Below, piece by piece: positions 1-64,000 of a stretch of 64,000 bases of DNA. A program made the position numbers and the translations under genes. Origin of the DNA: a virus; the IMG/VR virus record IMGVR_UViG_3300035181_002522, positions 64,001 to 128,000 of that record, one strand, 5' to 3'. The notes beneath the pieces are model-generated. The model made no database searches and was not told the origin of the DNA. It saw only the letters and a list, made by a program, of their open reading frames with translations. How positions within the stretch are numbered: position 1 is the stretch's first letter; the number at the start of each line of letters is the position of its first letter.

Positions 1-93
1 ATTTTAAGCATTATGTCTCTAATTTAAAAACCTTAGCTGAAAAAACTGGATTGACCTTTTTTGCCGGTCAACCAGTTAAAGAACTTAATTATA

Positions 94-495
94 TTAACTA
101 GGACGTTGATTAATATTAATCTGACGGGAGCGCTCATTCGTAATACCATCGATGTTAACATTTCTAATATAGAAAGTTCCATCACCATGAGCAGTTCCAG
201 TAAAAACGATATTTTTAACTATTAGATTACAATAAAGATTTCTACCTTCTTGTTCAGTCGCGTATTCCTCAATCGCTTTAATTTTTACTAAGAACAACTT
301 ATTAAGAGCCTCACTAACTTGCTCTAAATGCTTATATGATGGAAGCTTTTGAAGGTCTGGAGCAAATTGGTCAATTACGATGTCTACCTTAATTGGAATA
401 GCTCTAGCATATAGAGAACTATTAATTGAGTCAACTAGATGCTGGCAATAAATGTAGGCTTCAGCCAATGAATGAAATGCTGTCATAGAATTCAA
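94..495 (-). CDS. hypothetical protein
   Basis: ORF in co-oriented - strand run; ATG at 486 is the likelier start. Confidence 0.55.
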   Translation of the reverse strand: MNSMTAFHSLAEAYIYCQHLVDSINSSLYARAIPIKVDIVIDQFAPDLQKLPSYKHLEQVSEALNKLFLVKIKAIEEYATEQEGRNLYCNLIVKNIVFTGTAHGDGTFYIRNVNIDGITNERSRQININQRPS

Positions 496-525
496 AAATA
501 GAGTTAGTTTAAACTAACTCTATTT
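496..525. terminator. perfect 30-nt palindrome, probable intrinsic terminator
   Basis: AAATAGAGTTAGTTT|AAACTAACTCTATTT in an intergenic gap. Confidence 0.5.
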
Positions 526-529
526 AATC

Positions 530-826
530 TTAACTTAAATCTGTTTCAAATTCCATGGATGAAAACCATTCTTCTGTATCTGCTCTAAGCTTAGTTTCAG
601 CTTCATAACTTACGTGCGCGTTCAGTTCTTCAAGTTCACGTAAAATTTCAGTTAATAAAATTTCAGGTATTGGTTTGTCAAGAGTTTTACTTAGTTCAAA
701 TAGAACTGTTAATTCAATATCATCTTCAAAGGTAAAAACTTCAGGAGTGAATAATTTTAGCTTGATGTTGATGATATTGTCATTTGACAATATTGAATAA
801 TCGACTTGCGAGTGCTTCATTACCAA
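530..826 (-). CDS. hypothetical acidic protein
   Basis: ORF overlapping the upstream gene in operon fashion. Confidence 0.55.
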   Translation of the reverse strand: MVMKHSQVDYSILSNDNIINIKLKLFTPEVFTFEDDIELTVLFELSKTLDKPIPEILLTEILRELEELNAHVSYEAETKLRADTEEWFSSMEFETDLS

Positions 827-1239
827 CTCCCGTAATCAGTAATATCTTCAATGGCTCCACATTCGCATGTAGCATATACGTTTTGACCAATTCCACTTTC
901 AGAGGAAACATCGAAAGAAATTTTAAGAAAATTAAGCTCTGCACCAGCTGCTACCTCAGTACAAACCTTAGTGTGTTTTTTGAGCCAGTTTGCCACTGAT
1001 AATATCTCTGTAACGCTTAACGCTAATTTAGTTTCAATACTGACTTTGGGGGTATGTGTTTTCATTTTGAACTTTGTTGTGAATGGTATAGCGCCAATCA
1101 CATAGTTAGGGTAAGCTTTGTGAATAGCGCTATTTAAAGTGTTAACATCAAGTGAAAGCACAATGGCTTGAGTAGACACATCTATTATGTCTATCAAGCC
1201 AGGTTGTACCTCATTGATTTTCCAAGTTAATTCTGGCAT
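820..1239 (-). CDS. hypothetical protein
   Basis: ORF directly downstream of phoH. Confidence 0.55.
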   Translation of the reverse strand: MPELTWKINEVQPGLIDIIDVSTQAIVLSLDVNTLNSAIHKAYPNYVIGAIPFTTKFKMKTHTPKVSIETKLALSVTEILSVANWLKKHTKVCTEVAAGAELNFLKISFDVSSESGIGQNVYATCECGAIEDITDYGSW

Positions 1240-1245
1240 TTTCTT

Positions 1246-2010
1246 CTATTGTGTATTGTATGCCCTTATTATATCTCTAACTATGCCATGGCGTACAATA
1301 TCTTCTTCTTTAAACTCAACAAATCCAACATTAGCAACATTTCGCATACGATATAGCGCGTCTCGCAGGCCGGAGGTTCCACTAAGATCACACTGTTCTA
1401 AATCTCCATCAATGATAACTTTACAATTTTCATTAATTCTCGTCAAAAACATTTTCATTTGCTCAGGAGTTGTATTTTGAGCTTCATCTAAAATTACCAC
1501 GCAATCATTAAAGTTTGAGCCACGCATGAACGATAATGGCTTTGCGATAATTTGACCATGTGTCATGAAATAATTTACTTGGGATTTACCTAAGCGTTTA
1601 TTAAAGACATCTCTAAATGGCTCAATATATGGTTCATACTTTTCTTCAAGTTCGCCAGGTAAGAAACCAAAACTTTCACCACACTCTACAGCTGGGCGAG
1701 TAATAATGATACGCTCGATTTCACCATCTCTAAGCCGCTCAGCCGCGTGGGCCGCCGCAACAAAGGTTTTTCCAGTACCGGCTGGTCCTGTAGCAAATGT
1801 AATTACGTTATTTTTGATGAGCTGTAAATAAAGCTCTTGACGAGGAGTTAAAGCTTTTAAAGGCTTTACCTCTTTTTTGACTTGACTGATAGGTTGGAAG
1901 AATTCGTCATTTGAGAATTCTTCTGGTCTTAAGTGCAATTTTTGTTTATCCTTTCTTCTCTCCGATCTTATTTCACGTCTTGCGATTTTTCTAGATTGTG
2001 AGTTTTTCAT
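1246..2010 (-). CDS. phoH: PhoH-family ATPase
   Basis: GPAGTGKT Walker A, IIITRPAVE, GFLPG, FMRG, ILDEAQN, GDLEQCD, IVRH motifs. Confidence 0.95.
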   Translation of the reverse strand: MKNSQSRKIARREIRSERRKDKQKLHLRPEEFSNDEFFQPISQVKKEVKPLKALTPRQELYLQLIKNNVITFATGPAGTGKTFVAAAHAAERLRDGEIERIIITRPAVECGESFGFLPGELEEKYEPYIEPFRDVFNKRLGKSQVNYFMTHGQIIAKPLSFMRGSNFNDCVVILDEAQNTTPEQMKMFLTRINENCKVIIDGDLEQCDLSGTSGLRDALYRMRNVANVGFVEFKEEDIVRHGIVRDIIRAYNTQ

Positions 2011-2138
2011 AGCTTTCCTTTACTGAGTTAATGTTCCTCTACCCTCCATACCACCGAGGGTAGAGATCGAGTTTCAGTTATCAGTTCCATCTATAGTCAG
2101 CTAATATTATTTACAAGTTTTACGCTTAAACCTTCCCT

Positions 2139-2525
2139 TCAGAAATCAATTTTCAAATGAGCATTAACTAACGCCCTTGCTCTAGCGTTATCTTTAGCCC
2201 TCTCTGGCTCTGCAATACAAAGAGCCTTATTTACTTTTGGTGCAATGTAGATAATGATGGCTCTATCTTTATTACTTCGAATTGCTTGTGAAATAGAAAA
2301 TCCAGTTTCAGCAAGAGAGACCCATTACCAAAAGTTTCAGCGGTAACTTGGAACAAGATAATTTCATCATTCACTAAATGCTCAACTTCAACATCAGCAA
2401 GCTTAGGGGGTCCAATCAGCAACTTGAGGGTTAAAATAATTAATTTGCAGTCGATCGTAATTGGATATAAACTCATCATACCATTTGCTACAACCACATG
2501 CTCCAAATAAACCAATTGTAGACAT
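2139..2525 (-). pseudogene. frameshifted gene, nucleoside 2-deoxyribosyltransferase-like
   Basis: MSTIGLFGACGCSKW...YFNPQVADWTP, then +1 C in a C5 run and +2 CT in a CT repeat, resuming ...GSLAETGFSISQAI; the track ORF 2231-2515 is right only for the middle part. Confidence 0.55.
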
Positions 2526-2526
2526 G

Positions 2527-2808
2527 TTATTCCTTTTTAATGGGGTTGATTGCAGTAGGCTGTTGAGTGCCTGAAGTAAGCTTAGCAGCTAGTTCTTTCA
2601 TTGCATCATTTCTGCCTTGATTATAGGCATTATTCAACAAAAATGTTACTTTATCAGCTTCATCACTGTCATAAAGCTCAATTACGACATTGGCCTCAGC
2701 TGCTTTTCGATAATTGACATCATTACCATTAGCAACATAAATTTCAACAAACCCATTAGCCACATTAGCAATGGCACGCAAGATTGTTAAAGCAGAAAAA
2801 TCTGCCAT
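2527..2808 (-). CDS. hypothetical protein
   Basis: ORF; start set at MADFS, after an upstream terminator-like hairpin. Confidence 0.55.
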   Translation of the reverse strand: MADFSALTILRAIANVANGFVEIYVANGNDVNYRKAAEANVVIELYDSDEADKVTFLLNNAYNQGRNDAMKELAAKLTSGTQQPTAINPIKKE

Positions 2809-2885
2809 AAGAATTCCAAATAAAAAAAGGGGGGTAAAAAGATAGGGAGGCATTGCACCTCCCATTAAGCTAGGAGAACAAACGA

Positions 2886-3980
2886 TTATTGAGCTGATTT
2901 GCCTTCTTTAAAGGCATGACCAACATTGGCCCAGTAAAGTACTTCAGTATTGACCGGAAGTTTACGATTTACAGAGGTAGATTGGATAAAAATTTCCCAA
3001 TCGCCAAGCGTTCCAGGGCGAACTTTTGCATCGCCATAACGTGGTAGACCAATCAGGTCTCTGGCGGCTTGGCCAGAATAAACTACCCCGGTATTTTTAT
3101 CGCGGATGATGACCAACTTACTGTCTTGAACTTTATCAGCTGATTTTTTACCGGCCACCAATTTGTAAAAAGCACCACCCTTTAACATTGGAGCTCCAAG
3201 TTTATGCTCGACGAACTCGCGAATTAAAGCACCTTCAGCTTCAGTCTGAACCGTCCAAATTTTAATTTGGCTGGAGATGTCGACCAATTGAGCTCTAACT
3301 TCGTCTTTTGACAAGTTTTTGATATCGGCATAGAAAGATTTTGTTGCCGTTTTACCTGTCGATCTTGCGGTAAAATAGCTTGAGACAGCCACGTTGGTTG
3401 AGGTTGAAGATTGTTCCATGCCACGAACTGAAGTTTCCCATTCTTCGATGTTACCGTTATAAAGGTTCAAACTTCTTACCAAGTTGCGAGCGTAGCCACG
3501 TGGTACCCTAAAGGTAAAGGTCCAACGGTCCGTAGCCTGAAGTTCTTTAATCTTGTTTGCAAGGTTGAATGCTGACCAATTGGCTGATGAATTTTCTTCA
3601 CCATCAGTAACGATCAACAGCAAAAAGGCAGTGTTTGGGTCATTAGCATATGGCAGCTTTTGAAATGATTCAATCAGCAAGCCAACGCTGTCATAAAGTG
3701 GAGTGCCATAACCATTTGCTTCATAGCTTTGAGGTTCAATTGTATTGATGCCAGTGATTGATGAACCATTGACAACTAGGCGGGCATTTCGAGTACTGCC
3801 ATAGCCACATTCGGCGACTGACACGATAACGTCTTGGTTGAATTCGATTGCATTTTGTTTGAATGATGATACAAGACCATTGTAGTCTTTTGCGGCGGCT
3901 GAAGCGATAGCGCGCATTGAAGCTGAGTGGTCACGTACAATACCGATAACGGTACGAATTGTTGGATTTTGTTCTGTCAT
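2886..3980 (-). CDS. von Willebrand factor A (vWA) domain protein
   Basis: MIDAS DHSASM, GTPLYDSVG, LIVTDGEENSS. Confidence 0.85.
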   Translation of the reverse strand: MTEQNPTIRTVIGIVRDHSASMRAIASAAAKDYNGLVSSFKQNAIEFNQDVIVSVAECGYGSTRNARLVVNGSSITGINTIEPQSYEANGYGTPLYDSVGLLIESFQKLPYANDPNTAFLLLIVTDGEENSSANWSAFNLANKIKELQATDRWTFTFRVPRGYARNLVRSLNLYNGNIEEWETSVRGMEQSSTSTNVAVSSYFTARSTGKTATKSFYADIKNLSKDEVRAQLVDISSQIKIWTVQTEAEGALIREFVEHKLGAPMLKGGAFYKLVAGKKSADKVQDSKLVIIRDKNTGVVYSGQAARDLIGLPRYGDAKVRPGTLGDWEIFIQSTSVNRKLPVNTEVLYWANVGHAFKEGKSAQ

Positions 3981-4034
3981 AAAAGTTTCCAAAGATAAAG
4001 CATTAAAAATAAAGTTAAAATAGCTTGCGCTTAT

Positions 4035-4294
4035 CTATTTATAGATAAAATTATAGTGCCAAACATCTATTTTGTCATATTCGTTAAGCTCATATTTCTT
4101 ACTTTTGAACCAAACTTCAATTTGGTCGTGAGCGATATGACCTCTTAATATTAGAATTTTAAGCACGTTAAGCAGTGTATCAGACCCAATTCTAATTGGG
4201 GTTCTGGTGTATTGATAACAGATAACATAAAGTCAAATGCTTTATCATCTGGCACAGTGATACCATTAATTTGGTCACAAATTACGATTAACAT
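4035..4294 (-). pseudogene. frameshifted paralog of the 4505-4852 / 4885-5190 family
   Basis: MLIVICDQINGITVPDD...IGSDTLLNVLKILILRGHIAHDQIEVWF aligns with both neighbours; one frameshift. Confidence 0.55.
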
Positions 4295-4504
4295 TACTTC
4301 ATAATCCAGGCTCGTTGAGAGGTATAATTATGAATCTTAAGAGCCTATGCTACTTTGTACAATGTCAAAGCCATGAGAGGATGAGTAATTATATCATAGA
4401 TTAAAGCCCAACCTAAGCGTTCTTCGTAGTGTACGCAGTATTGATTGGGGGTCTAACTTCATTTTTTCACCACTTTAAAATGCAAAGGCTGTTTAGTTGG
4501 GCGC

Positions 4505-4852
4505 TCATTGTGCAATATCCTCTTGAGTGTTAAGTAGAGTTAAATTAGCTCTACGAAATTTTAACAACCGATGAACCAACCGCGTTTGTAAATCGCAAAA
4601 CCCAGGTTGTGGATTAACTAAATCACCATTTTTAAGGTGCTGTACTTGTTTACCATTATACCAAAATTCTACATTTGATGGGTCCAAATTCCCTTCGGCA
4701 ATTTCCGCCCTAAAAGCTAGTATAAGTAATTCTGAACCAACGGTGACTTTAGCATTTCTGCTATGGTTGACAATGTAGCTCTCAACAAAGCTTTCGACAT
4801 CTGCATCTGGCACAATTTGCCCATGCTCTGGGTCATACACAATTTTGAACAT
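4505..4852 (-). CDS. hypothetical protein (paralog family)
   Basis: IVYDP..G..VPD, TVGSEL, GFCD shared with 4885-5190. Confidence 0.7.
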   Translation of the reverse strand: MFKIVYDPEHGQIVPDADVESFVESYIVNHSRNAKVTVGSELLILAFRAEIAEGNLDPSNVEFWYNGKQVQHLKNGDLVNPQPGFCDLQTRLVHRLLKFRRANLTLLNTQEDIAQ

Positions 4853-4884
4853 AATTACCTCACTAAAATTTTATTCTATCACAA

Positions 4885-5190
4885 TCAGAAAAGATTAATT
4901 AAACATTCTTCGTAGTAGTCACAGAAGCCTTCGGGCCATTGACTGAGCTTGCCTTTTTTGTCTGGTTGTAAAATAGTATCTTTGAATTTGATGATAACTT
5001 TTGTATGGTCGATGATGCCTTTATTAATTGCAACACGAACTCTCTGAATAAAGAGTTCGGTACTAACAGTGACGGTAAGGTCTTCTTGGTTTGCTTTTTC
5101 TACGATGGCGTAAACTACCTCTTTTGTTTTACCATCAGGATAGGCATCACCTTCAATTGGGTCGTAAATCACCGTCAACATTTTATTCAC
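4885..5190 (-). CDS. hypothetical protein (paralog family)
   Basis: VIYDP..G...PD, TVSTEL, WPEGFCD. Confidence 0.7.
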   Translation of the reverse strand: MNKMLTVIYDPIEGDAYPDGKTKEVVYAIVEKANQEDLTVTVSTELFIQRVRVAINKGIIDHTKVIIKFKDTILQPDKKGKLSQWPEGFCDYYEECLINLF

Positions 5191-5362
5191 CTTTAATCAA
5201 CAGTTTGAGCTCTTTGCGGTTGATTGGATTACCATCTAAAAAGTATTCATCGCCAGCCATACTGAAGCGACCATGACTTGTAGTAAGGTACATCCCATTA
5301 AATTGGATGATGCTTATTCCAGCTTTATGAAACAAATTTTTCAATTGAGTTAAGTTGTGCAT

Positions 5363-5587
5363 TTATTCAGCCTCGGCGTGTTCATCATTGCAATCAGCAT
5401 ATCCATTGTTGTAGCCAAGCTCAATCAAGAATCTTGCCGCTTCAATATCGACTTGTGTAAGTTTGTCAAATGCTGAAATTGCTTTGGCTTTTAACTCTTC
5501 ATTGTCATTTTGTGTCCAATGAATGTATGAATAAACTTCATGAAATTCAGGATTTGCAGCCATGTCAATCTCCAATATTTTCAGCAT
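5363..5587 (-). CDS. hypothetical protein
   Basis: ORF downstream of a TTTACA-N17-TAAGAT promoter-like site on the - strand. Confidence 0.55.
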   Translation of the reverse strand: MLKILEIDMAANPEFHEVYSYIHWTQNDNEELKAKAISAFDKLTQVDIEAARFLIELGYNNGYADCNDEHAEAE

Positions 5588-5987
5588 GGAGATATCTTAA
5601 CACCTTTTTAGCTTTTGTAAACTTTATTTTTGATAACTGATTAACAGTTTGGGACTATCCATTGTATAAAAAGTGTGATATTATAGAAGATACTCCGACG
5701 GTCACCACTTAAGAGAGAACTATTGTATTGAGTGGTGTCATTATAGATTTTTTAAAAATTGGAATCAATTGCAAGAATGGCATCATATTTGGGATGCTAG
5801 TTACAGTAGAATGTGCTGGAACCCTGAGTTGCTGTCATATAAAAAGGCGGATTGCATTAGTCGAAACATTAAAAGTTGAAGAATATTATGTTGAACAGTG
5901 AAAGATTAGGGATAAGTTGGTAACAGCACGTAAAGATTATCTGGAAAAAACTCAACCGGAACAAATAAGAAACATTATTGGAGATTA

Positions 5988-6323
5988 ATGGTGAACCCTG
6001 TTAAAATCAATGACATATTTCACTATCAAAAGTCTTACTATAAGGTCATTTCAGTTAAACAAATTAATCAATTTACTAAACACGAATTTTATAATGTTAT
6101 AAAGTGCAATAAAAACGGAGTTGAATTTTCAACAAAAACTAACTTTATCGCATCATTTGTAGAAAAGGCAGAGCGCTGGCGAGCTATCAAAAATGAAAAA
6201 GCATCGATGGCTAATAAAGACATCGGGGAAATGAAGCGACGAGTAAATTATCTAAAAGGCAAAATTAAAGTTTATTCTGAAGAACTTGCTGAACTTGAAG
6301 AACAGTTAAATTCAAGGCAATAA
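5988..6323 (+). CDS. hypothetical protein with C-terminal coiled coil
   Basis: ORF with GGAG RBS, converging on the capsid gene. Confidence 0.6.
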   Translation: MVNPVKINDIFHYQKSYYKVISVKQINQFTKHEFYNVIKCNKNGVEFSTKTNFIASFVEKAERWRAIKNEKASMANKDIGEMKRRVNYLKGKIKVYSEELAELEEQLNSRQ

Positions 6324-6347
6324 AAAACCCGCCGAAGCGGGTTTTTT
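6322..6347. terminator. bidirectional rho-independent terminator
   Basis: AAAAAACCCGC-CGAA-GCGGGTTTTTT between convergent genes. Confidence 0.9.
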
Positions 6348-6372
6348 GAACTTACTAACTTACGACTAACTA

Positions 6373-7584
6373 TTATTGGAAAGTTAAATTAGCAATATTA
6401 ACTCGTCCAAAATAGTCAGCTGAGTTACCTAACGATGTTGCAGTGTTGGTAAATGTAGCTTTCCCGTAACGAGTCATTAAGCTAACTTGTGGGTTGTAAG
6501 TAGTTGGATCGATGATTACGTTAGAGCTCATCAAAGGAACATATGGGCAATAGAAGTAACCGCTATCCATTTCACCATTACCACCTTTATAACCTAACAA
6601 GACTGGCTCTGAACCTTGGTCGTGGTAGATATAGGTGTAAATTTTGATAGAACCATTCAAAGTACCAATCAATTTGGTGTTGTTTGGACCTTCAAAAGAA
6701 CCACTAACTGCAGGTGCGAATACTGATTTTGAAGCAGATTGCAATACAGAAGCGATTTGAGGAGAAACAACTGCCCAATTAGCAGCGCCACGACGTGTTT
6801 TACGAGCGATTTCGTTTGCAACTTTGTTGATCAATACGCCAAGAACCGCGAAACGATCGCCAACATAGTTAGGAATACCAGTGAATGAGCCAGAAGCCAT
6901 GTCAAAGGTTTCAACTGTGCCAGCCAAACTAATCAAATCGTTAATGATTTCATTGTCAATCTCAGAAACGATCTCTGCAGAAAGAGCTGCAGTGATTTCA
7001 GCTTCCAAGTCTAAACCGTGCTGTGCAGATAAATCTTGCATAGCTTCAACAGTCCATTTAGCTTGTAACTTACGTGAACCAGCAGTAACGGTTTGTTTCA
7101 ATACTTCTAATTGCAATTGACGTCCGCCGTATGCCTCGAAATCAGAGGTAAGAGCAGCAAAACCGGTTGCAACGTTAGAACTATCTACACCACCAGAATA
7201 CCAACGTTTGGTTTTTGAGTTGTTTGAGAACACCTCGGTTGAACCACCAATGATATCTTCCGCACCAGCACCAGCAGGACTTACGTCTACGTTTTCAGAG
7301 AATAAGAAACGTAAAGAGTATGCCAAGCCAACTGGACCTTGCATTGGTTGAATACCAACAAGTTCAGTAGCAATTGTACCTGGAATGATACGACGAATCA
7401 TTGGGATAATGATTTTTTGGAAGTTACCAATTGCACCAGCTGCTGATACACCAGCTGCCGCGGTTTCCATCAAGTACTGTTTTTGGTTTTCCATCAAAGA
7501 AGCCATATAAGCTTTTTTGTTGGCAGGCAGTTCAGTCAAAAGTATTTCTTTTGTTTCTGCCCAGTTTTCAAATAAGTTTTCCAT
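6373..7584 (-). CDS. gp23: major capsid protein (T4 gp23-like)
   Basis: IPMIRR, GIQPMQGP, SRKLQAKWTVE..QDL..HGLD.EAE, FYCPYVPL, MTRYG. Confidence 0.96.
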   Translation of the reverse strand: MENLFENWAETKEILLTELPANKKAYMASLMENQKQYLMETAAAGVSAAGAIGNFQKIIIPMIRRIIPGTIATELVGIQPMQGPVGLAYSLRFLFSENVDVSPAGAGAEDIIGGSTEVFSNNSKTKRWYSGGVDSSNVATGFAALTSDFEAYGGRQLQLEVLKQTVTAGSRKLQAKWTVEAMQDLSAQHGLDLEAEITAALSAEIVSEIDNEIINDLISLAGTVETFDMASGSFTGIPNYVGDRFAVLGVLINKVANEIARKTRRGAANWAVVSPQIASVLQSASKSVFAPAVSGSFEGPNNTKLIGTLNGSIKIYTYIYHDQGSEPVLLGYKGGNGEMDSGYFYCPYVPLMSSNVIIDPTTYNPQVSLMTRYGKATFTNTATSLGNSADYFGRVNIANLTFQ

Positions 7585-7620
7585 ATTTGTCTCCTAGTTC
7601 AAAAAGATATTTGTAGTTAT

Positions 7621-8526
7621 TTATGAGCTAATGCCCGCAATTCGCTTGATTTGTGAAAATTCCACAGTTTTTTTATCAGAACCTTGCTCTTCAACCTTTT
7701 CTTTAATTACATCGCCAGTCGCTAAAGTTGTTTTTGGCTCTTCAACTTTAACTTCTTTAATTACTGGTTTTGGAGTTGAAGTGGCAGCATCTGTTTCTTC
7801 TCTTAAGATACGACCTATAAAATAGTTATAAGCCTCATCTAATTTTTCTGTTTCTACGTTTTGCAAAACGATAGCCATTTGTTCACGTTTTGAACCAGCC
7901 AATGGTTTTAACACTTGTTCTAATTTTTGCTCACGTACTAATAATGATTTGGCTTCTTCACTTTCAGATAAACGAGCTTCAGCATCAGCTAATTTGCTTT
8001 CTGTAGCTGCCAATTTAGTCATGATAGAATCTTCATCAATATACGATTTGCTAAATTCTGAAACAAATGCTTCAAAAACTTTGCGTCCAAATTGATTTTC
8101 TTTAACGATTTCGAGATCTTCTTTCATCTCTTCCATCTCTTCAGCTAAACGGATCTCCAAAAAGCTATCCAATTTATCAACAAGAGCGTCAATCTCTTTT
8201 TCAACTTCTTCAGCTAAACGCTGTTTCTCTTCAACTAATTTACCAGCGAATTCGGCTTCCAAATCACGGAAACGTTCAATATCGCCTTTAAGATCAGCAA
8301 GTTCGGCTTCTAGTTGTTCAGAGATGAATTTCTCTGTTTTTTCAACCAAAGCTTCACGTGCAGCAACGAATTGCTCAGCTAACTCAGCGCGTACTTCCAA
8401 AGTAACTTCCTCTCTGATTTCTTGACGAGTAGCTGCAACAGCTTCAGTCCAAGCTTCAGTGATTTCATTTTTGGTTTCTTCAGCAAGTAGCTCAGAAGAC
8501 AATAACTTTTCAAGTATTTCTTCCAT
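7621..8526 (-). CDS. gp22: prohead core scaffold protein (gp22-like)
   Basis: acidic coiled coil between protease and capsid; GRKVFEAF motif. Confidence 0.85.
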   Translation of the reverse strand: MEEILEKLLSSELLAEETKNEITEAWTEAVAATRQEIREEVTLEVRAELAEQFVAAREALVEKTEKFISEQLEAELADLKGDIERFRDLEAEFAGKLVEEKQRLAEEVEKEIDALVDKLDSFLEIRLAEEMEEMKEDLEIVKENQFGRKVFEAFVSEFSKSYIDEDSIMTKLAATESKLADAEARLSESEEAKSLLVREQKLEQVLKPLAGSKREQMAIVLQNVETEKLDEAYNYFIGRILREETDAATSTPKPVIKEVKVEEPKTTLATGDVIKEKVEEQGSDKKTVEFSQIKRIAGISS

Positions 8527-8562
8527 ACTGTTTACCCCCCATAATATACAATCAATGTTTAT

Positions 8563-9220
8563 TTATTCATTTTGAGTTTGTCTTACATAAATATTTCTAA
8601 CTGATGAATAAGCAATATTAATGCCTAAATCTATCAACCATTTATGTAAAGATCTCCAAGTCATACCAGTGTTTCTTTTTTCAACTAATTTAGTTCTTAA
8701 TTCAGGAGCAAGTTTATTATGACTTTTAGCTTGCTTTCTTACAGCTTCAGAATTTTGTTTATTTCTTCCAGTGAATGTTAAACTTCACTTTTTCGCAGCT
8801 TCTACTAATAAGCCAGGTCTATAAGTTCTTTTACAATTTTTATTTCTTGGATAAAATAAAAAGAGTTATCCTTAAAAGTTTTATTATAAAAGCCATTATT
8901 ATGACCTGATGTATCACTTCCAAAAAACCCATTTTTTTGATGCTAATGCTTGATTTATAAAATCTGGATTTTTAACAACGTTAAATTCTTTATGCAAATT
9001 GAGTTCTTTATCTAAAGCTTCTTGCCATGTTTCAAAAACATATAAAATATCAGTTTTGAATAATTGAGAATTATTTTTATCTCATCATTCCAAATAGATT
9101 TATATTTTTAGAACAAACAGAACCTTTATATCCACTTTCAACTTTAGCCACTGAAGAAGATCCAATATAATATTTTGGTAATTTACTACCAAAATATTCA
9201 GTTCTATACACACAAAACAT
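8563..9220 (-). pseudogene. decayed Seg-like GIY-YIG homing endonuclease
   Basis: MFCVYRTEYFGSKLPKYYIGSS...GYKGS...EALDKELNLHKEFNVVKNPDFINQA split by several frameshifts. Confidence 0.75.
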
Positions 9221-9270
9221 AATTTTTTGTTCTGTTTCTATTTATACAGGTTGACTAAAAATGCAAGATT

Positions 9271-9459
9271 TTAGTCATCTGTATCACTGTTTTCATCATC
9301 AAACTCATCATCCTGCTCGACTGGAGCTGCCTTTTTGGTACCAACCAGTTCTTGCATTTTTGATGTAATTACTGGGTGCAAGTCAACTTGTGCTGCATCA
9401 GAATTATCTTTGATAAGATTCTGAATTACTGATCGAATAGCATCTTTTGTATCTGTCAT
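9271..9459 (-). CDS. small acidic prohead-core-type protein
   Basis: position in the head cluster, acidic tail, strong AGGAG RBS. Confidence 0.55.
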   Translation of the reverse strand: MTDTKDAIRSVIQNLIKDNSDAAQVDLHPVITSKMQELVGTKKAAPVEQDDEFDDENSDTDD

Positions 9460-9501
9460 ATAAGTATCTCCTTATAAGGTTTTAAAAACTGTATTTAATT
9501 A

Positions 9502-10143
9502 CTATTTTTTAGTGCAAATAGCTTGCAAAAATTTAGCAATTTCTTTCTTAAAATATTTCTGTGCTTTATCGTCACTAACAACCGCTTCAGCCAAAGTAAC
9601 TATCTTTTGATTTTCTTGAGCTTCACGAACTAAGTTTGGATAGCAACCAGGACCTGATGGAGTAGAAACTACATCAACTGTGGTAAAGTTAAAGCCTTTT
9701 ACTCGACCATCTGGTCCTACTGAACCTGTACCACGTGATGATACGCCAAGTTTAACTCCACCTTCCATAATGCCTTTTACGATATTACCGGCTGGGGTGT
9801 TCAAAATTCTCATCTTACCAACAACACGAGTGTTGTCCATTTTCATCTCAGTAATAGCATGCGAAACATTTGCAAGGTTAATTTGCAATGAATTTGGATG
9901 CTCAAGCTCTCCCATAATTGGGCCACTTGAATTAATTTTTTGCATTGCTGCTTCAACAACTTGTTGCATTTCATTTAAAGCGTAAACACGACCATTACCA
10001 TTCTTCTCCTCAGAAACCATCATAGTTCCACTTAGATAATATGATTTATCGATGCCTTCGCCTAAAATGCTTTCAACAATTCCAGCTTCATCATAACTAA
10101 GGTCTTCGACCAATAGAATTGAATTTGTCATGTTTGTCTCCAT
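9502..10143 (-). CDS. gp21: prohead protease (gp21-like)
   Basis: KNGNGRVY, GELEHP, VSH, LGVSSRGTGS, VDVVSTPS. Confidence 0.95.
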   Translation of the reverse strand: METNMTNSILLVEDLSYDEAGIVESILGEGIDKSYYLSGTMMVSEEKNGNGRVYALNEMQQVVEAAMQKINSSGPIMGELEHPNSLQINLANVSHAITEMKMDNTRVVGKMRILNTPAGNIVKGIMEGGVKLGVSSRGTGSVGPDGRVKGFNFTTVDVVSTPSGPGCYPNLVREAQENQKIVTLAEAVVSDDKAQKYFKKEIAKFLQAICTKK

Positions 10144-10183
10144 TATTTTAGTAGTTTTTCTATTTATGTCTAACTACTCTAAA

Positions 10184-11848
10184 TTATAAGCTCAGGTCAC
10201 CTGCTCCACCACCTGCTCCACCGCCGATGTCTAAATCACCACCAGCTCCAGGTTGTTCAGGTGGTAATCCTGAATCGCCACCTAAATCATCTTCTGGAGT
10301 AGCACCACTGCTCATATCACCTTTTTCAAGCTGCTTTGGCTTCATACTAACTGGCTTTCTTGCTTCCATTTGAATAGGGTCATAAATCTGTCTAATGTCC
10401 GTTAAAGTTGGAGTTGATTCAATACCAAGCTCTTCTTTCAGCATTTTCTCATTCATTTGCAAATCATCCTCAGAAAAGCCAAGATATTTTTTCAATTTTA
10501 AACGAGTTGAAATAACTTTGCTATCTTCGATTGACTTGAAGGTATTAATCAAATCAGTATCTAAAGCGTTTTGACGTTGAAGAGCAAATGACTGTGGCTC
10601 TGGTAAACGTAGAACAAACAGCCAATGTTCAACGTTGATGTTGATTGCTTTTAAATACTTTTTAAACTCTGCATCCATAATACATTCAACTTTGTTTTGC
10701 AACCTTCTGATATAGTTAGCAAAACGCAGCTCTTCTTGTAAAGCCATGCCAACTTTACCATTATTCATTACTGCTGGCTGCTGTTGATCGGACATCACAA
10801 AATAAGAAGATGGAATACGTAAACCATCTACGATTTTAGTTTTAAAGTATTTCAATTCTTCAAGTTCACCAAGGTTCTCACCACCAGGTAATACCTCAAT
10901 CCTAGATGAACGACCTGATGAAGTTACTGGTATGAAATAATCTTCTGAGATACTTGCAGGATTGTATGTTCCATCGATGGTATCTTTATCGTTTGAGGTG
11001 TTTGGGATACGCTTTTGGCGTAAATCATTCTTCACGCTTTCAAGATATATCTTCACACGTTGTTGAGCCATATTACCAACGTCAACATAAAATATTCGAC
11101 GTTCAGGGGCGCGAACGATACGATAGATGATGACAGAATCTTCAAGCATTGAAAGTTGTTTAAATACCCTAAAGATTGGCTGTAAGATTGATTCTCCAAA
11201 TGGAGCTGCTTCGCCCATATCGTCAGATAATGTAAAGTGAATGATAGATTCAGCAGGAACAATCTCAACATCAGTTTGTTTTGAACCAAAGCCTAAAGCA
11301 CCACCTCCATCACCTTTTAAGTGATAAGCGACTCGATTTCCATCAGGGTCAAGTTCGATACCAATAACTTTAGAAGCATCTAGGTATTCCCATTTTTTAG
11401 TATCTTTTTCTTTCTTAAAGAAACAGTCGCCATATTTACACATGATGCGTGAAATTCGAAAGATTCTGTTATTTAAATCTTGAATTCTACTCCACTGTCT
11501 TAAGGCCGCTCTTAAAGTTGTCACAATGGTTTCAGATATTTCTTCATCATCTTCCGTTTGATATTCAATCTCAAATGGTAAATTCGTTGTGTCATCGTCA
11601 TTTGAAATTTCTTCAGCGATAATGTCAAGTGCGCGCGAAATTAAAATGTCATTATCCATACTGTCGTATTGGATATAACGTTGCATCCTTGAGCCAGCAC
11701 CTTTTAATACCTGTGAGTACCAATTAATGGTACTCATTGCAGCCCCACCAGCTGAATTAAAATTTTCGCTATCAGTAGCTAATTTGTTATGATTAGTCTT
11801 TCTGGCTGATGGGGTAATAATTCTATAATAGCTTTGTAAAATTGCCAT
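10184..11848 (-). CDS. gp20: portal protein (gp20-like)
   Basis: QLSMLEDSVIIYRIVRAPERRIFYVDVGNM, EDYFIP, IEVLPGGENLGE, LRIPSSY. Confidence 0.96.
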   Translation of the reverse strand: MAILQSYYRIITPSARKTNHNKLATDSENFNSAGGAAMSTINWYSQVLKGAGSRMQRYIQYDSMDNDILISRALDIIAEEISNDDDTTNLPFEIEYQTEDDEEISETIVTTLRAALRQWSRIQDLNNRIFRISRIMCKYGDCFFKKEKDTKKWEYLDASKVIGIELDPDGNRVAYHLKGDGGGALGFGSKQTDVEIVPAESIIHFTLSDDMGEAAPFGESILQPIFRVFKQLSMLEDSVIIYRIVRAPERRIFYVDVGNMAQQRVKIYLESVKNDLRQKRIPNTSNDKDTIDGTYNPASISEDYFIPVTSSGRSSRIEVLPGGENLGELEELKYFKTKIVDGLRIPSSYFVMSDQQQPAVMNNGKVGMALQEELRFANYIRRLQNKVECIMDAEFKKYLKAININVEHWLFVLRLPEPQSFALQRQNALDTDLINTFKSIEDSKVISTRLKLKKYLGFSEDDLQMNEKMLKEELGIESTPTLTDIRQIYDPIQMEARKPVSMKPKQLEKGDMSSGATPEDDLGGDSGLPPEQPGAGGDLDIGGGAGGGAGDLSL

Positions 11849-11862
11849 ATGTTAGTGTTTCC

Positions 11863-14800
11863 TTACTGTTTCTGATGGCTAACCCATTTGCTACTTGACA
11901 TAAATGGGTCAGAGATGTATCGCTCTTTAATTCGCACTTCATCCATTTTTTGCATTGGAGAATTTGCTTTGACAAGTTTTTCCAACAGGTCAACTTGCTG
12001 TTTTTCAACCTCAAGAGTGCTACTGGCTGTAGTATTCAATGTAATCAATTGTTCAGCTAAAGCTTTAATTGTATCAGCATCAAGTTTTATGGTTTGAACT
12101 TCGTTATTAATTGATGAAGTTGCGCCGTTTGTAGATGTATTTAATAAATTAGAATTGATGCCTTTTCCAATTATCGTTGCTGAAGCTGTGGTCCCACCAT
12201 TTAAATTAGCTGCATTTAGCCCGCTCCATGCGGTCATACCTAAAGCTTTTGCTGTATCTATCGTTGCATCAGTAGCTTGATTTGTAGCTTCAACTACGGC
12301 CTGCTGTGTTTGTTTAGACTGATCGGCTACTGCAGTTGCAGTTTGTTTTTGTTTTTGTTGAATCTGCTGTTGTTTTATATGTGCATCAATAGCTGCTTCT
12401 CTAGTCGCTATAATTTGAGTTACTTCTGCATCAATTTTTTTCTTTTCTTGTTCTCTTAACTGACGCTCATCTTGTACAGTTTTATTAACCTTCCTAATAT
12501 CATCTACTGAATTATCGAAATCTGATTCAACCTGTGTCGCAAATTGACCTGCTGAAGTTTTAAAATTAGAAATAGATGTTAATAATCCTTCTGGTAATTT
12601 TTCTTTTAAGAAATCTGGGAGCATGTCAATAGCTCCTAATATTGCATCTGAAATTTTTGAAAAAACACTAACAAAACTGTTAGTCAATAATGATTTAATT
12701 CCAGAAACCCCAGAAACCCAACCTGCAATAATACTTTTACCGATATTGAAAATTTCAGATCCTGTTCCTTTTACATCGACCCAAGTTTTTTGTAAAAACC
12801 CGTAAAATTTAGAAATTGGATTTATAATTGCAGCTTCAATTTGTAACCATACTCCAGCAAAATCAATATTTGCTACTGTTTTTGTCCAATCATCTATAGT
12901 GTCATCTAAAAACCCAAAGGTTATAAATTTCAATAGACTTCCAATGCCAACTACTAATTTTTGAGCTACTGATGCAGTGCCTTCTTCTATACCTAATACA
13001 TCACTTGCATTAAACATATCAGTAAAAATTGAAATTGCTCCCATCATAATTGTCGCGATTTCGCCAACAACTGGAACTAATTTAGCAACTTTGCCTAATG
13101 CTGCGGATATTGGATTATTAATAAATGACTTTAGGAAACTGAAAATTTTAGAAAATATTCCTCCAATTTTACCTAATGCTCCAGCACCTTTTTCAGCAGC
13201 TGGTATAATTGATGATGTGGTAGAAATTGCTTCTTCAATTTTAGAAGCTGCTGAAATACCAGCTCTTCCAGTTTTTTTTCTGTCACTTACCCATCTAGTT
13301 TTTTTAGATGCAATAGATGAATTTTTTCCTGCCATAGTTTTTACGGCCGCATTAATAGAATTTTGCACTTTTGCATCAACTGCTAATTTCTCATTTATGT
13401 GCTGCATCTGAGCCAACTCATTATCAGCAGTTGACGCTATTTTATTGTTAATGTCATAACGTTTCTTAAACAGTGGTGACAGAATCTTAGGTAACATTCT
13501 GTATAATCCAGTAATAACTAATGCTATACCAGCTAAACCACGCAACATTGGATCGGTTATGATCTGTTTTAATTGACCTTCTGAATGTAAGGCTTTTGCT
13601 AAAATATCTGGTAATTTAGATAATTCTGTTAACGCTTGAGCAGTTTTATCAGACATTTCACCTACTGATTGCGCTCCAAGTTTTTGCTCTCGACCAGCGT
13701 CTAGCATAGACGCTAATGGCCCTTGCATATTATCAGTTAACACATTAGCAATATTTTCAGCGCCAAAGCTTTGCATTGACATCCTATCGAAAACTTGACT
13801 TATGTTACCCATGCTTTTTTGCAAAATAAGTTGCTCGTCAGCAGTTGCTCGTTTCCCCTTACGATAGATATCTCCAAGCTGCTTGGCGTTAGATAAACCA
13901 GCAATAGCGGCAGCTTGTTGTAGTTTAGCTGCTTGATCAAATCGTTCAGTTACTTTTTGTTTACCAATATCCTGGATTGCTAATAAAGCTTTCTGTGCTG
14001 ATTGAGCAGACATACCCATATTAGTAAATGTCTGTCTGAGTTTCATCATATCTTCAATTTTACTTTGGCGCTCATCTTCACTAATTCCATTTAATTGCTC
14101 TTGAACTGACGCACTATTAAGTAGTTCATCATTCATAGCTTTAAATTCAGCCATATTAATACCAGTAGTAGCACGCAATTTACCAAAAGCCTGAGTTTGA
14201 GCTAAAATTGCTTTATTTAATTTACTAGCATCTCTAGCATTTATTCCACTTTTTATGGTATTTTTAGTAAAATCACTAATTGCTTCAGCAGCTTGTTCTG
14301 GAGCCAAACCGAATTTTTCAAGATTCATTTGGCCAGTTCGTAAAATTTTTACAAATTTATCTCCGCCAATAGTGCCAACTAAACGAGCATTTTCTGTAAA
14401 AATTTTTGTAGCTAATTCAAAACTAACTCCAAGTTGAAATTGTGATTTTTTAATTTGAGCAAATGAGTTAATCATTCCACTGTCGGCAATAATCTTAAAT
14501 TGATCCCATGAACCCTTAACAGCGGATAACAACAAAACAAAACCTTCTGTTATTCTTCCTAATGGCGAAAGTGATCCTTGTAATAATTTTCCAAATACTC
14601 CAAATTTATCATTTATCCATTCATTAACCTTTATCATTTTGCTAGTGGTAGCTGCTAACTTTTGGAAATTAGTTATTTGAGTTTTTGTTTCAGAAATTAG
14701 TCCTTTTATCTCAGAGTTTTCTTTTCCGATCATTTCGTATCTTCTGGCAACTTGCAGAATTTCTCTTTCTCCAAGCGTTAAACTTTCTTTATCAATTGCT

Positions 14801-15390
14801 TCTTTCTTTATCAGATTATCAATTTGCTCTTTTACTTTCCCATTTGTTTCACGCATCATTCTTTCAAAAACGCCAACATCACTTGCCAATTTAGAAATAG
14901 ATCTTTCCATTTCCCAAGCTGAGTTAATAACCTTATCTGATTGTCGAGTTATTAAATCAAATGCTTTCATATTTTTATAAATTGATGATACTAATTTATC
15001 CTGTGCGTCATTAGAATAATCTATGCCCTCAATTAAACTTGCGGTATAAGAAGCTTGCTGACGAATTGTACCTTTGGTTAAAACATCTAATTTTGAAAAA
15101 CTACTATTTGCTCTATTAATGCCTTGACTATATTCTTCAAATGCTTTATTAATTGCAGAACTTTCACTTTGAATATACTTCGATGCAGTATGAAATGATT
15201 TTGATGCACCTTTCATGGCATATGATAAATCATTTGCTTGAGAGATTTGCTCATTAACTGCCTTTTTAAAGGCAGATTTTATGTGCTTTACGTGTAAGCC
15301 AGTTGCTTCATCGAGTGATTTAATATTTTTGGCAAACGCTGAAAATAATTTTTCAAATTGTTTTAAATCGACGTTGTTAGTTGCAGCCAT
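11863..15390 (-). CDS. tape-measure-like protein
   Basis: 1175 aa, helical and Ala/Gln-rich with hydrophobic Gly-rich segments; adjacent to the tail chaperone pair. Confidence 0.7.
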   Translation of the reverse strand: MAATNNVDLKQFEKLFSAFAKNIKSLDEATGLHVKHIKSAFKKAVNEQISQANDLSYAMKGASKSFHTASKYIQSESSAINKAFEEYSQGINRANSSFSKLDVLTKGTIRQQASYTASLIEGIDYSNDAQDKLVSSIYKNMKAFDLITRQSDKVINSAWEMERSISKLASDVGVFERMMRETNGKVKEQIDNLIKKEAIDKESLTLGEREILQVARRYEMIGKENSEIKGLISETKTQITNFQKLAATTSKMIKVNEWINDKFGVFGKLLQGSLSPLGRITEGFVLLLSAVKGSWDQFKIIADSGMINSFAQIKKSQFQLGVSFELATKIFTENARLVGTIGGDKFVKILRTGQMNLEKFGLAPEQAAEAISDFTKNTIKSGINARDASKLNKAILAQTQAFGKLRATTGINMAEFKAMNDELLNSASVQEQLNGISEDERQSKIEDMMKLRQTFTNMGMSAQSAQKALLAIQDIGKQKVTERFDQAAKLQQAAAIAGLSNAKQLGDIYRKGKRATADEQLILQKSMGNISQVFDRMSMQSFGAENIANVLTDNMQGPLASMLDAGREQKLGAQSVGEMSDKTAQALTELSKLPDILAKALHSEGQLKQIITDPMLRGLAGIALVITGLYRMLPKILSPLFKKRYDINNKIASTADNELAQMQHINEKLAVDAKVQNSINAAVKTMAGKNSSIASKKTRWVSDRKKTGRAGISAASKIEEAISTTSSIIPAAEKGAGALGKIGGIFSKIFSFLKSFINNPISAALGKVAKLVPVVGEIATIMMGAISIFTDMFNASDVLGIEEGTASVAQKLVVGIGSLLKFITFGFLDDTIDDWTKTVANIDFAGVWLQIEAAIINPISKFYGFLQKTWVDVKGTGSEIFNIGKSIIAGWVSGVSGIKSLLTNSFVSVFSKISDAILGAIDMLPDFLKEKLPEGLLTSISNFKTSAGQFATQVESDFDNSVDDIRKVNKTVQDERQLREQEKKKIDAEVTQIIATREAAIDAHIKQQQIQQKQKQTATAVADQSKQTQQAVVEATNQATDATIDTAKALGMTAWSGLNAANLNGGTTASATIIGKGINSNLLNTSTNGATSSINNEVQTIKLDADTIKALAEQLITLNTTASSTLEVEKQQVDLLEKLVKANSPMQKMDEVRIKERYISDPFMSSSKWVSHQKQ

Positions 15391-15452
15391 TTTTATGCTC
15401 GATAAATAGTTCTATAGACATTATATTTATCATACAAACAATAGGACAGATT

Positions 15453-16241
15453 ATGACTGATCAACAAATTAACCCGCTTCTTTCTAAACTTAAACTTCCA
15501 GGTCGTATTTTTCAATTACCATCTAGAGGACTTTTTTATTCAAATGGAGAATTAGATGCTTCAGCTACAGAGGCAGAAGTGCATGTTCACCCAATGTCAG
15601 CTATTGACGAAATAAACTTAAAAAATCCAGATATGCTTTTTTCTGGAAAAGCAATAACTTCAGTTGTCCAAAGCTGTATTCCAGACATCAAAAAACCAAC
15701 TGAATTATATGGAAAAGATATAGATGCATTAATGCTATATCTTAGATTAGTAACGTATGGAAGCGATTATGATATTACTGTTATGCATACTTGTGAAAAT
15801 GCTAAATCGCATTCATACATTATAAATTTAGAAGAAGTATTGCACAATTTGATGTATTTGGATCCAACTATATATGATGATCTTTATAACTTTACTCTTA
15901 GTAATGGTCAAAAAATTTCATTACAGCCAATAAAATATTCTCATATTTTAGATATTTTACGCGCAAATGAAGGTAAAAAGGAATTGACAGCTGAAGATTT
16001 AAAAAATAATTTAATAATGAATTTATTGAATGTGATAAAATCTGTAGATGATATTTCTGATAAAAAAATGATAAAAGAATGGATTTTGGCTGCTCCAGCG
16101 CCATTTGCAACGAAAATAGCTGAAGCTATTGAAAAAACCAATAATTGGGGAGTTAACACTGAAGTTCAAATTCAATGTAAAGATTGTGGCGAAGTGTTTA
16201 CGATCGAACTTCCTTTAAATCCTGTAAATTTTTTCTCATAA
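15453..16241 (+). CDS. baseplate hub / tail assembly chaperone (T4 gp26/gp51-like)
   Basis: LPSRGLFY, PMSAIDE, DIDALMLYLRLVTYG, CKDCG, ends PVNFFS; ATG 15453 follows AGGA RBS. Confidence 0.75.
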   Translation: MTDQQINPLLSKLKLPGRIFQLPSRGLFYSNGELDASATEAEVHVHPMSAIDEINLKNPDMLFSGKAITSVVQSCIPDIKKPTELYGKDIDALMLYLRLVTYGSDYDITVMHTCENAKSHSYIINLEEVLHNLMYLDPTIYDDLYNFTLSNGQKISLQPIKYSHILDILRANEGKKELTAEDLKNNLIMNLLNVIKSVDDISDKKMIKEWILAAPAPFATKIAEAIEKTNNWGVNTEVQIQCKDCGEVFTIELPLNPVNFFS

Positions 16242-16465
16242 ACCTCACGAGAAATAATCCTGCTGAAATAAGCAAGCTAATTACACAACTTGGGTATGAA
16301 ATACGCAATTTAATTAAAAGTTGCGTTGAACTAAGTTGGTTTTCTCGTGGGGCATGGTCCTATGAAACAGTTTTAAACATGAGTGCAGGGGAAAGAGATA
16401 TTGCTATCGAATTCATTAATAAACGACTTGAACAACAAGCAAAATCAAATTTTCCCATTTATTAA
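16233..16465 (+). CDS. chaperone C-terminal extension, probably reached by -1 frameshift
   Basis: no good start/RBS; -1 frame relative to the upstream gene at A AAT TTT TTC; LNMSAGERDIAIEFINKRLE is typical of small hub/tail chaperones. Confidence 0.6.
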
Positions 16466-16466
16466 A

Positions 16467-16852
16467 ATACTATCATACGTAATCCCATTTATGATACTAA
16501 AGAATTAACTCAAAATCAACAAAAATGGCTATGGCATTATGAAAAACTATGTGAAAGAAGTAACGTTAGAGGGATAAACAAAAAGAAAATTTCCTTTTAT
16601 GTGGAAAATCATCATCTTTGGCCAAGATGTTTCGGCGGCCTGATTATAGACCATTGGAACAGAGTATTATTGACTGCTGAAGAACATAGGGCGACTCATC
16701 ATCTATTAGTAAAAATATTCCCATCAAATAAAAAATTAGTATTTGTTGCAGCAAGGATGAGTAAAGATGGGTTAGGTAGAAAGATAAACTTAACAAAATT
16801 GGCCATAGGGATAATTTATAGACGCGAAACTAAGCAGGGAAAATGTGCTTAA
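16467..16852 (+). pseudogene. truncated HNH homing endonuclease
   Basis: ENHHLWPRCFGG...NRVLLTAEEH.ATHHLLVKIFP; start codon and C-terminus lost. Confidence 0.7.
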
Positions 16853-16953
16853 TTAAGAAAAATGATAATTAATTATCATTTTTTATAAAAAAGGATGTCT
16901 TCTTTTATAAAACTGGATAAAATATCATAACATTTTATAAATAGGAGATTGTC

Positions 16954-17460
16954 ATGACAGATTTAGATTTTAATAGATTTAACGACCGCCCAGTCTTTAC
17001 TGTATCGGAAGAAAAAATAAAAACACTTATTTTAAAAGCTAAAACGGCTGAATATTTCAAAAAAGCAAGTAGAGGGTGGGCTATTGTACTTTCATTTTTA
17101 ATAACTTTTGATGGAATTCCAGTAATATCAGAACTATTAAAAAGTTGGGGAGATTGGGGTATATTTGTTAGGTGTATATTAGTATTTTTATTTGGCTGGT
17201 TTTTGTTGCCAATTTTTTTCTATTTGACAAATTTACATTTTATTGATAGTATTAAAGATAATCTCATCTTAACTTCCAAATCAGATTATTACTGGGCAAC
17301 TTTAATATATGCATGCTTTTGGTTAACAATTTCATATTTTATATTCCCACATTATGGATGGACCGGGTTAATGATATTAGTTAGTATTTTAAACAGTGGA
17401 GCATATTTTACACGTATTAAAGAAGCTTTGCTTCAAGATTTTTTTACTTCAATTGGATAA
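16954..17460 (+). CDS. membrane protein (about 4 TM)
   Basis: hydrophobic segments; AGGAG RBS. Confidence 0.7.
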   Translation: MTDLDFNRFNDRPVFTVSEEKIKTLILKAKTAEYFKKASRGWAIVLSFLITFDGIPVISELLKSWGDWGIFVRCILVFLFGWFLLPIFFYLTNLHFIDSIKDNLILTSKSDYYWATLIYACFWLTISYFIFPHYGWTGLMILVSILNSGAYFTRIKEALLQDFFTSIG

Positions 17461-17485
17461 TAGATAAGTAACATTCATCACACAC

Positions 17486-17512
17486 AAAAAAGGCCGCGAA
17501 AGCGGCCTTTTT
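17486..17512. terminator. bidirectional rho-independent terminator
   Basis: AAAAAAGGCCGC-GAAA-GCGGCCTTTTT between convergent genes. Confidence 0.9.
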
Positions 17513-17518
17513 ATTTTG

Positions 17519-17824
17519 TTAAACTGGTTGTAAATCGCCAACAGGTTTAATTTTGCTTTTTGCAACTTTTTTCATTCGACGGTAAATACCACGAACGGTA
17601 TCATTCAATTGAATGTACGTTCCAGCGGCAACTTCAATAATGTCAAATGTTGGTTGATGGAATTCATTCAAGATCAATCCGCCATTTTCGTCACGTTTTG
17701 GCACAACTGATTTTTTGCGGTTCTTTTCAATTTCAACCACGGCTCTTTCAACAACTTCTCCACCTTTTACTTCAGCAATACCACGAGCTAATTTTCTTAA
17801 CTTTTTGGCTTGTTTCAAATTCAT
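17519..17824 (-). CDS. hypothetical basic protein
   Basis: ORF in operon. Confidence 0.65.
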   Translation of the reverse strand: MNLKQAKKLRKLARGIAEVKGGEVVERAVVEIEKNRKKSVVPKRDENGGLILNEFHQPTFDIIEVAAGTYIQLNDTVRGIYRRMKKVAKSKIKPVGDLQPV

Positions 17825-17860
17825 ATTCTTAATCCCTTAATGTTGAAAATAAAAATTATA

Positions 17861-18409
17861 TCACTCAGTTAACAGTTTTGACACCCAAAAATCTCGAAAA
17901 GGAAGTAAGTCGCTTAGTAGGCAAATCTTATCTCCGGATGGCAAAGTTAAAAACTTTGATATCGGAAGGTTGATGTTCGAACTAACGGCTGCGTAGTATG
18001 GAGTATTATTCCATTTGAAGATAACAATTCCTTGCTTATCTAGCTTGACACAATCTATCGCCACTTCTTCAAGCCATCCATAAATCGAATGTTTGCCTGT
18101 AAAGATTGAATCAAAACTGTCTGGAGTTTTGTAATGCTTACATTCAACTACAAAGTCAAATGTTTCACCGACATCTTCTTCGTTTATGCAGACTATATCT
18201 CCAACAAAGGTTTGCATAGCCGTCTTTGAAAACAAACCACCACGAGTGGCAAAGTTCTTACCGCCAACAAAGGCCCCACTTCCTGGAGTTTTAACAAATT
18301 GTAGAGGTGCTAAAGCGTTAGCTAAAAGCTTAGCAATACGTCTTTCATTTGTTGCACCTTTTGCTTTAGAATTGACACGTTTCTTTTTAACTACTTCAAC
18401 TGCGGTCAT
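17861..18409 (-). CDS. Holliday junction resolvase (Hjc-like PD-(D/E)xK nuclease)
   Basis: NSKAKGATNERRIAKLL, PGSGA, GDI, VECKHY. Confidence 0.8.
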   Translation of the reverse strand: MTAVEVVKKKRVNSKAKGATNERRIAKLLANALAPLQFVKTPGSGAFVGGKNFATRGGLFSKTAMQTFVGDIVCINEEDVGETFDFVVECKHYKTPDSFDSIFTGKHSIYGWLEEVAIDCVKLDKQGIVIFKWNNTPYYAAVSSNINLPISKFLTLPSGDKICLLSDLLPFRDFWVSKLLTE

Positions 18410-18449
18410 ATAATATCTCTTATTAGTATTCTTAATAAGGGTATTTAGG

Positions 18450-19085
18450 CTATGCTGCTAGACGATATCTTTTCTCAAAATGCGCTTTATCTAATCGTAT
18501 TAACATACGAGAATCATTCGATGGATAACCTAGGTAATCACCATGCTGAACTATAAATTGCAAACCTTTGTCATCTTTCAACTTAAGTGGAACTTGCTCA
18601 TTATATTCAAACGCAATCAACTGTCCTTTTGGAATGTACTTAACAAAACCCTCAGCATCTGGCTCAACCTCAGCAGTATCAGGCTCAAACTCAGAATCTA
18701 GCTCCTGCTTTGATAAAATCTTTAATTGAGTTGGGTTTTCTTCGTTTCGAAGAACAAATTCACCCTTTTTTGCTACACGAGTTTTTGGTACTTCACCTGG
18801 ATAATTTACCTCTATTTGCTCACCATCTTGAGCTGACCTTATTTGAACTGTTTCAGCTCGATCATATGCTACCAAAGTGCCGTCGCTTTTTGCCTTTGAA
18901 AACAATTCGACAATTTTGTCTTTAAAATCGTTTGGGTGTTTATGCTCAGTATCGTCTTCAGTTGGTTTTTTAGTTGAAGAATTAGCTTCAGGTTCATTAG
19001 CCTTTTTATCAGCTTCATCATCCAGCTTAAAGTTTAATTCATCTTCAGCTTCTTCAGCTTCTTTAACAATTTCATGCAATTTCAT
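18450..19085 (-). CDS. hypothetical acidic protein, possible internal head protein
   Basis: MKLHEI N-terminus; TAAATA upstream. Confidence 0.6.
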   Translation of the reverse strand: MKLHEIVKEAEEAEDELNFKLDDEADKKANEPEANSSTKKPTEDDTEHKHPNDFKDKIVELFSKAKSDGTLVAYDRAETVQIRSAQDGEQIEVNYPGEVPKTRVAKKGEFVLRNEENPTQLKILSKQELDSEFEPDTAEVEPDAEGFVKYIPKGQLIAFEYNEQVPLKLKDDKGLQFIVQHGDYLGYPSNDSRMLIRLDKAHFEKRYRLAA

Positions 19086-19086
19086 G

Positions 19087-20874
19087 TCATGCTTCCTGAT
19101 TGGTTATAGATTTACTATTTAAGCCATCATTAAACTTTAATTCTAGCTGAGAAAAACCTTGCTTCTTATGGACAACTAATTCTCGTTCAAAACGATTTTC
19201 AACATTTTCACGATGCATCACTATAAAGCTAGTTAAATTTTCATCTTTTGTTTTCTTCTTAAGTAAAGCAATAACATTGTCAACGCCCATAAAGTCAAGT
19301 GAAGCATCAATCTCGTCAACAAATAACAAATTGATATTAGAATGTAGATGATGTAGCACATCTCTAAATGCAAGTGACATTGCTAAATTTACTCGCTTCT
19401 TTTCACCATTTGACAGGTTTCCAAAATCTAGCACTCGACCATACTCAGATACTTCACAGCTCATGTCATCCATAAAACTTATTGTGTGTGGCAAACCGAG
19501 TTGTTCAGCGTAATCGTTCATTTGCAAATTTAAAAATGGAACAGTCTTACTGATAATTCGCTTTCTGATAAAGCTATTTTTGTCAGTTAGCAACTTCAAC
19601 ATGAATTGTTGGTGCTCAAGTCGTTTCTTTGATTTATCAAGTTTTGAATAATCAATTTCGATTTTAGTTTCTTGTTCTAAAAGAGCATATGTTTCTAAGT
19701 GCGGATTTATTGATGCCTCTAAACCGTCAAGTTTTGCATGTAAGACTGCATGGTTGCTTTTAATTTCAAGTAAAGCTGGTAAATTTGAGTACTTAATCTT
19801 GCTATCAAGTTCAGAGAATTCACCACTTAACTGAGCTTCAGCTTCTTCAAGTTGAAATACGGTTTTAGCTTTTTCTTCAGCTTCTACTTTTTGATGCTTG
19901 ATAGCTGCTTTAAGCTCTGGTAATTTATCAGCCGCATTTGGCATCAACTGTTTACAATATGGACAGTTATTATCAGCTAAATGGCTATAACTTTTTTCAG
20001 CTTCAATGAGTGAAGTACTTAATCGTTGCAAAGCTCTTCGTTCAGCAGCCAACGTCGATTTAACTTCAGTCAACAGCTCTTTAGTTTCAGCCAATGAGTT
20101 AAACTGCTTTTCTTCAGCTGAAAAGTCAATGCCTTCAATAGAAGCTAATTGCTTCTTAAGCTGTTGTATGTTCCGAACATTATTTTCTTCCCAAGCAATG
20201 GCTTTTTCTTCAACATCAGCTAAACGATTTGCCTGCAGCTTATAGGCAGTTTCTTTTTCTTTTAAGATTGCTTCTTCAACTTTAATATCTGACTCAGTGT
20301 TTTGAATTGACCGTTTTAACTTTACTGCTTTTTCTGATAATAAAGAGATGTTAAAAAGTTCTTCGATATGAGCTCGCTGAAAAGCTATTGGAAGGTCTAA
20401 GAAAGGCGTCGTGTTACCAGAAAAAACCACACAACGAGTAAACATCTCATAGCTAAAACCATAAATTGATTCAATTAGAACATCGGTCTCATTAACACTA
20501 TCTGGAGTTATGTCAACTCCATTTTTTAATAGCTTTACACCATGAGCTTCACCACGTTTACGATGTATCTCATACGCATCAGCTCCCTTAGTAAAAGTCA
20601 CAATGACTTCCATTAAGGTATTTTTTGCAGCATTTGTACTATTGATTAGTCGTGGAAGTGATATATTGCTAAAAGCTTTATTATAAATTGCGTAAACGAT
20701 TGCTTCTAATATTGAAGATTTTCCACAACCATTTTTACCACCAGTATCATGATTTTCTCCAGAGATAAATGTCAAAATGGCGTTGAAATCTGTAAAGTTA
20801 ATCTCTGTCCATGCATTACCATAGCTCATGAAATTTCTAAAGCGTATGCAATTTAATGTAGTATCTAAGCTCAT
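19087..20874 (-). CDS. gp46: recombination endonuclease ATPase subunit (gp46/SbcC/Rad50)
   Basis: FRNFMSYGN, NGCGKSS, CPYC zinc hook, LSNGEKKR signature, LFVDEID. Confidence 0.95.
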   Translation of the reverse strand: MSLDTTLNCIRFRNFMSYGNAWTEINFTDFNAILTFISGENHDTGGKNGCGKSSILEAIVYAIYNKAFSNISLPRLINSTNAAKNTLMEVIVTFTKGADAYEIHRKRGEAHGVKLLKNGVDITPDSVNETDVLIESIYGFSYEMFTRCVVFSGNTTPFLDLPIAFQRAHIEELFNISLLSEKAVKLKRSIQNTESDIKVEEAILKEKETAYKLQANRLADVEEKAIAWEENNVRNIQQLKKQLASIEGIDFSAEEKQFNSLAETKELLTEVKSTLAAERRALQRLSTSLIEAEKSYSHLADNNCPYCKQLMPNAADKLPELKAAIKHQKVEAEEKAKTVFQLEEAEAQLSGEFSELDSKIKYSNLPALLEIKSNHAVLHAKLDGLEASINPHLETYALLEQETKIEIDYSKLDKSKKRLEHQQFMLKLLTDKNSFIRKRIISKTVPFLNLQMNDYAEQLGLPHTISFMDDMSCEVSEYGRVLDFGNLSNGEKKRVNLAMSLAFRDVLHHLHSNINLLFVDEIDASLDFMGVDNVIALLKKKTKDENLTSFIVMHRENVENRFERELVVHKKQGFSQLELKFNDGLNSKSITNQEA

Positions 20875-21941
20875 TTAAGTTCCTCATAAATCTCTATTAA
20901 AAATGATGGGTCAATTGTATTGGTAGCTTGAATGCCAGTTTCAATTAGCTTTTTAACAGTTTCATCTAATGAGGATAAATCTAATTCTTCTAACTCAGCT
21001 AAAGCGCTTTCTTCTAAGGCATGTTGGCGCTGTCGATGGTCTTCTTCTAACGTAAATTCACGAAGGTTAAACGCTTCAACAATTTCAGCTTTTAAAATTT
21101 GAGCTTCAGAATAACTAAGCGACTGGTCTAAAACACACTTCACCCGAGCATTTTCACGAATATCATAGCCGCCAACTATTTGACTTAGTTTTAACTTATA
21201 GTATGTTGGTCCAACATAATCGATAAAATCGACATTATCATTTTCAATATCTAACCAACAATATCCTCGCTCAAAATCACCAGCATCAGCATATGATGTG
21301 CCAAATGGAGAGCCAATATAGATAACATTTTCTGAAGCTTGTCTTTTGTGATAATGCCCTGAAAAGATATGCTTTGGACCATCGAATAGCTTGTGTAAAA
21401 AACCGTGATTAGAAATTTGGTTTGTCCCAGTTAAGTAGAAGTTCCGAAATTCAAAATGGCCAAAGACATATTCACTAGCATTTACTAAGTTTACTACCCG
21501 TGGATATTCATCGCTAAATAAGAATGGTAAAAATAAGTATTTGCCGTTTATCATCGTTGGTCGTTCAATAACCTTAACATACTCAAGCTCTTTGAAGATT
21601 TCAGCTGAATGAACTTCACGGTTGTGACGATGATATAAGTCATGGTTTCCAACTATGAAGAAGATTGGAATACCAAGTGTGTTAAGCTCACGCAGAGCTC
21701 GAATTGAGAATTTAGAGGTGAGGGTGTTTATAGCATTTCGACTTTCAAACCAATCGCCAAGAAAGCCAATAGCTGAAGCCTTTTTTGTGATACACTGTTG
21801 TTTGAACCAGCGAACAAATTGAAGGCAATCTTCATTATGAAGAATTGAGTTTTGTTTTGCGCCAAAGTGTATGTCAGTAAAAAGCGCAATATTATTAAGG
21901 CTAGGCAACTCTAAGTTGTCTAGTTCAAGTTGGTCTGTCAT
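20871..21941 (-). CDS. gp47: recombination endonuclease nuclease subunit (gp47/SbcD/Mre11)
   Basis: TDIHFG, LGDWF, GNHD, FGH, SGHYH metallophosphoesterase motifs. Confidence 0.95.
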   Translation of the reverse strand: MTDQLELDNLELPSLNNIALFTDIHFGAKQNSILHNEDCLQFVRWFKQQCITKKASAIGFLGDWFESRNAINTLTSKFSIRALRELNTLGIPIFFIVGNHDLYHRHNREVHSAEIFKELEYVKVIERPTMINGKYLFLPFLFSDEYPRVVNLVNASEYVFGHFEFRNFYLTGTNQISNHGFLHKLFDGPKHIFSGHYHKRQASENVIYIGSPFGTSYADAGDFERGYCWLDIENDNVDFIDYVGPTYYKLKLSQIVGGYDIRENARVKCVLDQSLSYSEAQILKAEIVEAFNLREFTLEEDHRQRQHALEESALAELEELDLSSLDETVKKLIETGIQATNTIDPSFLIEIYEELK

Positions 21942-21950
21942 TAAAAATCC

Positions 21951-22457
21951 TTATTCTTCAAACATGTCAGAGTGACGTTGGCGATATTCGTCTCTTTCAT
22001 TTTCCATGTAGCCAAGTGAAGCATCGAAACCACTATCTAAGAGTAAATCATCTCTTATTTGACGTTGCTTCTTTTCATCTGCTATTACCTGCAGGCAGGT
22101 ATGATAGCAACATTGAGTATAATAACTGAATGGATTGTTTGATTTTTCAGGCTTAAATTTTAAGCCATTTTGCATTAGATTTAAAATGCTGGCCGCCACC
22201 ATATCTTCTCTAAATGAGAGGTGAGCATAATTCTTTGACATCGCGTATCTTTCCGCAATCTTCTGCATCATAATAGCAAGCTCTGGGGTAATCTTACCCA
22301 GTTCCTTAGCCCTTAGAACCTCTGGTAATAGCTGTGAGTTAGTGACATAACAGCCGCTGTCATTATTTCGTTTAGGTCGTAGTACTTTTTTTGTTTTTTT
22401 CTTTTCTGTTAAATTTGCTTTCGCTTCGTCAAATTCCAAAACTTGTTTTTTGGCCAT
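21951..22457 (-). CDS. gp55: late-transcription sigma factor (gp55-like)
   Basis: YVTNSQL, FREDMV, FKPEKSNNPFSYYTQ, EKKQRQIRD; upstream of gp47/46 as in T4. Confidence 0.9.
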   Translation of the reverse strand: MAKKQVLEFDEAKANLTEKKKTKKVLRPKRNNDSGCYVTNSQLLPEVLRAKELGKITPELAIMMQKIAERYAMSKNYAHLSFREDMVAASILNLMQNGLKFKPEKSNNPFSYYTQCCYHTCLQVIADEKKQRQIRDDLLLDSGFDASLGYMENERDEYRQRHSDMFEE

Positions 22458-22594
22458 ATTTATATCCCTTCCATAGGTTGTTGATAGATGGCCAACATAA
22501 TATAATTTAAATTATATCATTGCTGGACTAAAAATGACACTGTTAGATTAGTGATAAATACTAACATCTTAAGTACTCATCAAAATAAATCACT

Positions 22595-23293
22595 ATGGAC
22601 TATCTTTTTGAAGCTCTTCCTCCAATGCAAGCAAAGCGAGTTGCTTTTGCTATTGGAAGATTTAATCCACCAACTGAAGGCCATTATCATGTCATTAATA
22701 AGCTAAAAGAGTTTATTAGAAAAAATCCTGAGCTAAATCTAGAAGCAAGCCCAGTTATTGTTGTAGTCACAGGTGAAAAATCCAGCTTAGATAAAACTAA
22801 AAACCCATTATCAGCTGATGACAGAATTAGCTTTATGAAAGCTTCAGGCAGAGCTAATGGAGTTATTTTTTTAACCGCAAAAAATGGTAGTATTGCTTTA
22901 GGCATCATGCGTGATAATGGCTATGAACCGATAGCCATTGGTGCCGGTTCTGATCGAGCTCAAGGGTATTTAACGCTCTTAAAAAAGAGCTTTTTTAAGC
23001 CAAATGGTTCAGAGCTCGATCACACAATAGTTCCTGGTTTAGCTCGGTCTGATGACGCAGTTGCCACTAAAAAATCAGATAAAGAAACAGCTTTAAATTT
23101 GACATTGGATAAAATGAAAGCTGAACATGAATTATCACCTGAAGATATTAGTAGTTCATTAGCAAGGCGAGCGGTTGAGCTAGGGTATCTTGAAGAATTT
23201 ACTCAGATTGTTGGATTACAAAATAAGCCAAAGCTGGCAAAACTAATGTTCGACAAAATTAAAAAAGCAATTGGGGGTCAAATAGATGGCTGA
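22595..23293 (+). CDS. cytidylyltransferase-like (HIGH-motif) protein
   Basis: GRFNPPTEGH, KNPLS...R, GSDR, ISSSLAR. Confidence 0.8.
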   Translation: MDYLFEALPPMQAKRVAFAIGRFNPPTEGHYHVINKLKEFIRKNPELNLEASPVIVVVTGEKSSLDKTKNPLSADDRISFMKASGRANGVIFLTAKNGSIALGIMRDNGYEPIAIGAGSDRAQGYLTLLKKSFFKPNGSELDHTIVPGLARSDDAVATKKSDKETALNLTLDKMKAEHELSPEDISSSLARRAVELGYLEEFTQIVGLQNKPKLAKLMFDKIKKAIGGQIDG

Positions 23294-24464
23294 TATAATT
23301 TCTGACCCAAGCTTACCAAAGTTAAATGGCTTTGCCTGGACTGAGGGCGGTCAATTAACTCCACTTACCGCAAGAAGTGAAACTAAGTTGACTGAAATGG
23401 CAACCGCTATAAATTGGGGGTCAAGTTCATTTAGCAATACCGCAAAAGCGATGCCAACTGATTTTGGCGCTTTGACAAATGGCAGCTTTAGCACCGCTAT
23501 GAATGATGCTTTAAACAATTTTGGAGACAGCATTAGTTCAAAATTTAAAAGCTTCAACGGCATGGGCGCAACTGAGATAGCTGAAATGTTAAATGGCTTG
23601 GGAGCAATTGGTGGTGGTGTTCAACGATTCGGCGTTAAATTAGTCTCAAAGGTGACCGGAGAGGAAGTTTTATTTAGGGTAATGCCAACCATTAATGAAG
23701 GTAGGCAGGCCATGTATGATGATGTGATGATGCCACATCACCCTGGGTTAATTGCAAAATATAATCATACCGGACCAAGAACTTGGTCCATCGGAAATAT
23801 TAAACTTATTTCAAGAACGATCGCCGAAGCTGACGAGAATCAAAAGATTATCAATACTTTACGTGGTTGGTTAATGCCTTATTATGGCTATGGCACTGAG
23901 AGCTCAACCCCTGAATTACTTGGCGCTCCACCAGATATCTTAGAATTTACTGCATATGGCGACCATAATATTGGAAAGATACCGGTTGCACTAGAAAGCT
24001 TTGGCTGCGATTGGCCAAATGATGTCGATTGGATTCATACCTCAGCAGGTGAACCATTTCCAGTAATTTTTAATATTGGTTCACTTACCCTTAAAGAAGC
24101 TTGGTCAGCAAGAGAGTATAGTGGTTTTGACCTTTCAGCATACCGCCGAGGTGATTTAGCAAATGCATATTATCCTGTAATAATTCCAAAGATTGGAACT
24201 GCTCCAGAAACATCACCTGCAAATAATACAAGTGACATAAGCCAAGCAACTCAATTAAGCCCAGCTAATAACGCAGTTGTCGCAAATGCTAATACAGTTT
24301 CATATACACCAAAGGATTTTAATTTAACTGATACCGGCTTAACATCGACGAAAAGTTCATTAAATAACACAGTTTTTTCTCCATTTACAAACAATACAGA
24401 TTTCATGAATCCAACCCAACCAAATTTTAACCTTTCAAATAAACCACGCTGGTTTCAGGAGTAA
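23286..24464 (+). CDS. baseplate/tail-tube initiator-type protein (gp48/gp54-like)
   Basis: position; LGAPPDILEFTAYG, IPVALES, WPNDVDWI. Confidence 0.55.
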   Translation: MADIISDPSLPKLNGFAWTEGGQLTPLTARSETKLTEMATAINWGSSSFSNTAKAMPTDFGALTNGSFSTAMNDALNNFGDSISSKFKSFNGMGATEIAEMLNGLGAIGGGVQRFGVKLVSKVTGEEVLFRVMPTINEGRQAMYDDVMMPHHPGLIAKYNHTGPRTWSIGNIKLISRTIAEADENQKIINTLRGWLMPYYGYGTESSTPELLGAPPDILEFTAYGDHNIGKIPVALESFGCDWPNDVDWIHTSAGEPFPVIFNIGSLTLKEAWSAREYSGFDLSAYRRGDLANAYYPVIIPKIGTAPETSPANNTSDISQATQLSPANNAVVANANTVSYTPKDFNLTDTGLTSTKSSLNNTVFSPFTNNTDFMNPTQPNFNLSNKPRWFQE

Positions 24465-24467
24465 TGT

Positions 24468-24839
24468 ATGACAACATCATCAGCGTTAGTTAAAACTGGT
24501 CGATATGTTCAAGGTGGCTTAACTGAGGTTGGTAAGCTCGGATTAGAATGGTGGGACCGCTATTCATTTGAACTAGATGAAACTGACCAAATCTTTACAG
24601 TTTCAAACAGTTATGTTAATCGAATTGATTTAATAGCCGATACTTTTTACGGTGAACCTCGTTTTTGGTGGATTATTGCTCAATATAACAATATACTAGA
24701 CCCATGGGCTGAGATTACAATTGGCAGGCAGCTTAGATTGCCAACGTTAAATAGACTTCAGCTGCTGTTTAACAAAAAAACAGGTGGCATCAAATCATCC
24801 CGCACTCCAGAGAGTGTTTTACCACCTATCGTTCTATGA
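24468..24839 (+). CDS. gp53: baseplate wedge protein (gp53-like, LysM-like)
   Basis: RIDLIADTFYGEPRFWWIIAQYNNILDP. Confidence 0.85.
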   Translation: MTTSSALVKTGRYVQGGLTEVGKLGLEWWDRYSFELDETDQIFTVSNSYVNRIDLIADTFYGEPRFWWIIAQYNNILDPWAEITIGRQLRLPTLNRLQLLFNKKTGGIKSSRTPESVLPPIVL

Positions 24840-27001
24840 GCAATCCACAAAATAAACTCGATCAATATCGGTCTCATTCTTATCATTTTGTTATGGTTGC
24901 CGCGAATAATACTGAGGCTATCAAAAATCTTATCGATCCTAAAGTTGGGCAATCGACTAACTTTTTGGCGGCGGTTCAGGGCGTGCGTTTAGGCCAAGAG
25001 TTGTATAAGGATTCTGGAGCTTATCTAGTTTGTGATACACGACGTATATCAGAATTCATGATTGATAATGTCAAATTTACAACTTATGTCGGCGGCAATT
25101 CAAGCCCATCTGACCATACATCAATCTTAGGCACATTATCAATGCAGATAATCGACCCATCTGGTATTGGGTTTTTTAATTATATGAAATGGCTTTGTGA
25201 TATTGGTTTACAAACAGATATCACTGGCGTAACGTTTTTACTTCATGTTATGTTTATGGGGCATACGGATTCTGGTACAACTGAATTAGTTGACAGCATT
25301 AGTATTCCATTAATAATGGCTGGACAATTCAATTTAACACAATTTGGCACAGATGGCGGCCGATATGAATTGCAGTTTGTTCCAATATCTGGAATGATTG
25401 GTGATGATTTTGCCATTTATACTAACCTTTGGGCTGGTGAATCGATTAGTATTAAATTTAGTGATGGCCTACTTGGAAATGCTATTCAAGCCTTAGAAAA
25501 TAAGTTGAATAAAGCAAGTCGAGAATATTTCTTTAAGATGAATCCAATTGAAAAACCCACTGATGGCGTCGTAACTGAATCACAAGTACAATCTAAAAAC
25601 CCTCAAGCAAAGAAACATAAGAATGGCCGGCTTGTTCAATACATGATTACAATTCCAGAGCATTGGTTTTATTTTAAGGTAGATAGTCCAGCGGCAAAAT
25701 TGTATGAAACAAAATTTGAATCAGTTAAAGCTCAAAAACAGCAGCAAGTCGAAAAACAAAAGGCTGAAGTTATTGCCTCAGTAAATGACCAAACAGCTAA
25801 AGAGCCTAAAACTCCAGCGACTGGCTATTATGCTAGCGCGGCAAATATGACAATTCCAGATGTGCTTTGGGCGTTGTTAACTGCGTGTGATGAAGTCAAT
25901 AAGCTCTGCAATTTAGAAGCAAAATCACAGGGGATTGGAAAAATTTTTAAAGTATTGACTGGTATAACATCGGATAAAGATATAGTTTTAGTGCATTTTG
26001 ATATAGTTGAATTTAACTTGCCTGATACAAATGGGTCTGAAAGTGACGTAATTGACAGTAGAGTTCCAACAAAAACTGAAAATCCACCAGGAGCAATGAT
26101 ATTTGATTATGTTTTTTCTGGTAAAAACGAGGATATTCTTCATTTAGATATCGCTGTTAATAATTTAATGATGGGGCTTTTTAGTAAATCTAACGTGAGT
26201 GTATCGGCGATTCAAGATATTGTTGGTAAAAGTCAAGTAAAAAACAAAGATGAACCAGAAGTATTTGATAAACCAATGCTGTATAAAGTTAGACAGCTGC
26301 AGCCAATTGTTGCCCCACCTCCATCATATATTCAATACACGAATAACGCGGTATCAACAAATAAAGGTCAAGCAAATCCAGCAAAAAACTTTCAAAATAA
26401 GCAGGAATTTCATAGGTCATTATCTGATTTAGCGGCGGCTAATTTACAGCCGGTGGTAAAAATACGTGGTAATCCAGACATTTTTAAATCATTTGTCATT
26501 GATTCAATCGCGCCTCATGTTAATTTGACTGAATCAATTCAGACATATTTGAATAATGAAACAATTGATTTTAACAAGTTAACAGCTTGGGATTATTCAC
26601 GAGGAGATACAAAAACAAGAAAAACTCCGACAGCAAAAGGTGGAGCAACAATTGTTGCTGCTCACCTTGAACATAGAAAATGGGTTAAGGAGTTAATTAA
26701 GCCAGTTCAAGACCAGCTTAATTCAAAATACAAAGCATTTATTGCTGGTGGAATGTATGTCAAGATTAATATCTTTGGTCCAGCTGATTATCCATTTGCT
26801 GAGATGAATGCTGGTGATACTTATAATCCACTAAATAATTCAATAAGAACTCAATTATTCTATGATGGTTGGTATTTTGTAAGCGCGGTTCACAATGAAT
26901 TTTCCAGTTCTTCTTTTACGCAAGATTTACAACTCCATACTTGCGATCTCTATGGCGAGTATATGTACAATCAACAAGAAAATAAACTAGCAAACAGTTA
27001 A
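24836..27001 (+). CDS. baseplate hub protein (gp27/gpD-like)
   Basis: between gp53 and spike; KIRGNP, YFVSAVHNEFSSSSFTQDL. Confidence 0.6.
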   Translation: MSNPQNKLDQYRSHSYHFVMVAANNTEAIKNLIDPKVGQSTNFLAAVQGVRLGQELYKDSGAYLVCDTRRISEFMIDNVKFTTYVGGNSSPSDHTSILGTLSMQIIDPSGIGFFNYMKWLCDIGLQTDITGVTFLLHVMFMGHTDSGTTELVDSISIPLIMAGQFNLTQFGTDGGRYELQFVPISGMIGDDFAIYTNLWAGESISIKFSDGLLGNAIQALENKLNKASREYFFKMNPIEKPTDGVVTESQVQSKNPQAKKHKNGRLVQYMITIPEHWFYFKVDSPAAKLYETKFESVKAQKQQQVEKQKAEVIASVNDQTAKEPKTPATGYYASAANMTIPDVLWALLTACDEVNKLCNLEAKSQGIGKIFKVLTGITSDKDIVLVHFDIVEFNLPDTNGSESDVIDSRVPTKTENPPGAMIFDYVFSGKNEDILHLDIAVNNLMMGLFSKSNVSVSAIQDIVGKSQVKNKDEPEVFDKPMLYKVRQLQPIVAPPPSYIQYTNNAVSTNKGQANPAKNFQNKQEFHRSLSDLAAANLQPVVKIRGNPDIFKSFVIDSIAPHVNLTESIQTYLNNETIDFNKLTAWDYSRGDTKTRKTPTAKGGATIVAAHLEHRKWVKELIKPVQDQLNSKYKAFIAGGMYVKINIFGPADYPFAEMNAGDTYNPLNNSIRTQLFYDGWYFVSAVHNEFSSSSFTQDLQLHTCDLYGEYMYNQQENKLANS

Positions 27002-28257
27002 TGTCAGCATTCTCAAATATAAAACAAGCATGGCCATTTATCACTGATGGCTTTGTCATGGATACGGAAGACCCTGACCAGATGGGTAGACTTAAAATCT
27101 GGTGTCCAGCGCTCGATGGTGAAAATTATAGCATAGCAAATTTAGTTTGGGCGGAATACGCAACTCCTTTTGGTGGAGTCACGGTTGATTTTCCAGCAGG
27201 AAGAACTGGCGCAGTATCTCATGGCCCTGTAAGTTATGGTTTTTGGGCACTACCAAAAATTAACTCTCAAGTATTAGTCTTTCTGTTAAATGGCGATCCA
27301 AACCGTCGCTTTTACTTCGCTAGTGTTTTTGACCTACATCGAAATCGTAGCTTACCGGGTGGTAGAATTTCAAATAAAGATAGAACTCCAGGACCTTGGA
27401 CTGATAGCTATGACCCGCTAGAACCAGCAAGTTCAAATGCTAAAGCCGCTTTTGGTGATTTAACAGGAGCTATTGCTCAGACACGTGGGCCATTTGAACG
27501 TCAAGTAGCTCAAGATGCGGATGTCAAAGATGGAACAAATGGTTATGGTAAATCGCCAGCCGATAATACGTACTTAGACCCTCAAACTTATTGTTGGACT
27601 ACTCCTGGTCATCACTTTATCTCAATGTCAGATAATGTTGATAATTGCCGAGTTAGAGTTAAAACTTGTGAAGGCAATCAAGTTATCTTAGACGATACCA
27701 ATGAGCGTATCTACGTATCAACTGCGAAAGGTAATACTTGGATTGAGCTTGATGAAGATGGGCATGTACATATCTATGGAGCTAAATCAATTTCAGTCCG
27801 AGCTGAAGAAGATATCAACCTTGCAGCGAATCGAAATATCAACTTGAATGCCCAAGGAACCATCAACTTATTGAGTGAAGCTGATACCAACATCTCAGGC
27901 TCTGGAGTTCATTTGAAGGCTGGTGATCAATTAGCAGCATCCGGCTGTAAAGTTGACATCAATAGCACGGATACAAAAATATCTGGTGATCAAGTCAACA
28001 TTAAGAGTGAGAATACATTGGCAATGTCAGGACAGGATGTAAACTTAAAAGGTGATATGACTAAAGTGACAGGTAGTTCAGTACATCTAAATGGAAACAT
28101 CATTCAGTCAAATTTAAATATAACTGGAACTACAGCAGCAACTGAAGCCGCTCAAGCAGTTTGCGCGAATGCTGCAGCAGGTCCTTCTATTATTCCAGCG
28201 CATGAACCATTTGATCGCCCAGCAAATACTAGCAGAAATTTACACTATAAAGGTTAA
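27001..28257 (+). CDS. gp5: baseplate central spike (gp5/VgrG-like, no lysozyme domain)
   Basis: OB-fold DPDQMGRLKIWCP, beta-helix repeats, C-terminal PAHEP. Confidence 0.85.
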   Translation: MSAFSNIKQAWPFITDGFVMDTEDPDQMGRLKIWCPALDGENYSIANLVWAEYATPFGGVTVDFPAGRTGAVSHGPVSYGFWALPKINSQVLVFLLNGDPNRRFYFASVFDLHRNRSLPGGRISNKDRTPGPWTDSYDPLEPASSNAKAAFGDLTGAIAQTRGPFERQVAQDADVKDGTNGYGKSPADNTYLDPQTYCWTTPGHHFISMSDNVDNCRVRVKTCEGNQVILDDTNERIYVSTAKGNTWIELDEDGHVHIYGAKSISVRAEEDINLAANRNINLNAQGTINLLSEADTNISGSGVHLKAGDQLAASGCKVDINSTDTKISGDQVNIKSENTLAMSGQDVNLKGDMTKVTGSSVHLNGNIIQSNLNITGTTAATEAAQAVCANAAAGPSIIPAHEPFDRPANTSRNLHYKG

Positions 28258-29474
28258 AGTTCAGCATCTATCATAAAATCAAAAAAACTAGAAATTGGTT
28301 TAGATAATGTAACTACGCCAGTAATTGCACTATTTAAAATTGCGTTAACGGTTTGAGTTTCAGATAATGTAATAGAATATGAAAAACCTGTAGTAGTAGT
28401 ATAATCTACGGTTGTTAGTAAATTATTTGAATTAAATATCGTAACCAAACCATTTTTAAATTTTTCAGTCTGAAAACAGACATGATCTATAAAAGTAGTT
28501 TCTAATCCACCTCCTGCTGAAAAATGAATTTTTTGTTGTTTTTCGAAATATCGTTGACAAAGAACAATTTCTAGCCCTATTGGTCTAAGCTCAAATGGAG
28601 TATAGATAAAACCGGGTTCTAATTGTACTTGCGCCAAGTCAAAAGCAGTTTTTGAAAATTCATTATAATGTTCATTTGCAGGTAAATTATAAGTGAATCT
28701 TATTCCATAATAATGATCATCGCCGTCAATAACCATATTTTCTAGAGATTCAAATTCAAGATTCAATACATATTGTGTCCACTGATTTGATGGAATTATA
28801 GCGACTTGTTGCTTGTTATCATTTAATAAATTTACAATTTTGGTTGGTGAAGCGTTAATTCCAGAGCCAAAATGTTGAATTAATTGAATAGATATAAATC
28901 CATCATTATTTAATTCCAGTTTATTGTGTTTTAACCAAAAAGACAACGTAAAATGCGAATTTGATGTTTTCGACAAATTGCTGAAATTATCGAGCTTTGA
29001 TAATTTTACATTTTCTATTCGCTGTTCTTTATAAGCTGTCACTAAAGTTGGCTGTTCTGTTTCAGTATCCAAAAGAAAATCATACTGTGGAGTGGTTTGT
29101 TCTAATATAGTTCTAGAGTAATATGATGGATTAAATGGGACATCAGATTGATTAGTATCAAATTTCATTTGCGTATTATTAGAACTGTTGAACCATCTAT
29201 CATCACTTCCATACCCGGGTATATTTTGTGAAGTGCCACGTTGCCAAATGTCAAAATTTCCATTTATCAATTTATTTCTAAATGTGAATGCTGAAAAATT
29301 ATTTTTACGGTTGTCTTGAACTGAAATGTTATCTTCAATAAGATACAATCCTGTTTTTATGCCAACATGGTCAACACAAATCATTTGCTCTAAGCCATAT
29401 GTCCATGGACGTATCCATTCATTAGATTTAAAAAAATGAAAATTTGATAAATTTTCAGTATTTGAAAATTTCAT
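28254..29474 (-). CDS. tail-fibre-associated carbohydrate-binding-like protein
   Basis: RNKLINGNFDIWQRGT...LAQVQLE...TPFELRP...LCQRYFEK module typical of tail-fibre proteins. Confidence 0.7.
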   Translation of the reverse strand: MKFSNTENLSNFHFFKSNEWIRPWTYGLEQMICVDHVGIKTGLYLIEDNISVQDNRKNNFSAFTFRNKLINGNFDIWQRGTSQNIPGYGSDDRWFNSSNNTQMKFDTNQSDVPFNPSYYSRTILEQTTPQYDFLLDTETEQPTLVTAYKEQRIENVKLSKLDNFSNLSKTSNSHFTLSFWLKHNKLELNNDGFISIQLIQHFGSGINASPTKIVNLLNDNKQQVAIIPSNQWTQYVLNLEFESLENMVIDGDDHYYGIRFTYNLPANEHYNEFSKTAFDLAQVQLEPGFIYTPFELRPIGLEIVLCQRYFEKQQKIHFSAGGGLETTFIDHVCFQTEKFKNGLVTIFNSNNLLTTVDYTTTTGFSYSITLSETQTVNAILNSAITGVVTLSKPISSFFDFMIDAEL

Positions 29475-29570
29475 AGTTGCTATTCTCCATTAGCTTTTGA
29501 AAATTATTTATAAAATTTGAACTGTGTTTTTTATGTAAATAGATAAAACTGTTACTACTATGGAATAAAT

Positions 29571-29936
29571 ATGTTCTATCACGGACTTTCAACAAAAAAT
29601 TGGTTAAGTACAAAAAATCTTGGTATTAGTGATATTGAAGTCGTAAAACAAGATTTGCTCAATCACATTTACACGCCAATTGGATCTCGGGTTATGATGT
29701 CAAATTTTGGAACTAGAATACCTTTCATGGTATTTGAACCTAATGATCAGCAAACTCGTCAGATCATCGAAGACGATCTAAAAACCGTATTTGAATATGA
29801 TCCACGTGTTCAGCTTAAAGCTTTAGAGGTATTAAGTATCCCTGACCATAACATGATTGTGGCGCTGGCTGATTTATATTATGTTGAGTTTAAGGTGACT
29901 GATACTTTACACATAGAAGTTAAAACCGGTGGTTAA
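29571..29936 (+). CDS. gp25: baseplate wedge protein gp25
   Basis: QDLLNHIYTPIGSRVMMSNFGT..FEP, YDPRV. Confidence 0.9.
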   Translation: MFYHGLSTKNWLSTKNLGISDIEVVKQDLLNHIYTPIGSRVMMSNFGTRIPFMVFEPNDQQTRQIIEDDLKTVFEYDPRVQLKALEVLSIPDHNMIVALADLYYVEFKVTDTLHIEVKTGG

Positions 29937-29979
29937 CAGAAACTTTTAACGATTTCAATATATAATTTAAATTATTTAG

Positions 29980-31587
29980 TTGAGAATGGTTAAAATGGAA
30001 AATATATTAGAAAAAATTTTTGATAAAAATAAAAAAATTAGTGCAGCAAGATTAAAAAATCTTTCGCAATCAGAAAAAGAAATATTGAATGATTTGGCAC
30101 CAGAATGTAAAACCGAAAATGTAATAGAAAAAATTTACTGGCATATTAATAATATTACAGATTACCCAAAACGATGCGAATGTGGAAAGCCAGTAAAATT
30201 TGAAAATTTTTCAAAAGGTTATGTTAAGGATTTTTGTTCGCTATCTTGTAAATCTAAAAGCAATTCAATTCAAGAAAAAATTAAAAAAACTTTACAATCT
30301 AAATATGGTAGCGAAATATCTAATTGTAGCCAAATACCAGAAATCAAAAATCAAGTAAAACAAACCTTATTAAATAAATTTGGCACTAATAAATTATTTG
30401 ATATTAATAAAGAAAAAAGAATAAACACTCTTAATGAGAAATATGGAGTCTCACATATTTCTCAAAATGAACAATTAAAAACAAAAAGAATTACCCAGTT
30501 TAAATTAAATTTTATTTCAAAAGTTTTTGAAAATATTAAAGAATTAAAAATTAGTCCTTTATTTTCAGATAAAGAATATTCTGAATTAGAGGGTTTAGCA
30601 AGTGGTATTCCACTTTTATGGAAATGTAATGAGCACAATACTGAATATTTAGCTTCAGTCAATAATATTTTGGCATTTGGCACACCATGCTTAATCTGCA
30701 ATCCACGTGATAAAAATAAATTAGAAAGTAAGATTGCTGATTTTTTATCTAGCTTAAACATAGCTTTTTTACGAAATACTAGAAAAATTATTGCTCCACT
30801 CGAATTAGATTTTTATATTCCAGATGCATCACTAGCAATAGAGGTTAATGGCGTCTATTGGCATTCTACATCAAGAAAATCCATAAAGCCAGTTGATAAA
30901 AAATATCATTTTGAGAAATGGAAAATTTGTCACGATAAAAAAATAAAATTAATTCAAATTTTTGAAGATGAATTTGATGATATTAAGTTCGAAAAAATAA
31001 AATCAATAATAAAAAATTCATTAAACAAAAATAAATTCAGATATTTTGCTCGCAAATGCAAAATATCTGAACTTTCGAGTAGAGAAAAAAATGAGTTTTT
31101 AATAAAAAATCATATTCAAGGTAAAGACAAAAGTTCTTTTTTCTATGGATTAACTTACAATGATGAACTTGTTGCAATAATGACTTTTATAAAGCCAAGA
31201 TTTACAAAAAAATATGAATGGGAAATTTCTAGATTTTGTTGTAAAATTGAATATTCTATAGTAGGAGCAGCATCAAAACTTTTTGCTTATTTTGTTAAAA
31301 AACATTTACCTAAATCTGTAATTTCATATGCAGATTTACGATTTGGCTCTGGAAATGTTTATCAACATTTAGGACTCAATTTTCAACATTTCTCATCACC
31401 TAATTATTGGTACGTCAATACGTCAACAATGACTAGAGTTAATAGGTTAGCATGTCAAAAACATAAATTGCCAGAAATATGCGGTGAAAAATTCGATGCC
31501 TCATTAACAGAACATGAAAATTTAACAAAAATTGGTTTATATGAAATTTATGACGCTGGTAATGCAGTTTATGCTACAATATTCTAA
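29980..31587 (+). CDS. Hef-like homing endonuclease (Vsr/DUF559-type nuclease domain)
   Basis: KYG repeats, ELDFYIP..LAIEVNGVYWHS, IQIFEDE, EISRFC, SYADLRF, IYDAG; inserted between gp25 and gp6. Confidence 0.8.
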   Translation: MRMVKMENILEKIFDKNKKISAARLKNLSQSEKEILNDLAPECKTENVIEKIYWHINNITDYPKRCECGKPVKFENFSKGYVKDFCSLSCKSKSNSIQEKIKKTLQSKYGSEISNCSQIPEIKNQVKQTLLNKFGTNKLFDINKEKRINTLNEKYGVSHISQNEQLKTKRITQFKLNFISKVFENIKELKISPLFSDKEYSELEGLASGIPLLWKCNEHNTEYLASVNNILAFGTPCLICNPRDKNKLESKIADFLSSLNIAFLRNTRKIIAPLELDFYIPDASLAIEVNGVYWHSTSRKSIKPVDKKYHFEKWKICHDKKIKLIQIFEDEFDDIKFEKIKSIIKNSLNKNKFRYFARKCKISELSSREKNEFLIKNHIQGKDKSSFFYGLTYNDELVAIMTFIKPRFTKKYEWEISRFCCKIEYSIVGAASKLFAYFVKKHLPKSVISYADLRFGSGNVYQHLGLNFQHFSSPNYWYVNTSTMTRVNRLACQKHKLPEICGEKFDASLTEHENLTKIGLYEIYDAGNAVYATIF

Positions 31588-31630
31588 TCCATTAAATAGC
31601 TTAAGCATATTTTTTTGGAATTATTAACAA

Positions 31631-34600
31631 ATGGCTATAAGAAATCTATATTCTGCAGAATCTTGGACTAAAATTTATGAAGCCTTTAGTCAAGTAAATT
31701 TTAGTTCTTTTGATTATGATAGCATTAAATCAGCAATCATATCATATTTACAAATCTATTACCCTGAAAATTTCAATGACTTTATTGAATCATCAGAATT
31801 AGTAGCTTTAATCGAAAGTTTTGCGTATGTAGCTGAACAACTTTCATATCGTTTGGACATGTTAGCGCATGAAAACTTTATCACAACGGCTCAACGTAAG
31901 CAATCAATTTTAAAGTTAGCGAAAATTATCTCATATAAACCAGCTCGTAATTTAGCTGGTCGTGGGATAATGAAGATTTCGTCAATTTCAACGACAGAAA
32001 ATGTATTTGACAGTCAAGGTAGTAATCTTTCTGGCTTAACTATTATTTGGAACGACCCAAATAATGCAAATTGGAAAGAACAGTTCTTCTTAATCTTAAA
32101 TAGAACGCTAAATGGTGAATTTGGACAATATAGTGCTCTTCAACAGGTTGGCGATGTCACAATGCAATTGTACACGTTCAACACTACCCAGAATTCGCTT
32201 AGCAATGGTGTGTATCATTTTACCGCTGATAATGGCACTGAGACGTTCCCAATGGAGCTTGTGCCGGTTCTTCTCTCTGAGAATGGGCCATTTGAAAAAA
32301 CCCCTGATGTAAATGCTCAATTATCTGTCATCTATGCCGAGGATGGCCTTGGAGATGGTTCGGATTATACTGGTCTCTTGCTATATGCGAAGCAAGGTTT
32401 ACTGACGTATATTCCGTACACGATTAATAACCCAAGTCCTAACTTAGCTTTGACTTTAGCACCGATCAACGTTAATGAGACTGATGTTTGGGTGACAGAG
32501 GTTGACTCTGACGGGGTTATTCAAAATGTTTGGGAAGAAGTTGAAAATTTGATTGACTCAAATGTGTCATTCAATACAATTGAGAACAGAAAAAAATACG
32601 AAGTTGAAACACTTGAGAATGATGCCGTTAAACTCGTCTTTGGTGATGGCGATTTTTCTGACATGCCAGTTGGAAGTTTTTATTTTTGGGTGCGCCAATC
32701 TGCTAATGCCACCATTGTTATTCCGCCGAGTAAATTAGTTAACCAACCATTCTCATTTCAATATACCGCAACTGATGGTACTGTTCAAACCGCAAATTTG
32801 ACATTTGGTTTAACAGCGACGATTCAAAATTCAGCACCATCAGAAAGTATCGAGCATATTCGCCAAGCCGCTCCATCTACCTATTATGCGCAAAATCGCA
32901 TGGTAAATGGCCAGGACTATAATACCTTCATGCTGAAGGACCAATCAATTTTACGTTTAGTATCAATTAATCGTACCTTTGCTGGTCAACCAAAATATAT
33001 TGATTGGAATGATGCGTCAGGTCAATATCAAAATATTAAACTTTTTGGTGACGATCTTCAACTTGGGTATGAACTTTCAATTAATTCCATTAGCACTGGT
33101 TCAACAATATCAAGTAGAAGTATCATTGATGAAGTCATTGAACCATTGTTATCTGAACCAGGCATTATTAACCTGTTAAATTATATTAGCGCAACAAATA
33201 CTGATGTTGATGATGGTGGAGAATTTGATACAACGGGTATTGTCAGTTTAACACGTCGAACATTTATTGAAGATAATCGCCAATTTTTTTGGCAGACAGA
33301 TGAATTAAATCAACATGGTTCTACAACCAGAGGACCACAGTTAGAAAAAACTTTAATTCAAGGCGCTATCGACCAACACTACTATGGAGAACCCGTCGGT
33401 TTTGCTACAATTGGTAATACAAACTACGGCATTATTCAGGACCCCGGTCTTCACCCTGAAAGCACAAGTAAGCTTTGGCTTAATACCCTACCAAGAACAA
33501 TTGATGGGGTTAACCCGTTCATCCCTGGTGACGTTGGTTCAGGCTTACAACCGACGGCTTGGCAAACAACATTTGGTCTGGCTTTTAATCGCGCGGTAAA
33601 ATTCATTGGGGCTGGAGTAAACACTAAATTAACGGCGACTATTACAGGTCGTATTCAATTGGATGGTTCAACATATGAAGCTGAGGTATTCACAATTGAA
33701 GTTGCCGCTGATGGTTTATTGCTTTACATTACCTCAAATTTACGAGGAGTTATTGGAGTTGGAGAGATTGGAACATCATATAAAAGTTCTAATCCAGGGG
33801 CTCAACTAGATATATTAGTTGAACAACCAACCAGTTTTACTTATGCGTTAGCTCCTGGTGATGCATTTATCATTCGTTTACCACAGATTGCTAAAGCAAC
33901 GTGGGATGCTTTAGCAGAAAGTAATAGAACCTTTATAAGCTATGCTGATACGAATGCATTAAATTCACCTGAAATTAGCAAATTAAATTTACTTGGTCGC
34001 TGGGAGTTGATTGATGGTACTGACCTTAGAGTAGCTGATTCAAATTTGACAAGTACTGACCCAGTCGATCCAAATGCTAGAGTTTTTGACCCAACTTTGT
34101 ATAAAGCTGGTAAGCGTAATCCTAATTCATGGATAATATGGGTAAAAGCTGAATTAAACCCAATTACTTCAACCATAACCAATTTTACCGTCAATTATCG
34201 TGAATTAAAGTTAAAAGCTTATTCACCAACTACTAATTTTTGGTACAATGACCAACAGCAAATTATCGATAATCAAACTAAAGATCGTGTATTTGATATT
34301 GTAAGAGTGTTAAAATCTAATTTGCGAGCCGATGATAGAGCGTTAGGTTTGAATCAAAATTACGATGTTGTACAAGCGGTCGTTGATACAAATGGAGTTA
34401 TTCAGCCAAAATATTTAGAGATTGTGCCAAGTGACATTTTAAAATTCACTGACCCAGCTAAGATGATAACTGACAACTTCTTGCAATTTGAGAATTTTGC
34501 CAATGCTGCTGACAATAGCTCAGAATTTTACAGTTACTTTCAATTACAAAATGATGGCACTCCAGCCGGAGCTGGGACCACTGTTGTCCCAGCTGTTTCA

Positions 34601-35296
34601 TTTGAGCCTGGTAGTTTTATTAGCAGTTGGGATAGCAATAATGGCTGTTATTGGGGTAGGTTGTTAAATCGCATTAATTTAGATTTTATGTGGCAGCATT
34701 TTACCCCTTATAATAATTTAATTGACCCATCACCATCTAACATTCATGATACATATATTTTAACAAATGGCTATTATACGGCGATGCAAAATTATATTGT
34801 CGGTTTAACTTCAATTAAGCCAGTGCCACCAACTCCTTTGGATTTACGTAATAGCTATGCTAGCTTGTTAGATAGTAAAATGTTATCTGATACTGTTGTT
34901 TTGCATAGTGCCAAATTGAAATTGTTATTTGGAGCAATGGCAGACCCACAGATGAGAGCGACTTTTAAAATTGTAAAAGCAACCACCGCAACGATGACCA
35001 ATGAAGCTTTAGCTACTGAAGTATTAAGTGTGATTAATGAATATTTTTCAATTAAAAATTGGGATTTCGGTGATACATTTTATGCAACTGAATTGTTTAG
35101 TTTAATACATCAAAGACTGCCAACACAACTAGCGACAGTTGTTTTAGTACCAGTGTATGCTGTAAATTCATTTGGCTCATTATTTACGATAACGGCAAAC
35201 CAAGATGAAATTTTACAATCATGTGCGCAGCTATCTGATATACAAATTGTGTCAGAACTAAATGCGACAAATATGAAACAAGGCCTAATCTCTTAG
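31631..35296 (+). CDS. gp6: baseplate wedge protein (gp6-like)
   Basis: DFIESSE, ENFITTAQRKQSILKLA..ISY, FGDG, ESIEHIRQAAP..YYAQNRMV..DY. Confidence 0.9.
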   Translation: MAIRNLYSAESWTKIYEAFSQVNFSSFDYDSIKSAIISYLQIYYPENFNDFIESSELVALIESFAYVAEQLSYRLDMLAHENFITTAQRKQSILKLAKIISYKPARNLAGRGIMKISSISTTENVFDSQGSNLSGLTIIWNDPNNANWKEQFFLILNRTLNGEFGQYSALQQVGDVTMQLYTFNTTQNSLSNGVYHFTADNGTETFPMELVPVLLSENGPFEKTPDVNAQLSVIYAEDGLGDGSDYTGLLLYAKQGLLTYIPYTINNPSPNLALTLAPINVNETDVWVTEVDSDGVIQNVWEEVENLIDSNVSFNTIENRKKYEVETLENDAVKLVFGDGDFSDMPVGSFYFWVRQSANATIVIPPSKLVNQPFSFQYTATDGTVQTANLTFGLTATIQNSAPSESIEHIRQAAPSTYYAQNRMVNGQDYNTFMLKDQSILRLVSINRTFAGQPKYIDWNDASGQYQNIKLFGDDLQLGYELSINSISTGSTISSRSIIDEVIEPLLSEPGIINLLNYISATNTDVDDGGEFDTTGIVSLTRRTFIEDNRQFFWQTDELNQHGSTTRGPQLEKTLIQGAIDQHYYGEPVGFATIGNTNYGIIQDPGLHPESTSKLWLNTLPRTIDGVNPFIPGDVGSGLQPTAWQTTFGLAFNRAVKFIGAGVNTKLTATITGRIQLDGSTYEAEVFTIEVAADGLLLYITSNLRGVIGVGEIGTSYKSSNPGAQLDILVEQPTSFTYALAPGDAFIIRLPQIAKATWDALAESNRTFISYADTNALNSPEISKLNLLGRWELIDGTDLRVADSNLTSTDPVDPNARVFDPTLYKAGKRNPNSWIIWVKAELNPITSTITNFTVNYRELKLKAYSPTTNFWYNDQQQIIDNQTKDRVFDIVRVLKSNLRADDRALGLNQNYDVVQAVVDTNGVIQPKYLEIVPSDILKFTDPAKMITDNFLQFENFANAADNSSEFYSYFQLQNDGTPAGAGTTVVPAVSFEPGSFISSWDSNNGCYWGRLLNRINLDFMWQHFTPYNNLIDPSPSNIHDTYILTNGYYTAMQNYIVGLTSIKPVPPTPLDLRNSYASLLDSKMLSDTVVLHSAKLKLLFGAMADPQMRATFKIVKATTATMTNEALATEVLSVINEYFSIKNWDFGDTFYATELFSLIHQRLPTQLATVVLVPVYAVNSFGSLFTITANQDEILQSCAQLSDIQIVSELNATNMKQGLIS

Positions 35297-35301
35297 GAAA
35301 G

Positions 35302-36211
35302 GCTACGTTTTGGAAAAAGACGAGAGAAAATATTTGCAAGCGAGACAAGACCCTTAGTCTGTCAGTTTTCGTAGTAGTTCCAATGTGTATAAAGAAGGCA
35401 AATTAAGCCTTCTTTTTTATGAGTGCTACGTTTTGGAAAAACTGAGAGAAATATTGCGAGACAGACAAGACCCTTAGTCTGTCAGTTTTCATAGCAGTTC
35501 ATTAGTTCAAAAAAAGAGAGCTTAATTTACCTTCTTTTCAAAAAGGCTACGTTTTCAAAAAGACGAAAAAAGATGATGCGAGACAAGTTAAAATAGAAAA
35601 AAAGAAATTCAGTTCATCTGAATGACGCAGGTCACCCCTGTTGAATTTTAATTGAAATTATGAATGAACCTATTTGCTGAATTTTAAAATTGCATAGAAG
35701 TGAATTTCATGAACGCTACGTTTTTAAAAAGACGAGAAAAGATGATGCGAGACGCAGACAAGACCCTTAGTCTGTCAGTTTTCGTAGTAGTTCGCTGATA
35801 CAAAAAAGAGGGAAAATTAATCCTTCTTTTTTGAGAACGCTACGTTTTTAAAAAAGCTGAAAAAAGAAATTGCGAGACGAGACTAGTCAAAAAGAAAAAA
35901 AGAAATTCAGTTCATCTGAATGACGCAGGTCACTTCTGTGCAATTTTAATTGAAATTATAAATGAACCTATTTGCTGAATTTTAAAATTGCACAGAGGCG
36001 AATTTCATAAAGGCTACGTTTTGGAAAAACACGAAGATAAGCGCGCAGAGACAGAGACAAGACCCTTAGTCTGTCAGTTTTCGTAGTAGTTCATCGATAC
36101 AAAAAAGAGGGAAAATTAATCCTTCTTTTTTGAGAACGCTACGTTTTTAAAAAAGCTGAGAGAAATGCGCAGAGACGCAGACAAGACCCTTAGTCTGTCA
36201 GTTTTCGTAGT
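35302..36211. repeat. array of 7 structured non-coding repeat units (order A-A-B-A-B-A-A')
   Basis: units start GCTACGTTTT at 35302, 35425, 35546, 35715, 35839, 36013, 36138; invariant 28-mer AGACAAGACCCTTAGTCTGTCAGTTTTC x5; a different ~110-nt body x2. Confidence 0.95.
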
Positions 36212-36266
36212 GTTTACAACTGATTGATTTTTAATTTATTTTTAATTTTAATAGAGGTATGATTTT

Positions 36267-36524
36267 ATGACAATTTCAATTGCAGAAAGAAATAAAGAGC
36301 TTAGATTTTTATTAGAGCGCAACACAGTTCAACTTGAATTTATTAAAGCTGATGGCCAGGTGAGGTTAATGACTTGCACCTTAAGACCAGAGCTCATAGA
36401 ACTAGAGCCAACATCAGCAACGCCAAGAAGAGTAAATGATGAGGTGATTAGGGTGTTTGACCTTGACCTTAAAGAATGGCGATCATTTAGGATTGATCGC
36501 TTAAAATCAACAAAATTACTATAA
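36267..36524 (+). CDS. small WYL_2 / Sm-like SH3-barrel protein
   Basis: FIKADGQVRLMTCTL...VFDLDLKEWRSFRIDRL. Confidence 0.8.
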   Translation: MTISIAERNKELRFLLERNTVQLEFIKADGQVRLMTCTLRPELIELEPTSATPRRVNDEVIRVFDLDLKEWRSFRIDRLKSTKLL

Positions 36525-36559
36525 AAAATCAAATTGTAGTTCATCATAAGTGAATTAAC

Positions 36560-37020
36560 TTATAATAGATTATTATATAATTACATATTTGCTGTGAACG
36601 ATGTATCAGAAAAACTGTTTGAAAAAGTAATAAATCAACATTATGCTCGTTGATATTTGAAATTTATTGAAAGTGTTAATGAGTCTGGTGGGAAGATAAA
36701 AACACCACATTCTACCAAAAGCTAAAGATATGTGGCCAGAGTTTAGTTCTTTAAAAGAACATAAATGGAATTAGTGCAATAAAATTAAATTGAATAAAAT
36801 AGTAAGATTTATGAAAAGTTACACAATTAGCAATTGAACGTATAGTTGCACAAAAATGATTTAAATTGGAAAGCTACAGTTGGAGTTGAAATGAGTAAAA
36901 AGATGTCAGAGAAAACAGTCCCCCGAATACAAAATGTTATATCATCAAACATGTGAACGGTGTGGTAAAACATTAGATAAGTTAAATTTTAATAGATGGC
37001 ATGGTAACAAACACAAATTA
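36560..37020 (+). pseudogene. decayed HNH homing endonuclease
   Basis: fragments HHILPK, WPEFSSLKEHKWN, TCERCGK...FNRWHG among stops and frameshifts. Confidence 0.6.
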
Positions 37021-37033
37021 AATAGGAGAAATA

Positions 37034-37411
37034 ATGAAAAAAATACTATTGATATCAATGATCCCAATCTTAACGAACTGCAGTTCAATAATTTATGATG
37101 CATTGCAATACGACAGATTTATTACGCTCCAAGAAAAATTAGAGCAGTTAAAACCTATTTGTGGTAAGGACGATGCATTAGCTAAAATTAAAGATTTGAA
37201 AGTTTATGTTGACCATATGGACCATTATGCATCACATCGTGTAAATGCTCCAGAAGTTGCCTCAGCTACTGCTTCAATAAATTCAATGGTGACAGAGTTA
37301 GCTTCTCAATATGATGCTAATAATAGTCCGACTTTAGCATATTGTCAAGTAAAAGTTGATAATATTACGGCTGGAGTTGCCACAATAATCTCAGGTTTAG
37401 GAGCACAATAA
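37034..37411 (+). CDS. putative lipoprotein
   Basis: MKKILLISMIPILTNC lipobox-like signal. Confidence 0.6.
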   Translation: MKKILLISMIPILTNCSSIIYDALQYDRFITLQEKLEQLKPICGKDDALAKIKDLKVYVDHMDHYASHRVNAPEVASATASINSMVTELASQYDANNSPTLAYCQVKVDNITAGVATIISGLGAQ

Positions 37412-37412
37412 C

Positions 37413-37655
37413 ATGGAGTTAAATGACTTTTTATTATCGCCAATTCGTGAAGTTAAAGATTTGGCTGAATGCGCTCAGAATATTGAAAACCTTTATACCA
37501 AAGGTGAATTAACTAAAGAAGAAGCAGCTGAACTTTTAGCTGACTTATTAAAGTTGAAAGACATTAACACTGAGATGGTTGACATCGAAACTCAACGCGA
37601 ATTATGGCAGCTAGTTAAACTACTTCAAACTATGAAGTTCTTCACAAGTCTCTAA
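37413..37655 (+). CDS. hypothetical protein
   Basis: ORF coupled to the lipoprotein gene. Confidence 0.6.
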   Translation: MELNDFLLSPIREVKDLAECAQNIENLYTKGELTKEEAAELLADLLKLKDINTEMVDIETQRELWQLVKLLQTMKFFTSL

Positions 37656-37904
37656 GCTAAAAGATGTTAATCTCCAAAGTTTGAATTTATAATTAAATTT
37701 TGAACTTTGGAGATACTACGATAACAGTTGTTTTTTCTCACTCTATCACTACTCACTACTCAATAATCAACTCAAGATGCAACTGTAAAGGCGCAATCTT
37801 TTGATACAGTTACAATTGGCTATATTGTCATTTTAGTCGTTTATCTCATTGAGCGTTATCTTATTCACGATAATTCAAAGTAATTTTTTTGCATAATAAT
37901 TCAT

Positions 37905-38150
37905 ATGCCATACATACCTATAATTTCAAACCTACAACAAACAACAACACCTGTTGTTCAAGTCGACGATGGTCAGCAATGTTCAGCTGGTTCAATTGAA
38001 TGTACTCCTTGCATGTTAGCTCCAATTTTATTGGGCATTCTTGTTTTAGGAATTGTATTTTTAGTGTTAGCTAATTCACTTCAAGGCTTTACATTTAAAC
38101 GTAAAGCTAAAAAATCTATTCAGAAGCCATTTGATTTGACAAAACATTAA
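37905..38150 (+). CDS. small membrane protein
   Basis: single TM helix. Confidence 0.5.
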   Translation: MPYIPIISNLQQTTTPVVQVDDGQQCSAGSIECTPCMLAPILLGILVLGIVFLVLANSLQGFTFKRKAKKSIQKPFDLTKH

Positions 38151-38194
38151 TCACTTTCCAAAATAAATATCATTTTTTGCAATGGAGTAAAATA

Positions 38195-38575
38195 ATGAAA
38201 AAAATTGCTTTATTAATCATTACCTTAGTGATGGTTGGTTGCGCACAAACCACAGGTTATCGTCCAACCATTGATGCTTATGGCGATCAACGTTATCAAT
38301 ATATCAATCAAGATGCTGCCGATTGTGAAGCAATAGCAGGTCAATCAAGCGTTGGTAAAGGTATTGCGACTGATGGCTTTGTTGGGGCTTTAGTTGGAGC
38401 GGCTGGTGGTGCGGCGTTAGGCGCAGTCATTGGCAATCCAGCTACTGGGGCGGCAATTGGCGCGGCGGCCGGTGGCATTGGTGGTGGTGCAAAAGGTGGT
38501 ATTGAAGCAGACCAAACATACAAACGAATTTTTCGTAATTGCATGCAAAATAGGGGACATAGGACGTTAAACTAA
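38195..38575 (+). CDS. glycine-zipper outer-membrane lipoprotein
   Basis: MVGC lipobox, GALVGAAGGAALGAVIG...GAAIGAAAGGIGGG, CMQNRGH. Confidence 0.85.
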   Translation: MKKIALLIITLVMVGCAQTTGYRPTIDAYGDQRYQYINQDAADCEAIAGQSSVGKGIATDGFVGALVGAAGGAALGAVIGNPATGAAIGAAAGGIGGGAKGGIEADQTYKRIFRNCMQNRGHRTLN

Positions 38576-38584
38576 AACAAGTTG

Positions 38585-38613
38585 TTTACAATAAAGAGAA
38601 AAGGTGTTAAAAT
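38585..38613 (+). promoter_or_regulatory. sigma70-type early promoter
   Basis: TTTACA-N17-TAAAAT; similar T(T/G)TAC(A/T)...TAnaAT sites at about 44157, 48075, 57619, 62318. Confidence 0.6.
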
Positions 38614-38645
38614 TTATCAACCTTCAAATAAATCGCGAGGAAAAA

Positions 38646-39085
38646 TGTCTCTATTAGAACAAATTAGAGCAGCTTCATTGGCCGCTCGTAAAGCAAAGTC
38701 AGCTAACGCAAGCTTTTTAATTACCTTGTTGGGTGAGGCAACTCGTCCTGGTAAAGACAATGGTAATCGCGAGAGCACTGATGAAGAAGTGTTTAAGGTC
38801 ATAAACAAATTTAAGGCCGGCCTTGATGAAAGCATTAAGGCAATGCAAGCTAGAAATGACGAAGCTGGCCTTCAAAAGTTAAATAATGAAATGGCCGCGT
38901 TAACTCCATTTTTGCCACAACTTTTAACAGAATCAGAACTTCGTAACATTATTGAAGCGCTCATTTCTGGTTCACCAAGTCCTAGCATTGGTCAAATTTT
39001 TGGCGCTTTGAAAAAATCATATGGTGGCAAATTTGATGGAGAAATGGCCTCAGCAATCATTAAAGAGACATTAAGTCATGGCTGA
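38646..39085 (+). CDS. GatB/YqeY domain protein
   Basis: SLLEQIR...ARK, STDEEV, FLPQLLTESEL, IGQIFGALKKSYGGKFDG. Confidence 0.85.
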
Positions 39086-39287
39086 AAAACCAGATGGTAA
39101 GTTAGTCTTTATAGTTGCTCTTATCGGCGGCGTAATAATTGCAGGTGCATCATATCAGGTCATTCATTCGTTTAAACCTAACCCTGACCCACAGTGTCTT
39201 GCGGCTTTAGTCGTAACATCAGATAATTGGTGGGAGCAATCGCCTGAACCAGAATGTACGCCAAACTTTGTTGATAATAAACACTGA
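39078..39287 (+). CDS. small membrane protein
   Basis: N-terminal TM segment. Confidence 0.5.
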   Translation: MAEKPDGKLVFIVALIGGVIIAGASYQVIHSFKPNPDPQCLAALVVTSDNWWEQSPEPECTPNFVDNKH

Positions 39288-39405
39288 CTTTGTAAGCTCA
39301 TGGGTAGAGCTCCCATACGAGGGTAGGAGTTGGTTCAATTCCAATGAAAGAATGGTTCCCGTAAATCCGCAATGGGGAGAGTAGGTTCGAATCCTACCAA
39401 AGTCA
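39286..39405 (+). ncRNA. tRNA-like RNA with ~55-nt structured insert replacing the anticodon loop
   Basis: acceptor GACTTTG/CAAAGTC, D arm GCTC..GAGC, T arm GTAGG-TTCGAAT-CCTAC; insert carries a second T-loop hairpin. Confidence 0.75.
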
Positions 39406-39427
39406 ACAATATTGAAGAGAAAGAAAT

Positions 39428-39625
39428 ATGCAAAATGCGTTAAATTATATCTACATGGGCATTATCGCGTCAATTATTCTTATTGTAATTGGCTTTTTTG
39501 GCTATAAGCTTTACGAACGAGATGAATTCTATCGTAAATGCGAAGATAAAGATGGCACGGTAATTAAAAATGAACTTGACGAAAGTTTTTGCTTTAGGCC
39601 ATCGCAAATAGGGGAACACACTTGA
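39428..39625 (+). CDS. small membrane-anchored Cys-pair protein
   Basis: TM followed by C..DG...C, similar to 40162-40344 and 40337-40552. Confidence 0.55.
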   Translation: MQNALNYIYMGIIASIILIVIGFFGYKLYERDEFYRKCEDKDGTVIKNELDESFCFRPSQIGEHT

Positions 39626-39945
39626 TAAATCAATACTTTGATTTATGGCCTAATGAAACTGGTCTACCATTTCATATTTTTATTGGAGATATGAAATTAG
39701 TTGAAGGTAATCCACAGTTTTTAGCTCCAACTGAAGAGCAGTTAGCTCAAGGCAGTTTCAATCTTAAAGATTGCCAAGTTGTTAAGTTAACCACTGGTAT
39801 TGAATGTATTTCTACGACTCGCGATATGCAATTACAATTTTTCTTAAATGAAAATTGCCAACAGCTTATGAAATATTGTACTGGTGAAATTTCGATTGTT
39901 GAATTAAAACAGACACTTTCTACGGAGTATGTTACATGGCTTTAG
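39622..39945 (+). CDS. hypothetical protein
   Basis: coupled ORF. Confidence 0.5.
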   Translation: MINQYFDLWPNETGLPFHIFIGDMKLVEGNPQFLAPTEEQLAQGSFNLKDCQVVKLTTGIECISTTRDMQLQFFLNENCQQLMKYCTGEISIVELKQTLSTEYVTWL

Positions 39946-40169
39946 CAGATTTAAATACACCAGCAGTTCAAAAAATCCCACTTGACCAGCGCAAAGAAAT
40001 TTGGCTCAAAATTTGGGCAGCTTTAGTTACAACTGACGGTCTATCTTCACCAATCTTCATTTCGGAATGGGCAGATGAATGTTTAGCTCATTATGCCGAA
40101 CGTTTTTATGCTACTGATGAAGGCGTTCAGAATTTATTCGAAGAAATTGATGAAGCTAAAAATGTCTAA
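39936..40169 (+). CDS. hypothetical protein
   Basis: coupled ORF with GGAG RBS. Confidence 0.55.
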   Translation: MALADLNTPAVQKIPLDQRKEIWLKIWAALVTTDGLSSPIFISEWADECLAHYAERFYATDEGVQNLFEEIDEAKNV

Positions 40170-40344
40170 ATACGTCATCTTTGGAGTTATCATTGGAACC
40201 ATCATCGGTGTTTCTCTGGGATTAAATCATTATCAGTTCAAGCTACAAGCTGATAAATTTACCAAAGAATGCCATGCTCAAAAGGGTGTCGTTATAGAAG
40301 AATATGACACTGGTAATTTACTCTGTTTTCCGGCCGATGCGTAA
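40162..40344 (+). CDS. small membrane-anchored Cys-pair protein
   Basis: TM followed by CHAQKG...LLC. Confidence 0.5.
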   Translation: MSKYVIFGVIIGTIIGVSLGLNHYQFKLQADKFTKECHAQKGVVIEEYDTGNLLCFPADA

Positions 40345-40552
40345 TTTATATAAATTAGTTAAAGTGCTTGCATTCATCGCGGCATTTATTGTGTTTACGT
40401 TTATCATTGGCATGGTTAAATATCAATACGATGTAGCTGAATATCGAGATAAAATTAATTGTTCAGCTGCTGGTGGTGCCTTTAAGCTTAATGAGCAGAC
40501 AGGTGAAAAAAAATGTGTAGTTTCTACAGGAGAGTTACAATGGAAAAAATGA
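40337..40552 (+). CDS. small membrane-anchored Cys-pair protein
   Basis: TM followed by CSAAGG...KC. Confidence 0.5.
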   Translation: MRNLYKLVKVLAFIAAFIVFTFIIGMVKYQYDVAEYRDKINCSAAGGAFKLNEQTGEKKCVVSTGELQWKK

Positions 40553-40833
40553 TGTTGGTTTTATTGCTAGCTTTTCCAATGCTAGCCCAAGCGAGTTCGC
40601 CGAGCTTTTATATTCAAGCCCCAGGTTTTTCCTTTGGCTATTCTCAACCAAGTTGGTATCCAGTTCAACCATACCCATACGCCGTTGTGCCACGATATCC
40701 ATATCCACAGCAATATAACATTGTAGTTCCGCCAAGGTTTGAATACCACGAATATCGTCAATGGCAAGATCGACACGATGATTATTACGAGCACGGTCAT
40801 CACTTTGGTCATAGAGATCGCGACTGGCGTTAA
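40540..40833 (+). CDS. secreted Pro/Tyr/His-rich protein
   Basis: signal peptide ending AQA, low-complexity body; AGGAG RBS. Confidence 0.6.
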   Translation: MEKMMLVLLLAFPMLAQASSPSFYIQAPGFSFGYSQPSWYPVQPYPYAVVPRYPYPQQYNIVVPPRFEYHEYRQWQDRHDDYYEHGHHFGHRDRDWR

Positions 40834-40840
40834 AGAATAC

Positions 40841-40914
40841 TGGCCTATAGCTCGAAGGTCGAACAGGCGGTTCATAACTGCTCGGTCCTGGTCCAATTCC
40901 ATGCAGGCCCACCA
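40841..40914 (+). tRNA. tRNA-Met/Ile (CAT), degenerate
   Basis: anticodon loop TTCATAA, CCA end; imperfect T arm and acceptor. Confidence 0.7.
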
Positions 40915-40924
40915 ACTATAAACC

Positions 40925-40978
40925 CATACAGTTTTACTTTTTATCATAAATACAAATTTAATAAAGTAAAACTGTATG
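40925..40978 (+). promoter_or_regulatory. start-codon-sequestering hairpin enclosing a late-promoter-like TAAATA
   Basis: 16-bp perfect stem CATACAGTTTTACTTT/AAAGTAAAACTGTATG that includes the HNH ATG. Confidence 0.75.
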
Positions 40979-41836
40979 GATTATCAGAAGCATTATTCCG
41001 CTCTTATTGAACGGGCCAAAAATAGAATTATTGATGGGTATACTGAACAACATCACATTATTCCAAATTGCTTTTTCAAAAACTCTTCTAGACGGAATAC
41101 AAAACATTCGTCATTTGCTGGTTGGTTAGATGGTAATCGGGATGATAAATCGAATTTAGTAAATTTGACACCAGAAGAACATTATGTTGCTCATCAATTA
41201 TTAGTTAAAATATATCCGAATAATTTAGCACTGTTATTTGCTGCTAATATGATGGGCAATACTAGAAAGGGAAATAAATGTTATGGTTGGTTAAAAAGAA
41301 AGCATTCTGATCGAATGAAAAATTTACCAATTGAAATTAGATTAAAAATTTCAAAAGCTTTAAAAGGAAGAAAAGTTTCACCAGAAACACGTCAAAAAAT
41401 TAGTAAATCTAAAAAGATCAATAATGCGATTAGAAAAAAATTGATATCAGAAGGCGTATTAGAAAAGCCTACACGCAAAACTTTCACACATTCTGAAGCC
41501 ACAAAACTTAAATTTTCTAAAAATGCTAAACAGTTACATCCAAATGGGCCCTTTTTTGGAAAAACTCATACTGAAGAAACAAAGCAAAAAATAAAACAAA
41601 GTAATACTAATTTTGTTCATACTGAAGAAACAAAAGCTTATCTTTCTGAAATTAGAAAAGGTGAAAATAACCCAATGTTTGGCTCTATTGGGACGATGGC
41701 AGGAAGAACAGGAAGTTCACACCCAGCGTTTGGATCAAAATGGTATGTTAATACTATTACTGGAGAAATTAAAAAATTTCGACCTGAAGAAATAAATACT
41801 TTGTGTATAACATGGAAACCAGGAAGAAAATTATGA
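40976..41836 (+). CDS. HNH homing endonuclease with NUMOD3 repeats
   Basis: EQHHIIP, NLVNLTPEEHYVAHQLL, repeated HTEETK, NPMFG. Confidence 0.9.
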   Translation: MDYQKHYSALIERAKNRIIDGYTEQHHIIPNCFFKNSSRRNTKHSSFAGWLDGNRDDKSNLVNLTPEEHYVAHQLLVKIYPNNLALLFAANMMGNTRKGNKCYGWLKRKHSDRMKNLPIEIRLKISKALKGRKVSPETRQKISKSKKINNAIRKKLISEGVLEKPTRKTFTHSEATKLKFSKNAKQLHPNGPFFGKTHTEETKQKIKQSNTNFVHTEETKAYLSEIRKGENNPMFGSIGTMAGRTGSSHPAFGSKWYVNTITGEIKKFRPEEINTLCITWKPGRKL

Positions 41837-42108
41837 AACAACAATCTCCAACGTCTAAAGACGATAAATCACAAAATAACGTAAAACTCCAAGATGATAT
41901 GGGAATTTTAGCTGATGGAAAAATAGATGCCGCTGATGTGAAACATATATTATCTTCAAAAACAGTTTGGGTAAATGTACTTGCATTTGTTGCATTTTTC
42001 TTGCAATCAAAATGGGGTTACGTTATGGATGAGGCTACTCAAGCTCAAGTATTAACAGTTGTTAATATTGGCTTGCGTTATGTTACACATGAACCTGTAC
42101 GCTGGTAA
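41833..42108 (+). CDS. putative holin
   Basis: SKTVWVN..two short TMs..NIGLRYVT.EP. Confidence 0.55.
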   Translation: MKQQSPTSKDDKSQNNVKLQDDMGILADGKIDAADVKHILSSKTVWVNVLAFVAFFLQSKWGYVMDEATQAQVLTVVNIGLRYVTHEPVRW

Positions 42109-42728
42109 TGATACCAAATCTAGATCAAAAGGTTCAATTCTTAGATAAAGTCAATAACATCCGAGATGGATTGTTATTGACTGAGCCTTTATCTAAATAA
42201 GAGCTTGCTCAGTTAATCACAAATACATCATCAATTTTCCCAATCATAATAACATTCAACAAAAAATACTCAACCAACATTATTCAAAATGAACCAGAAT
42301 CTCCAATTGATAGCATTGCTTTTAAACGATATCTTACTGGGAAAGATTGGACATATTCTACTACTCTGAATACAGCAATAGAATACGATGGTTGGACCTA
42401 CGATCTACCTCGGGATTGGTCCAAAATCAAAAAAATTAAATTTGGACAATTAGGTCAACTATAAACATATGAAATTTACAGAACTGTTTGAAACATACCT
42501 CACCAATTCCAGTGTTAGCGAACACCAAGCTAAATTTATTTGGAACCATGCAATTGAAGAAGCACATAAGCTGCTTCAAGATCAAGCCTCTAAAAAGAAA
42601 CCATTCATACTTCACGTATTAAAGCAACCTATCGATCTTGATAGTTATTTCTGATACGTTCTTCACACTTTTAATTTTCTTCTTTAATTAGATTGTGTTA
42701 TAATTTTTCCTATCATTTAGGAGGAATT

Positions 42729-42780
42729 ACGCCAAAGATCTATACTGTAGGTGGTTGGGTTAGAGATACCTTGTTGAATG
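42729..42780 (+). pseudogene. remnant of tRNA nucleotidyltransferase (CCA-adding enzyme) N-terminus
   Basis: AGGAGG RBS, ACG in place of ATG, then PKIYTVGGWVRDTLL; remainder absent. Confidence 0.6.
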
Positions 42781-42916
42781 CAGTAAATGCGGTGACTGAA
42801 CAATTTACACATGGTACTGGTCGTCATCAACCTTTACATCAATTTTGGGACAGCTACTTCGGTGCCCAAGATCAAAACAAAAGCTTTATCAAAAGCACTG
42901 GAAATGGTAGCTTAAA

Positions 42917-43921
42917 ATGCTCATAGCAATAACTGGTCGAATGGCGATTGGAAAATCAACCATTATTCAAAATATGTCACTGTCAGTACCGCACGTGAAA
43001 TTTGACCTTGATAAAGCCGCGCACAAATATAGTCAAAGTGCTGATATTCAAGAATTTATTGAAAGCAATCGAAGTACTGTTGATCAGACAACCAAAGACA
43101 TTTGTTGGAAAAATATTTTTAGTGAATCAAACAAATATCGGCAGTTTTGCGCGTTATATGAACCATACCTAATAAAGGAAGTTCAGGAAATAATTCATTT
43201 TTATCAATTCAGTGACGCCATAAAGATTGTTGAAGCTTCAGCACTGTACGCATATCCAAAATTACGACAGCTGTTTGATGCTGTTATTGAACTTGGCACT
43301 ACCGCAGAATCACGAGAAGAAAATATTGAAAGTCGAGCTGATTTAGCTAATGAACGGTTTAAAGTTGAAATTGCTGACGCGCTGTACGTCTCTTGTGGCA
43401 CTGACTTTCTTAATATTGGGCTCGGAAAAAATCCAAGTATGATTCTGAGTAAGCTAATCACAAAACTCTACAGAAGATTAAATGGACAACATGTTTCTAG
43501 AGCGTATTTTTGCGGCTCATTTGAACCAATGACTATCGGCCATTATGATATTTACGAGCGGGCCTGTGAAATGTTCGATGAGGTTATCTTTGTAAAAGCT
43601 AAGAACCCCAGCAAGTCAGACACTCTCAGAGAATCGCCTAAATACTTACAGTTAGTTACTACAACCTATATTCCAACGTTGCTCAGAGGTGAGTCTGGTG
43701 TCACTAATCTAATACGTGGTGTAAGGACGGAAAAAGATTATGTCGAAGCGATAGAATGGTTTCGTTCAATTGAAATCATTGTTGGTAGTGGTAAAGTGGA
43801 ATTGATATTGTTGCCTGCTTCTAAAGAGCTTGAAAATGTAAGTTCGACCTTTGTTAGAGCTCTTGAAAAATTATCTGAAAACGATGCGAAACGGTTTATT
43901 GTGCCTAATCATTTTGCCTAA
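42917..43921 (+). CDS. coaE-coaD: dephospho-CoA kinase - phosphopantetheine adenylyltransferase fusion (CoaE-CoaD)
   Basis: N-terminal IAITGRMAIGKST P-loop and DLDK; C-terminal GSFEPMTIGH, LIRGVR, VSSTFVR. Confidence 0.8.
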   Translation: MLIAITGRMAIGKSTIIQNMSLSVPHVKFDLDKAAHKYSQSADIQEFIESNRSTVDQTTKDICWKNIFSESNKYRQFCALYEPYLIKEVQEIIHFYQFSDAIKIVEASALYAYPKLRQLFDAVIELGTTAESREENIESRADLANERFKVEIADALYVSCGTDFLNIGLGKNPSMILSKLITKLYRRLNGQHVSRAYFCGSFEPMTIGHYDIYERACEMFDEVIFVKAKNPSKSDTLRESPKYLQLVTTTYIPTLLRGESGVTNLIRGVRTEKDYVEAIEWFRSIEIIVGSGKVELILLPASKELENVSSTFVRALEKLSENDAKRFIVPNHFA

Positions 43922-44359
43922 AGACCGAAAAGAGATATAGAAATCTCTAAATGTTATTTTGCTTCTTAGCAGTCTTTAGGTATTATGATTGTTCATGTTA
44001 AATTTCTCGGGGGGAGAAGAATTATGGGAACTAAAGAATCATTTAAAAAATATAGTGGTTTTACAGAATTGGCATTATTAATAAATCTGTTCCCAGCGCT
44101 GATGACATTTTTCCTGTCGGCGATGTATAATGAATCAGCAAAAGAACGTAAAATAATGTACATTATGAAAAAATAGTGTATAATATCTTTCGTGCTGAAG
44201 CGGTAAGGAATTCAAGATGAAAGAAAATATGTTTATTCATATAGCAAAGTTGATTATGTTAATCCAATTAAAGCGCAAAGCTATGCGGTTGTAGATATAT
44301 CCATAGGATTCGTCGTTGTTATTGCTTTATTTGCAATTATAGCTACGAGGACTTGAAAA

Positions 44360-44575
44360 ATGAGTGACAGTATTTTAATGATGTTTGCTATGTTGTTAGC
44401 AATTACTTTTATTGCTAACATTGTTTTTTGTATAATTGAGCTTCATAATCTATTGAAAGCCAAAGTTCAAAAAGCACGGTTGGAAGTCGATGAACTCTTA
44501 CATTGTAAAAATAGAGAATTGGGAAAAATATTCCTAACTTTTTGGGTCCGGTACGCGAATTGGTTCAGCGGGTAA
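44360..44575 (+). CDS. small membrane protein
   Basis: TM helix, GAGG RBS; 3' end overlaps the RNA gene at 44544. Confidence 0.45.
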   Translation: MSDSILMMFAMLLAITFIANIVFCIIELHNLLKAKVQKARLEVDELLHCKNRELGKIFLTFWVRYANWFSG

Positions 44576-44674
44576 AAACGTGGTTTGCATTTTTTGTCAG
44601 TAATGACCGCTCGTAAATCGTTATCGTGTCCGTAAAACACCTGTATGTGGGTTCGAGTCCCACCCGGCCCACCA
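44544..44674 (+). ncRNA. tRNA-like RNA (GTA loop, CCA end) carrying the conserved insert module
   Basis: acceptor, D arm, T arm and CCA present; ~52-nt insert between D arm and anticodon hairpin. Confidence 0.85.
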
Positions 44675-44680
44675 AATTAT

Positions 44681-44810
44681 GACACTATAGCTCAGTTGGT
44701 AGAGCACCTAAACATCGTTTTCAATTTTTTGCTAGAAATAGCCGACTAGAAAATGGTTATCGTCATTTGGAGACACTGTATGTGGGTTCGAGTCCCACCT
44801 GCCTTCTCAA
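44681..44810 (+). ncRNA. tRNA-like RNA carrying the conserved insert module (acceptor stem decayed)
   Basis: canonical D arm AGCTCAGTTGGTAGAGC, insert module, T arm identical to that of the preceding RNA. Confidence 0.75.
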
Positions 44811-44823
44811 CTTTATTAAGCAT

Positions 44824-45162
44824 ATGCTAATTACTGTTTTAAAATCAAAGCTACATCATGTTACCGTCACTGAAGCTGATATTAATTATGTTGGTTCATG
44901 TGCAATTGATGTAGAATTATTAGAAGCTGCTGAAATTCAAGAAAATGAGCAAATTCACATCTATAATGTGAATAATGGCGAACGTTTTACCACGTATGCC
45001 ATCGCTTCTGCAATTCCTGGAATTATCTCAGTTAGGGGTTCCGCCACTAGAAAAGTAGTGGTTGGAGATACCTTGATAATTACCGCTTTTGGCCAAATTA
45101 CCAAAGGCGAAATTTATAGACCAAATATCGTTTTTGTTAATAGTAAAAATCTCATAACATAA
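44824..45162 (+). CDS. panD: aspartate 1-decarboxylase
   Basis: LKSKLH..TVTEADINYVGS (Gly-Ser autocleavage site), NVNNGERFTTYAI. Confidence 0.93.
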   Translation: MLITVLKSKLHHVTVTEADINYVGSCAIDVELLEAAEIQENEQIHIYNVNNGERFTTYAIASAIPGIISVRGSATRKVVVGDTLIITAFGQITKGEIYRPNIVFVNSKNLIT

Positions 45163-45175
45163 AAGAGGAATAGAA

Positions 45176-45940
45176 ATGCCTAAACTACATGAAGTGCTCG
45201 CAGTTGAAAAAACTCGTGCAAATGCAGCAACAAAATTGCTCGACGAAACTGCAACAAAATTTCGTAAAGAACATTTTTTTGCTGGCCACATCAAAACTTT
45301 GAGAATGCTGGCTGATAGCCCTGCGAATGCTGCTATTGAAGCTGCATCTCGCGACGACAAAGCTTTGCCAACAACCGTTCCAGAAACTCTAGAATACGCT
45401 CTGAAATTCTGGGCAGATGCTGAAGACGTTACATTCGCAAAAAATCGCACAAATCAAATCGCTAATGCTGATCTTCTGTTTCATGGCGCCGTTTTAGTTC
45501 CTAATGTTCCGGTTGACGAGTTGCTCGGCCTGGAAGTTCGTTTGGAAAAGTTGCGTCATGTTATCGATGCAATGCCAATCTTGGATGCTTCTAGAGAGTG
45601 GTCTCTTTCAAGCTCTGGTCGTAAAGGCGAATATGTTTCAGTTACTTCCGAAGTAACCTCAAAAACTGAAAAAGTTTCTACTCCGGTTATCTTGTACGAA
45701 GCAACCGATCATCATCCCGCGCAAATCCAAGTTGTTAATACCGACAAAGTCGTTGGTACCTTTACCAAACTGTTAATCTCTGGTGCTGCATCTTCAAAAC
45801 AAAAAGCAGATGCGATTTCCACCATTGACGAATTGCTGGTAGAAGTAAAACAAGCACGTCAGCGTGCTAACAGCGTTGAAATCATCAACGAAAAAATCGG
45901 TTCAACCATCACCGATCTAATTTTGGCAGCGTTTAAATAA
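45176..45940 (+). CDS. conserved helical hypothetical protein next to the double tRNA-mimic RNA
   Basis: KLHEVLAVEK, LYEATDHHPAQ, VKQARQRAN; codon usage like highly expressed genes. Confidence 0.75.
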   Translation: MPKLHEVLAVEKTRANAATKLLDETATKFRKEHFFAGHIKTLRMLADSPANAAIEAASRDDKALPTTVPETLEYALKFWADAEDVTFAKNRTNQIANADLLFHGAVLVPNVPVDELLGLEVRLEKLRHVIDAMPILDASREWSLSSSGRKGEYVSVTSEVTSKTEKVSTPVILYEATDHHPAQIQVVNTDKVVGTFTKLLISGAASSKQKADAISTIDELLVEVKQARQRANSVEIINEKIGSTITDLILAAFK

Positions 45941-46161
45941 TGAAAGAGCTATCGTTACCGCAAGGAACTAAAATTCTCTGCGGTAACGGGCATTTAGTTG
46001 CTGTATTGAATAGGTCTCTTTATCGAGGAGACACTGATTACAGTGATGCTTTTGATTATGCTGAAGGTCAAATGCTTCCAACAAAAGGTCAATTATGTCC
46101 ACTTCATTGTCATTGTGGAAGTGTATGGCTTGACAAATTTAAATGCGTTAAAATTGAATAA
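45940..46161 (+). CDS. small Cys/His-rich protein
   Basis: CGNGH, CHCG; coupled to the upstream gene. Confidence 0.55.
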   Translation: MKELSLPQGTKILCGNGHLVAVLNRSLYRGDTDYSDAFDYAEGQMLPTKGQLCPLHCHCGSVWLDKFKCVKIE

Positions 46162-46199
46162 AACAGTTTCTTTTTGAATGCTATTGTGATAATATAGCT

Positions 46200-46615
46200 T
46201 CAAGTTAAAAGTTTGAGCCATCCTTATAATTATTTTTATTTTGAAATTGCGTTAAATTGCCTGCTGGTTCGAGTCCAGCTCCACATACAGAGAGCTTAAT
46301 AAGTTTTCTGTATGTGGATAGGAGAATTGGTATATCCCAAGATCTTTAAGAACTCATATGGAGTCGATCTTGTGTAATTTAAAGTGAGCCTTTTTAATCT
46401 TCGTATCGCTCAACATACGTAGACTAGAAGTAAAGTTTTAACAACAAATACGGTCTTCTCATTCATTAAATGAGAACTGGAAGTCGCGGGTTCAAATCCC
46501 GTCCCGACGGCAATTGATTTTAGAAATAGAGTTAATTGCCGTCGGGTAGCTCAGTGGTTAGAGTGCCAGTAAAATAACATCGTCATCATCGTAGGTTGTT
46601 TGATTAAAACTTGAA
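46200..46615 (+). ncRNA. structured RNA with two circularly permuted tRNA-like domains
   Basis: T arm -> closed acceptor hairpin -> D arm at 46263-46337 and 46476-46570, each within closing stems; TG-n-TAATAT upstream. Confidence 0.85.
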
Positions 46616-46629
46616 AGAATATCATTCTT

Positions 46630-46672
46630 AATGCCCGCCTAGAATATAGGAAATTTGGACTTTGCGGGCATT
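46630..46672 (+). terminator. hairpin downstream of the double tRNA-mimic RNA
   Basis: AATGCCCGC...GCGGGCATT. Confidence 0.4.
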
Positions 46673-46844
46673 CTATAAAAGAGCTTTTAACTGAAAGTTT
46701 TTTTATAGAATGATAACATTAAGGATATAATATGTCAATATTACGAATTGCTACAGCACTTATATAAGTGCTGTATGGTTTGATGGCATACATTTTTAAT
46801 ATTGACGTTAAGAAACAAGCTGAAAAAGAAGAGAAAAAATAATT

Positions 46845-46970
46845 GCCGGTATAGTTTAATGGTAGAACTGCCAAAAAACATCGTTTACATTTTTTGTTAG
46901 CAATAACCGCTAGTAAATGGTTATCCATTCCAAGGGGAAGATCGTGGTTCGATTCCACGTGCCGGCTCCA
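46845..46970 (+). ncRNA. tRNA-Gly(TCC)-like RNA (CCA end) carrying the conserved insert module
   Basis: acceptor GCCGGTA/TGCCGGC, U discriminator, loop ATTCCAA, insert module. Confidence 0.85.
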
Positions 46971-46993
46971 CTTTTTAAGATGAGAGAATTATT

Positions 46994-47251
46994 ATGAACA
47001 TTGACAGCCATATGGCATATGATAGAAAAATATTCATTCAGCACTCTGTTGCTGAAATAGCAAAACAAGATAAAGCAGCACAAAGCGTCTTTTTGCAGCG
47101 CCTTAAAAATCTACGAATGTTTAATGATTTGTTCAATGATAATCTCCCTAAAAACAATTGGGATTTACGTTATACTGCAATGAGATGTAAGTCAACAAGG
47201 TTCATTAAGATGGATCTTGTTCTAATGCAAATTAGATACCTAATGTGTTAG
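46994..47251 (+). CDS. hypothetical protein
   Basis: ORF. Confidence 0.45.
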   Translation: MNIDSHMAYDRKIFIQHSVAEIAKQDKAAQSVFLQRLKNLRMFNDLFNDNLPKNNWDLRYTAMRCKSTRFIKMDLVLMQIRYLMC

Positions 47252-47424
47252 GCGGTAAAAGTGCGAATTATTAAAATTGTGAATGAAACAAATTTTTTTG
47301 GTTTACTTTATAATGGTACTATTGTACTATGTACAAAAGTTGAAGCTGATTATTGTGCAACAGTTAGATTTGGAAAAGCTGGGCGAATGTCGGTATTTGC
47401 AATGAGAACTAATTAGGAGCTGTT

Positions 47425-47622
47425 ATGACATTTTTGTGGTTGCTTTTCACGACAACTATTGGTGCTATTGCCGGTGGAATGGTTTATGCTTCGCCATGGA
47501 TTGGCAGTGCAATAGGATTTGTTGTTGGGTTCATTCTTAATATGATAATAAAAAGTGCTACCGGCAATTTTGGTTTTTTTGGGGAAGACCCTTTCAATTT
47601 TGATGGTGGTTATGGAGACTAA
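47425..47622 (+). CDS. small membrane protein
   Basis: two TMs, AGGAG RBS. Confidence 0.6.
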   Translation: MTFLWLLFTTTIGAIAGGMVYASPWIGSAIGFVVGFILNMIIKSATGNFGFFGEDPFNFDGGYGD

Positions 47623-47624
47623 AT

Positions 47625-48071
47625 GTGGAAATCATAATTCTAAGGTTGCCTTTTGGCTCAACTGTTAGAGATCTTGAAATCTTTATTGAACCCGCTCTAA
47701 AGGTATGCTGGTTCATCAATAAACGATCTCTGATCGACAGATTAAAGATCAAGGTTTATATTGATCGAAAAGTCGACGGCATCGAACTGCATGGTCATAT
47801 CTTTACTAAAGATGAACATCTTGGCAGACAGCTGTGTAAGAAGCTAAATGGAAAATACTTCAAAAATGAAAAACCAGTCGCGGTCAGAGAATATCAAATC
47901 CGTAGTTGGCAAAATGATCGTCGTAGACCAACTCTTGAAAAAGTTGATGTACTTGGCACTGGTTCAAGACAAGGAGAACGCCGTCGTGGAAAACAACTCG
48001 ATGAGATAACCGATGCTAACGCCAACGTGCTTTTCATTGGTGTTAAAAATTTTAATCGGAAACAATTTTAA
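47625..48071 (+). CDS. RRM-like RNA-binding protein
   Basis: IIILRLP..T..DL..F, KKLNGKYF...VAVREY..RSWQNDRR pattern. Confidence 0.6.
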   Translation: MEIIILRLPFGSTVRDLEIFIEPALKVCWFINKRSLIDRLKIKVYIDRKVDGIELHGHIFTKDEHLGRQLCKKLNGKYFKNEKPVAVREYQIRSWQNDRRRPTLEKVDVLGTGSRQGERRRGKQLDEITDANANVLFIGVKNFNRKQF

Positions 48072-48303
48072 TAGTTTACAAATCGAGAGTTTATATTATA
48101 ATAACTCTCGTATTTTTATTATAAATGAAATTTTATTTGTATTAAATTGAAAATTTACTTAATAAAAATGAGAAAAACAGATAGTTAATAGCATATTTGT
48201 TAATAGTGAAAATACCTATAATTTAATGATAGATGGCATTTTAATAATTGTAAATTTAAAATGCAAATTTAAGGGATGTTGAAAATCTACTAAATAAAAT
48301 ATC

Positions 48304-48421
48304 GGGATAGTGACGGAATTGGTATACGTACAAGACTTTTTCAAGAACTTGAAACTATTCAAGTTCTTCTGAAAATCTTGCGGCTTCGGCCATGTGGGTT
48401 CGAGTCCCACCTATCCCACCA
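48304..48421 (+). tRNA. tRNA-Leu(TAA) interrupted by a 33-nt hairpin in the anticodon
   Basis: Leu-type D loop and long variable arm, CCA; removing 48339-48371 gives loop CT-TAA-AA. Confidence 0.85.
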
Positions 48422-48978
48422 AATTTATAATGCATTTACGACAAAACCAAACATTTTAGAGTTAATAAACTCTAACAGAGATCATTTACGTCAATTAGAA
48501 AAGTTTTCTATTGGCGTTTCTGTTGTTATAATTGTCAGTGAAGATGAATACACTCCATCTATTCGTACTGCTATTGGTCATGTTATCGGATTTGCTCCAG
48601 GTCGATTGACCATTGGAGATGACATTAGAGTAATTGTTCAAACTGCAGCTGGTAGTAAACGTTCAATAACTCCAGAAAATTTAATGTTGCTGAGTGAAAC
48701 ATGAACATTATTCCACAACCACCACTCACGAGAATAATTAGAGAAGGTAGCACTAGGTTTTGTCCTTTTTTGCGGAAGTAGCTTAGTGATAAATGTTCTT
48801 GGAAAATCACAAGGATGTTTATAACCAGAGTGTCATAACTTCCACCAATTGTCTGGTAGAGCAGTTGAGGCATTAAGTACTATTGAACAAGTTAAGCAGA
48901 TTAAAGCAGATTATGATGTTAGTCTTAATGAAGCTAAGCGTATTTTTGCATGCCTTATTGAATATGTTGTTCAGAAAT

Positions 48979-49049
48979 GACCTCTAATTGGTTTACATTG
49001 AGATTCTAAAACTCATTGTGTCAGAGTTCAACTCTCTGAGACGTCACCA
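48979..49049 (+). tRNA. tRNA with amber anticodon (CTA), truncated D arm
   Basis: loop TTCTAAA, T arm CAGAG-TTCAACT-CTCTG, acceptor GACCTCT/AGACGTC, CCA. Confidence 0.6.
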
Positions 49050-49178
49050 AAATGTCACAATCAAAACAAGAATTAATTAGCCAGCTTCAACAACTTATTG
49101 ATAGTTGGACTGCGGAATTAGAATCGTTAGATGATGGCGGCAAAAGTAAAGAATTTGAACGCTTAAGAGAATTGTTAA

Positions 49179-49416
49179 ATGCAAATTACGACAATAAAAG
49201 CTAAATCTCGTAAACTAGCTTGCAGATTGGACTATTGAATTAATTGAACAAGTTCTTGAACAAGAATTGCTAGTGGAAAGTGAATTAAGAGAGAACCTTG
49301 CTGAGGAAATTAAACAAGAAATTGATAATCACATTATTGACACTATCATTTTACGAGCTGAATATGAAAGAGTTAAACATCTTACTAAAGATTGTGATAA
49401 TATAAAATCTTCTTAA
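49179..49416 (+). pseudogene. stand-alone fragment of the major capsid fold, one frameshift
   Basis: TIKAKSRKLAADWTIE...VESELRENLAEEIKQEIDNHII aligns to gp23 TVTAGSRKLQAKWTVE...LEAEITAALSAEIVSEIDNEII. Confidence 0.65.
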
Positions 49417-49432
49417 ATTATTCGAGAATCAA

Positions 49433-49741
49433 ATGATAAACGCGAATATTATTGATGTTGGCCCTGATGTTGACAGAACTCCATCTGAACATGTTCAATC
49501 AGTGTTAGCTGCCCTTAGCCAAGGCACTCGATTTAAAAATACGGTTGAACTTATTGGCTGCATAACTTCATCGATTGGGCAAATTGTTGAAAGTTTTGCA
49601 GTTGGTTGTGAATTTGTCTTCTTGGCATTTCATAACAGCGATATCGTATTTGTTCGCACTGATAACCAACTATACCATCGTATAGTTTGGTATGCCAACG
49701 AGTTAGATACTGCCGAAAAAATTGAGATAGTCATTGACTAA
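49433..49741 (+). CDS. hypothetical protein
   Basis: ORF. Confidence 0.5.
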   Translation: MINANIIDVGPDVDRTPSEHVQSVLAALSQGTRFKNTVELIGCITSSIGQIVESFAVGCEFVFLAFHNSDIVFVRTDNQLYHRIVWYANELDTAEKIEIVID

Positions 49742-58538: not shown

Positions 58539-58708
58539 TTTGTTGTGTTTGTAATAACATTTCAGATCGACAGATTATCAGTGCCATTAACGCTGGGTAT
58601 AATAAAAAACAGATAGTTAATGAATTTCGTATTGGTAAAAAATGTGGAAAATGTGTTTTATACACTAAACAGCTAATTAAAAAAACTCAAGAGGATAAAA
58701 ATGGTTAG
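58535..58708 (+). CDS. bfd: Bfd-like [2Fe-2S] ferredoxin (57 aa, not in ORF track)
   Basis: MICCVCNNISDRQI...GKKCGKC. Confidence 0.8.
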   Translation: MICCVCNNISDRQIISAINAGYNKKQIVNEFRIGKKCGKCVLYTKQLIKKTQEDKNG

Positions 58709-58902
58709 CATATTCACTATTGTCGCTGGGCTATTAATTGTTTATGGTTTGTATCGACTTTTTAAAGGCGCTTATCGTGAAGGTGCAACTGAGATTATTA
58801 TCGGTATCGCTGAGTTGATTGGACAACTGTTGGTCACTCTGCTGTAAATGTATCTACTGGTTCAAATAAATACATTTTTAAATTCGCATTTGGGGTATTC
58901 AA

Positions 58903-59505
58903 ATGATATTGGTTGAACTATTAAGCATTATGGAAGCTCGTAAAGCTGAGCTTTCTTATGAAGAGAAAAAAGTAAAAGGTGCATTAGATCGTGTTATCTT
59001 GTCATTGCAAGGTAATCAATCAGGTAAGTTCACCAAGCTAATCTCTAATTACAAAAAAATTCAAAAAGCAGTTGAAGCTCTTGCCAAAAAACAAGGCGAG
59101 CTTAATGCCCATTTGAAAGAAGAAGTTGAAGATCTATTTGATGCCGAAGATGAAGTTTACACGCGTGTAGTTGATACCATTTCAGCGACACTGACTTTGT
59201 CTAAAAAACAAAGTGTAACTACGACTAAAATTGATTATGAAGCCATTTTGGCTAAAATCACAGAGTTGCAGCCAGAGCTTGAAGAAAAAATTAAAGAGTT
59301 GACTACTGAATTTACAAAGGTGACAACTGCTGAAAAATCTCCAGCTCTTCGTACAATGATTAAAGAAGCTGAAAGTTTGGAAGAAGGCTTAAAAGAACTT
59401 GCTAAATATGTTAAAGATATTGCAAAAGCTGCCTTGTCTGCAATTAAAGGTTGGGGCAAATCTTATGACAAAAAACTTGAAAAGATTGTAGCAGAGCTAA
59501 AATAA
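58903..59505 (+). CDS. coiled-coil hypothetical protein, probably late/virion
   Basis: TAAATA upstream; IME and LEE potential protease sites. Confidence 0.65.
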   Translation: MILVELLSIMEARKAELSYEEKKVKGALDRVILSLQGNQSGKFTKLISNYKKIQKAVEALAKKQGELNAHLKEEVEDLFDAEDEVYTRVVDTISATLTLSKKQSVTTTKIDYEAILAKITELQPELEEKIKELTTEFTKVTTAEKSPALRTMIKEAESLEEGLKELAKYVKDIAKAALSAIKGWGKSYDKKLEKIVAELK

Positions 59506-59517
59506 CTTTTAAAACTG

Positions 59518-60018
59518 GTGATAGCATTGGAACTTCCAAATATTAAACGGGCTTTTGATAAAGCTCGTTCTCGCAACTGGGCCTTAATGTACTGGGCCAT
59601 CGACATTCATGAAACAATTTTAAGACCGACGTATTCTACGGAGTGGAGTACTGAGTTCTATCCAAATGCGAAGAAAGCGTTGCAGCTGCTGTCTAAACGT
59701 CGAGATTGTAAGTTGATTCTTTGGTCATCAATGACTAACTCTCAAATTCCGGATTATCTTCAATTCTTCGAAGATAACAAAATCATATTTGACCATGTCA
59801 ATGGTAACTGTGATGTACGTGATACCAAATATGCAAGCTTTAAAGAAAAATTCTACTTTAATGTCTTGATAGACAATAAAGCTGGATTTGATGCTGAGAC
59901 ACAATGGAATGATGTTATATATTCTTTGAAACTTCAGCCAGAATTGTGTTATAATAAGAACTTTAAAGCTGAGACAACTAATGAAAACGATAATTGCTGG
60001 CGGCCGAACTGTCACTAA
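59518..60018 (+). CDS. HAD-superfamily-like protein
   Basis: WAIDIHETI, LILWSS, FNVLIDNKAGF. Confidence 0.65.
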   Translation: MIALELPNIKRAFDKARSRNWALMYWAIDIHETILRPTYSTEWSTEFYPNAKKALQLLSKRRDCKLILWSSMTNSQIPDYLQFFEDNKIIFDHVNGNCDVRDTKYASFKEKFYFNVLIDNKAGFDAETQWNDVIYSLKLQPELCYNKNFKAETTNENDNCWRPNCH

Positions 60019-60322
60019 TCCAATTCTTCTTTTAGAAGCTGTTAATATTGCTGGATTTACAATAACTGAAGTTGTCTGTGGTAAAGCATGTGGTGCTGAT
60101 ACTCTTGGCGAAGAATGGGCTAAAGAAAGAAATATCCCTATCACATATTTTCCAGCTGATTGGGCAAAGCATGGTAAGTCCGCTGGATTTATTAGAAATG
60201 CTCAAATGGCGGATCACGCAGAAGCTTTAATAGCTCTTTGGGACGGTTCTTCTAAAGGCACTGGCAATATGATTGAGCTAGCAAAGAAAAAGGGCTTAAA
60301 AATTTACATTCACTACATTTAA
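59981..60322 (+). CDS. YspA/SLOG-family (DUF2493-like) protein
   Basis: IIAGGR, GADTLGEEWA, ADW..HGKSAGFIRNAQM, WDGSSKGT. Confidence 0.85.
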   Translation: MKTIIAGGRTVTNPILLLEAVNIAGFTITEVVCGKACGADTLGEEWAKERNIPITYFPADWAKHGKSAGFIRNAQMADHAEALIALWDGSSKGTGNMIELAKKKGLKIYIHYI

Positions 60323-60323
60323 A

Positions 60324-60638
60324 ATGAAACCAATCTTTTCGCCAACAGATTTTGTCAAAGCGACTGTCATAAAGCATCCATCATTATATGCTTCAGCGAA
60401 CTTTGAGACAACACAGTTTAAAGTGTTTGACCATGTGTTTAATACTATTGGGAATGGGATAAGAGGTCAACGTGGCTTTAATGAAAAACTTGCTATTTTG
60501 CGAGGAGTTGATGACTGGAAGCTATTGTCAATATCATACGATTGGAAAGCCGCAACGCATTCAAAATTGGAATGTGTATGTCGCAATCGGTTTAAACGAT
60601 TCATCGACGAAGAAAAGAGAGATTTATTCTTGAAATGA
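60324..60638 (+). CDS. hypothetical protein
   Basis: coupled ORF. Confidence 0.5.
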   Translation: MKPIFSPTDFVKATVIKHPSLYASANFETTQFKVFDHVFNTIGNGIRGQRGFNEKLAILRGVDDWKLLSISYDWKAATHSKLECVCRNRFKRFIDEEKRDLFLK

Positions 60639-60689
60639 TATGCGATTGTTAGCGAAGCCGCTACGGTTCATATTTACATTTAAGGTGAA

Positions 60690-60965
60690 ATGATGGAACT
60701 AATTGTATATGTCAATCGATATAGTTACTGGAATATGTATTTTGGAATGACATTTGTTCCATCAATTAATGGACGTTCATTGTCAGATGAATTCATTAAC
60801 ATTTTCTTTTTAGATAATGACCCTAATCGAATTAAAGAGTTTTGGGATCTTCCAGAAGAAGTTATTGAGTCATATGTTGAAAAAACTTTGCAATGGACTC
60901 CTAGGCCTGAAAAATCATTTAACGAAGAAGGCTTTGAATTTACCGCGTTTAGTAAAATATTATGA
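60690..60965 (+). CDS. hypothetical protein
   Basis: AGGTG RBS. Confidence 0.55.
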   Translation: MMELIVYVNRYSYWNMYFGMTFVPSINGRSLSDEFINIFFLDNDPNRIKEFWDLPEEVIESYVEKTLQWTPRPEKSFNEEGFEFTAFSKIL

Positions 60966-61153
60966 ATAAATTGCTTGCCCAATTAATAAATTGCCGAAGC
61001 GAAATAGATCAGCTAATAGCAAAACGAGATTTTTTAAAAATGAATAATGTGGCTGGTTCTTTTACGTCACTCATTTCAAATTATGACTTTTCAATTATGG
61101 TAAATAAACAGAGAGAACAATCAATAGTGAGGTTCTTGAATTTTTTATCATAG
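60962..61153 (+). CDS. hypothetical protein
   Basis: coupled ORF. Confidence 0.45.
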   Translation: MNKLLAQLINCRSEIDQLIAKRDFLKMNNVAGSFTSLISNYDFSIMVNKQREQSIVRFLNFLS

Positions 61154-61162
61154 GAGGAAAGC

Positions 61163-61342
61163 ATGATTTCAACAGGAAGTGTAGTACAACTTTTAACCGG
61201 CGGTTCTAAAATGACAGTACAACAGGTTAATGGTTCAATTGTAACAACTCAGTGGTTTGAAGGAGACCAGTTGAAAACTCAACAGTTCCAGCTTAAATCA
61301 CTAAAAGAAGCTCAATTAACCGAGCAAATTTTATTTGGCTAA
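61163..61342 (+). CDS. YodC/DUF2158-like small protein (59 aa, not in ORF track)
   Basis: GSVVQLLTGGSKMTV...QWFEG; AGGAGG RBS. Confidence 0.75.
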   Translation: MISTGSVVQLLTGGSKMTVQQVNGSIVTTQWFEGDQLKTQQFQLKSLKEAQLTEQILFG

Positions 61343-61357
61343 ACATAAGGGGAAAAC

Positions 61358-61549
61358 ATGGCAGCAAAAAAACCAGTGGTACAACAAGAAAAAGTTCGTA
61401 AATCTCATGGTCGTAGTACCGTAAAGATTCCAAAGCAAGTGACTTCTTCTCCAGATAAAATCTGGCGCCGTGCAATGATCGCTGCAATTCATGAGCGAGC
61501 AGCTCGAGCGAGACATTCAAATGTCTTGTTGGACAAAGACAAAGAATAA
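61358..61549 (+). CDS. small basic protein
   Basis: AAGGGG RBS. Confidence 0.6.
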   Translation: MAAKKPVVQQEKVRKSHGRSTVKIPKQVTSSPDKIWRRAMIAAIHERAARARHSNVLLDKDKE

Positions 61550-61938
61550 TGGCTTATCACGGTTTAAATTCACCATTAGATTATGAGGAAAATACGATGA
61601 TGGTAAAACCATTTTCACCAGATGAAGCAGCAAAAGCTGCTCTTGGGCAAATCCCAGGATTTGTGATTGAAGCAGTTAATGAGTTAATTGTTGAAAACTT
61701 TGGCACTGGCAACAATATTATTGTTCTGCAAGACGACATCAAAGCTAGAGCAACTAAAAAAATGCTAGTCGAAGTGCATCATACTGATGGTGACCATCCC
61801 GTTCCAGAACCTGAATTCAATATGCAATGGCTTAATTTTGAGTCATTGTACATTGCTCAAGGCTGGCAAGTTTGGTACGAAAAGAAGCGTATTGGAGATA
61901 CCTTCGACAGTCACTTTGTGTTTTCAATTAGGGGATAA
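61549..61938 (+). CDS. hypothetical protein
   Basis: IPGFVIEAVNELI...WLNFE..Y...GW. Confidence 0.65.
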   Translation: MAYHGLNSPLDYEENTMMVKPFSPDEAAKAALGQIPGFVIEAVNELIVENFGTGNNIIVLQDDIKARATKKMLVEVHHTDGDHPVPEPEFNMQWLNFESLYIAQGWQVWYEKKRIGDTFDSHFVFSIRG

Positions 61939-62310
61939 ATGAAAGACGGTCATTATTCTAAGCTGCAGGTTTTAAAATCTGCAGCTGGTTTTTACGTTGG
62001 AAGATTGTTTAGATACTTAAATGGAGATGAAACTCCAGGTTCTCGTGATTCAGAGTATTTTAGCACTAAAGAAGAAGCTGAAGAAGCTTTAGCTGAAATG
62101 CAAGGATTTAGACAATTGTGTACTGGTGTAGATGAAGTTAAAATAGCTGAACTTATTGCTGAAATATTAGAAGATGAACCAGAAATGGTTCATGATACTA
62201 AAGCTATCATTAGACAAGTGATGGCAACTACACGAGGAAGATGGAATCCAGTGGCGATTACGCAGATTGTCGAAGATTACATCGAAATGCTAAAGTTTCA
62301 AAAGCTATAA
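61939..62310 (+). CDS. hypothetical protein
   Basis: LQVLKSAAGFYVG..SRDS.YF; C-terminal QVMATTRGRWNP is GatB-tail-like. Confidence 0.6.
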   Translation: MKDGHYSKLQVLKSAAGFYVGRLFRYLNGDETPGSRDSEYFSTKEEAEEALAEMQGFRQLCTGVDEVKIAELIAEILEDEPEMVHDTKAIIRQVMATTRGRWNPVAITQIVEDYIEMLKFQKL

Positions 62311-62372
62311 ATAAAGATGTACTTTTTGAAAAAAGGTGATAGAATAATTCTTTGATTTAAAGTATTATTTGC

Positions 62373-62444
62373 TCCGCGCAATGCACAAGGTGTGCAGCCG
62401 GACTGTTAATCCGTGTGAGCGGGGTTCGATTCCCTGGGGCGGAG
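62373..62444 (+). tRNA. tRNA-Asn(GTT), no encoded CCA
   Basis: CGGA-CTGTTAA-TCCG, T loop TTCGATT. Confidence 0.85.
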
Positions 62445-62491
62445 CAAATAATATTTGAAAAATTATTTTAACAATTCTTTGAGTAGTAGAA

Positions 62492-62863
62492 ATGAAAACT
62501 TCAGGTTTTGACGAATTGATAACTAAGCTTGATGTCGAAGCTGAGAGAGATCCTGAAGTTAAAGCTTCTTTAGAAGAAGGCAGAGCTTGGGCAAAGCAAG
62601 TTGTTGATAATTTGTTGAAAGATTTAGTAAAAAGACATCGAAGCTTTAGACGAAGATATGCGATGCAAATTGCAGATAGGTCTTTAAAACTGTTTAAGAG
62701 CAATTTAACTAGAATACCTAAACCTAAATTTTGGTATCCAGTCGAAAAATCTTCTTATTCAAAAAGCTTAAGTCGATATCCTCGATATGATAAGTTGATA
62801 GGTTGGCATAAGCAATGTATTAAGACTTGTAGAATTGGTGTTTGGTTATATACTAAACGCTAG
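62492..62863 (+). CDS. hypothetical protein
   Basis: ORF. Confidence 0.45.
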   Translation: MKTSGFDELITKLDVEAERDPEVKASLEEGRAWAKQVVDNLLKDLVKRHRSFRRRYAMQIADRSLKLFKSNLTRIPKPKFWYPVEKSSYSKSLSRYPRYDKLIGWHKQCIKTCRIGVWLYTKR

Positions 62864-63420
62864 GAACAATAGTGAAATTAGAAGATCTTTTCGAAATGTT
62901 GCCAAAAAAAATGAACCATTAGATTGGTTTGAATTGAATGATCCAGAGCAAAATCGAAAAGAATATACTAAAAGATTGCGTGGAAATTTTAGATATAAAA
63001 AGATTATATTAAAAATCTCTGAAACTGCTGCAATTTATAAACATGGCAGTGAATTTTTTTTGTATGGATGCAAAATTACAACGCATCACATACTATATGT
63101 CTTATGAAGTTGCACGACATAAAACTATTGGTGATTATGTTTGGCAAAGTTTAGTTTGGAGATATCAACCTTTAGCTAGAGAGTATTTAGAAAAAATTCC
63201 AGCAAAAATATTTTGGGAACAATTATTTCCTAAATTTAGCACTATTATTACTGATAGTAAGCAAACTTGGAATGGTAGAAGCTTTTGGGAATTATTGATA
63301 GCAGAAGCTCTCAAAAAGAACTCAATGCTTATTATTTTGATTTTGCAAAAAATCAACTAGAAAAGCTGAAAGATTTGATGAATTAAGAATTTTTCAATAG
63401 AAGTACAATATTTGTGGAGA
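62835..63420 (+). pseudogene. frameshifted paralog of 55264-55884
   Basis: WQSLVWR...IPAKIFW...IITDSKQTWNGRSFWE split over frames. Confidence 0.55.
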
Positions 63421-63698
63421 TCAAAATGCAAATGCGTTAAGACGAATGTTGATTACTTCAAAAGATTTAAAAACGTATAAATAAAGTTGTACAAATTAAA
63501 AACGATAGAACAATTATATTCTATCATTTAAACAAATTTCATCTAACACTAACGGACAAAGAAAATGAAGCATTTTACAAAGCGACATCGATTTTGGCAA
63601 GTTCAAAGGAGCTTGGTAAAACGTTAGTGTCATCTTAAACTCCGTTCAAGTTGGTTTAAGGTGGCACGGTAAATCACCTTAAACTTGAAAACATGAAT

Positions 63699-63773
63699 GG
63701 AGCTGTCGTACAAAGGTTAGTATACCGGATTTTTAATCCGGGTATCTAGGTTTGAATCCCAGCCGCTCCACCA
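63699..63773 (+). tRNA. tRNA-Lys(TTT)
   Basis: CCGGA-TTTTTAA-TCCGG, CCA; mismatches in T arm. Confidence 0.85.
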
Positions 63774-63797
63774 AATAATTACCAAGTGATAATTGGT

Positions 63798-63874
63798 GTG
63801 AAGGTAGCTTAACTAGGTAAAGTTCTTAGCTGTGAACTAAGAGGATGCGAGTTCAAATCTCGTTCTTCACCCCA
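63798..63874 (+). tRNA. tRNA-His(GTG)
   Basis: CTTAG-CTGTGAA-CTAAG, C discriminator, CCA; -1 base is T rather than G. Confidence 0.9.
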
Positions 63875-63900
63875 ATTATCATTTAAACAAAATAAAATTA

Positions 63901-63976
63901 GGGTCTCTGGCAGTGATGGTTCATGCGCCGGACTGAAAATCCGAGGATACTGGTTCGATCCCAGTGGGGCCCACCA
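63901..63976 (+). tRNA. tRNA-Phe(GAA)
   Basis: CGGA-CTGAAAA-TCCG, canonical T arm, CCA. Confidence 0.92.
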
Positions 63977-64000
63977 AATATAAAATAGGTCTCAAGTGTT

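What the first reader, a model, noticed from the sequence alone, without database searches (positions are those of the whole stretch)
44544..46970. Three different tRNA bodies carry the same covarying ~50-nt module between D arm and anticodon hairpin
Seen at 44544-44674, 44681-44810 and 46845-46970: A-tract, stem 1 (GGTTTGC/GTAAATC, CGTTTTC/GAAAATG, CGTTTAC/GTAAATG), ATTTTTT, a GNRA hairpin (GTCA-GTAA-TGAC, GCTA-GAAA-TAGC, GTTA-GCAA-TAAC), CG(A)CT(A/C), then invariant GTTATC. Compensatory changes in both stems indicate selected structure. The residual anticodon loops differ (GTA, TTG, TCC), and two RNAs have paired acceptors with CCA. The position is not a known intron site. Established: bacterial YrlA Y RNAs join a Ro60-binding stem to a permuted tRNA-like domain. 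Inference: these are the opposite permutation (open CCA acceptor, protein-binding stem capped by GNRA), i.e. potentially chargeable tRNA/Y-RNA chimeras.
Basis: partly seen in the sequence, partly recalled or inferred. Interest (0 to 1): 0.9.

Follow-up and report, generated by a model that had tools for sequence, protein, structure and literature searches.

The report
tRNA bodies carrying a Y-RNA handle
Three tRNA-shaped genes in the tRNA cluster of a large uncultured phage carry, on the anticodon arm, the same two-helix "handle" as the small RNA encoded beside the phage's own Ro60 gene, so they are most likely Ro60-partner Y RNAs built on an unpermuted tRNA body with a free CCA end, a format I did not find described in the papers I searched.

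Summary
All three RNAs (44544-44674, 44681-44810, 46845-46970) carry a ~52-nt module: A-tract, 9-bp P1, U-tract, short capped P2, a CG-starting joiner, the P1 partner strand, then UUAUC.

A covariance model built from it finds only these three sites in the 164-kb phage record. It also finds six more copies on three other phage or metagenome records (four separate contigs), always inside tRNA-like genes. Across the nine copies, 8 of 13 pairs show changes on both sides.

The Y-RNA reading holds:
- The phage encodes a full-length Ro60.
- A ~320-nt RNA directly upstream of that gene has the same helix / 5x7 loop / helix / UUAUC design.
- That RNA shares a 20-nt string with the handle at 44741-44761.
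- A second phage with a related Ro60 has ten or more such RNAs next to its gene, some scoring as YrlA.

Two points need correction. GNRA capping is not conserved. In several relatives an anticodon stem encloses the handle.

Ro60 binding and aminoacylation are untested. No splicing enzymes were found. Excision would not restore normal anticodon arms.

Earlier notes of this scan describe the same format in other phage genomes. Verdict: a new variant of a known kind.

The parts
44544..44674 (+). t1: tRNA-shaped RNA. Its acceptor stem pairs 44544-44550 with 44664-44670, with one mismatch. The T arm is at 44647-44663 and ACCA is encoded at 44671-44674. A hairpin with a GUA relic loop lies at 44626-44640.
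   Evidence: Not called by ARAGORN without introns, and not called as tRNA by Rfam.
44574..44625 (+). Handle of t1. Its parts are the A-tract (44574-44579), P1 5' strand (44580-44588), U-tract (44589-44595), P2 hairpin with GUAA loop (44596-44607), joiner CGCUC (44608-44612), P1 3' strand (44613-44621) and UAUC (44622-44625).
   Evidence: R1 70.8 bits, E 2e-14; coordinates.
44681..44810 (+). t2: tRNA-like RNA 6 nt downstream of t1. It has a D arm and a T arm (44782-44798) and a 3-bp hairpin with a UUG relic loop (44762-44774). It has no convincing acceptor stem and no CCA.
   Evidence: Rfam tRNA partial match 22 bits.
44708..44761 (+). Handle of t2. Its parts are P1 (44714-44722 with 44749-44757), the U-tract (44723-44730), P2 with GAAA loop (44731-44742), joiner CGACUA (44743-44748) and UAUC (44758-44761). 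Positions 44741-44761 match a 20-nt string of the RNA beside the Ro60 gene.
   Evidence: R1 58.3 bits; pattern matches with 0 expected by chance.
46845..46970 (+). t3: tRNA-shaped RNA. It has a perfect 7-bp acceptor stem (46845-46851 with 46960-46966), a D arm, a T arm (46943-46959) and an encoded UCCA end. Positions 46926-46938 keep a Gly-type UCC loop.
   Evidence: Rfam tRNA 40.6 bits with a 69-nt insertion in place of the anticodon arm.
46873..46925 (+). Handle of t3. Its parts are the A-tract (46873-46879), P1 (46880-46888 with 46913-46921), the U-tract (46889-46895), P2 with GCAA loop (46896-46907), joiner CGCUA (46908-46912) and UAUC (46922-46925).
   Evidence: R1 73.8 bits, E 4e-15.
54365..54436 (+). 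Related free-standing RNA with the same handle in the usual Y-RNA order: 11-bp terminal stem, CGCU / CUUUUUU internal loop, inner stem, UUAUC, short loop.
Evidence: z -3.1.
54807..54913 (+). Related free-standing RNA: 7-bp terminal stem, UGCU / UUUUUU loop, 9-bp inner stem, UUAUC, and a cargo that contains a T-arm-like hairpin.
   Evidence: z -4.5.
54449..54513 (+). Probable third free-standing handle RNA. The inner stem pairs 54459-54466 with 54493-54500 and is followed by UUAUC. Its outer stem is weak.
   Evidence: z -1.8; the weakest of the three.
46210..46600 (+). Context: an RNA with two circularly permuted tRNA-like domains. The second domain, at 46478-46568, matches the tRNA-like core of Rfam YrlA.
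   Evidence: YrlA 29 bits, E 3e-4, below the gathering score of 69; conserved in relative L017.

Best explanation
t1, t2 and t3 are Y RNAs, meaning partner RNAs of the phage's own Ro60 protein, built on an unpermuted tRNA body.

**The handle.** It has two helices. P2 corresponds to the terminal (Ro60-side) stem of a Y RNA, here closed by a loop. P1 corresponds to the inner stem. A roughly 5x7 internal loop joins them, with a CG-starting strand opposite a U-rich strand. UUAUC follows P1. The handle is grafted into the 5' side of the anticodon arm. The rest of the RNA keeps the D arm and T arm. In t1 and t3 it also keeps a 7-bp acceptor stem with an encoded CCA.

**Inferred course of events.**
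1. The RNAs are cut out of the tRNA-cluster transcripts like tRNAs, by RNase P and 3' trimming.
2. They fold into an L shape with the handle projecting from the anticodon end.
3. Ro60 docks on the handle.
4. The tRNA body serves as the effector-binding or protective module, as proposed for YrlA, but with an open acceptor end.

**Shown here:** the handle structure, through covariation; its homology to the RNA beside the Ro60 gene; and the presence of a bona fide Ro60 gene.

**Inferred only:** Ro60 binding, processing, and the role of the tRNA body. These RNAs are not decoding tRNAs.
For: 1. **The structure is under selection.** Nine distinct copies, on four phage or metagenome records in all, show 96% pairing in P1, 8 of 13 pairs changed on both sides, and 0 of 500 shuffles reaching this.
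2. **The phage has a Ro60.** It is a 530-aa ortholog.
3. **The RNA beside the Ro60 gene has the same design.** It lies directly upstream at G000:C1:60698-61016, minus strand. It has a 10-bp terminal stem, a CGAUC / ACUACUU internal loop, an 8-bp inner stem and UUAUC, and folds with z -3.2.
4. **That RNA and t2 are homologous.** A 20-nt stretch from its joiner to UUAUC matches t2 under a pattern with 0 chance matches expected. The opposite P1 strand is also near-identical, with one compensating U-A to A-U swap (read).
5. **A second phage shows the same design next to its Ro60 gene.** Phage G003 has a Ro60 44% identical to this one. Ten or more RNAs lie within 2.5 kb upstream of it, each with a terminal stem, a GUCGC joiner, an inner stem and UUAUC. 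Three of them match the full length of Rfam YrlA at 38-46 bits.
6. **One homolog carries the published motif exactly.** L055/L056 has the joiner GCCGAAG, which fits the GNCGAAN0-1G motif assigned to Rsr binding in YrlA (PMC4201824). All nine copies fit R-N-C-G-N-N-(N0-2)-G.
7. **The same handle occurs in the usual Y-RNA order** at 54365-54913 in this window.
8. **There is experimental precedent.** M. smegmatis YrlA is cut by RNase P and receives CCA in vivo while still bound to Rsr (PMC4201824).
9. **The phage already has normal isoacceptors.** It carries ordinary tRNA-Tyr(GUA) and tRNA-Gly(UCC), so t1 and t3 are not needed for decoding.
Against: - Nothing here shows physical binding by Ro60.
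- The three genes lie about 48 kb from the Ro60 gene, not beside it.
- The other handle-bearing records hold no Ro60 in the parts available. G001 is 35% complete and G002 is 16% complete.
- The Rfam YrlA model does not reach its threshold on any of the three. Its 22-bit match across t1/t2 rests on the T and D arms only.
- The window copies have CGCU or CGAC where YrlA has CGAA.
- P2 is only 4-6 bp. The vertebrate Ro60 site is a 7-bp helix with a bulged C (PMC4726728).
- Single-sequence folds of t1, L030, L055 and L056a prefer other pairings, including A-tract with U-tract. The z-scores of t1 and t2 are near zero.
- There are no expression data.
Confidence: 0.65

Rival explanations
1. The ~50-nt module is an intervening sequence. 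It is removed by a protein-dependent cut-and-join reaction, giving ordinary tRNAs (Tyr, Gln, Gly).
For: It sits in the anticodon arm, where tRNA introns occur. t3 keeps a perfect 7-nt AUUCCAA loop. Several relatives keep anticodon-like triplets followed by AA. Another tRNA in the cluster, at 48304-48418, carries a 36-nt hairpin insert in its anticodon loop.
Against: - At 50 nt it is far too small for a group I intron, and no intron family matched.
- No tRNA splicing endonuclease, RtcB or Rnl-type ligase was found in the held 164 kb.
- Removing it leaves non-canonical arms. t1 has C at position 33. L017, L030 and L055 have A or G at position 33. L056b keeps only 3 nt between UUAUC and the stem, so it has no anticodon at all.
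- The same module occurs in free-standing RNAs and beside the Ro60 gene, where there is nothing to splice.
- Normal tRNA-Tyr(GUA) and tRNA-Gly(UCC) are already present.
Confidence: 0.08
2. The handle is a docking or processing site for some factor other than Ro60. Candidates are the DUF7873 protein encoded between the RNAs, a host ribonuclease, or a tRNA-modifying enzyme. Its likeness to the RNA beside the Ro60 gene would then reflect a shared processing signal.
For: DUF7873 lies next to these RNAs in both G000 and G001. The joiner departs from the published CGAA motif. P2 is short. Ro60 is 48 kb away.
Against: G003 has the handle array next to Ro60 but no DUF7873. The design of terminal stem, internal loop and inner stem is that of Y RNAs. 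The copy nearest the Ro60 gene is the one most similar to t2.
Confidence: 0.17
3. These are decaying tRNA pseudogenes that happen to carry a repeated, possibly mobile, sequence with no function.
For: t2 lacks an acceptor stem. t1 and t2 share a duplicated 3' part. The anticodon arms are degenerate.
Against: Compensatory changes maintain both helices across nine copies on four records. The acceptor stems, CCA ends and T and D loops of t1, t3, L030, L055 and L056a/b are intact.
Confidence: 0.05

Closest known systems
YrlA, the tRNA-like Y RNA of bacteria and mycobacteriophages (Rfam RF02553; Chen et al. 2014, PMC4201824; structure preprint 10.1101/312249)
   Same: It joins a Ro60/Rsr-binding stem with an internal loop to a tRNA-like domain with T arm, D arm and acceptor stem. 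It is encoded in genomes that carry Ro60. The 5' strand of the binding site holds a CG-containing motif.
   Different: In YrlA the RNA ends form the Ro60-binding stem and the acceptor stem is closed by a loop. Here the ends form the acceptor stem, with CCA, and the Ro60-side stem is closed by a loop. Here the handle branches from the anticodon arm rather than continuing it. The joiner is CGCU or CGAC rather than CGAA. UUAUC is absent from the YrlA consensus. The Rfam model does not reach its threshold.
[quoted passage not shown]
   Same: The Rsr-bound RNA ends up with an open acceptor stem carrying CCA. Its authors noted it 'could potentially be aminoacylated'.
   Different: That state is reached by cleavage and leaves two RNA pieces. 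Here the open-acceptor form is encoded directly as a single chain.
Thermus phage phiLo Ro60 with Yrl1 and Yrl2 (NAR 2025, PMC12135203)
   Same: A phage-encoded Ro60 has its own stem-bulge-stem Y-like RNAs encoded upstream of the gene. This parallels the ~320-nt RNA upstream of this phage's Ro60 gene.
   Different: The paper describes no complete tRNA bodies and no dispersed copies inside a tRNA cluster. It uses a CGAA motif.
Metazoan Y RNAs and nematode stem-bulge RNAs
   Same: UUAUC lies at the 5' end of the loop directly after the upper stem (PMC4450293). The Ro60 site is a helix with bulges in the lower stem (PMC4726728). The CCG strand opposite UUG in the handle resembles the bulged-C helix.
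   Different: No Rfam Y RNA or sbRNA model matched. Those RNAs have no tRNA body. The resemblance was read from the sequences and is not a test of homology.
tmRNA and plant-virus tRNA-like structures
   Same: They have a tRNA-shaped acceptor/T module with a free CCA end joined to a non-tRNA functional module.
   Different: Those are known to be aminoacylated and act in translation or replication. No such evidence exists here, and the appended module is a Y-RNA handle.

Membership tests
Y RNA (Ro60/Rsr partner RNA, YrlA type) | A Ro60/TROVE ortholog is encoded by the same genome | tested here: met
   TROVE 142.9 bits in a 530-aa ORF at G000:C1:59069-60661, minus strand. PDB matches to Rsr 2nvo at E 8e-100 and to Xenopus Ro60 1yvp at E 2e-98.
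Y RNA (Ro60/Rsr partner RNA, YrlA type) | Encoded adjacent to the Ro60 gene | tested here: not met
   t1 to t3 lie about 48 kb from the Ro60 gene. A homologous handle RNA does lie directly upstream of it.
Y RNA (Ro60/Rsr partner RNA, YrlA type) | Stem, large internal loop and stem, with the GNCGAAN0-1G motif on the 5' strand of the Ro60-side stem (PMC4201824) | tested here: inconclusive
   The helix-loop-helix design is present and covaries. The motif is exact only in homolog L055/L056 (GCCGAAG). The window copies read ACCGCUCG, GCCGACUAG and ACCGCUAG.
Y RNA (Ro60/Rsr partner RNA, YrlA type) | Reaches the Rfam RF02553 gathering score (69 bits) | tested here: not met
   There is no match on t3. 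A 22-bit match spans the t1/t2 junction through the T and D arms only. The model expects the permuted order. It could not be run on in-silico permuted sequences with these tools.
Y RNA (Ro60/Rsr partner RNA, YrlA type) | Bound by Ro60 in vivo or in vitro | not testable with these tools
   This needs immunoprecipitation or a gel shift.
Decoding tRNA | Cloverleaf with a 5-bp anticodon stem and a 7-nt loop with U33 | tested here: not met
   ARAGORN calls none of the three without allowing introns. t1 has C33 and a 4-bp stem. t2 has a 3-bp stem. t3 needs a mismatched stem borrowed from UAUC. Relative L056b has no anticodon.
Decoding tRNA | 7-bp acceptor stem, D and T arms with the elbow nucleotides, and a CCA end | tested here: met
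   Met for t1 and t3. Rfam tRNA scores t3 at 40.6 bits. Not met for the acceptor of t2.
Intron-containing tRNA (group I or protein-spliced) | A group I core, or a splicing endonuclease plus ligase encoded by the phage | tested here: not met
   The insert is 50 nt and no intron family matched. PF01974, PF01139 and PF09414 are absent from the held 164 kb. The record is only 46% complete, so their absence is weak evidence.
Intron-containing tRNA (group I or protein-spliced) | Excision restores a canonical anticodon arm | tested here: not met
   Position 33 is C, A or G in t1, L017, L030 and L055. L056b keeps only 3 nt after UUAUC.
Metazoan Y RNA / nematode sbRNA | Match to the Rfam Y RNA or sbRNA models | tested here: not met
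   No such hits at E up to 10 on 43500-52500 or on the Ro60-adjacent RNA. Only the UUAUC position and a CCG/UUG helix end are alike.

The most novel reading that the evidence does not exclude
These are Y RNAs that stay competent for tRNA transactions: RNase P processing, CCA repair and, for some, aminoacylation through the retained acceptor stem and anticodon relics. If so, the phage could bring its Ro60 ring to factors that handle charged or uncharged tRNA. Examples are EF-Tu or the ribosome, synthetases, and host anticodon nucleases used in defence. Alternatively, the RNAs could act as Ro60-guarded decoys for such nucleases.
Probability: 0.15. Interest if true: 0.85.

Novelty: new variant of a known kind. 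Interest (0 to 1): 0.62.

Why it matters
The function of the tRNA-like domain of bacterial Y RNAs remains unsettled, and whether such RNAs ever act with an open, chargeable acceptor end has been raised only for the RNase P-cleaved YrlA of M. smegmatis. Here a phage encodes that open form directly, in several paralogs with different tRNA bodies, alongside the usual closed and minimal forms. This gives a natural set of constructs for asking what the tRNA body contributes to a Ro60 particle.

It also shows that current Y-RNA models miss a whole class of phage Ro60 partners. Some 'tRNAs with introns' called in phage tRNA arrays may in fact be Y RNAs.

Tried and rejected
- **Strict DNA patterns in IMG/VR.** The first two patterns gave nothing or only coding-sequence chance hits. 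A looser pattern gave 34 stretches, of which only L026/L045 (the L017 phage) and L030 were real.
- **Metagenome scan.** It gave 8 stretches, of which 3 were real.
- **Scan of 185,579 prokaryote genomes.** It gave 6 stretches, none real. Five are Bacteroidales intergenic look-alikes and one lies on a Balneolaceae contig.
- **GenBank phages.** blastn of 44300-48500 found only a short tRNA-like match in six Enterobacter phage records. The phage Ro60 has only about 40%-identical relatives there, mostly actinophages, so no cultured relative was available.
- **Rfam at relaxed thresholds.** It gave no ribozyme, riboswitch, intron or Y RNA family for the module. It gave none for the RNA beside the Ro60 gene either.
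- **Self-cleaving ribozyme or riboswitch.** I considered a small self-cleaving ribozyme or a preQ1-like aptamer. I dropped both for lack of any match and because the motif recurs beside Ro60.
- **Archaeal-type bulge-helix-bulge intron.** I dropped this because no 3-nt bulges flank a 4-bp helix at the junctions and no endonuclease was found.
- **Pseudoknot between the A-tract and the U-tract.** This is unlikely alongside P1, because a 0-1-nt linker would have to span 9 bp. It remains possible as an alternative fold.
- **My own scanner for UUAUC-anchored helices.** It produced several probable chance hits elsewhere in the genome. It also missed the free-standing copy at 54365, because that copy's inner stem has a mismatch.
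Full report
**What is there.** The window is bases 64001-128000 of a 164,331-base IMG/VR phage record that CheckV rates 46% complete. The region from 39 to 64 kb is a tRNA cluster. At 44544-44674 (t1), 44681-44810 (t2) and 46845-46970 (t3) lie three tRNA-like genes that share a module of about 52 nt. Each module has:
- an A-tract;
- a 9-bp helix, P1, counting G-U pairs;
- a 7-8-nt U-rich strand;
- a 4-bp hairpin, P2, capped by GUAA, GAAA or GCAA;
- a 5-6-nt strand that starts with CG;
- the P1 partner strand;
- UAUC, which read with the last base of P1 gives UUAUC.

t1 and t3 have 7-bp acceptor stems followed by an encoded CCA. t2 lies 6 nt after t1 and has no convincing acceptor stem. A strict expression finds exactly three copies in the whole record.

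**Is it more than chance?** I built covariance model R1 from six copies. It scores the three window copies at 58-74 bits (E 1e-11 to 1e-15), and nothing else in the window scores better than 16 bits. Pattern scans and R1 together found six further copies, each inside a tRNA-like gene within a phage tRNA array:
- L017:11830-11886, from a phage whose neighbouring DUF7873 protein is 74% identical to this phage's;
- two copies on IMG/VR record G002 (L030, L067);
- three copies on a 9.8-kb metagenome contig that holds 20 tRNA genes (L056; one is also on L055).

On the nine distinct copies, realigned to the model, 89.7% of cells pair and 8 of 13 pairs change on both sides. No shuffle out of 500 reaches the observed values, and sliding the partner strand drops pairing to 29-54%. 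P1 is 96% paired, with five pairs changed on both sides. One copy (L056b) has an almost entirely different P1 sequence that still pairs. The structure is therefore selected.

**Corrections to the first description.** The GNRA cap is found in only four of nine copies. The others have loops of 5-10 nt. In L055, L017, L056b and L030, a helix in the place of the anticodon stem encloses the module. In those, the handle sits in the 5' part of the anticodon loop or stem. In t1, t2 and L056a it lies between position 26 and a small hairpin, and t3 can be read either way. The stretch after UUAUC often keeps an anticodon-like triplet followed by AA: UCC, UCC, GUU, GUA, CAU. But position 33 is frequently not U, and L056b has only three bases there, so it has no anticodon.

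**What it is.** Four lines of evidence tie the module to Y RNAs.

1. The phage encodes a full-length Ro60. A 530-aa ORF at G000:C1:59069-60661 (minus strand) matches TROVE. It aligns end to end with D. radiodurans Rsr (E 8e-100) and with Xenopus and human Ro60.

2. The 494-nt gap directly upstream of that gene holds an RNA of about 320 nt at G000:C1:60698-61016. It has a 10-bp terminal stem, two G-C pairs, an internal loop of 5 nt starting CG opposite 7 nt, an 8-bp inner stem and then UUAUC. It folds with z -3.2. This is the same helix, 5x7 loop, helix, UUAUC design as the module.

3. The 20 nt from its joiner to UUAUC match t2 at 44741-44761 under one pattern, with no chance match expected. 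The other strand of the inner stem is also nearly the same, with one U-A to A-U swap.

4. Phage record G003 has a Ro60 44% identical to this one. Ten or more RNAs lie in the 2.5 kb upstream of that gene. Each has a terminal stem, a GUCGC joiner, an inner stem and UUAUC, with a cargo that is a permuted tRNA-like domain, a T arm or a short loop. Three match Rfam YrlA over its full length at 38-46 bits.

Two further observations fit. The same handle occurs in this window in the usual Y-RNA order at 54365-54436 and 54807-54913, and probably at 54449-54513. An RNA at about 46210-46600 has two permuted tRNA-like domains, one of which matches the YrlA core at 29 bits.

**Relation to published motifs.** Chen et al. 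(PMC4201824) assign Rsr binding in YrlA to GNCGAAN0-1G on the 5' strand. One homolog here (L055/L056) has exactly that, GCCGAAG. All nine copies fit R-N-C-G-N-N-(N0-2)-G. The window copies carry CGCU or CGAC instead of CGAA, so the match is partial.

UUAUC directly after the upper stem is the conserved loop motif of nematode stem-bulge RNAs, which are described as highly similar to vertebrate Y RNAs (PMC4450293). A C-C-G strand opposite U-U-G recalls the bulged-C helix of the vertebrate Ro60 site (PMC4726728). I read these resemblances from the sequences. No Rfam Y RNA model matched, so they are leads and not tests.

**How it most likely works.** In a classical YrlA, the RNA ends form the Ro60-binding stem and the acceptor stem is a closed loop (10.1101/312249). 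Here the order is circularly permuted. The ends form the acceptor stem, and the Ro60-side stem (P2) is closed by a loop. I infer three things:
- the RNAs are matured like tRNAs;
- Ro60 docks on the handle at the anticodon end;
- the tRNA body is the effector-binding or protective module.

M. smegmatis YrlA is a direct precedent. It is cleaved by RNase P and receives CCA in vivo while bound to Rsr, and its authors noted it might be aminoacylated (PMC4201824). The RNAs here encode that open state in a single chain. The phage also has ordinary tRNA-Tyr(GUA) and tRNA-Gly(UCC), so t1 and t3 are not needed for decoding.

**Rivals.**
- *Spliced intron.* This is unlikely for the reasons given under the first rival explanation: the insert is 50 nt with no intron family match, no splicing enzymes lie in the held 164 kb, excision would not restore canonical arms, and the same module occurs where there is nothing to splice.
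- *A different binding partner or a processing signal.* I cannot exclude this. DUF7873 is encoded beside these RNAs in two phages, but it is absent from G003, which has the handle array.
- *Decay products.* Covariation argues against this.

**Weak points.**
- Binding is not shown.
- The genes are 48 kb from Ro60.
- The other handle-bearing records are fragments without Ro60.
- P2 is short.
- Single-sequence folds are often not the comparative structure, though enforcing P1 costs only 0-6 kcal/mol.

**Novelty.** Four literature searches and the papers I read describe phage Ro60 with YrlA-like or stem-bulge-stem RNAs. I found no description of an unpermuted tRNA body with a Y handle on its anticodon arm. 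The handle of this type was not found in 185,579 prokaryote genomes.

Earlier notes of this same scan report the same format in other phage genomes (e1-5656175, e1-5339956, e1-5321314). I did not test those. They agree with this reading and suggest the format is widespread among Ro60-encoding large phages.

I class it as a new variant of a known kind.

Noticed in passing
L003:2140-2458 minus strand (G000:C1:60698-61016; outside the window): A ~320-nt structured RNA directly upstream of the phage Ro60 gene. It has a terminal stem, a 5x7 internal loop, an inner stem, UUAUC and a ~260-nt cargo of unknown fold. No Rfam family matched it.
   Followed up: partly
G000:C1:61800-63000 (just before the window start): A non-coding stretch of about 1.2 kb made of several long near-identical repeats. 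Each has a recurring motif of about 40 nt ending in a short hairpin-like segment. It lies between the gene upstream of Ro60 and the window. Its function is unknown.
   Followed up: no
window 48304-48418: A type-II tRNA (Rfam tRNA 45.9 bits; ARAGORN with introns calls Leu-UAA at 48304-48421) with a 33-36-nt perfect hairpin inserted in the anticodon loop. It is too small for a group I intron and lacks the Y handle.
   Followed up: no
window 46210-46600: One transcript-sized region with a promoter-like site and a terminator-like hairpin holds two circularly permuted tRNA-like domains. The second matches the YrlA core (29 bits). The arrangement is conserved in L017:11270-11640, where UUAUC precedes each domain.
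   Followed up: partly
L076/L071 (G003:C1:51000-53330): An array of ten or more Y-type RNAs upstream of a phage Ro60 gene. All carry GGGUCGC on the 5' side, UUAUC after the inner stem, and C(U)UUAUCC before the closing strand.
   Followed up: partly
L056 (whole 9.8-kb contig): Twenty tRNA genes in 9.8 kb. Three carry the Y handle (4981-5107, 5912-6039, about 6457-6597). Two more have other long inserts (6234-6351 and 8499-8685).
   Followed up: partly
L017:7219-7345: A tRNA-like RNA whose anticodon arm is replaced by a second, nested T-arm-like hairpin.
   Followed up: no
window 45176-45940: A 254-aa DUF7873 protein (233 bits) sits between the handle-bearing RNAs and the double permuted RNA. 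It is 74% identical in phage G001 at the same position and absent from G003. It has no PDB or PHROG match.
   Followed up: partly
window 50636-50700: An apparent 5' half of a tRNA (acceptor strand, D arm, anticodon arm) without a T arm, just upstream of tRNA-Pro.
   Followed up: no
window 40924-40985: A long nested hairpin followed by AUUAUC, immediately upstream of and overlapping the start of a NUMOD3 homing-endonuclease-like ORF (40976-41836). It may be chance.
   Followed up: no
window 44574-44595, 46873-46895 and homologs: The A-tract before P1 and the U-tract after its 5' strand are both conserved and could pair with each other instead of P1 forming. MFE folds of L030, L055 and L056a choose this pairing. 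It is a possible alternative conformation.
   Followed up: partly

What the first reader, a model, noticed from the sequence alone, without database searches (positions are those of the whole stretch)
45176..46672. ~410-nt RNA with two circularly permuted tRNA mimics, next to a conserved unknown protein
Seen, domain 1: GCTGG-TTCGAGT-CCAGC, a long closed acceptor hairpin TCCACATACAGAGAGCTTA/TAAGTTTTCTGTATGTGGA, D arm TAGGAGAATTGGTATATCC, closed by AAATTGCG/TGTAATTT and TTGAGC/GCTCAA. Domain 2: ACTGG..GCGGG-TTCAAAT-CCCGT, a 20-bp GAAA-capped acceptor CCCGACGGCAATTGATTTTA/TAGAGTTAATTGCCGTCGGG, D arm TAGCTCAGTGGTTAGAGT, CCAGT, closed by AAGTTTTAA/TTAAAACTT and AACAAC/GTTGTT. There is no anticodon or CCA, so it cannot decode. 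It has its own extended -10 and a downstream hairpin, and lacks the TTATC module, so it is a separate class. I recall homologs of the 254-aa protein (45176-45940) being followed by tRNA-like non-coding sequence in bacteria (unverified). Inference: an undescribed protein-RNA ribonucleoprotein.
Basis: partly seen in the sequence, partly recalled or inferred. Interest (0 to 1): 0.85.

Follow-up and report, generated by a model that had tools for sequence, protein, structure and literature searches.

The report
Two-headed tRNA-mimic RNA beside DUF7873
A giant phage carries a roughly 470-base folded RNA with two back-to-front tRNA look-alikes. It lies just after a gene for an unknown protein (DUF7873), and the same gene-RNA pair recurs in many phages and bacteria, so the two probably act together in an undescribed way.

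Summary
Window 46203-46672 folds far better than shuffles (z -8). It holds two circularly permuted tRNA-like modules in the order T arm, loop-closed acceptor hairpin, D arm.

The same RNA follows the DUF7873 gene on the same strand in 16 of 16 phage loci and 14 of 16 assessable MAG loci that I examined. On a six-sequence alignment, 84% of cells pair (37-44% with slid partners) and 49 pairs show compensatory changes. Across 44 modules A14 is invariant and the tertiary 15:48 pair switches between G:C (22) and A:U (19).

The modules are of the YrlA (Y RNA) type, but this is not a standard YrlA. Rfam scores only the core (29 bits against a cut-off of 69), the Ro60-binding motif is absent, and the phage's Ro60 gene lies 50 kb away on the other strand. 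Seven of eight complete phages with the pair have no Ro60.

Most relatives keep a 7-bp acceptor stem followed by N-CCA. This copy has lost it and has continuous 18- and 20-bp helices.

DUF7873 has no recognisable fold or family, and binding is untested. The scan flagged this family before on other DNA (142 notes, at least 91 genomes). I found it in neither Rfam nor the searchable literature.

The parts
45176..45940 (+). DUF7873 protein gene (254 aa), the conserved neighbour of the RNA
   Evidence: Pfam PF25283 E 5e-69. The family has 2,268 clusters at 50% identity, all single-domain and about 250 aa. AF2 model pLDDT 84, with no convincing structural match.
45940..46161 (+). Small Cys/His-rich ORF (73 aa) between the gene and the RNA; a variable insert, not part of the conserved pair
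   Evidence: Same ORF in the 90%-identical relative L014. Other loci carry unrelated ORFs or none at this place. No family hit.
46185..46195 (+). Extended -10-like promoter element (TGnGATAAT/TAATAT); the RNA 5' end is inferred near 46203
   Evidence: Read from the sequence. L014 has TGATATAAT at the same distance from UGAGCC. Not detected by the -35-dependent scan. Inferred.
46213..46218 (+). 5' leader UUGAGC that pairs with the loop of the central hairpin (46408-46413)
   Evidence: RNAalifold pairs and counts: 89% paired, 3 pairs with compensatory change.
46253..46344 (+). Module 1: permuted tRNA-like domain. T arm 46263-79, closed 18-bp acceptor hairpin 46280-318, 3-bp D stem of class II (Leu-like) type 46319-38, A15:U48.
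   Evidence: Model R1 58.8 bits, E 1e-10. Acceptor helix 94% paired with 11 covarying pairs. Tertiary positions.
46338..46372 (+). Extra hairpin after the D arm of module 1 (CAAGAUC...GAUCUUG), at the position of an anticodon arm
   Evidence: Read from the sequence. A hairpin of variable sequence sits at this place in relatives. Not tested for covariation.
46399..46430 (+). Conserved central hairpin CUUCGUAUCGCUCAACAUACGU...GAAG
   Evidence: Near-identical in L010, L014, L017 and L019. Outer stem 86% paired; the inner stem is conserved without variation.
46433..46441 (+). 5' strand of the outer helix that closes module 2 (pairs with 46604-46612)
   Evidence: 74% paired, 3 pairs with compensatory change.
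46476..46571 (+). Module 2: permuted tRNA-like domain. ACUGG/CCAGU closing stem, T arm 46486-502, closed 20-bp acceptor hairpin 46503-46, class I D arm 46547-65, G15:C48.
   Evidence: R1 85.7 bits. Rfam YrlA core positions 23-85, 29 bits. Helices 96-100% paired with covariation.
46604..46612 (+). 3' strand of the outer helix that closes module 2 (UUAAAACUU, pairs with 46433-46441)
   Evidence: Same helix as 46433-46441: 74% paired, 3 pairs with compensatory change.
46630..46672 (+). 3' hairpin AAUGCCCGC...GCGGGCAUU, the likely 3' boundary
   Evidence: 89% paired with 5 covarying pairs. Not followed by a U run, so it was not called a terminator.
46669..46712 (+). Second AU-rich hairpin (CAUUCUAUAAAA...UUUUUAUAGAAUG); an alternative 3' end
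   Evidence: Read from the sequence. Conserved in L010.

Best explanation
Window 46203-46672 encodes a stand-alone structured non-coding RNA of about 470 nt. It belongs to a widespread RNA family that is not in Rfam.

Architecture: the RNA carries two YrlA-type, circularly permuted tRNA-like domains, one class II (Leu-like) and one class I. They are held on a scaffold made of a 5' leader paired to a conserved central hairpin loop, long-range closing helices and a 3' hairpin.

Shown: both domains adopt the tRNA L-shape, judged from covarying helices and a covarying 15:48 tertiary pair. The family is genetically coupled to the DUF7873 gene immediately upstream.

Inferred mechanism: DUF7873 binds the non-tRNA scaffold (leader, central hairpin, YUUAUC-type motifs). 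The resulting particle presents two tRNA elbows and acceptor arms to proteins that recognise tRNA shape rather than the anticodon, such as RNase P, the CCA-adding enzyme, modification enzymes, the ribosome or tRNA-directed toxins. In phages, where the pair sits inside tRNA gene clusters, it would act as a scaffold or decoy that protects or manages the phage tRNA supply, without needing Ro60.

Most relatives have a 7-bp acceptor stem plus N-CCA, which should allow RNase P cleavage as shown for M. smegmatis YrlA. This copy has sealed both acceptor arms into 18-20-bp helices, so it probably stays uncut.
For: Real RNA:
- Fold z -8.0.
- 97 proposed pairs are 83.9% paired, against 37-44% for slid partners. 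49 pairs show compensatory change, against 7-18 for slid partners and 0 of 500 shuffles reaching the observed value.

tRNA-like fold, over 44 modules:
- A14 in 44 of 44 and U8 in 42 of 44.
- 15:48 is G:C in 22 and A:U in 19, with 3 other. The neighbouring position 16 shows no such rule.
- The YrlA core matches in Rfam.

Linkage to DUF7873:
- Modules lie 0.05-0.7 kb downstream on the same strand in 8 metagenomic phage loci.
- The same holds in 8 cultured phages: phiRSL1, FBKp24, RHph_TM30, Mimi, D497, Fryberger, GodonK and Pam2.
- In 14 of 16 assessable MAG loci a model R1 hit with E below 1e-6 lies downstream, and no hit that strong lies upstream or on the other strand in those MAG loci.
- Flanking protein genes are not conserved, so the pair is self-contained.

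Independence from Ro60:
- No TROVE in 7 of 8 complete phage genomes that carry the pair.
- In RHph_TM30 the Ro60 gene has its own adjacent YrlA-type modules, apart from the DUF7873-linked RNA.
- The GNCGAAN0-1G motif is absent in 11 of 12 RNAs.

RNase P precedent: M. smegmatis YrlA with a 7-bp acceptor stem is cut by RNase P and carries CCA in vivo (PMC4201824).
Against: - No datum here shows a transcript, a protein-RNA contact or any activity.
- DUF7873 is slightly acidic (median pI 6.0) and has no recognised RNA-binding fold.
- Its conserved His/Asp/Glu residues would fit an enzyme as well as a binder.
- Adjacency could reflect shared regulation or co-mobility rather than binding.
My own samples do not show that weakness, but they are small (32 loci).
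- This phage does encode Ro60 and has no other YrlA-like module, so Ro60 binding is not excluded in this genome.
Confidence: 0.5

Rival explanations
1. It is this phage's Y RNA. The two tRNA-like heads belong to a YrlA-class RNA that works with the phage-encoded Ro60/Rsr protein, tethering it to an exoribonuclease as in Deinococcus and Salmonella. DUF7873 would be an unrelated neighbour or an accessory.
For: - The phage encodes a 530-aa Rsr: TROVE 143 bits, NF041674 E 2e-129.
- Module 2 matches the YrlA core.
- No YrlA-like module lies within 3.5 kb of rsr, even with filters off (best 7 bits).
- The same model finds rsr-adjacent modules in Gordonia phage Trax and Rhizobium phage TM30 at 40-47 bits.
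- The only such modules in the 164 kb held are the two in this RNA.
Against: - The RNA is 50 kb from rsr and on the opposite strand, whereas YrlA lies within 4 kb on the same strand (PMC4201824).
- The Ro60-binding motif GNCGAAN0-1G is absent.
- Rfam matches only model positions 23-85 and not the Ro-binding stem.
- The family occurs in 7 complete phages without TROVE.
- TM30 has both systems side by side.
- About half of this phage genome is missing (CheckV 46%). A 450-nt structured leader (z -3) and a repeat array next to rsr could hold its own RNA partner.
Confidence: 0.12
2. It is a precursor of split, CCA-ended tRNA-like molecules. RNase P and 3' trimming open the acceptor hairpins. The heads are then charged (module 1 by LeuRS, which ignores the anticodon) and act in translation rescue or as aminoacyl donors, like a two-piece tmRNA or a permuted tRNA gene.
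For: - In relatives the acceptor stem is exactly 7 bp and is followed by N-CCA in 23 of 44 modules and by N-CCU in 7 of 44, against about 1 in 64 expected by chance.
- The module 1 discriminator position is A in every phage-locus copy parsed. Its D arm reads like tRNA-Leu (GCGGAAUUGGUAGACGC in FBKp24 and L021) with A15:U48. The LeuRS identity rules are from my own knowledge.
- There are weak Rfam hits to the permuted beta-proteobacterial tmRNA model over T arm, acceptor and loop.
- M. smegmatis YrlA is cut by RNase P and carries CCA.
Against: - This copy has no CCA (A-CAG and G-CAA follow the first 7 bp). Its acceptor arms continue as perfect 18- and 20-bp helices with no single-stranded leader or trailer for RNase P.
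- There is no anticodon loop. ARAGORN finds neither a tRNA nor a tmRNA here.
- There is no G3:U70 pair.
- In most relatives the CCA is base-paired to UGG in an extension helix of conserved length (hairpin about 43-45 nt), which argues for a structural role rather than a disposable spacer.
Confidence: 0.1
3. The RNA works without DUF7873. It would be a stand-alone tRNA-shaped sponge or decoy, or a stabilising or processing element of tRNA-cluster transcripts. The neighbouring gene would merely be co-inherited or regulated by it.
For: - In phages the pair always sits in or beside tRNA clusters.
- The tRNA fold itself is nuclease-resistant, an idea discussed for Y RNAs in PMC4201824.
- The protein shows no RNA-binding signature.
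Against: - The order and strand (gene, then RNA) are kept across proteobacterial, actinobacterial and cyanobacterial phages and in diverse MAGs, while every other neighbour changes. That is hard to explain without a functional tie.
- The RNA appears to have its own promoter here, and unrelated ORFs can be inserted between gene and RNA. A simple 3'-UTR role is therefore unlikely.
Confidence: 0.2

Closest known systems
YrlA (Y RNA-like A, Rfam RF02553) with Ro60/Rsr; Chen et al. 2014, PMC4201824
   Same: The module topology is identical: variable region, T arm, loop-closed acceptor stem, two linker bases, D arm, closing stem. The tRNA tertiary nucleotides are the same, including a 15:48 pair that switches between G:C and A:U. 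YrlA also occurs in phages, and some members have long acceptor stems.
   Different: - Two modules sit in one RNA of about 470 nt, against 80-150 nt for YrlA.
- There is no GNCGAAN0-1G motif and no Ro-binding stem.
- The RNA is not next to rsr and mostly occurs in genomes without rsr.
- Its fixed neighbour is DUF7873.
- It has extra conserved elements: a leader paired to the central-hairpin loop, and YUUAUC motifs.
M. smegmatis YrlA processing by RNase P and CCA addition (PMC4201824)
   Same: Relatives of this RNA have the same 7-bp acceptor stem that makes M. smegmatis YrlA an RNase P substrate. Here the CCA is even encoded.
   Different: The window's copy has lost CCA and the helix discontinuity. 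No cleavage data exist for any member.
Two-piece (circularly permuted) tmRNA genes of alpha- and beta-proteobacteria and cyanobacteria (Rfam RF01850 and relatives)
   Same: The gene order is T arm, 3' acceptor strand, CCA, intervening loop, 5' acceptor strand. Weak Rfam hits fall over exactly that part.
   Different: There is no tag reading frame, no G3:U70 and no pseudoknot series, and a true D arm is present. ARAGORN finds no tmRNA.
Circularly permuted tRNA genes of Cyanidioschyzon merolae and other algae (own knowledge)
   Same: The 3' half is encoded before the 5' half, joined through the acceptor ends.
   Different: Those genes mature into normal decoding tRNAs through a circular intermediate and the splicing endonuclease. 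Here there is no anticodon loop, and the open ends are built into a larger conserved scaffold.
SPFH/Band-7 module with a 'novel tRNA-like molecule' (Burroughs and Aravind 2016, NAR 44:8525).
   Same: The idea of a Ro60-independent tRNA-like RNA paired with a different scaffold protein in RNA-repair or conflict systems.
   Different: DUF7873 shows no Band_7 similarity (no Pfam hit at E up to 5 in 43 members; no SPFH chain among the fold matches). No Band_7 or RtcB gene lies in the 164 kb held. I could not check whether their RNA is this RNA.

Membership tests
YrlA (Rfam RF02553) | tRNA-like domain in the order T arm, loop-closed acceptor stem, D arm, with tRNA tertiary nucleotides | tested here: met
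   Both modules have it. A14 and U8 are present, and 15:48 is A:U in module 1 and G:C in module 2. Rfam aligns module 2 to model positions 23-85.
YrlA (Rfam RF02553) | Score at or above Rfam's gathering cut-off (69 bits) over the whole model | tested here: not met
   29 bits over the core only; module 1 is not reported. Caveat: rsr-adjacent phage YrlA candidates also score below the cut-off, at 37-44 bits.
YrlA (Rfam RF02553) | GNCGAAN0-1G motif near the 5' end (proposed Ro60 contact) | tested here: not met
   Absent from 46190-46720 and from 10 of 11 relatives. The one match is at chance level.
YrlA (Rfam RF02553) | Encoded within about 4 kb of rsr on the same strand | tested here: not met
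   rsr lies at G000:C1:59069-60661 on the minus strand. The RNA lies at about 110.2-110.7 kb on the plus strand.
YrlA (Rfam RF02553) | Bound by Ro60/Rsr | not testable with these tools
   Needs immunoprecipitation or a gel shift.
DUF7873-linked double tRNA-mimic RNA (uncurated family seen in this scan) | Lies within about 1 kb downstream of a DUF7873 gene on the same strand | tested here: met
   The gene ends at 45940 and the RNA starts near 46203. The same arrangement holds in 30 of 32 assessable loci.
DUF7873-linked double tRNA-mimic RNA (uncurated family seen in this scan) | Two permuted modules plus leader/central-hairpin pairing and a 3' hairpin | tested here: met
DUF7873-linked double tRNA-mimic RNA (uncurated family seen in this scan) | 7-bp acceptor stem followed by N-CCA or N-CCU (majority feature) | tested here: not met
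   This copy and its closest relative L014 read A-CAG and G-CAA and form continuous 18- and 20-bp helices. This is a derived state, not grounds for exclusion.
Functional or permuted tRNA gene | Anticodon stem with a 7-nt loop; detectable by tRNA finders | tested here: not met
   ARAGORN and the Rfam tRNA model report nothing at 46200-46680. The closing stems lead into the scaffold, not into a loop.
tmRNA (one- or two-piece) | tmRNA call by ARAGORN or Rfam; G3:U70; tag reading frame | tested here: not met
   No ARAGORN tmRNA. Rfam tmRNA fragments score 9-25 bits against cut-offs of 47-84. Position 3:70 is U:A in module 2 and G:C in module 1 (read). I did not look for a tag frame.
Pfam DUF7873 (PF25283), for the protein | Whole-length match above the curated cut-off (27 bits) | tested here: met
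   233 bits, E 5e-69, residues 1-250.
SPFH/Band-7 scaffold proteins, for the protein | Band_7 domain by sequence or fold | tested here: inconclusive
   No Band_7 hit at E up to 5 in 43 members. No SPFH chain among the listed structural matches. Absence from such lists does not exclude a distant relationship.

The most novel reading that the evidence does not exclude
DUF7873 and the two-headed RNA form a Ro60-independent ribonucleoprotein of a new kind. It would dock two tRNA-shaped heads onto tRNA-handling machinery (RNase P, the CCA enzyme, the ribosome or tRNA-directed toxins). Phages would carry it inside their tRNA clusters to protect or manage translation during infection. In this particular phage, which also has Ro60 but no YrlA next to it, the same RNA might bridge the two systems.
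Probability: 0.3. Interest if true: 0.85.

Novelty: new variant of a known kind. Interest (0 to 1): 0.68.

Why it matters
Bacterial tRNA-mimicking Y RNAs are known only as partners of Ro60, and even their function is poorly understood. Here the same RNA shape, doubled and set in a larger scaffold, travels with a different protein family. That family is large (about 2,300 clusters at 50% identity) and uncharacterised. It occurs in phages of Proteobacteria, Actinobacteria and Cyanobacteria and in diverse metagenome-assembled genomes, usually where no Ro60 exists.

If the two bind, this is a widespread new RNA-protein particle. It would be directly testable in cultured systems such as Ralstonia phage phiRSL1, Klebsiella phage FBKp24 and the Gordonia and Arthrobacter phages. 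It would also give DUF7873 a first functional handle.

The encoded 7-bp acceptor plus CCA in most members raises the further testable idea of RNase P processing and charging.

This window adds two points:
- A clade that has sealed both acceptor arms.
- A genome that holds both Ro60 and the DUF7873 pair, 50 kb apart.

Tried and rejected
- Complex prediction (DUF7873 homodimer) was unavailable, so nothing was folded.
- Foldseek against the PDB and BFVD gave no match at E 0.001 or better. A few Cas7/RAMP rows at E 0.01-0.06 with TM about 0.1 are noise level.
- VIA-align against 48,161 chains gave only generic helical-bundle matches, best Z 8.9.
- The fold library 'atlas' was not on the machine. 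The protein-atlas feature search scored 0.81 at best, which is chance level.
- PHROGs, PADLOC, NCBIfam and PDB sequence searches found nothing for DUF7873.
- No longer fused forms were found, which is weak evidence.
- A per-sequence RNAduplex test of the closing helices against shuffles did not discriminate (z mostly between -2 and +1). Long AU-rich flanks always find some duplex, so I dropped it in favour of column counts.
- An exact search for the central-hairpin motif in IMG/VR found only one near relative's contig.
- blastn of the region against cultured phages found nothing.
- Papers: there is no hit for 'DUF7873'. Burroughs and Aravind 2016 and Sim et al. 2020 are not held, so the nearest printed idea (SPFH plus a tRNA-like RNA) could not be compared in detail.
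- The repeated units upstream of rsr fold weakly (z -0.8 to -2.2), so I do not call them Y RNAs.
- I considered a type III toxin-antitoxin-like pair and set it aside. The RNA is not repetitive, lies downstream of the gene, and the protein has no PADLOC hit.
Full report
**Setting.** The window is bases 64001-128000 of a 164-kb virus record that CheckV rates 46% complete, so this is a jumbo phage. The finding lies in a region dense with tRNA genes and tRNA-like elements. Upstream are a cytidylyltransferase/CoaE-like gene and panD. Then come the 254-aa gene at 45176-45940, a 73-aa ORF, and about 0.5 kb without ORFs.

**The observation.** The stretch 46200-46680 folds at -149.4 kcal/mol against -104.7 +/- 5.6 for dinucleotide shuffles, z -8.0. 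Two units have the order T arm, hairpin-closed acceptor stem, two linker bases, D arm.
- Module 1 spans 46253-46344.
- Module 2 spans 46476-46571.
- Neither ARAGORN nor the Rfam tRNA model calls them.
- Rfam's only relevant hit is YrlA (RF02553) on module 2: model positions 23-85 of 114, 29 bits against a cut-off of 69, E 3e-4 within the region.

So the stretch does not fully match any Rfam family, but its modules have a known topology.

**Conservation and structure.** The 254-aa protein is Pfam DUF7873, E 5e-69. I fetched loci around homologs at 90% down to 30% identity.
- Eight metagenomic phage contigs have one or two modules 0.05-0.7 kb downstream on the same strand.
- So do eight cultured phages: Ralstonia phiRSL1, Klebsiella FBKp24, Rhizobium RHph_TM30, Arthrobacter Mimi, Vibrio D497, Gordonia Fryberger and GodonK, and Pseudanabaena Pam2.
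- Thirteen of these 16 have two modules.
- A blind scan of one genome per prokaryotic species returned 18 MAG loci. Sixteen of them have downstream DNA. Fourteen carry a hit of my module model R1 with E below 1e-6, 60-250 nt after the gene. One has only weak hits and one has none. In those MAG loci no hit that strong lies upstream or on the opposite strand.
- In the tRNA-dense flanks of some phage loci, weaker R1 hits (33-43 bits) occur elsewhere on the same strand; the one I could check (L025 545-616) sits at a junction of tandem tRNAs, a false positive that Chen et al. predicted.
- Neighbouring proteins are not conserved. They include gp32 and UvsX in one locus, a SNF2 helicase, a transposase and a FUSC transporter in others.

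On a six-sequence alignment, RNAalifold predicts 63 pairs, 36 of them with compensatory change. For my fuller 97-pair model:
- 83.9% of cells pair, against 37-44% when partners are slid by 1-3 columns.
- 49 pairs have compensatory changes, against 7-18 for slid partners.
- No shuffle out of 500 reaches the observed values.

Well-supported helices are both T arms, both acceptor hairpins, both D stems, the ACUGG/CCAGU stem, the outer helices of module 2, the 3' hairpin, and the pairing of the leader UUGAGC with the loop of the conserved central hairpin. Relatives have a helix there in another register, so I leave it open.

**tRNA-like tertiary fold.** I counted positions from the acceptor 5' strand in 44 modules from 29 loci.
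- A14 is invariant and U8 is present in 42.
- The Levitt pair 15:48 is G:C in 22, A:U in 19 and something else in 3.
- Position 16 shows no such relation.
- This is the same argument Chen et al. used for YrlA.

Module 1 has a 3-bp D stem and a long D loop of the class II type, reading GCGGAAUUGGUAGACGC in several relatives. It has A15:U48 and, in every phage-locus copy parsed, A at the discriminator position. Module 2 looks like a class I tRNA.

In most relatives the acceptor stem is exactly 7 bp and is followed by N-CCA (23 of 44 modules) or N-CCU (7 of 44). An extension helix then pairs CCA with UGG, and the whole hairpin of module 2 keeps a length of about 43-45 nt. The window's copy and its closest relative read A-CAG and G-CAA instead, and form uninterrupted 18- and 20-bp helices. 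M. smegmatis YrlA, which has a 7-bp acceptor stem, is cut by RNase P and carries CCA in vivo. Many family members should therefore be RNase P substrates. This copy probably is not. All of this is inference.

**Relation to Ro60.**
- This phage encodes Rsr (TROVE; NF041674 E 2e-129), 50 kb upstream on the other strand.
- Model R1 finds rsr-adjacent modules in Gordonia phage Trax (40 bits) and Rhizobium phage TM30 (47 and 46.5 bits). It finds nothing above 7 bits within 3.5 kb of this phage's rsr, even with filters off.
- In the 164 kb held, the only strong hits are the two modules of this RNA.
- Against a Ro60 partnership in general, seven of eight complete phage genomes carrying the DUF7873-RNA pair have no TROVE.
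- TM30 has both systems, each with its own RNA.
- The proposed Ro60 contact motif GNCGAAN0-1G is missing.

**The protein.** DUF7873 forms 2,268 clusters at 50% identity, nearly all single-domain proteins of about 245-265 residues. No longer fusions were found. The AlphaFold model (pLDDT 84) has long N- and C-terminal helices packed against a sheet with a long hairpin. Foldseek and VIA-align give only generic matches. The protein is mildly acidic, and it has invariant H5, E6, E83, D84, H180, D218, R228 and R230. That pattern fits an enzyme as well as a binder. It has no hit in PHROGs, PADLOC, NCBIfam or Band_7.

**Reading.**
- I am confident (about 0.95) that this is a real, conserved, structured RNA of a family tied to DUF7873.
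- I give about even odds that the two form a particle.
- I give about 0.2-0.3 to the specific scaffold or decoy role on tRNA-handling machinery.
- Rivals: a Y RNA for the phage Ro60 (0.12), a precursor of charged split tRNA-like pieces (0.10), and a protein-independent RNA (0.20).

**Earlier work of this scan.** The same gene-RNA pair was reported before on other DNA: 142 notes in at least 91 genomes. I re-derived the linkage, the structure and the Ro60 independence from my own loci.

**Published literature.** I found no description of the pair.

Noticed in passing
window 44546-44675, 44686-44812, 46845-46967; also 39286-39405 and 48304-48418: tRNA-like genes with insertions of 33-60 nt that ARAGORN misses and Rfam's tRNA model scores at 38-46 bits with a long insert. 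Three share an insert of about 50 nt between the D arm and a possible anticodon hairpin. The insert starts AAAACAUCGU, much like the AAAAUAACAUCGUCAUC that follows module 2 of the RNA, and ends GGUUAUC.
   Followed up: partly
G000:C1:59069-60661 (- strand) = L004 9069-10661: The phage encodes a Ro60/Rsr homolog (530 aa). No YrlA-like module lies near it. A 450-nt leader (L004 10662-11110, minus strand) folds at z -3.0.
   Followed up: partly
L004 11805-13061 (- strand), upstream of rsr: A repeat array of about 1.2 kb (periods about 376-410). It contains about eight copies of a unit of about 80 nt ending in GACAAGACCCUUAGUCUGUC. The units fold only weakly (z -0.8 to -2.2). Function unknown.
   Followed up: partly
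L046 39-114 and 626-704 (Rhizobium phage RHph_TM30); L048 4997-5075 (Gordonia phage Trax): Permuted tRNA-like modules lie directly upstream of the Ro-like genes of these cultured phages. They are probably YrlA-type Y RNAs, below Rfam's cut-off (37-44 bits). TM30 carries these and, 6 kb away, the DUF7873-linked RNA.
   Followed up: partly
L024 5018-5097 (Klebsiella phage FBKp24, NC_061421.1 46041-46120): The record's 'tRNA-OTHER / tRNA-Sup-TTA' overlaps module 2 of the DUF7873-linked RNA, so it is probably a misannotation of the mimic.
   Followed up: partly
window 42917-43921 and 44767-45162: The phage carries a cytidylyltransferase/dephospho-CoA-kinase-like gene and an aspartate decarboxylase (panD). 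These are unusual coenzyme A pathway genes for a phage.
   Followed up: no
window 45940-46161: A 73-aa Cys/His-rich ORF (CGNGH ... CPLHCHCG) overlaps the DUF7873 stop codon by ATGA. It is conserved only in the closest relative and may be a small zinc-binding protein.
   Followed up: no
L023 4895-4956, L024 5070-5132: Weak Rfam hits (about 25 bits) to the permuted beta-proteobacterial tmRNA model cover T arm, 3' acceptor strand, CCA and loop. This reflects the shared permuted layout.
   Followed up: no

Follow-up and report, generated by a model that had tools for sequence, protein, structure and literature searches.

A 33-nt hairpin insert between U34 and A35 of a tRNA-Leu(UAA) gene in a T4-like jumbo phage

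An interrupted class II tRNA-Leu gene

The stretch of DNA analysed here (the window, 64,000 nucleotides) corresponds to bases 64001–128000 of one 164,331-bp viral record of 35.6% G+C, whose source phage, hereafter G000, is an uncultured T4-like jumbo phage recovered from samples of sediment and microbial mat. G000 is identified as T4-type by its major capsid protein, gp23 (6373–7584), and its portal, gp20 (10184–11848), and CheckV puts the completeness of the record at 46%. At 48304–48421, on the plus strand, lies a class II tRNA-Leu gene whose anticodon loop is split by a 33-nt insert (Table 1). An earlier note on this DNA had described a tRNA-Leu(UAA) with a hairpin-bearing insert at 48339–48371, and the sequence, Rfam, ARAGORN with introns allowed and the predicted fold all agree with that description. 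The Rfam tRNA model (RF00005) scores the gene at 45.9 bits (gathering score, 29), and its alignment puts 36 bases into the anticodon loop; ARAGORN with introns on reports Leu(UAA), as tRNA-Leu(taa), with a 33-nt intron, and with introns off makes no call for the gene. The tRNA body is a standard class II Leu cloverleaf, intact as the note had it, with a long variable arm, A73, a leucine anticodon and a 3-bp D stem with G18G19. In place of seven contiguous nucleotides, the anticodon loop has 40, of which 33 lie between U34 and A35.

Excision of 48339–48371 leaves the anticodon UAA in a loop reading CUUAAAA, which is the CU-UAA-AA loop foreseen in the note and the same as that of the uninterrupted tRNA-Leu(UAA) (L003:11945–12030) of a related phage, G001, whose protein identity to G000 is 74% in one neighbouring gene. 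We fixed the boundary of the insert by the requirement for a leucine anticodon; cutting elsewhere would yield GAA (Phe), UUA (an ochre suppressor) or UUU (Lys). Blastn against cultured phages finds a 3′ exon resembling the tRNA-Leu of T4-like Aeromonas phages, and the insert is absent from the cultured-phage records. T4 itself carries a tRNA-Leu(UAA). The interrupted gene is the sole tRNA-Leu gene in the 164-kb record, where UUA accounts for 44% of leucine codons (36.8 per 1000) and UUA plus UUG for 64%.

A predicted sigma-70-like promoter lies ~200 nt 5′ of the gene. No relatives of the open reading frame (ORF) upstream of the tRNA turned up among viral contigs, and no RNA-enzyme family is represented in the flanking ORFs. 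Directly 3′ of the tRNA is a 93-codon open frame (48423–48704, plus strand) that matches no family and lacks an ATG, GTG or TTG start 3′ of the tRNA; ATT may serve as its start, unless the frame is no gene at all.

Table 1. Features of the interrupted tRNA-Leu gene and its surroundings (window coordinates)
Feature	Position	Strand	Details
Predicted sigma-70-like promoter	48075–48102	+	TTTACA, 16-nt spacer, TATAAT; 11/12 matches; consensus scan
5′ exon	48304–48338	+	acceptor 5′ strand, D arm, CAAGA, C32 U33 U34; Rfam, ARAGORN with introns, fold
Acceptor stem	48304–48310 with 48411–48417	+	7 bp
Anticodon stem	48331–35 / 48376–80	+	CAAGA / UCUUG
Split loop	48336–38, 48339–48371, 48372–75	+	CUU, 33 nt, AAAA
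Intervening sequence	48339–48371	+	33 nt; 5′ linker UUUC, 11-bp hairpin, 3′ linker CUG
Hairpin	48343–48368	+	11-bp perfect stem AAGAACUUGAA/UUCAAGUUCUU, loop ACUA; unique in the window
3′ exon	48372–48421	+	A35 A36 A37 A38, UCUUG, 13-nt variable arm, T arm, acceptor 3′ strand, A73, CCA
Variable arm	48381–93	+	13 nt, GGC/GCC stem
T arm	48394–48410	+	stem GUGGG/CCCAC, loop UUCGAGU
A73 and encoded CCA	48418–48421	+	
R2K-clade ATP-grasp remnant	49953–50525	+	between tRNA-Leu and tRNA-Pro; PF14243/PF18299 in relatives

The whole RNA is predicted to fold as a cloverleaf with a lengthened anticodon arm (−43.2 kcal/mol, z = −5.0), a stability matched by none of 200 shuffled sequences. In the MFE fold this arm comprises ~21 rungs: 5 bp, a CU bulge on the 5′ strand beside the stem, 6 bp, a UC bulge further out on the 3′ strand, 10 bp and the ACUA loop. 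Perfect hairpins of at least 11 bp with loops of 3–8 nt number ~20 in the 164-kb record, against 0–2 in Markov simulations, and it is very unlikely that such a hairpin would hit an anticodon loop exactly by chance. Four DNA runs contain the phage, as independent assemblies from sediment and microbial mats; their main contigs agree in every base of the insert, and none of these contigs shows an insert-free allele. One short contig (151 nt, low depth), whose CUUAAAA loop is uninterrupted, was assigned to the tRNA-Leu of another organism. We also considered and rejected the insert as an intrinsic terminator and as a repeated element, the hairpin being single-copy in the window.

Hairpin inserts in the tRNAs of related phages

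The earlier note had proposed looking for the same insertion site in other phages, and two such genes were found, both in a distant phage, G002 (L005, 257 kb; the same phage is also present as a 342-kb metagenome contig, L029). G002 was located with a pattern built on the tRNA-Leu context alone, which matches L005 only among viral contigs and G002 again among metagenome contigs. Its tRNA-Leu(UAA) (L005:7014–7129) carries, exactly where the G000 gene is split, a homologous insert of 32 nt; the two inserts share the ends UUUCAAG and GUUCUUCU, differ in the distal stem and loop, and are 64% identical over the insert. Over the exons, the G000 gene is closer to this interrupted G002 gene (81% identity) than to the uninterrupted G001 gene (73%). 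A tRNA-Leu(UAG) of the same phage (L005:3512–3627) has a paralogous 32-nt insert after U34, whose distal stem AUCUGC/GCGGGU matches that of its Leu(UAA) sibling. These two genes are the only over-long matches among 52 tRNA-model matches in G002, and only one ORF is common to G000 and the 15 kb around the G002 tRNAs.

Aligned across the three Leu inserts, the hairpin has 10 shared rungs, whose 30 cells are without exception standard pairs; rungs 1, 4, 7 and 10 have changed on both sides. The G002 copies contain five G–U pairs, which on the opposite strand would be A–C mismatches, and these pairs point to selection on the RNA of the tRNA strand. Between G000 and G002 the tRNA body, too, has seven stem pairs altered on both sides with the cloverleaf retained. 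Compensatory changes at seven body pairs, together with a homologous insert in a distant phage, argue that the interrupted gene is kept under selection as a tRNA. Judged on these patterns of substitution, the insert is a maintained structured RNA element within a maintained tRNA, and neither chance nor recent damage.

The same comparison weighs on the idea that the gene is dead or dying, its anticodon loop having been hit by a functionless local duplication or by the insertion of a small, equally functionless palindromic element. Two features would suit this: the inner stem CAAGA/UCUUC nearly copies the anticodon stem CAAGA/UCUUG, and the flanks CUU...CUG (CUU...CUU in G002) resemble a 3-bp target duplication. 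We nevertheless consider it very improbable, since the insert is kept in two distant phages, compensatory changes extend through the hairpin and every stem of the tRNA body, the G–U pairs indicate selection at the RNA level and the sequence is identical in four samples; no further copy of the hairpin was found in the window, nor any outside tRNA in the scanned collections.

The split loop gives a leucine anticodon on a class II Leu body in each of the three Leu genes (UAA, UAA and UAG), and each time the C32–U33/purine-37 frame is canonical. The flanking triplets, CUU/CUK, differ at a single base, which is intronic under the U34/A35 model. Uninterrupted tRNAs bearing the anticodons UAA and UAG are present in G002 as well. 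Adjoining its insert-bearing class II Leu genes are four class I-like tRNAs with leucine anticodons (L005:2773–3505; UAA, CAA, UAG and CAA), which have Leu-like D loops and short class I variable loops.

Further relatives were found via the portal protein and then scanned for tRNAs. One of them, the complete phage G008 (306,759 bp), has two tRNAs with hairpin inserts of 26 and 28 nt; in G001 the tRNA-Pro carries a 28-nt hairpin, the tRNA-Pro of the window (50767–50840) being whole; and the tRNA scan found no simple hairpin inserts in G003 and G010. For each of the six interrupted tRNAs the predicted fold is a cloverleaf in which the anticodon arm forms a long helix. For the 26–28-nt hairpins in these relatives the orthologous tRNA is uninterrupted elsewhere, and a patchy distribution of this kind is typical of introns. 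In G008, the tRNA with the 28-nt insert (L111 region, G008:C1:141017–141257) adjoins a tRNA-like gene whose 51-nt insert holds a T-arm-like hairpin of its own, so that two styles of insert stand side by side.

The exact exon pattern has no match in viral contigs; the insert-end patterns recover L005 plus 23 chance coding matches in viral contigs, and 11 chance matches, none in a tRNA, in prokaryote genomes. With a 3′-end pattern we recovered a Leu(CAA) that has no interruption, together with an unusual tRNA-like RNA; a variable-arm/T-arm pattern gave, besides L005, one further uninterrupted Leu(CAA).

Comparison with known splicing systems and candidate enzymes

The note had placed the insert at the classic group I intron site, and this placement stands: the split loop matches the form CUU/a...g/AAAA in which the tRNA-Leu group I intron of Nostoc is written (Williams 2020, 10.1101/2020.01.27.920355). 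The G000 insert shares with the cyanobacterial/plastid tRNA-Leu(UAA) intron the same tRNA, the same loop and the same U34/A35 site, but that intron is self-splicing, at least 200 nt long and equipped with a conserved core and an omega-G, whereas the insert is 33 nt long and has no core. Thirty-three nucleotides cannot hold a group I core, and Rfam finds no ribozyme in the insert, in keeping with the note's view that it is too small to splice itself. The further suggestion of a free group I ribozyme in the genome found no support, RF00028 giving no match in 48200–48520 (E up to 10) or across the 164-kb record (E up to 1). As for the final G of the insert, to which the note had drawn attention, it is true of the G000 copy and is not conserved: the last base is U at L005:7014–7129 and C at L005:3512–3627, and no alternative boundary ending in G is available in either G002 insert. 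The insert end is therefore not an omega-G.

These results make it highly improbable that the insert is the decayed remnant of a group I intron at its classical site, either trans-spliced by a ribozyme encoded elsewhere or left unspliced. Such a remnant would explain the CUU/.../AAAA site and loop, as in the cyanobacterial intron, the U before the 5′ site and the terminal G in G000; it sits poorly with the missing core in both insert and record, with the loss of that G in the homologues and with a conserved feature that is a simple hairpin, not a P1/P10 arrangement.

Archaeal and eukaryal tRNA introns form a bulge–helix–bulge (BHB), are cut by a splicing endonuclease and joined by a ligase, and lie at 37/38 (review PMC4090602). 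They resemble the G000 insert in being short and in pairing with the anticodon loop, and a similar cut-then-ligate logic is proposed here for G000. In a BHB each strand has one 3-nt bulge, a 4-bp helix separates the two, and cutting takes place within the bulges; in the MFE fold of the G000 RNA the bulges are 2 nt, stand 6 bp apart with reversed handedness, and the cuts would fall within helix, at position 34/35. On bulge size, side and spacing we rejected a BHB identity for the insert.

A published parallel to the insert is found among the ‘enigmatic’ tRNA introns of Lak megaphages, which are non-group-I, lie in the anticodon loop, and are conserved and patchy (Devoto et al. 2019, PMC6784885, Table S6). 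The G000 insert is likewise a non-ribozyme element in the anticodon loop of a large-phage tRNA and is conserved between phages. It differs from the one Lak intron that we examined, which is 93 nt long, lies at 37/38 and has a tRNA-like T arm, in being a plain 33-nt hairpin at 34/35; and its phage is T4-like, from sediment and microbial mat. Beyond Devoto 2019, the literature searched holds no description of hairpin introns in phage tRNAs.

Among the enzymes that could act on such an RNA, G000 encodes a T4-type RNA ligase 1 (Rnl1, G000:C1:2244–3368; PF09511 plus T4_Rnl1_C). In T4 the T4_Rnl1_C domain directs the ligase to broken anticodon loops, in a repair pathway in which PrrC cuts the loop, and Pnkp and Rnl1 heal and seal it. 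The ligase with its tRNA-specific C-terminal domain is thus common to both phages, and sealing a broken anticodon loop is its job in T4; but the T4 pathway mends a single, host-inflicted nick in tRNA-Lys, whereas G000 would need two cuts and the removal of 33 nt. Rnl1 is present in G002 and also in the insert-free G003 and G010, so that it is compatible with splicing without being diagnostic; the insert-bearing G008 has no Rnl1 and has Rnl2-family genes instead. The search that the note had called for, covering an RNA ligase or an endonuclease, yielded the ligase and no endonuclease candidate. In the 46%-complete G000 record we found no candidate endonuclease and no Pnkp, Rnl2, RtcB, RNase III (PF14622), PNK3P or AAA_33, and the splicing endonuclease tRNA_int_endo (PF01974) is absent from G000 (at that same completeness), G001 and G002.

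When the G000 ORFs were profiled across five phages, three insert-bearing (G001, G002 and G008) and two insert-free (G003 and G010), the sole ORF matching exactly the former three was an R2K ATP-grasp gene. Its homologues in G001, G002 and G008 are intact, and the G000 copy is a remnant shortened by ~135 residues at the N terminus, with an in-frame TAA (50052–50054) at the place of a lysine in the G001 homologue; truncated and interrupted in this way, it was rejected as an explanation. Other genes common to G000 and G002 encode a topoisomerase, DUF7483/SPRY, a GIY-YIG fragment, DHFR, a PAS-GGDEF protein and AAA_28. The PAS-GGDEF protein, a putative diguanylate cyclase encoded just past the window end (L194:32–931 = G000:C1:128631–129530), scores 143.5 bits for GGDEF and is 37% identical to its G002 counterpart. 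The tRNA region of the window also holds a NUMOD3 homing endonuclease (phrog_655) and a PanD aspartate decarboxylase (132 bits), at 40976–41836 and 44767–45162.

An endonuclease might instead come from the host: RNase III could excise the hairpin, leaving 5′-phosphate/3′-OH ends that the phage ligase reseals. The 10–11-bp stem with its tetraloop is the size of minimal RNase III substrates, exactly these ends are required by Rnl1, and the 46%-complete G000 record contains no PNK. Two relatives would also fit: the G008 insert of L111, with the tRNA read as Trp(CCA), would be released as an 11-bp hairpin with a 2-nt GG 3′ overhang, and that of the G001 tRNA-Pro, with G37 kept, would have a 2-nt CC 3′ overhang. 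The Leu inserts do not follow. Because the first bases of the intron pair with the 3′ exon, cuts at U34/A35 would leave a 5′ overhang of 1–3 nt in either register and not the 2-nt 3′ overhang; conversely, a 2-nt 3′ stagger in the gap-free register would leave 2a−2 loop bases, never 7, and the MFE register fails likewise, as do both G002 Leu inserts. We judge this route very improbable for the Leu gene, and the contrast with G008 L111 and G001 tRNA-Pro, which fit the RNase III register, indicates that the hairpin inserts are not a uniform class.

Spliced tRNA or anticodon-masked mimic

What we describe is a short hairpin at 34/35, in a register other than that of RNase III, within a barely described set of non-ribozyme introns of large-phage tRNAs. 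Textbooks describe the tRNA introns of bacteria as group I ribozymes that splice themselves, and assign the protein-catalysed splicing of tRNAs to archaea and eukaryotes. The G000 insert is not self-splicing, yet it interrupts the tRNA for the phage's most-used leucine codon.

We tentatively propose that it is a protein-spliced mini-intron of a functional class II tRNA-Leu(UAA). In the primary transcript the insert would stack on the anticodon stem, giving a helix of ~21 rungs that buries the anticodon. An endonuclease of phage or host origin would then cut after U34 and before A35, and an ATP-dependent RNA ligase, for which the phage Rnl1 is the obvious candidate, would reseal the loop. The product would be an 85-nt tRNA reading UUA/UUG, the commonest leucine codons of the phage. 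That the tRNA-Leu is transcribed, cleaved, ligated and used in decoding we infer from the features that favour this reading, namely the G001-like loop, the G002 homologues, the leucine anticodons, the patchiness of the inserts, the UUA usage and the presence of Rnl1.

Several observations count against it. The 46%-complete record yielded no endonuclease candidate, the ligase does not track the inserts, and the geometry misfits both RNase III and BHB; we know of no protein-dependent tRNA splicing in bacteria or phages. The intron ends differ among the three Leu inserts, and, as UUU and AAAA pair together, these conserved loop bases could be kept for structure. The uninterrupted tRNAs with UAA and UAG anticodons in G002 likewise speak against a spliced product.

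More generally, and with somewhat greater reserve, phages or their hosts may possess protein-dependent tRNA splicing, in which a structure-guided endonuclease excises hairpin introns and an Rnl1- or Rnl2-type ligase reseals the loop. Phage repair ligases would on that account have a housekeeping role, and the stagger at Leu(UAA) would be unlike that of RNase III or of the archaeal endonuclease.

The insert may, on the other hand, never be removed, the 118-nt RNA being a tRNA look-alike with a permanently buried anticodon; it could then serve as decoy, sponge or regulator, anticodon nucleases being one possible target. E. coli LeuRS ignores the anticodon, so the 118-nt RNA could be charged or could bind tRNA-handling proteins; this property of LeuRS, and the wealth of tRNA-scaffold RNAs in G000, keep a mimic a serious rival. 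It would be in line with the other tRNA-shaped RNAs of G000 with rebuilt anticodon arms (39285–39407, 44574–46970), with the long, stable anticodon-arm helix predicted for every known insert of this type, with the want of any fitting excision geometry or enzyme and with the same anticodons being available on uninterrupted tRNAs in G002. We still think it unlikely, given that the C32–U33/purine-37 frame and a leucine anticodon are kept in 3/3 Leu cases, and that UUA is the top leucine codon in a 164-kb record with no other Leu tRNA. Nor does the hairpin resemble the Ro60-type module common to the neighbouring tRNA-like genes: Rfam gives no match of the insert to Y RNA or YrlA (RF00019/RF02553) at E up to 10, and we rejected a role as Ro60 partner because its perfect AU-rich stem is unlike the module of the tRNA-like genes at 44574–46970.

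If the protein-spliced reading is right and the insert is removed, an endonuclease-plus-ligase route would be new to bacteria or phages, and the function of T4-type RNA ligases would extend past repair; an insert that stays in place would be a new way to make an anticodon-silent tRNA mimic. Standard tRNA finders miss such genes, with the consequence that phage tRNA repertoires and analyses of codon supply are undercounted.

Two other over-long tRNA-model matches in the window (39285–39407 and 46845–46970; 38–41 bits) differ in kind from the Leu hairpin: a T-arm-like hairpin is nested within the anticodon region of one, and the other contains a ~52-nt module common to the genes at 44574–44780. 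An unrelated viral contig contains an 80-nt tRNA-like gene (L001:3123–3203) that shares its acceptor stem, T arm and CCA with the G000 tRNA-Leu and has an aberrant middle, in which no D or anticodon arm is recognisable.
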